Shown in pieces: positions 1 through 24,736 of a stretch of 24,736 nt of DNA. Every line of letters starts with the position of its first letter. The stretch's first letter is position 1. Made by a program: the position numbers and the translations under genes. The stretch comes from a virus. The stretch lies in the IMG/VR virus record IMGVR_UViG_3300047462_000172, one strand, 5' to 3'. The notes below the pieces were generated by a model, which did not search any database, was not told where the DNA came from, and saw only the letters and a list, made by a program, of their open reading frames with translations.

Positions 1-244
1 AAGCATTCACACCGCTGCAAAGGCAAAGCACCCAGAACGTTATGCATTAATGCAACGTAATCAGGATTTGAAGAGAATGAAGTCAGCTCGCGAAGCATAT
101 GCTGCAGGATTTTTCTCTAAGGATCAAATTATGGGATTGAAGACAGTACCAGGAGCAAGAGAGGATCTTGATCGCTTAACTCCATTTGAGTTTGCGAAGA
201 AGTATCAACTACAATTTACCCATCGAGCCGCGCCAAGTCATTAA
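1..244 (+). CDS. Hypothetical protein, 3' part only (truncated by window start)
   Basis: Frame is open from position 2 (SIHTAAKAKHPERYALMQRNQ...) to TAA at 242-244; overlaps the convergent gene by 29 nt. Confidence 0.6.
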   Translation, partial: SIHTAAKAKHPERYALMQRNQDLKRMKSAREAYAAGFFSKDQIMGLKTVPGAREDLDRLTPFEFAKKYQLQFTHRAAPSH

Positions 245-686
245 GGTACTTAATAAGACCAAATGATTCTCCAAACGTTGGATCTTGCATCGCATTTGGT
301 TGCTGCATATTTCCAGGTGGATTGGATTGTGGCTGTTCGCCTTGACCACTATCTGACTGTTGAGTCATTGCTTCCTGATCTTTTGCCTTCTTAAGTTCAT
401 CAACAACTGGTTGTCCAGCTGAACCAATGCTTAGAGTTTGATCAGGATTCGTCTGAATCATACGTAGCTTAACCAATTGTGCAAACGCTGCTTCAAGATT
501 GTCATCACCAATTTGTTCTTTTTCGAGTTCTTCATCAGGAATATTAATTGCATCTTGTTGCGTGACGGTTCTTCCCTGTTCTTGCATATCAGCAATGTTC
601 AATAAGATTAACTTTTCTGCCTCTGTTGGACGAAAAGTAGCTGGTTGAATATTGCCAATTGGTGTTTCGGTAATCTTTTTTCTCAT
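216..686 (-). CDS. Hypothetical protein with possible winged-helix N-terminal region and Q/P-rich tail
   Basis: 156 aa ORF; TEAEKLILLNI...VTQQDAI...LEAAFAQLVKLRMIQ...LSIGSAG follows a wHTH-like pattern; TAAATA lies 5 nt before the ATG. Confidence 0.65.
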   Translation of the reverse strand: MRKKITETPIGNIQPATFRPTEAEKLILLNIADMQEQGRTVTQQDAINIPDEELEKEQIGDDNLEAAFAQLVKLRMIQTNPDQTLSIGSAGQPVVDELKKAKDQEAMTQQSDSGQGEQPQSNPPGNMQQPNAMQDPTFGESFGLIKYLNDLARLDG

Positions 687-694
687 AGGATTAT

Positions 695-1165
695 TTACTT
701 CTTTGCAACTGGTTGAAATGGAATTACACGACGATGAATCTCGACATTTGGTGAGATTGGCTTGCGTTTACGACGCTTGATACGAATAATTTCAGACATC
801 TCAAAACGTGGAAGAGGACCAATAACACGTGTAACAAATTCAGTATTAAATGTTCGGTAAATCTTACCTGTTTCTGATGTTAAGCCCTTACGAGAGAATT
901 CAACAGAAAGAGGGTGTTCTGTCTTTGAATTTTCATACCACAACGATGCGACTTCAATTACCTTTTCCTCTTTAACGTGTTCAGGTCCGCACAAATCCAA
1001 CACATACAATTTGATACTTTGGTCGTCTGAATTATCAACTATTGACAAAACATGCGCTTTTCTATATTGAATTAACGTAATGAATGGATATCCCTGGTAA
1101 TCGACTGGATGGTCTTCAACAATTAATGGAACAGCTCCTGCTCGAGATTTCTTCTTTACCGCCAT
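695..1165 (-). CDS. Phage hypothetical protein with basic C-terminus
   Basis: 156 aa ORF with AAGGA SD upstream; YPFITLIQY...IVDN segment resembles a conserved large-phage hypothetical family (from recall); ends with KRRKRK. Confidence 0.75.
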   Translation of the reverse strand: MAVKKKSRAGAVPLIVEDHPVDYQGYPFITLIQYRKAHVLSIVDNSDDQSIKLYVLDLCGPEHVKEEKVIEVASLWYENSKTEHPLSVEFSRKGLTSETGKIYRTFNTEFVTRVIGPLPRFEMSEIIRIKRRKRKPISPNVEIHRRVIPFQPVAKK

Positions 1166-1192
1166 TGTGATTCCTTATTATAGTGATATGGT

Positions 1193-1209
1193 TATTTAGA
1201 CAATAAATA
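1193..1209. promoter_or_regulatory. Divergent pair of T4-late-like TAAATA elements
   Basis: TATTTA at 1193-1198 (TAAATA on - strand) and AATAAATA at 1202-1209 lie between divergent genes. Confidence 0.5.
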
Positions 1210-1230
1210 CACCACATTACGAGGAACCCA

Positions 1231-2376
1231 TTGATGGCTGGCAAAAAACTTAAATTTCTTGGATCGCTTCTTGAATTTGCATCAGGTGCATTGCCTGATT
1301 CATTTTCTGCTCAAGTATTGAGTCAAGTACCAAATGAACGAGATGACGAAGAACAAGACCCTGATTCTTTGTTAAGAAAGAAGCTTGAAACAATGTTGGG
1401 TACCGTAGAAGAACCAAATGATCAAATGTCAGACGAAGACAATGATCAACGTTTGTTCTCTATTCTCAAAGGCTTCCTTGGACATAACGAAGAGGGTCCA
1501 CATGATGATCATCCAGCAGAAGTAGATCACGACGAATTAAGAGATATTGGTCCATATCCTACTAATGATGATCCAACAGATGCACCACACGATGGTGAAG
1601 TAGCAGATGAAAAACATTCAGACGAGAAGCATAATCAACTACTTAGTGCTATTAACGATCTTCGTCAAGAATTACAGGATATGAAATCCGGTCAATCTCA
1701 ACCACAATCAAAGTGGAAAATTACACGCGATGATGGTGGCGAAGAGGAAAACGAAGAATCTTACGAAGAAGATGAACAGGAAGATACCAAACAAGCTCGT
1801 GCCCGCCAAATGTTTACCGCATTGGTTAATCAAGGAATGCCACGTCAAGATATTATTGACCAGTTCATGAAGAACATTGGAGTTACAAATTCAACTGCAA
1901 CTTCATACTACCAACGCCTCGCAAAGGAAGCAGGACTTACAACTTCCGGTGATCGAGAAGCACCAGCTGGTGGTGCACCTCCAGGACTTGGTTCTGCAGC
2001 AGGAATGGATCCATCAGTAATGGCTAATGGTGGAGGTGCTGGTGGCGAACAAGGTATGGAAATGATGCCACAAGAACCTGAAAGTAATATCGATGGTTTT
2101 GAAGTTGAAGGTGATCCAGATAAACAAGGATTGATTCGTACCGTTAAAGGTGCACACTTGGTATACAAACGAAAGAATGAAGAAGGTACCTATGATGAGT
2201 TGTGGGTATTTTCAACAGGTGATGATATAAAGAATACACTAGAAGTTCGCCGTGCAATCCTTGCAGGCACAGATATCCCACCTCGAGCCCTTAAATCAGA
2301 AAACGGTCAACAATCGTATACCCTAACATCGTTAGGAAACGGACAGATCCTACATATCAAAGGTTTACCAAACTAA
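1231..2376 (+). CDS. Acidic low-complexity phage protein with one helical HTH-like module and a globular C-terminal domain; possibly virion-associated
   Basis: 381 aa, D/E-rich; module TKQARARQMF...RQDIIDQFMKNIGVTNSTATSYY; C-terminal DPDKQGLIRTVKGAHLVYKR...YDELW; GAGG SD; start TTG 1231 or ATG 1234. Confidence 0.8.
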   Translation: MMAGKKLKFLGSLLEFASGALPDSFSAQVLSQVPNERDDEEQDPDSLLRKKLETMLGTVEEPNDQMSDEDNDQRLFSILKGFLGHNEEGPHDDHPAEVDHDELRDIGPYPTNDDPTDAPHDGEVADEKHSDEKHNQLLSAINDLRQELQDMKSGQSQPQSKWKITRDDGGEEENEESYEEDEQEDTKQARARQMFTALVNQGMPRQDIIDQFMKNIGVTNSTATSYYQRLAKEAGLTTSGDREAPAGGAPPGLGSAAGMDPSVMANGGGAGGEQGMEMMPQEPESNIDGFEVEGDPDKQGLIRTVKGAHLVYKRKNEEGTYDELWVFSTGDDIKNTLEVRRAILAGTDIPPRALKSENGQQSYTLTSLGNGQILHIKGLPN

Positions 2377-2379
2377 CCC

Positions 2380-2408
2380 TTGAACCTCGATCTGCAATAA
2401 TATATAGT
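2380..2408 (+). promoter_or_regulatory. sigma70-like promoter
   Basis: TTGAAC (2380-2385) N17 TATAGT (2403-2408), followed by AAGGAG SD. Confidence 0.7.
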
Positions 2409-2421
2409 AAAGGAGCAATGT

Positions 2422-2703
2422 ATGGTGAAGAAGGTTTCAGTTGAACAAGTTACAGGCGCGGTTAATGTTAGTGGGGACATTACACCTATTACTCGTCAAC
2501 CAATTGATAAAGTAAACGCCGAAGGATGGAACAATATGACCGTTTCAGAACTTCACCAACAAAGAGAGATTCTGCAACGCAGATATTGGCAAGCAATGGG
2601 TGCTGGTCTTGTCGGTGGTGCAAGTACGATCGATCAAGGTATTAAGATAATTGATATGTTGCTCGAATCAAAAGGTGGAAATGACACGTTAGGATTTCTA
2701 TGA
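2422..2703 (+). CDS. Hypothetical protein
   Basis: 93 aa ORF after promoter and AAGGAG; ATGA overlap with next gene. Confidence 0.75.
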   Translation: MVKKVSVEQVTGAVNVSGDITPITRQPIDKVNAEGWNNMTVSELHQQREILQRRYWQAMGAGLVGGASTIDQGIKIIDMLLESKGGNDTLGFL

Positions 2704-2981
2704 GTTTGGTCAAAAGTGCTCTTGTTGAAGAATTCAAAATATTGGCTATGAAAGCGTTGGAATTTCGAAACGAAATCGCAACTGCAAAAACATACCTAAA
2801 GAAGGAAATCTTCAAAAAGAAGTTAAGAGAAAACAATATAAAAGCAGCGGAAGTTCTTAAGGCAATGCAGAAAGTTGCAAATGCCGAAGATGCCAATAAA
2901 GTTGCTGGAGCGAAGGATGAAACACTTGATGCAGAGAGGCGAACTGAAACGCCGACTCACGAATCAGCATCTTTGGAATGA
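2700..2981 (+). CDS. Hypothetical helical/coiled-coil protein
   Basis: 93 aa, K/E-rich; ATGA-coupled to upstream gene. Confidence 0.65.
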   Translation: MSLVKSALVEEFKILAMKALEFRNEIATAKTYLKKEIFKKKLRENNIKAAEVLKAMQKVANAEDANKVAGAKDETLDAERRTETPTHESASLE

Positions 2982-3357
2982 AGGTAGTGTTCCCAAACAA
3001 TACCAACAAGACGAAGAAGAGACAGTTCAGATTCATATTATAACGCTTCGAGCGTATTTATCTGAACTTGCAACGGTTAGAGCGTTAGACGAAGGGATAG
3101 ATGACTTTGGAAAACTCACAGCACGAGTTGATGAGTTATTAATGACAGAGTTGAACGATGCGAAAGAGTTTGTTGAAGTAAACGATAACTTTATTCGTGT
3201 TGGTATCAACTGTAGATTGATTGACGATAATGCAGTATTGCAAGCCTTTGAAATGGTGGGTAAACTTAACTCACTAAAACCAGGCACAATGATTGAAATC
3301 GGACAGTTGGTACACATCTATGAAAGTAAAATTGAACGGATCAAGCGAACCAATTAA
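2917..3357 (+). CDS. Hypothetical protein
   Basis: In-frame ATG at 2917 preceded by GGAG (2907-2910), preferred over the track start at 2875. Confidence 0.65.
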   Translation: MKHLMQRGELKRRLTNQHLWNEGSVPKQYQQDEEETVQIHIITLRAYLSELATVRALDEGIDDFGKLTARVDELLMTELNDAKEFVEVNDNFIRVGINCRLIDDNAVLQAFEMVGKLNSLKPGTMIEIGQLVHIYESKIERIKRTN

Positions 3358-3994
3358 AAAAGTTCGAGCACTTCAGAAACAATTTAGCAAGTTCTATAAT
3401 AAGACAATTATGGAACTTCATCACATAGCAGTCCTTGCTGGTGGTGCGCTTCGTGATAATTATATGGATAAGAATGATGAAATTAACGACAACGATATTT
3501 TTATTCACGATATGTCATACGACACAGATCAAATAGAAAAAATAATTGAAGAAGTCTTTCCACGAAACGATAGTGTAGTTCAATTATTTAATAACGAATA
3601 CCAAACACTCGAAGAACAACATAACGACCATGGTGATGCAAAACCTGGATGTCATTCATTGATTGGTGATGTTTGGGAAGTGGATGAAGATGATTTTGTG
3701 TACCAATTAATCTTTACCAAACGACTGCCTGAAGAACACATCAACAAATATTTTGATATTGGGTTTTGTAAAACCTATTGTGATGGAATAAAAATAAGGT
3801 ACACGGACGATTTCCTTCGCGATGTTCGAAATAAAACAATGACAATTGTTGGTGATGATATGAAGAAAGAGCAAGTAATGTATGCAATCGATTACCATGC
3901 TAATAAACTATTGTGGAAGTACCAAGATTTTCGCCTTGTCGTACCCCAAAGATATCAACAATTTGTAGCAGATGAAGGTTATCCAACCTTTTAA
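3320..3994 (+). CDS. Nucleotidyltransferase (tRNA nucleotidyltransferase/poly(A) polymerase head-domain-like)
   Basis: AVLAGGALRD...NDNDIFI (GG-x-x-RD plus DxD) and a downstream FDIGFCK; ATG at 3320. Confidence 0.75.
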   Translation: MKVKLNGSSEPIKKVRALQKQFSKFYNKTIMELHHIAVLAGGALRDNYMDKNDEINDNDIFIHDMSYDTDQIEKIIEEVFPRNDSVVQLFNNEYQTLEEQHNDHGDAKPGCHSLIGDVWEVDEDDFVYQLIFTKRLPEEHINKYFDIGFCKTYCDGIKIRYTDDFLRDVRNKTMTIVGDDMKKEQVMYAIDYHANKLLWKYQDFRLVVPQRYQQFVADEGYPTF

Positions 3995-3999
3995 TTGAG

Positions 4000-4028
4000 T
4001 TGAATTTCTCTCGTTGTTCTCATATAAT
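4000..4028 (+). promoter_or_regulatory. sigma70-like promoter
   Basis: TTGAAT (4000-4005) N17 TATAAT (4023-4028). Confidence 0.8.
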
Positions 4029-4053
4029 AAAAGAACAACTATAAGAGGTATTC

Positions 4054-4653
4054 ATGCTCGTAGCAATTTCAGGTGCTCAAGGATCAGGCAAATCAACAGT
4101 TCTTTCTGAACTAGCCAAGATCGGATACAAAACAATCGAACGTAAATCAGCACGATCTGTAATGACTGAAAAATTTCCTGGAATGAAGCTAGATGATATC
4201 TACGCTGATCCAAACATTGCTGTTCGTTGGCAAGAGGCAATCCTTGAACGAAAGATTTTTGATGAAACGTCTGCAATCCATAGTAAAGAACTTTGGTTTA
4301 CTGAACGCACATACGCTGACCTTTTTACGTATGCTGTAATGGCAATAGGAAAGAATAACCTTTGGAGTGATTGGTTAGATGATTACTACCAGCGTTGTTG
4401 GGATAACAACAAACTCTACCACCACACGTTCTACCTAACAAGTGGACATTTTAATCCAGTTCCTGATGGTGTTCGTGGAATCAACAAACATTATCAGGCT
4501 ATGATAGACAATACATTACAACGTATATCGTTTGATATGTTAACAAACCGAGATGAAGCAAAGTTTGATATGACACACGTTCAAGTTAAAGACATTAACC
4601 AGCGTGTGGAGTTAATCCAACATAAGCTATTGAAATTAAAGGAAGAAGAATGA
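4054..4653 (+). CDS. P-loop nucleoside/nucleotide kinase-like protein (AAA_28/NadR-kinase/thymidylate-kinase-like)
   Basis: N-terminal Walker A GAQGSGKST; TERTYAD motif; ATGA-coupled to folE2. Confidence 0.75.
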   Translation: MLVAISGAQGSGKSTVLSELAKIGYKTIERKSARSVMTEKFPGMKLDDIYADPNIAVRWQEAILERKIFDETSAIHSKELWFTERTYADLFTYAVMAIGKNNLWSDWLDDYYQRCWDNNKLYHHTFYLTSGHFNPVPDGVRGINKHYQAMIDNTLQRISFDMLTNRDEAKFDMTHVQVKDINQRVELIQHKLLKLKEEE

Positions 4654-5684
4654 CAAAAAGACACAACGATTACTCCAAACACATGCCTCATCTTAATTTC
4701 GAATACGATTCGGAATACTATCCAGATGATACAAGCCTCCCTGATCCACAAATTGATCCATTTATTCCAGGATCACAAATTAAGTTGGATAAGGTTGGCG
4801 TAACAGGAGTTGACCTTCCGATGATCTTCCTTCGTCGTGATGGAACGAAGCAAGAACTGCACGTTAAGGCATCATTGTATGGATCGTTGGATAATCCAAA
4901 AGCAAAGGGACTTAACCTTTCACGATTTCCAATCATTATGCACGAAGAGATTGCAAACCACTTGACATTTGATGCTCTAAAAGGTGTTCTTAATCGATTG
5001 CAAGCAAAACAAGGATCCAACCACGTTTATTGCAAACTTCGTTTTAAGTATCCATGGGTACAAGAAGCACTCCGTACTCGCAAAGAGGTTAATCCAAACA
5101 ATTATCCAAACACGCCTCAAGGTAATTACGATTTAGAAGAAGCCACGGATATGATTGTTGAAGGTGTTAGGTTAAGCCACGAGAAAATGGTTGGGTATAT
5201 TTTCTACGATTGTATGTTGGAAGGTCAATGGCATAAAGGAAAGTACAAGTTTTTCTTGACTGTTGAATACATCTATTCTTCAACGTGTCCATGTTCATTT
5301 GAACTTGCACAAGATGCAACAACTCGTCGTGGTAAGGCTGCAAATGGACATTCACAACGCAGTATTGGTCGTATTACTGTTCAGTTTGATCCTGATAAGG
5401 AAATTGTTTACATTGAAGACATTATTGAAATGGCACGTAAACAAGTACCAACAGAAGTCGTCATTATTTGTAAACGTCGTGATGAACAAGCATTCGCCGA
5501 ACTGAATGGTTCTAATCTTCTCTTTACTGAAGATGCATCACGACTGTTGTATCAAGGATTGGACCAAATGTATGATCAAGGTAAGATTCAAGATTTCAGT
5601 ATCGTTACTGAACACATCGAGAGTCTCCATCCCTGGAGTGCCACAGCAGTGGTAAGTAAGGGCTTAACAGGAGGATTACGTTAG
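4650..5684 (+). CDS. folE2: GTP cyclohydrolase I type B (FolE2/MptA family)
   Basis: LDKVGVTGVDLP, GLNLSRF, SSTCPCS, HSQRS, KRRDE, NLLFTEDASR and HIESLH motifs. Confidence 0.93.
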   Translation: MTKRHNDYSKHMPHLNFEYDSEYYPDDTSLPDPQIDPFIPGSQIKLDKVGVTGVDLPMIFLRRDGTKQELHVKASLYGSLDNPKAKGLNLSRFPIIMHEEIANHLTFDALKGVLNRLQAKQGSNHVYCKLRFKYPWVQEALRTRKEVNPNNYPNTPQGNYDLEEATDMIVEGVRLSHEKMVGYIFYDCMLEGQWHKGKYKFFLTVEYIYSSTCPCSFELAQDATTRRGKAANGHSQRSIGRITVQFDPDKEIVYIEDIIEMARKQVPTEVVIICKRRDEQAFAELNGSNLLFTEDASRLLYQGLDQMYDQGKIQDFSIVTEHIESLHPWSATAVVSKGLTGGLR

Positions 5685-5694
5685 AGGTAGAGTA

Positions 5695-6018
5695 ATGAAA
5701 CTCATTAAGCGTCGAATGCAGATTGAGTATAAGGAAATTTCTGAAACGGCTTGGCTTGAAGCGTATGTGAAGTATCTTCAAACATATCCAATGCGCCTAT
5801 CGCGTCCAACAGAACACGATAAGCACATTCACGATTTGCAATCGTTTAAGTTATTTGCCGCTAATATTTGGCATCCAATTGCTGAAGTTGCTCAACAGAC
5901 AGAATCTGAAGAGAAATTTATTGAACGAGCAACAAAAATTGAATCGAAAGAAGAATATACTGACCTTCAGTTTATTGCAAATGATCTTGGTGAGATAGTT
6001 AGTTGTGTATTATTTTAG
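5695..6018 (+). CDS. Hypothetical protein
   Basis: 107 aa ORF with GAGG SD. Confidence 0.65.
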   Translation: MKLIKRRMQIEYKEISETAWLEAYVKYLQTYPMRLSRPTEHDKHIHDLQSFKLFAANIWHPIAEVAQQTESEEKFIERATKIESKEEYTDLQFIANDLGEIVSCVLF

Positions 6019-6026
6019 GAGCAAAA

Positions 6027-6206
6027 ATGTTTAAGAGACTGAACAGGTGGTATGATTCTCTAAAAGAACCTTGGAGATTTGGGGTACTAGCTTTGTTGGT
6101 ATCTGTTTATAGTATTGGGTTATATTCTCATAATCTTATTGGAATGACAATAGGTGCTCTAACCCTGTTGTTTACGTGTACTTGGGGGATATCTCGTATT
6201 CCTTAG
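6027..6206 (+). CDS. Small membrane protein (two TM helices)
   Basis: ATG 6027 after AGGAG; two hydrophobic segments. Confidence 0.65.
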   Translation: MFKRLNRWYDSLKEPWRFGVLALLVSVYSIGLYSHNLIGMTIGALTLLFTCTWGISRIP

Positions 6207-6215
6207 ATATGAACG

Positions 6216-6243
6216 TTGACACAACCAAAAAACCAACGATAAT
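6216..6243 (+). promoter_or_regulatory. sigma70-like promoter
   Basis: TTGACA (6216-6221) N16 GATAAT (6238-6243); hairpin AAGTGC-TAAC-GCACTT at 6250-6265 near the transcript start. Confidence 0.7.
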
Positions 6244-6293
6244 AGTCCAAAGTGCTAACGCACTTATATAACAAAATAACAGGAGAAATAAAA

Positions 6294-6479
6294 ATGGCAA
6301 CTTCAATTCTAGCAACAGGTCCACGTGGTTCAACACGTCGTTTCGCATCAGTTCGTGCAGCAGCACGTGCACTTTCAGGAACAGGTTCCGACGCAACAGA
6401 GCGTACACGCAGCGCGATTCGTCGCGTCCTAAGCGCAGGTGGCGGACTTGTTGGTCGTACACGTATTTCACGTCGTTAA
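6294..6479 (+). CDS. Small, highly basic Arg/Ala/Gly-rich protein, probably nucleic-acid binding (NUMOD1-like motif)
   Basis: 61 aa from ATG 6294 with AGGAG SD; FASVRAAARAL motif; strong CGT/GCA codon bias. Confidence 0.8.
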   Translation: MATSILATGPRGSTRRFASVRAAARALSGTGSDATERTRSAIRRVLSAGGGLVGRTRISRR

Positions 6480-6500
6480 TACGATTTGCAATGAACTTAT

Positions 6501-6530
6501 AGAGGAGCTTTGAGCTCCTCTCTTCGTTTC
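6501..6530 (+). terminator. Intrinsic terminator-like hairpin
   Basis: AGAGGAGCT-TTG-AGCTCCTCT followed by pyrimidine-rich CTTCGTTTC. Confidence 0.7.
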
Positions 6531-6536
6531 CGTATC

Positions 6537-6544
6537 AATAAATA
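6537..6544 (+). promoter_or_regulatory. T4-late-like promoter element
   Basis: AATAAATA ending 7 nt before ATG 6552; no SD visible. Confidence 0.5.
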
Positions 6545-6551
6545 GCTGACC

Positions 6552-6752
6552 ATGAGCAAGTTTGGGAACCTAATATTCAGTGTTGGTGAACAAGAAATCA
6601 TACAACGATTGCAAAACGATTTTGGTCAATCGTTTATTCAAGCAGTTGATCTTGTTATTGGGCAGAAGCGTGATGCTGCTGCACTGTACCGCCGTCAAGG
6701 AAATGTAAGACTTGCTGATCAACTACTAAAAGAAATTGGAGATATAAAATGA
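6552..6752 (+). CDS. Hypothetical protein
   Basis: 66 aa ORF, ATGA-coupled to the SOD gene. Confidence 0.7.
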   Translation: MSKFGNLIFSVGEQEIIQRLQNDFGQSFIQAVDLVIGQKRDAAALYRRQGNVRLADQLLKEIGDIK

Positions 6753-7327
6753 CGATTACCTTAATGAAATTACCATATGCAGAAGATGCACTATCTCCAA
6801 CCCTTTCAAAGGAACAAGTAAGTCTTCACTATCACAAACACCACAAAGCTTATGTTGAAAACCTTAATAAGATTATTAAGGATACTGAATTTCAAGGCAA
6901 GAGCGTTGAAGAGATTATGATGAAGGCAGGTTCAGGTCCAATTTTTAACAACTCTGCACAGATTTGGAATCATGATTTTCTTTGGCATTCACTAACACCA
7001 GATTCAAAATTTGAAGAAGACAGTAATCTTGGAAAGAAGATTATTGAGCAGTTTAAGTCTTTGGATGCATTTAAGAAAGAAGCAGAGGAGAAGGCAAAGA
7101 AATTCTTTGGTTCCGGTTGGTTATTTTTATCTGAAAAGAACGGTAAGTTGGTTCTTCATACATTTCGTGATGCACATAATCCACTTACTAAAAAAGAAGG
7201 CAAGCCATTGCTTACAATAGATTTGTGGGAACATATGTGGTACGTATCGTATCCTGCTGAACGAAAGAAGTTTATGGAAAAGATTTGGGATATTGTAAAT
7301 TGGGAGTTTGCTAATAAGAACCTATGA
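6749..7327 (+). CDS. sodB: Superoxide dismutase, Fe/Mn family, Fe-type signature
   Basis: LPYAEDAL, HYHKHHKAY, FNNSAQIWNH (AQ typical of Fe-SOD), FGSGW and DLWEH metal-ligand motifs. Confidence 0.92.
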   Translation: MTITLMKLPYAEDALSPTLSKEQVSLHYHKHHKAYVENLNKIIKDTEFQGKSVEEIMMKAGSGPIFNNSAQIWNHDFLWHSLTPDSKFEEDSNLGKKIIEQFKSLDAFKKEAEEKAKKFFGSGWLFLSEKNGKLVLHTFRDAHNPLTKKEGKPLLTIDLWEHMWYVSYPAERKKFMEKIWDIVNWEFANKNL

Positions 7328-9219
7328 CAAACAGAAAATCTCCGAATAATAGAGTACGCAAAAAGAAACAATCAGACGCTTGGCATCTTGATCAGCTTGA
7401 TATTGTTCGTAATATGATTTGGGAAGTAACAAGATATAGGATCAAAAAAGAAACTACTGAAGTATTTAAAGACATCGCATTTATGTTCTCAAAAGTATAT
7501 GAATGTGATGGTGTATGGTTGCTTTACACTCCACTTGGAGATGGGACTGAAATTCTTCCTTTAATGAACTGGAGAGCACCTCGGGATAAATCTTTGGAAC
7601 ATTATGTTCCGCCTTTATCTCAAGAAGGATTTGCATTTTTAAACGGTGCTTTAAATAGTGATAACATTATTATTCGCGATAACCTTGAAAAGATTTTTCC
7701 TAACAGACAAATTTCTACTGCGATTGTAAGATCAATAAAACTTGCAACAGGTGAAAATTATCTACTTGGTATCCACTCTGCCGTTCCAAGAATGTGGAAT
7801 AAAACTGAAATTCGTTTGTTTGGTGATATCTGTGTATTGATTGAAAGTGTTCTTACCATATGGACACTATATCGTAAGATGGCTAAAATTGCCCACTATG
7901 ATAGCTTAACTGGATTACCAAACCGACTATTGTTTCAGGAGACATCAAAACAAGCAATCTCGCGTGCTCTAAATTCAAAAAAACCACTTTGTGTTTTTTT
8001 GATAGATTTGGATAACTTTAAACAAATTAACGACAGCTGTGGTCATCAAGTTGGTGATCATGTTCTTAAGGTGGTTTCTGCTCGATTGCAAAAAACTGTT
8101 GATGATATCAATCGTGGTGAATCTATTGCATCACGATTGGGTGGAGACGAATTTGTTGTTTTATTTGAAGAGACAACGCGCGAGGAAGCTAAAATTATTG
8201 CTGAAAAGCTAACTGAATACCTCAAAGAAGAAATTATTAACGATCAAGAAAAATTATACGTATCTACAAGTGTTGGTATTTCTGTTTATCCTGAAGATGG
8301 GATTACAATACCGCTTCTTCTAAAATCTGCTGACCTTGCTATGTACACAAGCAAAGATAAAGGCAAGGCACAATATTCCTTCCATGAAAAATGGATGAAT
8401 ACCAAAATGGAACGTAGAATTGAGGCAGAACTTGTTGTTCGTGATATTATCAACACGGGGTTGGTTAGTGTGTTTTTCCAACCAATTGTAGATGCTAAAA
8501 CCTCTCGTGTTATTGGTGCTGAAGCATTGCTTCGTGGAAAGAAACACCAACAACTATTTTTTGATCCTATGGAATTAATTTCTGCAGCTGAAGATACAAA
8601 ATTGATTATCCCTCTTGGTTCAATGATTCTTGAACAATCGTGTCTATTTGCGCATAAGTGTTTAGAAGAAAACCAAGAGATATTTGTATCTGTTAACGTA
8701 TCTACGTATCAACTTTCAAGTCCAACATTTGCAACATTGGTAGAGAGAGTTCTTCAACGAACAAACCTTTCTCCTCAATACCTTATCCTTGAAATTACTG
8801 AAACGATGTTAATGCAAAATTTTGAAGAGAGCTCAAAAACTCTCGATAAGCTTCGTAATATTGGTGTTCGTATTTCCATTGATGATTTTGGAAAGGGATA
8901 TTCTTCGTTTAGCTATTTGCAGAAACTTCCTATCGACAAAATTAAGATTGATATTTCATTTGTCCAATCAATAGGTGTTGACCAAAAATCAAACGAGATT
9001 GTTAAGGGTATTATCCTAATGACTGATGCATTGGGAATGCATACTTGCGCAGAAGGGGTAGAAACCCAACTACAATATGAAAAACTAACTGAATATGGGT
9101 GCGAACAAATTCAAGGGTACTATATGCATAAGGCTCTTCCAGAATCTGATTTTGTTGCATTGCTAAAAGAACATCCGTATACTAATACAGATGAAAACAC
9201 CCCTCCAAGTAATAGCTGA
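7324..9219 (+). CDS. GAF-GGDEF-EAL diguanylate cyclase/phosphodiesterase
   Basis: GAF-like PRMWNKTEIRLF; DSLTGLPNR, DLDNFKQIND, GHQVGD, RLGGDEF; EALLR, SVNVS, LEITE, DDFGKGYSS, KID, EGVET, QGY. Confidence 0.95.
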   Translation: MTNRKSPNNRVRKKKQSDAWHLDQLDIVRNMIWEVTRYRIKKETTEVFKDIAFMFSKVYECDGVWLLYTPLGDGTEILPLMNWRAPRDKSLEHYVPPLSQEGFAFLNGALNSDNIIIRDNLEKIFPNRQISTAIVRSIKLATGENYLLGIHSAVPRMWNKTEIRLFGDICVLIESVLTIWTLYRKMAKIAHYDSLTGLPNRLLFQETSKQAISRALNSKKPLCVFLIDLDNFKQINDSCGHQVGDHVLKVVSARLQKTVDDINRGESIASRLGGDEFVVLFEETTREEAKIIAEKLTEYLKEEIINDQEKLYVSTSVGISVYPEDGITIPLLLKSADLAMYTSKDKGKAQYSFHEKWMNTKMERRIEAELVVRDIINTGLVSVFFQPIVDAKTSRVIGAEALLRGKKHQQLFFDPMELISAAEDTKLIIPLGSMILEQSCLFAHKCLEENQEIFVSVNVSTYQLSSPTFATLVERVLQRTNLSPQYLILEITETMLMQNFEESSKTLDKLRNIGVRISIDDFGKGYSSFSYLQKLPIDKIKIDISFVQSIGVDQKSNEIVKGIILMTDALGMHTCAEGVETQLQYEKLTEYGCEQIQGYYMHKALPESDFVALLKEHPYTNTDENTPPSNS

Positions 9220-9925
9220 TTTTGGATGCCCTACAGATTCAGCCGTATTCGCAATAAAGCATTTGAGCGAACGAGACGATTTAACAATTGATGAATATAG
9301 GAAAGGTATTCAAGATATTGTTGGGTTAGATGAATTACCAGAAATAGAATCATATTACCATGCGTATCTTTTGTTCCGGTATATAGTTCAAGAAACAATC
9401 AAAGCGTACAACACAGGGATTATTCCTCTTATGGAACATGTCTATATTGTTGCACAACATAAGGCTGTGAACTATATTCAAGAGAATCCTTGGGCTCAAA
9501 TGGTCTTTGAGATACAACACGGATTGTTTAAGCCTGAAGAAGAGATTGATGGTGTTAAATTTATCGCAACTCAACAAGGCGATAAGAAACAAATTACTGA
9601 ACGATTGTTTAAGGAAATGAAAGCAGCTAATAAATCTCGTCAAGAGATTATTAATGCATTTGTTGAACAAACAGGAATGTCTAAAGCAGGAGCTACTACA
9701 TACTTTCATTCACTTAAGAAGGAACTTGGTTTTAAGGAAACACCTTCTGATACTAAACAAGCAAAACCACAAAGTAAGCAAGAACTTGCTGATCAATTGT
9801 ATCAAGAAGCTGAAGACAAAAGTAAGCCTGCCCTAATTGCCCTGTTTACAGAAAAATTACAAACGTCTAAATTGGGTGCACAAACTTATTATTATTCGTG
9901 TAAGAAGAAATTCGATGGAAAATAA
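9191..9925 (+). CDS. Phage protein with two tandem C-terminal helical HTH-like repeats
   Basis: KKQITERLF...SRQEIINAFVEQTGMSKAGATTYF and SKQELADQLY...SKPALIALFTEKLQTSKLGAQTYY. Confidence 0.8.
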   Translation: MKTPLQVIADFGCPTDSAVFAIKHLSERDDLTIDEYRKGIQDIVGLDELPEIESYYHAYLLFRYIVQETIKAYNTGIIPLMEHVYIVAQHKAVNYIQENPWAQMVFEIQHGLFKPEEEIDGVKFIATQQGDKKQITERLFKEMKAANKSRQEIINAFVEQTGMSKAGATTYFHSLKKELGFKETPSDTKQAKPQSKQELADQLYQEAEDKSKPALIALFTEKLQTSKLGAQTYYYSCKKKFDGK

Positions 9926-9927
9926 CC

Positions 9928-9956
9928 TTGACTAAAGGTCAACATTAACATACAAT
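9928..9956 (+). promoter_or_regulatory. sigma70-like promoter
   Basis: TTGACT (9928-9933) N17 TACAAT (9951-9956). Confidence 0.8.
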
Positions 9957-9959
9957 ATT

Positions 9960-10199
9960 GTGATGAAAAAGAATAACATCGATCGAGATCCCGTATTCCA
10001 AGCAAACCTGAAAGTAGCAGCCAAGTTAGATAAGCTAATGGTAGCTGGTTATGTTGGAAAATCTATTGCTGTAATTGCATATCTTGGAGTGCAAGAATTC
10101 TTTACAGACTTCGAATCGGCTGCAAAATTTGCATACGAAAAATTTCCAGATCATCGTTTTGTTATACACCAACTTAACAGAACACCAATATTCATCTAA
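9960..10199 (+). CDS. Hypothetical protein (possibly leaderless mRNA)
   Basis: 79 aa ORF; GTG 9960 / ATG 9963 lies at the expected +1 of the promoter. Confidence 0.65.
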   Translation: MMKKNNIDRDPVFQANLKVAAKLDKLMVAGYVGKSIAVIAYLGVQEFFTDFESAAKFAYEKFPDHRFVIHQLNRTPIFI

Positions 10200-10210
10200 T
10201 GGAGTAGCCA

Positions 10211-10519
10211 ATGGCGAAGACTGACGATCCAGTGTACGATCTACAAACAAAAGTTCAGAAATTGAACGAAGACGTGCAAGTACTTACCACACGATGTAAG
10301 AATGTACAAGACGACTTTATGAGCTTTGCTCAAGCAGTAAATGATTTTCTACGAATAACGTATCCAACGAATCGTGAGATCCAATTTGGTGTTGTTGATT
10401 GGAATCTTCAAAGAGAAAATCGCCAACGTGAAGAATGGCAACGTCAGCGAGCTATTGCACAGTTGGTAGGTCAAGGCTATACAATTACGCCACCTACAGA
10501 AAGTACAGGTCCAAAATGA
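10211..10519 (+). CDS. Hypothetical coiled-coil protein
   Basis: 102 aa, GGAG SD, heptad-like N-terminus. Confidence 0.7.
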   Translation: MAKTDDPVYDLQTKVQKLNEDVQVLTTRCKNVQDDFMSFAQAVNDFLRITYPTNREIQFGVVDWNLQRENRQREEWQRQRAIAQLVGQGYTITPPTESTGPK

Positions 10520-10866
10520 AACAAGAAGTATTTTGTACACTTCAGATAGAAGGTATCCATCGTTGGGCAAATTGCCCATTTCAAGAGGTAGATTATCTTC
10601 GTGATCCTCATCGCCACGTATTTTGGATTAAGGCGTTCAAGGAAGTTAATCACGACGATCGTGATGTTGAATTTATTATGTTGAAGCATGAAATGGAACA
10701 ATACCTTTGGGATCTATTCTATAGCAGTACGCTTAAGTTGCATGACTTTGGGGGTTATTCGTGTGAATGGATTGCCGCAAATTTAATTGAAAGGTTCGAT
10801 CTATTGCGTTGTGAAGTTTCAGAAGATAATGAAAACGGAGCAATTGTATATGCTGAATCGAAATAA
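10516..10866 (+). CDS. QueD-like T-fold protein, DpdL-like (candidate 7-carboxy-7-deazaguanine decarboxylase)
   Basis: ATG 10516 in ATGA overlap; EGIHRW, LRDPHRHVF (LxxxHRHxF rather than QueD CxxxHGH), DRDVEFI, SCEWIA, VSEDNENGA. Confidence 0.75.
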   Translation: MKQEVFCTLQIEGIHRWANCPFQEVDYLRDPHRHVFWIKAFKEVNHDDRDVEFIMLKHEMEQYLWDLFYSSTLKLHDFGGYSCEWIAANLIERFDLLRCEVSEDNENGAIVYAESK

Positions 10867-11686
10867 AAACCCACAGTTTTGTATTATCACTCCTACAGCA
10901 TATTTGGAAGAGTATGCTTCACAATCACAGATGCATTTAGTGTTAGCACACTTGGTTGATACGGATGACAAGTATGCTGACTTCTATGCTAATCGTTCTG
11001 AATACAAGATTATGGATAATGGTGCATTTGAACTTGGAGAGTCATATTCACCAAGTGAACTGATTCGTCTTGGACAGAAGTGCAAGGCAAATGCGATTGT
11101 TCTTCCAGACTATCCATTTCAAGCAGGAGAGAAGACCGTCAATGCAGCAGAGAAGTTGATACCAGAAGTTAAGGCTGCTGGTTTTGACACGATGTTTGTA
11201 CCACAATCTAGGACTGGAGATTGGGGCGATTGGATGGATGTGTATAGTTGGGCATCCTATAGCAGCGATATTGATATTATTGGTATGAGTATTCTTGGAT
11301 TACCAAATGCTCTACCTGATATTGAAAAGTCGTATGCTCGTGTTGTTGGTACAGCAATGCTTAGGCAAAACAACATCTTCAACACGAACAAATATCACCA
11401 CTACTTGGGACTAAATGCAGGTCCTGCACTTGAAATACCTTCATTAATTCGACTAAATGCATTGGATAGTTGTGATAGTTCAGGTCCAGTATGGGCAGGT
11501 ATTTGTGGACAGATGTATACAAAGTCAGCCGATAGTTATCAACTAACTCGTAAGATTTCAAAGCATGTTGATTTTGGTATTGCACGAACAAAAGATTCGT
11601 ATGTACATGCTGCGATTCAAAACAACATTAATTTAACTTTGGAACTATTTCCAAAAATAACAAGAATGCAAGATATGCCACCATAA
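10850..11686 (+). CDS. TGT-fold guanine transglycosylase-like protein (DpdA-like, divergent)
   Basis: ATG 10850 after GGAG; MDNGAFE (cf. DSGGF), VLPD, VPQ, HHYLG, DSCDSS in TGT order; adjacent to the QueD-like gene. Confidence 0.75.
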   Translation: MLNRNKNPQFCIITPTAYLEEYASQSQMHLVLAHLVDTDDKYADFYANRSEYKIMDNGAFELGESYSPSELIRLGQKCKANAIVLPDYPFQAGEKTVNAAEKLIPEVKAAGFDTMFVPQSRTGDWGDWMDVYSWASYSSDIDIIGMSILGLPNALPDIEKSYARVVGTAMLRQNNIFNTNKYHHYLGLNAGPALEIPSLIRLNALDSCDSSGPVWAGICGQMYTKSADSYQLTRKISKHVDFGIARTKDSYVHAAIQNNINLTLELFPKITRMQDMPP

Positions 11687-11694
11687 GGACAACA

Positions 11695-12213
11695 ATGTTT
11701 ATCAATCCAAAAACAGCAATAACAAACGGATGGATTCAAGGAATCAAAAACGAAGCACTTCAAGTGCAACCAAACGCAATCGACTTTACACTCGATCAAG
11801 TTTTCAGCATTAATCTCTTAAATGCATTTATTATCAGCGAAGCTGGAAAACAAATGCGAGGTGGTGGAAAGGTCCTTCCAATAGAACAACGCGATGGAAC
11901 TGGTGAGTTTTGGAATTTAGAAGGTGCATCGTACGATTGTCTATCTGATATGTACGTAGAAATACCAGAAGGTGTAGCAGCAATTCTTGTTCCTCGTTCA
12001 ACCTTTACTCGTAATGGTTTGTTTATTGCTTCAGGATTATACGATTCAGGATTCAAAGGGCATATTGGATTTGTTCTTCACAATCCAGCACGAACGAAGA
12101 TTGGAGTTGGTACTCGTATTGGACAAATTATTTTTGTTAGCAGCGAGAATGCAAAATTATATGCTGGCGGATATAATCATGAAGCAGGAACAGTAGCGCC
12201 ACATCAGGAATAA
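11695..12213 (+). CDS. Trimeric dUTPase/dCTP-deaminase family protein, probably dUTPase-like
   Basis: QPNAIDFTL, PRSTFTRNG, YDSGFKG, RIGQIIF; the deaminase catalytic Glu after DxG(F/W)xG appears absent (GHIGFVLHN). Confidence 0.85.
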   Translation: MFINPKTAITNGWIQGIKNEALQVQPNAIDFTLDQVFSINLLNAFIISEAGKQMRGGGKVLPIEQRDGTGEFWNLEGASYDCLSDMYVEIPEGVAAILVPRSTFTRNGLFIASGLYDSGFKGHIGFVLHNPARTKIGVGTRIGQIIFVSSENAKLYAGGYNHEAGTVAPHQE

Positions 12214-12215
12214 TA

Positions 12216-12860
12216 ATGACAACAGCTAAAGATAGACCACGAGGATCGTTTGATTACATGCTCGCAATAGATTGTGAGACCACTGGTCTTTGTATGAACC
12301 AGGATGATCCATCTGTTAACCCACATACCAATGAACGTCATCAGACTGTCTCATGGGGAATTATTGTAGCTGATGCTCACACGTTGAAGCCAATTGAGAA
12401 ACTCTACGTTGAAATTAAGTGGAATGAAGCAAGTAATAAACAACGAAAAGGAAATGCAAAGTTTGGGGCTCATGCTGAAACTATTCATGGATTGACTCGT
12501 GAGTATCTCGAAGAAAACGGAATTACAGAAGAAGAAGCAGTTGAAAAAATTGGTTCATTACTTCTAAAGTATTGGGGACCAAATGTTGGTATTCGTACTC
12601 TTGGTCATAATGTTCACACATTTGATATGCCATTTCTTCGAGACCTATTTCGTCGTCATGGAATTGAGTTGCAATTTGGTTCCAGGCACTATGATACTAA
12701 TAGCATTGGTTTTGCAACGTTTGGAACTTTCAATAGCGATGATTTGTTTGAGGCTGTTGGATTTGAGAAGCGCGGTGAACACAATGCACTAACAGATGCT
12801 GAACAAGCGCTGGAAGCTACACGTATTATTCGTAAAGTATTTCAGAAGGCGATTGAGTAA
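12216..12860 (+). CDS. DEDDh 3'-5' exonuclease (DnaQ/RNase T-like)
   Basis: ExoI DCETTG, ExoII GHNVHTFD, ExoIII HNALTDA. Confidence 0.9.
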   Translation: MTTAKDRPRGSFDYMLAIDCETTGLCMNQDDPSVNPHTNERHQTVSWGIIVADAHTLKPIEKLYVEIKWNEASNKQRKGNAKFGAHAETIHGLTREYLEENGITEEEAVEKIGSLLLKYWGPNVGIRTLGHNVHTFDMPFLRDLFRRHGIELQFGSRHYDTNSIGFATFGTFNSDDLFEAVGFEKRGEHNALTDAEQALEATRIIRKVFQKAIE

Positions 12861-13034
12861 ATGACTTTCATATTGACTATAGTAGGTAATTGTTCAATGT
12901 GTTCTGCAACAATTCGAACGAATGCATATTATTGGTTGCTTGAAAATCCTAACAGAATTGCATGCTCTAAATGCGCTGATAAACTTAGCGTGTACACTAA
13001 TTACGAACGAGCAATGGGAGTAATAAAGAAATGA
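12861..13034 (+). CDS. Small zinc-finger protein with NYERAMGVIKK C-terminus (not in ORF track)
   Basis: 57 aa MTFILTIVGNCSMCSATIRTNAYYWLLENPNRIACSKCADKLSVYTNYERAMGVIKK; CxxC...CxxC; starts right after the upstream stop. Confidence 0.7.
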   Translation: MTFILTIVGNCSMCSATIRTNAYYWLLENPNRIACSKCADKLSVYTNYERAMGVIKK

Positions 13035-13261
13035 ATAACTATAAGGTACAGAAAATTAACGTTCAGCATGATACTGAGTCTCAGGACTACAAAGACATAA
13101 AGGCTACTATTCGTATCTTAAAAATGTTGTTCGATTACGACAGAAGCATGACAGTAGAACAAGCATTAACACACAACGAAAGCTATGTTCGTTATTGTGA
13201 TGCAAAAAACAAACCAAATCCAATGGCTGATTATGAACGTGCAATGGGAGTTATTAAATGA
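13031..13261 (+). CDS. Small hypothetical protein ending DYERAMGVIK
   Basis: 76 aa; ATGA-coupled, GGGAG SD inside the upstream repeat. Confidence 0.75.
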   Translation: MNNYKVQKINVQHDTESQDYKDIKATIRILKMLFDYDRSMTVEQALTHNESYVRYCDAKNKPNPMADYERAMGVIK

Positions 13262-13452
13262 TCACAAATCAAGAAGCACAAACAACTATTGATACGCTTG
13301 ATAAAGTGATTAAGCAATTGTCGCTTACTTCAGGGTCAACATATTTTGGTTTAATTGTTGATATTCAACAATTTTTACGATCAAACAGCGAAGCTAATGA
13401 TCGTCGTGTCAGTTCTAATTACGATCGTGCAATGGGAGTAATAAAGAAGTGA
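13258..13452 (+). CDS. Small hypothetical protein ending NYDRAMGVIKK
   Basis: 64 aa; ATGA-coupled, GGGAG SD inside the upstream repeat. Confidence 0.75.
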   Translation: MITNQEAQTTIDTLDKVIKQLSLTSGSTYFGLIVDIQQFLRSNSEANDRRVSSNYDRAMGVIKK

Positions 13453-13619
13453 ATGGAAAGCAACTTGAATTAATTCAACACGTAATTGATAGTTTGAAAG
13501 ATCCAAAATTATCCCCATATTATGGTATGAATTTTAGAGAAGCAGCATTTATATTAGCCAAGATACTTGAGGAAGTAAGAGATTATGAAACCAACACTAA
13601 CACACCCATCGTACCATGA
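13449..13619 (+). CDS. Small hypothetical protein (not in ORF track)
   Basis: GTG in GTGA overlap with GGGAG SD; 56 aa MNGKQLELIQHVIDSLKDPKLSPYYGMNFREAAFILAKILEEVRDYETNTNTPIVP. Confidence 0.55.
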   Translation: MNGKQLELIQHVIDSLKDPKLSPYYGMNFREAAFILAKILEEVRDYETNTNTPIVP

Positions 13620-14025
13620 TATTGAGAAGGGCTGTGCACTTCTCGCCACTCAAATTATTCGTGAACAGGAACCAGACATTATTGTTGGGCTTGCACGTGG
13701 TGGATTGATTCCTGCTGTCATTCTAAGCCACATCCTTGGTGTTAAGATGATTCCTGTCTCATATTCTTCAAAGAAGGGAGAAGGTGAGTATAAACAGTAT
13801 GAAAATACCCTTCCGTTGATTCCTGAAAAGAAAATCCTTATAATGGACGATATTGTTGATTCCGGGCATACGATGAAGGAAGTGTACGAACACTACTTTG
13901 CGCAAGCCCACAATGTAGATATGGCAACGTTATATTGGAAGGAAGGGAGTGCGATAGCACCAAACTATTATTGGCAATCTCTTAAACATGATGACCCTTG
14001 GATTGTGTTCAGTTGGGAATGTTAA
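13585..14025 (+). CDS. Type I purine phosphoribosyltransferase (Gpt/Hpt-like)
   Basis: IVGLARGGLIPAVILSH and PRPP-binding ILIMDDIVDSGHT; C-terminal WIVFSWE. Confidence 0.88.
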   Translation: MKPTLTHPSYHDIEKGCALLATQIIREQEPDIIVGLARGGLIPAVILSHILGVKMIPVSYSSKKGEGEYKQYENTLPLIPEKKILIMDDIVDSGHTMKEVYEHYFAQAHNVDMATLYWKEGSAIAPNYYWQSLKHDDPWIVFSWEC

Positions 14026-14071
14026 GCATATTTCCAAATAAAACCAACAGTTCTTCCCATGGGAGATTTAA

Positions 14072-14314
14072 ATGATTCGAAAGGATTACCACGGATTTAA
14101 ACTTGCAGACGCTCTTCAAGACGTACATGAAACTATAAGCTATGTTCGCGGTGGGGGTGGTTGGACTCATCGTCGTACTTTAAGCACAGATGCTGAGTTC
14201 ATTGTGGGTCATGGTATCATTCGAACGGAGATTGTCGATCTCCTCAAATCATACGGTCTTAACCCAACAATCCAACTCGGCAATGCTGGTGTTATCCTCT
14301 GCACGATAGAATGA
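14072..14314 (+). CDS. Stand-alone Smr (small MutS-related) domain protein
   Basis: DYHGFKLADA (cf. DLHG), FIVGHG (cf. IxGKG) and GNAG; 80 aa; GGGAG SD. Confidence 0.65.
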   Translation: MIRKDYHGFKLADALQDVHETISYVRGGGGWTHRRTLSTDAEFIVGHGIIRTEIVDLLKSYGLNPTIQLGNAGVILCTIE

Positions 14315-14373
14315 ACGAAGATGTCCTCAAATTATTCGTTCGACTCATTAACATATCTCCTCGGAGTACGTTT

Positions 14374-14685
14374 ATGAACATTACGTTCGACGAATTGAAG
14401 ACGCTCTTCGAAACAGATCCAGCATCTGCTGAAGTCAAGGTCCAAGAGATAATGGACGATTACATTGGTTCGCTTCCTACCGATCGCCAACAGAGAGCAC
14501 AAGCATTTAATTGGCGCATCCAACAAGAACTTCGACACTTCAAAGATCCAATCGCTCGAATGAATAGAATGGTTGAGATGTTTTGGATTGGTGTCAAGGA
14601 ATTTCAAACAACACTTAAAAACCCCGAGCAAGTGCTTGATCAGAAGGGAGAACCTTCGGTCGTTAAGTTCCCAAAAAAGTCCTGA
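14374..14685 (+). CDS. DUF3135-like protein
   Basis: TFDELKTLFETDP...QQRAQAFNWRIQQE...KDPIARM and a VVKFP tail match the family as recalled; ATG 14374 has GGAG SD (frame open from 14311). Confidence 0.65.
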   Translation: MNITFDELKTLFETDPASAEVKVQEIMDDYIGSLPTDRQQRAQAFNWRIQQELRHFKDPIARMNRMVEMFWIGVKEFQTTLKNPEQVLDQKGEPSVVKFPKKS

Positions 14686-14700
14686 CCTATTGGTCGGGTT
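14681..14700 (+). terminator. Possible terminator hairpin
   Basis: CCTGACC-TATT-GGTCGGG over the stop codon, with only a short T tail. Confidence 0.35.
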
Positions 14701-14727
14701 GACAAAAATTTAGGGTTTAGGTATACT
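14699..14727 (+). promoter_or_regulatory. Strong sigma70-like promoter
   Basis: TTGACA (14699-14704) N17 TATACT (14722-14727). Confidence 0.85.
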
Positions 14728-14772
14728 TCTTAACATGGGCAGGGATCCCACAACATTTATAATGAGGTTAAT

Positions 14773-15297
14773 ATGAAAGGTAAGGCATTCACTTGGAACG
14801 ATCGATTGACGCTAATTAATCACTACCAGCCAACAGACGAACAAGCCTGTGATGCGTTTGGTATTCAGCAAGCAGAACTAGAGGTTGCACGCAACCAATT
14901 GAAGGCTGGTGTATTCAGTCTTTCAACATCATTGGATGTTGAATCGTATGGTTCGTTGTTCGCTTCGGTTGCTGAAGACGATGCAACTACAACAAGTACA
15001 AAGGCTCCTGCTCGTACGAAGCCAACTGCTACTTCTATCAAGGCTGCTCCTGAAAGTGCAACTGCGAAGGTTCGTGAGAAGGCAAAGCGTGGTCGTAAGG
15101 GTGAGAAGATTCGTGAAGCGTTTGTTGCAATTCCTGCAACACCAACTGCTGCAGATGACTTTGCTAAGACACATGGTGTTTCAATTGCTGTTCTTCGTCA
15201 GAGCAAGAGATTCGATAAGACTCAACTTCCTGGTTCTGTAAAGGTCAAGAAGGATAAGGCTTCGAAGACTTTGATGATTTGGCGTGAGACTGCCTAA
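14773..15297 (+). CDS. Putative DNA-binding protein (two HTH-like regions joined by a T/A/K linker, KRGRK motif)
   Basis: DEQACDAFGIQQAEL and ADDFAKTHGVSIAVLRQ helices; AT-hook-like KRGRK; GAGG SD. Confidence 0.7.
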   Translation: MKGKAFTWNDRLTLINHYQPTDEQACDAFGIQQAELEVARNQLKAGVFSLSTSLDVESYGSLFASVAEDDATTTSTKAPARTKPTATSIKAAPESATAKVREKAKRGRKGEKIREAFVAIPATPTAADDFAKTHGVSIAVLRQSKRFDKTQLPGSVKVKKDKASKTLMIWRETA

Positions 15298-15458
15298 TGC
15301 CTGGTCCTTACACATATAGTGATTCCTCAGAAACTCGTCTTGCAGTTTTAAAACTTGCAATCGACTTCCTGAGGGATGACGAGGATACTATCTACAATGT
15401 AGATGATGTTCTTGAAACTGCGAACGAATTCTTGAACTTTGTTTTGAAACCGGAGTAA
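15297..15458 (+). CDS. Small helical hypothetical protein (not in ORF track)
   Basis: TAATG coupling; 53 aa MPGPYTYSDSSETRLAVLKLAIDFLRDDEDTIYNVDDVLETANEFLNFVLKPE. Confidence 0.7.
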   Translation: MPGPYTYSDSSETRLAVLKLAIDFLRDDEDTIYNVDDVLETANEFLNFVLKPE

Positions 15459-15461
15459 AAT

Positions 15462-16538
15462 ATGGTAAAGCCTCTATTTGATACTGCACCACCTGCAGTT
15501 GTAAATCCAGTGATTGTCGACACAGTGAATAGTCAAGTTCCTGCCATCAGTCCTCAATCATCTACAAACCTACCTGCGTTGCTTACGATTGACGATAGTG
15601 CGATCGATAGTTTGGGTGGGCAGTCTCGAATGCAACTTTCTGCACTTTCAACGAAGATGTTGGGGACAGTTCGTGCTTCTGATGCAGATGTATTTGGTCA
15701 GAAACTTAACGAACTTGTTGGTGTTGCAAAAGGAATGAATCCTGCTGAACTCAACAAAGGTGGTGTGATTTCGAAGATTACTCACTTCTTTGGTTCAGCA
15801 AAAGAGAAGATGCTTGCACAGTATCAGACTGTTGAGAAGCGAATGGATGCATTGGTTTCAGAATTGAATAAGAGCATTACTCTTCACACTCAACGCATTA
15901 CAGACCTCGAAGGGATGTATCAGACAAACTATCAATCCCACCAACAACTCGAAGCTGCAGTTGGTCAAGGTAAGCAATTGCTTGCACAACTTGAAGCTGG
16001 TCTACAACAGTTGAAGTCTGCTGGTGCAACTGACTCATTTGCAGCACAACGTATTCAGGATCTTGACCAGAAGGTACAGCGTTTGGAAAAGCGTATCGAC
16101 GACTTGAATCGTGCGATGTTGCTTGCCAAACAGACTGCTCCTGAAATTCGTCTACTTCAGGACAATGCTCGCACTTTGGTAACGAAATTCAAGGATGCTG
16201 AGGAAGTTACGATTCCTGCTTGGAAGAATGCATTTACACTCTATCTTGTACAGATGGAACAGAAGAAAGGTGCAGAACTCTCCAACAATATCGATGATTC
16301 GACAGATGCAGCATTTACAGCACAGGCTGATATGCTACGTTTGAATACAACTGCAATCGCAAAGGCGAAACAACGTTCAGTTGTCAGTATCGATACTCTT
16401 CAACACGTCCAAGAGCAGTTGTTGGGTTCGTTCGATGATCTTCAAAAGATCGAAGCAGAAGGTCGCCAGGCTCGAAAGGATGCAGAACCAAAACTCAAGG
16501 CTCTTGAGCAGGCTCTGATTGATCGATTTGTAAAGTAA
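15462..16538 (+). CDS. telA: Toxic anion resistance protein TelA family
   Basis: 358 aa coiled-coil; YQTVEKRMD, LEKRIDDL, QTAPEIRLLQDNARTLV, TIPAWK; Ter gene context. Confidence 0.85.
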   Translation: MVKPLFDTAPPAVVNPVIVDTVNSQVPAISPQSSTNLPALLTIDDSAIDSLGGQSRMQLSALSTKMLGTVRASDADVFGQKLNELVGVAKGMNPAELNKGGVISKITHFFGSAKEKMLAQYQTVEKRMDALVSELNKSITLHTQRITDLEGMYQTNYQSHQQLEAAVGQGKQLLAQLEAGLQQLKSAGATDSFAAQRIQDLDQKVQRLEKRIDDLNRAMLLAKQTAPEIRLLQDNARTLVTKFKDAEEVTIPAWKNAFTLYLVQMEQKKGAELSNNIDDSTDAAFTAQADMLRLNTTAIAKAKQRSVVSIDTLQHVQEQLLGSFDDLQKIEAEGRQARKDAEPKLKALEQALIDRFVK

Positions 16539-16566
16539 TTAACTCAATTTAACAGGAGATTTCAAT

Positions 16567-17337
16567 ATGTCAATTGTTCTCGAAAAGCGCGCCGAAAAGA
16601 TCGGCATCATTCTTGCAAAGGCTGGTATCGTCAAGGTTCCTCCAGTTCGTGTCGGTCTTGCATTGGACGTTTCAGGTTCAGCTCAAGGTTTGTATACAGG
16701 TGGCATTATTCAGAAGACTGTTGATCGCTTGATCCCAGTCGCGATGAAGTTTGATGACAACGGTGAACTCGATATGTGGTCGTTTGCAAACGGTTTCGAT
16801 CGTTTGGAAAATGCGAGTGCTTCGGACGAAGGTTCGTATGTTCAAGAGCAGATTCTTGAGAATGACGAAATTACGTTGTGGCAAGGTACCGAATATGGTC
16901 CAGTACTCAACGACATGATCAACTTTTGGTTCCCAAAGACAAGTACTGTTCAGCAAGTCGTTGAGGAAACAACTGGATTCTTTGGTAAGTTGTTTGGCAA
17001 GAAGGTTGAAGCTGCACCAGTTGCTCAAACTGCTACGCATGATTCTCATGGTCAATCGGTTGCATTGCCTGCGATGGGTATCTTGATTACAGATGGTGAG
17101 AATTCTGATCGTGCATATGCTGCACAGGTTTTGAAGGCTTCACAAAATGTCAATGTGTACTGGCAGTTGGTTGGTGTTGGCAAGTCAAGTTTCAACTTCC
17201 TTGAACAACAGGCTGATTTGTTGCCAAACGTTGGCTTCGTCAACTTGCATTCGTTGGACATCAGCGATGATGATCTCTACAATGCATTGATTGCGCCAGA
17301 ATTCTTGGAGTGGGTGAAGACTCGCGCACAGGCTTAA
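16567..17337 (+). CDS. vWA domain protein (Ter-associated)
   Basis: MIDAS DVSGS, FDDNGELD, GTEYGP, ITDGEN, YWQLVGVG. Confidence 0.88.
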   Translation: MSIVLEKRAEKIGIILAKAGIVKVPPVRVGLALDVSGSAQGLYTGGIIQKTVDRLIPVAMKFDDNGELDMWSFANGFDRLENASASDEGSYVQEQILENDEITLWQGTEYGPVLNDMINFWFPKTSTVQQVVEETTGFFGKLFGKKVEAAPVAQTATHDSHGQSVALPAMGILITDGENSDRAYAAQVLKASQNVNVYWQLVGVGKSSFNFLEQQADLLPNVGFVNLHSLDISDDDLYNALIAPEFLEWVKTRAQA

Positions 17338-17374
17338 TTGGTATTTTTTAAACGTTCTTAAATAGGAGAAGGAC

Positions 17375-18403
17375 ATGTCCTCATTGAAGCATTATTATGG
17401 TGGTAGTTTCGTCTTCACAGCAGTTGCTGCTCTGTTGGGGTTTCTACTTGGTGGTTGGGCTGGAATGGGGATTGTTCTAATCCTCGGAGTGATGGAAACA
17501 TCTCTATCGTTCGACAATGCGGTGGTTAACTCCACCGTGTTGCGAAATTGGGATGCTGAATGGCGTCATCGATTTTTGACTTGGGGTATGCCAGTTGCAG
17601 TTTTTGGAATGCGATTGGTACTTCCTCTTGTGATCGTTGCAGTGATTGGAATGTTGAATCCAATCGAAGCTGTGAAACTTGCATTTCAGAACCCGCATGA
17701 ATATGCACGTTTGCTTACCTCTGCACATAATGAAATCGCAGCATTTGGTGGTGCGTACTTGTTTATGATTGCATTGAAGTTCTTCTTGGATAGTGATAAG
17801 GATAACAACTGGATTTCGTTTATCGAGACTCCGCTTGTTGCACTTGGCAGTTCCTTGAAGACTGAAATTGCAATTCCTACAATCGTTGCAGTTGTTGTTG
17901 GTGCTACAGCTTACCTCTTGGGTTCAATCAGCTTCTTGGTTGCTGGTCTTGCAGGTATCATTGCCTATGTAGGATTTGATTACTTGGGTGGTCTTGTTCA
18001 GAATGAAGATGGTGGTGCACCAGCTGACTTTGTTAAGCAGGGTCTTGCTGGCTTCTTCTACCTTGAATTGTTGGATGCATCGTTCAGCTTCGATGGTGTG
18101 ATGGGTGCATTCGCTCTCTCTACAAACATCCTTGTGATTGCTCTTGGACTTGGAACTGGTGCGATGTTCGTACGTAGTATGACAATCCACTTGGTCGATA
18201 AGGGTGTGTTAGATGAGTTCAAGTTCTTGGAGAACGGTGCGTTCTACGCAATCGGTACTCTTGCATCGTTGATGTTTGTTGGTGCGTTTATTGAGATCCC
18301 AGAAATTATTACAGGTCTGATTGGTGCAAGCTTCATAGGGGTTGCATTGTTGTCATCGATCCTGTATAATCGCAAGCACGCTAACGATTCTGTTCCTGCT
18401 TAA
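17375..18403 (+). CDS. DUF475/TerC-like integral membrane protein
   Basis: ETSLSFDNAVVN, VFGMRL, YLELLDASFSFDGVMGAFA, LENGAFYAIG; multiple TM helices. Confidence 0.9.
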   Translation: MSSLKHYYGGSFVFTAVAALLGFLLGGWAGMGIVLILGVMETSLSFDNAVVNSTVLRNWDAEWRHRFLTWGMPVAVFGMRLVLPLVIVAVIGMLNPIEAVKLAFQNPHEYARLLTSAHNEIAAFGGAYLFMIALKFFLDSDKDNNWISFIETPLVALGSSLKTEIAIPTIVAVVVGATAYLLGSISFLVAGLAGIIAYVGFDYLGGLVQNEDGGAPADFVKQGLAGFFYLELLDASFSFDGVMGAFALSTNILVIALGLGTGAMFVRSMTIHLVDKGVLDEFKFLENGAFYAIGTLASLMFVGAFIEIPEIITGLIGASFIGVALLSSILYNRKHANDSVPA

Positions 18404-18413
18404 GAGAAAATCG

Positions 18414-18794
18414 ATGATTAAGATTCTAGGAATATTGGTTCTGTTTACTCTGGTCGGCTGTCGTCCATGCGAAACATGCTCGCAGTCGAACGGAGGATTT
18501 GTTGAAGCTTGCACAACTCAACAATACAGCCACGATGGTAGATGCTATGATCATATTGGTTATGTTTATCATTATCGGTACTATATTGGACAAGGTGATG
18601 TTGAAACTAATCAAGTGCCAAAATATTTAACCGAGTTCCCAGAAAGAACCTTACTTCGTTCACTACAGGAATGTGATGACGTAAAGCAAGCAACTCGCGA
18701 TTCGTTGGAAAGCAATAGTAAAGGTGTTTTAGGAACAGGAAGATTTACGTATACAATTTTGTCTGAATCGTGTGATCCGTATTATTTTAATTAA
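18414..18794 (+). CDS. Cys-rich putative lipoprotein
   Basis: MIKILGILVLFTLVGC signal peptide with lipobox; six further Cys. Confidence 0.6.
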   Translation: MIKILGILVLFTLVGCRPCETCSQSNGGFVEACTTQQYSHDGRCYDHIGYVYHYRYYIGQGDVETNQVPKYLTEFPERTLLRSLQECDDVKQATRDSLESNSKGVLGTGRFTYTILSESCDPYYFN

Positions 18795-18803
18795 GGAGTT
18801 TAT

Positions 18804-19403
18804 ATGTCAATCAATCTCGTTAAAGGTGGAAGAATCAATCTCTCGAAGGAATGCCCTTCATTGACGAAGGTCCGAGTTGGTCTTGGTTGGGAGCCAAACG
18901 CAACTGATACAGGTACTGATTTCGATCTTGATGCATCGTTGTTTATTTGCAAGAATGATGCAAATGGCAGCCCAAAGTTGATCGCTGACGAATACTTTGT
19001 ATTCTACGGCAACAAGACTTCGCCTGATGGTGCAGTTGTTCACTCGGGCGATGATCGTACTGGTGGAAACAGTGCAGTTGGTGATGATGAGACAATTCGT
19101 GTTGATCTTACCAAGTTGAATCCTGCTGTTGATGAGCTTTCATTTGTCGTTACGATTTATGAAGAGACGAAGCGCAAGCAGAACTTTGGTCAGGTGAAGA
19201 ACAGCTACATCAAGTTGTATGATGATGCAACTGGTGCAGAGATCGCGAAGTACTCTCTTGAAGATGACTTCTCAACTGAAACTGCTGTTCAGTTCGGTTC
19301 GCTCTACAAGAAGGATGGTGCGTGGTCATTCAAGGCTGTCGGTACAGGCTACAAAAAGGGCTTGGCTGACTTCGTTGTAGCATACGGTGGCAATCTCGCT
19401 TAA
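18804..19403 (+). CDS. terD: TerD family stress protein
   Basis: INLVKGGRINLSK, VGLGW, DFDLDAS, FVFYGN, HSGDDRTG, GDDETI, QNFGQV, WSFKAVG. Confidence 0.93.
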   Translation: MSINLVKGGRINLSKECPSLTKVRVGLGWEPNATDTGTDFDLDASLFICKNDANGSPKLIADEYFVFYGNKTSPDGAVVHSGDDRTGGNSAVGDDETIRVDLTKLNPAVDELSFVVTIYEETKRKQNFGQVKNSYIKLYDDATGAEIAKYSLEDDFSTETAVQFGSLYKKDGAWSFKAVGTGYKKGLADFVVAYGGNLA

Positions 19404-19417
19404 TTGTTGGAGGATGT

Positions 19418-19672
19418 ATGGGTGAGACTTGCGAAATCGCAGAACGAGTGAATTGGGTTAAGGAAAAAGACAGAACCTCTTGGATTTACTACAGAAAAAG
19501 CGATGAACGCAACTGTGGCTATGTTCAACCTGTCTATAGCTCATCTGATTGGTTAGCCAGTGCATATGGTCAGTCTCTTGGTCATTACCGAACCCAACTC
19601 GCAGCAATACGAGCTGTTGAACAGAAGGTTGATCCCGAGATAGTTGCAGCTGTCGCCTTTCCTGTTAAATAA
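19418..19672 (+). CDS. Hypothetical protein
   Basis: 84 aa with GGAGG SD. Confidence 0.7.
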   Translation: MGETCEIAERVNWVKEKDRTSWIYYRKSDERNCGYVQPVYSSSDWLASAYGQSLGHYRTQLAAIRAVEQKVDPEIVAAVAFPVK

Positions 19673-19679
19673 GGAGTAC

Positions 19680-19706
19680 GAGGGGCTACGAAAGTAGCCC
19701 TTCTCT
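19680..19706 (+). terminator. GAAA-tetraloop hairpin (terminator or intra-RBS stem-loop)
   Basis: GAGGGGCTAC-GAAA-GTAGCCCTTC; weak T tail. Confidence 0.55.
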
Positions 19707-19709
19707 ATC

Positions 19710-20540
19710 ATGAGCGGACCTAAACCATTATTTGGACCTGACGATAATAAGACAGTTTCCTTAAACGATGCTCAAATTGAAGTTGCAAAACAGCAACCAG
19801 TAAACATTCCAAAACCATTGGATTTTGGAAGTGCACCTACCATTCAACCAAAGGTAGTACCAAATCCTGGTGCTCTATTTGCAGAGGCAAAACCTTCAGG
19901 TGTCCTCATTAAAGCTACAGAGATTGCAAATGCAAAGTTTTCAGCACTTGGACCAAATTTGGAAAGTGCAATACGTCAGATGAAGCAGTTGCTTCCTCTT
20001 TCAATAACAACGATTGTTCAGTGGGGAGAGCCTGGTGTATCACAAGAAGGTGAGTTAATTACAAAGGCTGCTGGTTTAATTAAAGAGTATTCAGAACTAC
20101 GAGGTGCTGAATGTATTGAAGATGCACTTGCTGCTGCTTCAAACACAAAGACTGGATTCTTTGAGAAACTACGAGGTGGTGGGACAAGTGTTCTTACCTA
20201 CAAGCCATATCTTCAAGTTCTAAAGACACAAATCTCTACACTACTTCCTCAATGTGATGAGTTTGTAGAGAAGATCGAAAAAGCACACAATCGTGTCTCA
20301 ATTAATTTGGCTGCACTTTCTTCTGTTGCAGAAGCAGTTGGAGACATACAGGATTCTTCAATTGCAATGGCTGTTGATAATCGACGACGTATCCTTACCC
20401 AATGTGTACAGCAATGTGAACTAACAACTTTACAATTGAAGCAGGCAAAGACCATAATGGTCCAACAATTCTCTCAAGCAAGCCAGTTGCTTACGATTAC
20501 AATTCCTGCATTTGAGACTGCTCAAGCCCTTAAGAAGTAA
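19710..20540 (+). CDS. Divergent TelA-like helical protein
   Basis: Pro-rich N-terminus with KPLF as in the TelA; GFFEKL; C-terminal LLTITIPAF resembles TelA VTIPAW. Confidence 0.6.
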   Translation: MSGPKPLFGPDDNKTVSLNDAQIEVAKQQPVNIPKPLDFGSAPTIQPKVVPNPGALFAEAKPSGVLIKATEIANAKFSALGPNLESAIRQMKQLLPLSITTIVQWGEPGVSQEGELITKAAGLIKEYSELRGAECIEDALAAASNTKTGFFEKLRGGGTSVLTYKPYLQVLKTQISTLLPQCDEFVEKIEKAHNRVSINLAALSSVAEAVGDIQDSSIAMAVDNRRRILTQCVQQCELTTLQLKQAKTIMVQQFSQASQLLTITIPAFETAQALKK

Positions 20541-20576
20541 GGGTGAGGTTTAAGACCAGACCACCGTTTTTAATTG

Positions 20577-20640
20577 CATAAATATGTTGTAGGATTGACC
20601 TACAACAATCTCTTCAAAAGAAGAATAACAATAGAGAGAT
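20577..20640 (+). promoter_or_regulatory. T4-late-like element followed by a structured leader
   Basis: CATAAATA at 20577-20584, then perfect 9-bp hairpin TGTTGTAGG-ATTGA-CCTACAACA. Confidence 0.5.
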
Positions 20641-20641
20641 C

Positions 20642-21181
20642 ATGTCGAAAAGCTATGAAGATAAGCTTCGAAAAATCTATGAGGTTTGTGAAGATACAGT
20701 AGCTGGATTACTTAAGGCAAATAAGCCATTTGAACGAAAGGTGTTCGAGAATCCATCAAGCTATGCACGTATGTTCGCTAACGATATCCATGATATGCCT
20801 GTGATATGGACTGGGTATGCAAGTGCTGCTGCGGTCCAAAAGAAGATTAAAGACTCCAAGTACAAACCAACCAAAGATCACTTCCATTCACGCCAACGTG
20901 GTGGTCAAAAACTCGTCCGTCTAATGATTAAGTACTTTGGTAAAGGTGAACTACCTCCATTTGCAGAGGTTAAAAAGATCGTAGATAAGTACCGTGAGGT
21001 TCATTATATAACCAGCCAAGAGAATAATAAGCTAAAGCACCTAATGGATGTCCCCTGTACCCACAAACAAGCATACGAACAAGCAAAAATTGAGATCCTA
21101 AAAGCAGAAGACCTCTTTACGAAACGAGGTAGACAAAGTCAAGCATGGAAAGATGCTATGAAAGAGAAGTACAAGAAATAA
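20642..21181 (+). CDS. Basic protein, possible HNH-like (His-Me finger) nuclease
   Basis: TKDHFHSR ... VHYITSQENNKL resembles the DH...EN beta-beta-alpha pattern; the CDS is clear but the function is tentative. Confidence 0.55.
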   Translation: MSKSYEDKLRKIYEVCEDTVAGLLKANKPFERKVFENPSSYARMFANDIHDMPVIWTGYASAAAVQKKIKDSKYKPTKDHFHSRQRGGQKLVRLMIKYFGKGELPPFAEVKKIVDKYREVHYITSQENNKLKHLMDVPCTHKQAYEQAKIEILKAEDLFTKRGRQSQAWKDAMKEKYKK

Positions 21182-21184
21182 CCC

Positions 21185-21224
21185 TTGATAGAATCCCAAG
21201 TTTAGGTATGATCTACGATAAATA
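21185..21224 (+). promoter_or_regulatory. Tandem sigma70-like and late-like promoter elements
   Basis: TTGATA (21185-21190) N16 TATGAT (21207-21212), and GATAAATA (21217-21224). Confidence 0.6.
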
Positions 21225-21239
21225 GATTTGGAGACATTT

Positions 21240-21473
21240 ATGGAACAACTATCATTGTTAGAACGAACAAATCGTATTAATGAAATTGATATGCACATCG
21301 AAAGTGCAGATCAATATATTCAATACCTGAAGCAAGATAATGATTTGGTTGACCAACTTCTAAAATTTCCTCGCACATCTATGGAATCACCAGAATTTAA
21401 GCAGTTGTATAATCAACGCATACAGTTATGGGAAACATATGAAGCTGCACGAAATAACCAACTCACCATCTAA
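21240..21473 (+). CDS. Hypothetical protein
   Basis: ATG 21240 after GGAG. Confidence 0.6.
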   Translation: MEQLSLLERTNRINEIDMHIESADQYIQYLKQDNDLVDQLLKFPRTSMESPEFKQLYNQRIQLWETYEAARNNQLTI

Positions 21474-21675
21474 AGTTCAAATTCTTAAAGGAAAACTTAA
21501 AGAGTTGGACGATGAACACACTAATTATATAAAACGGTGTGATAAATGGGAGCAACAATTTGGAACTCCCTTAGACCCACCTGCTAAGTATCAAAAGAAA
21601 CTCGACGAATATTATGCCAATCGAAAACGATTAATAGATGATATTAATTGGTACGAAGCAATGGGAATAATATAA
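21439..21675 (+). CDS. Hypothetical coiled-coil protein (MKLHEI start, WYEAMGII end)
   Basis: 78 aa; TAATG-coupled to the next gene. Confidence 0.7.
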   Translation: MKLHEITNSPSKVQILKGKLKELDDEHTNYIKRCDKWEQQFGTPLDPPAKYQKKLDEYYANRKRLIDDINWYEAMGII

Positions 21676-21878
21676 TGGCAAAGCAAAAAGAAGTACGGTG
21701 GATTCTTCATCATCAAGGTGCTCCTGATTATTGGAAAGTTCGTGATGATATCTCGGAACTCCTTTCCACAGGTTGGAAAGTTGAAGCAGTTGTTAATCTA
21801 GGAGATAACTGTATTCACTACATTTTTACAAAAACAATAAAACAAATACAAGAGGAAGCAGCAAATGGCGATGTATGA
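21675..21878 (+). CDS. Hypothetical protein
   Basis: ATG 21675 in TAATG overlap; ELLSTGWKVEAV segment. Confidence 0.65.
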   Translation: MAKQKEVRWILHHQGAPDYWKVRDDISELLSTGWKVEAVVNLGDNCIHYIFTKTIKQIQEEAANGDV

Positions 21879-22794
21879 ATGGAGTGAGGTCTTCCTTTCA
21901 ATTGAGGGTGAAGCACGCTACAGTGGGCATCCTACAGTCTATATTAGATTTGCTCGTTGTAATTTTCAATGTGCAAAATTTAACAATCCAAAAAACGAGA
22001 TTGAAGAAGACGGATACGCATCTATTGGTTTTAATCCAAAAGATTATAAAACTATTCATGACATCCCACTTATTACAAAAGGATGCGATAGCCAATATTC
22101 CGTGTCCCCAAAGTTCTCTCATATGTGGCACAAAGGCGACGAAAAAGCTCTCGCTGTAGAAGTACTAAAGGTACTCCCACATAATACTTTTAAAAACCCA
22201 GCAACAAGTAAACGAGTCATTTTATCACTAACTGGAGGTGAACCAACAATCCGACTCAAGTTCTGGGTTCCTATTCTTGAAGAACTGTACCAGCATGGTA
22301 TGCGTACAGTTCTTATTGAAACAAACTGCGCCGCTCCAATGCGAGATAAGGATCTCGATGCATTGTATCGTTGGGCAGCTGAAAAGGATTACACCGGTCC
22401 AGGCAAGATGAAAATTATTTGGAGCAACTCTCCTAAAATTAGTGGCAGTGGGGAAACTTGGAAGGATGCGATTCGTCCAAATATTGCACTTGCACAAACA
22501 AATCCTCTATTCCTTCCAATCTATGGACAATGGGGACCTGTAGCAACCGAACAGTACTTCAAGTTCGTCTGTGGTCCATATGAAAACGATTTCCGTGAAG
22601 TCGAGAATGCAATGGAAGAGTATTATCAAGCTGGCATCTCTCGTGGTGCGGATGTATACATTATGCCGACCGCATGTACAGAAGAACAGCAACAGGAAAT
22701 CTCAGCGAAGGTCGCAGCAATGTGCATGCAACATGGATACATCTATTGTCATAGAATTCAGAATAGCGTGTTTGGAAATGGAGTAGGAACATGA
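21865..22794 (+). CDS. queE: 7-carboxy-7-deazaguanine synthase QueE (radical SAM)
   Basis: EVFLSIEGEA, YIRFARCNFQC...(long insert)...GCDS, LTGGEP, IETN, SPK, KFV. Confidence 0.88.
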   Translation: MAMYEWSEVFLSIEGEARYSGHPTVYIRFARCNFQCAKFNNPKNEIEEDGYASIGFNPKDYKTIHDIPLITKGCDSQYSVSPKFSHMWHKGDEKALAVEVLKVLPHNTFKNPATSKRVILSLTGGEPTIRLKFWVPILEELYQHGMRTVLIETNCAAPMRDKDLDALYRWAAEKDYTGPGKMKIIWSNSPKISGSGETWKDAIRPNIALAQTNPLFLPIYGQWGPVATEQYFKFVCGPYENDFREVENAMEEYYQAGISRGADVYIMPTACTEEQQQEISAKVAAMCMQHGYIYCHRIQNSVFGNGVGT

Positions 22795-23006
22795 TGAGCA
22801 TAATGGGAAAGGTAGATCTGCTAAATGCAGAAATCAAAAAACTTGAAGATCAAATCAGAGTAATTCAAGAGAAGTGCTCGCATCCTGAAGAAGCTGTTGA
22901 TAAAAAGTATCGCTCCAATACTGGAAACTACGATCCAAGTGCTGACTGTTATTGGATTGATTTTAAATGTGGACTATGTCATAAATTTTGGACAAAGGAT
23001 CAGTAA
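22791..23006 (+). CDS. Small coiled-coil plus Zn-binding phage protein
   Basis: CSH...NTGNYDP...CGLC. Confidence 0.7.
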   Translation: MMSIMGKVDLLNAEIKKLEDQIRVIQEKCSHPEEAVDKKYRSNTGNYDPSADCYWIDFKCGLCHKFWTKDQ

Positions 23007-23480
23007 ATGAGTAAAGTAATCCGAGAACTTGCAAGCAATGCTACGAGTATAACTCACGCTATGCTTAATGATGATAATCACGAACAATGGTGGGCAACTT
23101 GGATTCATAATTTTGCTGATCAAATTATTGTACGTGCAGCAACAGCTATTCTTGAGACTACTCCAGAAGAACTCATACAACGTACAAAAATTGTAGAGGC
23201 ATTGAAAGAGTATTTCTATTCTATCGATCCAGACGGACCAAATCCAATTGTCCAGTATGCAATTGAAGCAACAGAATTTTGTGAGAAAGAGTACAAAGAT
23301 TGCTTGGGTTCAACTGCATGGCAATGGGAGGAGTCATATGGACAATTGTTAGTTGAAGGTTGCTTAAATGCAATTTATGGTTGTGATCCAAGTCCTAAAA
23401 TGATTGTTCATGAACCATACCGATCTATTGGTGATGCTGTTTGGGATACTTTCTACAGCGAAGACTTGGGGTATGTGTAA
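23007..23480 (+). CDS. Hypothetical protein with two similar helical segments
   Basis: WIHNFADQIIVRAATAI versus WEESYGQLLVEGCLNAI. Confidence 0.7.
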   Translation: MSKVIRELASNATSITHAMLNDDNHEQWWATWIHNFADQIIVRAATAILETTPEELIQRTKIVEALKEYFYSIDPDGPNPIVQYAIEATEFCEKEYKDCLGSTAWQWEESYGQLLVEGCLNAIYGCDPSPKMIVHEPYRSIGDAVWDTFYSEDLGYV

Positions 23481-23482
23481 AT

Positions 23483-23689
23483 ATGGACACCATGATAGAT
23501 CCAAACGAAGAACTTGACTATTTTGTTGGTAAGAATGTCAACGAAGCACAAAACCTTCTTGTTGATCTTGATGTTGAGTACCGCATTTGGAAGAGTGATG
23601 CTCCTCGTGATACGATGGATTTAAAACCAAATCGTGTTAACCTTCGTGTCGATTGGATGGATAATGTTGTTAAGGCTTATTATGGCTGA
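23483..23689 (+). CDS. Peptidase inhibitor I78/potato inhibitor I-like protein
   Basis: FVGKNVNEA...YRI...TMDLKPNRVNLRVD...V...YG pattern; 68 aa. Confidence 0.7.
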   Translation: MDTMIDPNEELDYFVGKNVNEAQNLLVDLDVEYRIWKSDAPRDTMDLKPNRVNLRVDWMDNVVKAYYG

Positions 23690-23834
23690 TCCAACTATTA
23701 TCGAACGAGCAATGGCAATCTACGCACAGATTCAATCTCCTGTTGCTTGGGCTGATTTAACACCAGAACAACAAGCTGCATGGATTGCAAAAGCAAATTT
23801 TACTTCAACCAGTGCAACATTCATAGCAGGATAA
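23682..23834 (+). CDS. Small hypothetical protein
   Basis: ATG 23682; WADLTPEQQAAW. Confidence 0.6.
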   Translation: MADPTIIERAMAIYAQIQSPVAWADLTPEQQAAWIAKANFTSTSATFIAG

Positions 23835-23837
23835 AAT

Positions 23838-24017
23838 ATGACTACAAGAATCAAAATTGTTAATGAAAGCCACATCACACATCCAGACTCTCACATTGTT
23901 CAAGTTGAACATGCTGGTTCGGTTTATAAGATTGCCCCAGGCTATGACTACACACTTCATGTTTGGCAAGGAATGGAAGTCAAAATAACAGAAGTTTTAT
24001 TCAATGATCCGAAATAG
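23838..24017 (+). CDS. Small beta-rich hypothetical protein (not in ORF track)
   Basis: 59 aa MTTRIKIVNESHITHPDSHIVQVEHAGSVYKIAPGYDYTLHVWQGMEVKITEVLFNDPK; AGGA SD. Confidence 0.65.
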   Translation: MTTRIKIVNESHITHPDSHIVQVEHAGSVYKIAPGYDYTLHVWQGMEVKITEVLFNDPK

Positions 24018-24039
24018 TGGTTTTTGGAAAAGGTGAATT

Positions 24040-24255
24040 ATGGAACCAATGGTACAGCTTTCAGCAGAATCTGCTGACCAACTTGTTGTTGATATTCTTG
24101 AGTATTATGTTAAGGGAATTAAGAAGGATAATCGTTCTTTAATGCGAGACAAAAACAACTTAACTTCTAACAAACTCGAAGATATTCAATACAATGCCCG
24201 AATGATTGAATCAATGGAACACGTGATTACATACTTTAAGGTCCAGCCCTTCTAA
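24040..24255 (+). CDS. Hypothetical protein
   Basis: 71 aa with AAGGTG SD. Confidence 0.7.
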   Translation: MEPMVQLSAESADQLVVDILEYYVKGIKKDNRSLMRDKNNLTSNKLEDIQYNARMIESMEHVITYFKVQPF

Positions 24256-24260
24256 CACCC

Positions 24261-24289
24261 TTTACATTACTCATAGATACTGGTATCAT
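24261..24289 (+). promoter_or_regulatory. sigma70-like promoter with extended -10
   Basis: TTTACA (24261-24266) N17 TATCAT (24284-24289), with TG at 24281-24282. Confidence 0.7.
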
Positions 24290-24310
24290 CGTTTTAAAGA
24301 GGATTTTACC

Positions 24311-24736
24311 ATGTCGAAGAAAATAGATCGCGCTGGAGTCATTCCATATATTGTTGAAGAAGGTCAGATTAAACTTATGTTTATGAAGCCATCTTTACCT
24401 ATGTTTGGGGGTCCTGAATTTCAAATAGCAAAAGGACATGTCGAAAAAGGAGAAGATAATCTAACTGCGGCACTTCGTGAGGGAAAAGAAGAACTTGGAT
24501 TGTTCGAAGGAAATGTCGAAGCAGTTCACGAACTTGGAACCTTTATGGGAAGAACAACCCTTTTTGTTGCAAAGATTAAGGATAAAGATCTTTTTGGAGA
24601 CCCATGTTTGGAAACCAAATCTGTTAGTTGGATGACACCAACAATGTTTGAGGAGTTTGGAAGAGATTTACACAAACCAGTTGTTAAAGCTGCTGTTAGA
24701 TTAATTGCTTCTATTGAAAACAAAAACCAACTAAAT
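24311..24736 (+). CDS. Nudix hydrolase (3'-truncated by window end; not in ORF track)
   Basis: MSKKIDRAGVIPY...; Nudix box GHVEKGEDNLTAALREGKEELGL; GAGG SD; no stop before the window end. Confidence 0.9.
   Translation, partial: MSKKIDRAGVIPYIVEEGQIKLMFMKPSLPMFGGPEFQIAKGHVEKGEDNLTAALREGKEELGLFEGNVEAVHELGTFMGRTTLFVAKIKDKDLFGDPCLETKSVSWMTPTMFEEFGRDLHKPVVKAAVRLIASIENKNQLN

Follow-up and report, generated by a model that had tools for sequence, protein, structure and literature searches.

A short C-terminal peptide shared by unrelated small proteins of uncultured jumbo phages

Fifty-eight nonredundant open reading frames (ORFs) from contigs of uncultured phages, whose nearest cultured kin are Xanthomonas phage XacN1 and its relatives, carry close to their ends a common peptide (herein referred to as the tag) in which an acidic linker leads to the consensus [A/N]-[Y/F]-[D/E/N]-[R/D]-A-M-x-[V/I]-[I/L/V], 0–6 residues ahead of the stop codon. 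The proteins that bear the tag (herein referred to as carriers) fall into 36 BLASTP families, 24 of which are singletons, in keeping with the claim of a preliminary description of three of these ORFs that unrelated proteins share one ending. The tag is conserved as a peptide rather than as DNA, and in one clade of phages it has changed in the same way on many different proteins. We hypothesize, at slightly less than even confidence, that the tag acts as a short helix on a tether, by which a range of small proteins dock on one putative partner.

The tag was recognized in a window of 24,736 nt, the whole stretch of DNA analyzed here (one strand of virus record IMGVR_UViG_3300047462_000172; 39% G+C). 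The window is part of a 93.6-kb contig from a large phage, and its + strand holds nearly all of the genes, many of them linked through ATGA overlaps; the products include a dCTP-deaminase-like protein, a DnaQ-like exonuclease, a phosphoribosyltransferase, FolE2, a superoxide dismutase, a GGDEF-EAL protein, TelA, a TerF-like vWA protein, and DUF475/TerC proteins. Three consecutive predicted + strand ORFs are tagged. Carrier A (12861–13034; 57 aa) contains two CxxC pairs, is likely a zinc ribbon, and matches no family in Pfam and PHROG scans; its tag, NYERAMGVIKK (12999–13031; 20.3 bits against the tag profile), is followed directly by the stop codon (13032–13034). Carrier B (13031–13261; 76 aa, helical) begins at an ATG that overlaps the stop codon of carrier A (ATGA) and ends in DYERAMGVIK (13229–13258), after which a second ATGA overlap follows; a search of 5.8 billion proteins returned nothing but carrier B itself. 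Carrier C (13258–13452; 64 aa; 18.4 bits against the tag profile) ends in NYDRAMGVIKK (13417–13449), and its stop codon overlaps the GTG start (GTGA) of an untagged 56-aa ORF (13449–13619, + strand), which is coupled translationally to carrier C via a GGGAG within the third tag. As first described, GGGAG is present in every tag of the window, the overlaps at the ends are ATGA, ATGA, and GTGA, and the codon differences among the copies are mostly synonymous or conservative; BLASTP likewise detects no similarity among the three carriers beyond the tag. A megablast comparison of the region with cultured phages gave zero matches.

Two further sequences in the window resemble the tag weakly. The string FDYDRSMTV at residues 34–42 of carrier B (13130–13156, + strand; 1.6–3.2 bits) is possibly the relic of an older tag left behind after a lost stop codon, or a product of chance. 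The echo that the preliminary description reported, a 78-aa ORF (21439–21675, + strand) that ends in WYEAMGII (21649–21672) and is followed by TAATG (the whole spanning 21649–21677), does exist; it scored 19.9 bits against a first profile that included it and a weak 3.2 bits against the 46-tag profile that excluded it, and is possibly a degenerate copy, an assignment that we do not regard as secure.

At the DNA level, the tag copies form the top-ranked repeat family of the window in a repeat search, comprising three 40-nt copies on the + strand (copy 1, 12997–13036; copy 2, 13227–13266; copy 3, 13415–13454), and a degenerate DNA pattern of the tag matches the window three times as compared with zero matches in 100 shuffles. 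Copies 1 and 3 are the same at 37/40 nt (93% identity), share six of seven same-residue codons, and remain identical into bases beyond the conserved peptide. Copy 2 encodes the same peptide at 73% identity to copy 1, shares 3/7 and 3/6 same-residue codons with copies 1 and 3, respectively, and differs from both at the majority of synonymous sites. Bases 13002–13027 of copy 1 are identical (26/26 nt) to a tag on an unrelated gene of another phage contig, L009, where the flanking genes differ on both sides; apart from this, the window and L009 have no strong DNA match, and from codon frequencies we estimate that the identity would arise by chance with a probability of ~1%. A fourth repeat copy, at 23694, was rejected as a tag, as it encodes an N-terminal IIERAMAI with a chance-level score.

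By their exonuclease and SbcC/Rad50-like recombination nuclease (similar to T4 gp46), the nearest cultured relatives of the window are the jumbo phages XacN1, Xoo-sp13, RAS14/CM1, and RsoM2USA, and uncultured IMG/VR contigs are closer relatives than these. The closest uncultured relative (64% exonuclease identity) is missing the three small ORFs and has other genes in the gap, indicating that they occupy a variable spot. Elsewhere, tagged genes frequently form tandem arrays amid replication and recombination genes, and the content of these arrays varies from relative to relative. In L009, identified with a peptide-level DNA pattern, four consecutive tagged genes follow an RFC-like clamp loader and end in YEYAMGVLARK, YDRAMGIVGKR, YDRAMKGIK, and YERAMGVIK (the frame of the last is open for only 21 codons and lies behind a 43-aa ORF in a different frame). 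Profile searches of contigs found that, of eight genes in a row downstream of the gp46-like gene in G007, seven bear the tag, with one of the copies degenerate, and that G008 has four tags, again with one degenerate; pattern matches in L008, L035, and L050 were ORF-internal or out of frame and were set aside as chance.

For a broad sample, 48 loci surrounding gp46-like genes were fetched. A regular expression of the core matched 52 times in the 680 kb that 56 loci comprise, always on the coding strand; 50 of these matches lie within six residues of a stop codon, as compared with the ~11% expected from position alone, and strong profile matches are likewise all within six residues of the C-terminus. 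The relatives compared are mostly contig fragments, among which the tag is patchily distributed: there are 13–15 copies in the complete 363-kb genome G010, record IMGVR_UViG_3300021514_000002, five in G014 (155 kb), and two in G003 (151 kb), and there are none in the 244-kb relative G013, in the 74.8-kb contig that is the closest relative of the window, or in the whole genomes of XacN1, Xoo-sp13, and RsoM2USA. The whole genome of RAS14 also has no C-terminal tag, with one weak match inside a 752-aa protein. On two of the points that the preliminary description had named in advance as grounds for refutation, the motif extends well past the three ORFs of the window, and these ORFs are not simple duplicates of one another.

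The tag lies at or close to the C-terminus, with the core ending immediately before the stop codon in 31 of the 58 copies and one (12 copies), two (7 copies), or three to five (8 copies) residues ahead of it in the remainder, and with endings as varied as VI, IL, K, KK, ARK, GKR, and EPRY. The 12 residues that precede the tag are rich in Asp and Glu (26% vs. 16% elsewhere) and poor in hydrophobic residues (24% vs. 37% elsewhere), and the position immediately before it (−1) is Ala or Asn in most copies. The core regular expression has A-M built in, and the invariance of these two residues is hence partly a matter of definition; the rare profile matches that depart from A-M (AYDRVKRIL, AFDRANRAL, and KYDRTMKLL) look decayed. 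Spaced at i, i+3, i+4, and i+7, the Y/F, A, M, and last hydrophobic residues would fall on a single face of a helix. An AlphaFold2 model of carrier B contains helices at residues 18–36 and 42–58, followed by a loop (KPNPM) and then by a further, short helix at residues 64–71 that spans ADYERAMG, with a pLDDT of ~71–75 in that part.

Across the 58 copies, third codon positions in the tag are nearly free (an entropy of 1.1–1.8 bits, as compared with ~0 at fixed first and second positions): the Arg is encoded by all six codons of both the AGR and CGN families, the Ala by four codons, and the Tyr by both of its codons equally. Because codons vary so freely, selection acts at the level of the peptide and not of the DNA, as the preliminary description proposed from the three window copies.

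The same codons can carry a second message. That the tag also encodes the Shine–Dalgarno sequence of the next gene holds in the window, where ATG-GGA-GT reads as GGGAG 7–10 nt ahead of the next start; GGGAG is composed of the final G of the Met codon and GGA-GT from the free position and the following residue, and the same codons therefore serve both peptide and coupling. Position 6 of the tag is variable in residue (G, K, E, S, or R), yet 52 of the 58 codons at this position begin with two purines. Of 47 tagged genes, 26 have a stop codon that overlaps or directly adjoins the next start, and in 34 this start is no more than 15 nt away; no downstream start was detected within 25 nt in 11/47; and several copies have the Shine–Dalgarno sequence in residues added after the tag rather than within it. 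Many untagged genes of the window show the same type of ATGA coupling without the peptide, and ribosome-binding-site coding cannot account for the conservation of Y/F, D/E, R, A, M, and the hydrophobic pair.

The majority of the 58 carriers match no Pfam or PHROG family. Where carrier bodies do have matches, these are to Phage_sheath_1C, Gp23, Portal_T4, and DUF6794, and they include several spare copies of virion domains: a free-standing copy of the final 106 residues of the tail sheath followed by a linker and the tag, a 451-aa protein in which the sheath C-terminal domain is joined to a portal fragment, and a gp23/24-like paralogue with an extension of ~45 residues that ends in the tag. The tag is absent from the true capsid and sheath proteins themselves. 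Other recognizable carriers are a small P-loop protein, a DUF6794 protein, and zinc ribbons. In the complete genome G010, the carriers are all ORFs of 71–140 aa save for the gp23/24-like paralogue and the sheath/portal-fragment protein.

A further property of the tag emerges from a phylogeny of the gp46-like nuclease, in which the tagged lineages occupy a single part of the tree, and tags with F in place of Y occur only in one clade (SH-aLRT 100). Within this clade 14 copies have F and 3 have Y, whereas the other lineages have 40 Y, 1 W, and no F (0/41; Fisher's exact test, 7e-11, on counts that are not phylogenetically independent). Two other positions shift along with the first: position 3 is R in 5/17 copies of the F clade as compared with 33/41 elsewhere, having moved from R to D/E, and position 6 moves from G to E. 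At least two gene families straddle the clade boundary, with Y outside and F inside. Gene conversion was considered as the source of this dialect and rejected, as in the complete F-clade genome 106 of 231 same-residue tag codons are identical, which is not above the expectation from codon bias; since the codons have not been homogenized, the switch must have occurred at the protein level on many genes. A concerted switch on unrelated proteins points to a shared constraint, such as a common reader would produce.

The preliminary description presented the tag as a candidate for an undescribed system, and in one sense this stands. Among ~30 carriers scanned, no curated Pfam or PHROG profile lies over the tag, with matches covering the bodies only; a protein atlas search returned generic helix matches only; a PDB profile search gave only weak matches, to a BamD TPR helix and to the C-terminus of DegQ (E 0.27); and no relevant paper emerged from literature searches on the strings of the motif and on C-terminal tags shared among proteins. 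The claim does not extend to the general principle, as a shared terminal peptide across diverse phage proteins is already known.

Under the docking hypothesis, an acidic, weakly hydrophobic linker would lead to a two-turn amphipathic helix at or near the C-terminus, an ending borne by a wide range of unrelated small accessory proteins, as well as by spare virion-domain copies, within one clade of uncultured jumbo phages. We infer that one partner, of the phage or of the host, binds the hydrophobic face (Y/F, A, M, V/I, and I/L/V) and so handles the carriers as a group, whether for recruitment, localization, packaging, or turnover. The free position of the tag would double as a source of the Shine–Dalgarno sequence for an overlapping next start, and the resulting direct repeats of 26–40 nt probably aided local gain and loss of genes, with recombination as a side effect. 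A comparison of gene content for candidate readers present in G010, G014, and G003 and missing from the tag-less G013 yielded only YqeY-like, MazG-like, and GIY-YIG-like proteins; no S41 C-terminal protease is present in the genomes examined, and a ClpP-like gene, being present in relatives that lack the tag as well, is not specific to tag-bearing genomes.

The closest concept is found in phage T4, in which diverse internal proteins (IPI, IPII, IPIII, and Alt), many of them with anti-defense roles, share only a short terminal peptide, the capsid targeting sequence (CTS; PMC3012670). The likeness lies in the T4-type setting and in the reading of the T4 peptide by a single assembly partner, and the clade of tagged phages does have T4-type prohead genes (matches to PF07068, PF07230, and PF03420, i.e., T4-type gp23, gp20-like, and gp21-like proteins, in G010, G013, and G014). 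The CTS is N-terminal, however, and is removed by the gp21 protease at (L/I)xE sites, whereas the tag is C-terminal. A cleavable tag of this kind was looked for and rejected, as (L/I)xE occurs within 15 aa before the tag in 12/58 carriers, with no enrichment over a background of 18%. Docking tails offer a second comparison. T4 gp43, gp33, and gp55 dock on the gp45 clamp, T7 gp2.5 and gp4 have acidic tails that dock on the polymerase, and bacterial SSB has its C-terminal tip. Such tails resemble the tag in combining an acidic linker with a short hydrophobic C-terminal tip on unrelated proteins that share one hub, and the tagged genes do lie amid replication and recombination genes. We nevertheless rejected a clamp-binding tail, as no polymerase or large replisome protein is tagged in the complete genome G010, and to our knowledge the tag resembles no clamp-binding consensus (QL[SD]LF, QxxLxxFF, or the T4 LDFL type).

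A bolder version of the docking hypothesis, which we regard as possible but doubtful, would make the tag a clade-wide label by which one coevolving receptor gathers at one site a changing set of small host-directed proteins along with spare copies of capsid, portal, and sheath domains, with the DNA of the tag serving as a coupled, in-frame joint for new genes.

The tag may instead be a self-contained C-terminal helix with no shared reader, one that caps or stabilizes its carrier, self-associates, or contacts membrane or nucleic acid, and that recurs as a cheap, portable solution. This seems unlikely to us, although it has several points in its favor: AlphaFold2 sets the tag helix beside the two-helix body of carrier B (with moderate confidence), the search for a reader through gene content, S41 proteases, and ClpP-like genes gave none, and similar strings occur, as weak matches, within BamD TPR helices and at the C-terminal end of Bacillus subtilis DegQ, a protein of 46 aa. 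A helix of this kind would, however, need to suit no fewer than 36 unrelated bodies, among them zinc ribbons, a P-loop protein, a sheath domain, and a paralogue with the capsid fold; the linker, being acidic and weakly hydrophobic, suggests a peptide that is tethered rather than packed; and a clade-wide switch at three positions of the tag would be difficult to account for if no common constraint were at work.

Less likely again is a degron or adaptor mimic that would deliver early proteins to a host or phage AAA+ protease for timed removal or fill the adaptor site of that protease. The ClpX-binding tail of SspB is A-L-R-V-V-K, to which the window form of the tag, A-M-G-V-I-K, bears some resemblance; more broadly, the SspB XB tail and ssrA are, like the tag, short peptides at or near the C-terminus that tether proteins to one machine (ClpXP). 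The motif closes on two hydrophobic residues and is exactly C-terminal in just over half of the copies, ClpP-like genes are present in phages of the clade, and the SspB tail is confirmed to bind the zinc-binding domain of ClpX at any position in a polypeptide (PMC12373786). Against such a role, the core is often followed by extensions of 1–6 residues (K, KK, ARK, GKR, and EPRY), which is a mismatch with ssrA-type degrons because these need a fixed free C-terminus; the LAA-like terminus by which ssrA-type peptides are recognized is replaced in the tag by distances of 0–5 residues and varied endings. The tag also differs from the XB tail and ssrA in its variable distance to the C-terminus, the terminal K is missing from the majority of copies, the conserved Y/F-x-x-A-M part of the tag has no counterpart in the SspB tail or ssrA, and the ClpP-like gene is also found in a tag-less relative.

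It is very unlikely, in our judgment, that the function resides in the nucleic acid, as a portable unit of ribosome-binding site and stop–start overlap that also acts as a recombination joint for cassettes, with the peptide as a by-product. The GGGAG that every window copy has 7–10 nt from the next start, the near-identity of copies 1 and 3 and of copy 1 and the L009 tag, and the tandem arrays whose content differs among relatives would all be expected of such a unit. The third positions are nearly free, however, with Arg switching between AGR and CGN, the Shine–Dalgarno sequence sits after the tag in several copies, nearly a quarter of the tagged genes have no close downstream start, and untagged window genes are coupled without the peptide. 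Arbiol and colleagues are said to have described, in 2010, promoter-early stem-loop (PeSL) cassettes in the hyperplastic regions of T4-type phages, which are similar in that small variable genes lie between short repeats with a presumed role in the shuffling of modules. PeSLs are noncoding DNA or RNA elements conserved as nucleotides, whereas the tag repeat lies inside coding sequence, has the high third-position entropy given above, and is conserved as a peptide. What persists of the earlier proposal that the repeat is a joint for gaining and shuffling cassettes is suggestive: direct repeats of the tag lie 190–230 bp apart in the window, a spacing that would permit gain and loss of genes through recombination, and the two close DNA matches are consistent with such events. 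Finally, we consider it highly improbable that the carriers are relics of tandem duplication, ancient paralogues that have kept only the C-terminus and whose bodies are no longer recognizably similar, since, for all that tagged genes often adjoin, that weak paralogues exist (two G008 neighbors, E 4e-5; a G001 and a G007 protein, E 3e-4), and that a YxWxGxxW-like pattern is common to some bodies, the carriers comprise distinct folds of known origin (the sheath C-terminal domain, the gp23 fold, P-loop, DUF6794, and zinc ribbons), divide into many families that are mostly singletons, and in places are linker-and-tag versions of proteins that lack the tag in their original form.

Giant phages encode hundreds of small genes that lack a functional annotation, and a shared ending groups a subset of these as clients of one process; a single reader, if found, would offer an initial way into the function of dozens of gene families together. 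If the docking reading is correct in the form of an address label, the tag could, for instance, be an equivalent of the T4 CTS that sits at the C-terminus, is not cleaved, and loads prohead cargo, and if it proves portable it could serve for cargo addressing in phage engineering. In the window, one stretch of sequence is at once a protein motif and the ribosome-binding site of the next gene.

The tag, a C-terminal peptide with the form (N/D)Y(E/D)RAMGVIK(K) in the window, is present on all three extra copies of virion-protein domains that we found among the relatives, at loci apart from the structural genes. These are a 135-aa protein that copies the final 106 residues of the tail sheath (L009:5452–5859), a 451-aa protein in which a sheath C-terminal domain is fused with part of a portal protein (L145:3298–4650, minus strand) and a gp23/24-like paralogue with an extension of ~45 aa (L150:3019–4308, minus strand).

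The fourth tag of contig L009, YERAMGVIK (within L009:6623–6809), is identical to window copy 1, the repeat encoding the tag of carrier A, at 26/26 nt. Its reading frame is open across just 21 codons, and a 43-aa ORF in another frame stops 26 nt upstream; this split could stem from a frameshift mutation, from misassembly or from a programmed change of frame. Within the window, carrier B (76 aa) contains an internal tag-like stretch, FDYDRSMTV (window:13130–13156), which may be what remains of an older tag once two small ORFs had fused. A fourth partial DNA copy returned by the repeat search, MADPTIIERAMAIY at the start of the ORF at 23683 (window:23683–23715), was rejected as a tag owing to its chance-level score and N-terminal position.

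Against the tag profile, the C-terminus (DKYNYAMKI) of Bacillus subtilis DegQ (46 aa; PDB 9vlh/9vli) scored an E value of 0.27, a likeness that may be due to chance and that we treat only as a lead.

The window also carries an unusual auxiliary gene set (4650–11686 and 15462–19403) that includes FolE2, a phosphoribosyltransferase, DUF3135, a GGDEF-EAL protein gene chained to a superoxide dismutase gene and a tellurite-type cluster (TelA, TerF-like vWA and DUF475/TerC).

Three T4-like jumbo phages, the tag-bearing G010 and G014 and the tagless G013, encode both a gp21-type prohead protease and a ClpP-like protease (G010:232537–232836; G014:123944–124333; G013:63906–64274). In several relatives (L096, L110–L114, L117, L119, L120 and L122, from locus position 6001), the match to the gp46/SbcC-like recombination nuclease gene is split into pieces and stretched by 400–900 extra bases, which suggests that an inserted element (an intein, an intron or a homing-endonuclease gene) resides in this gene in some lineages.
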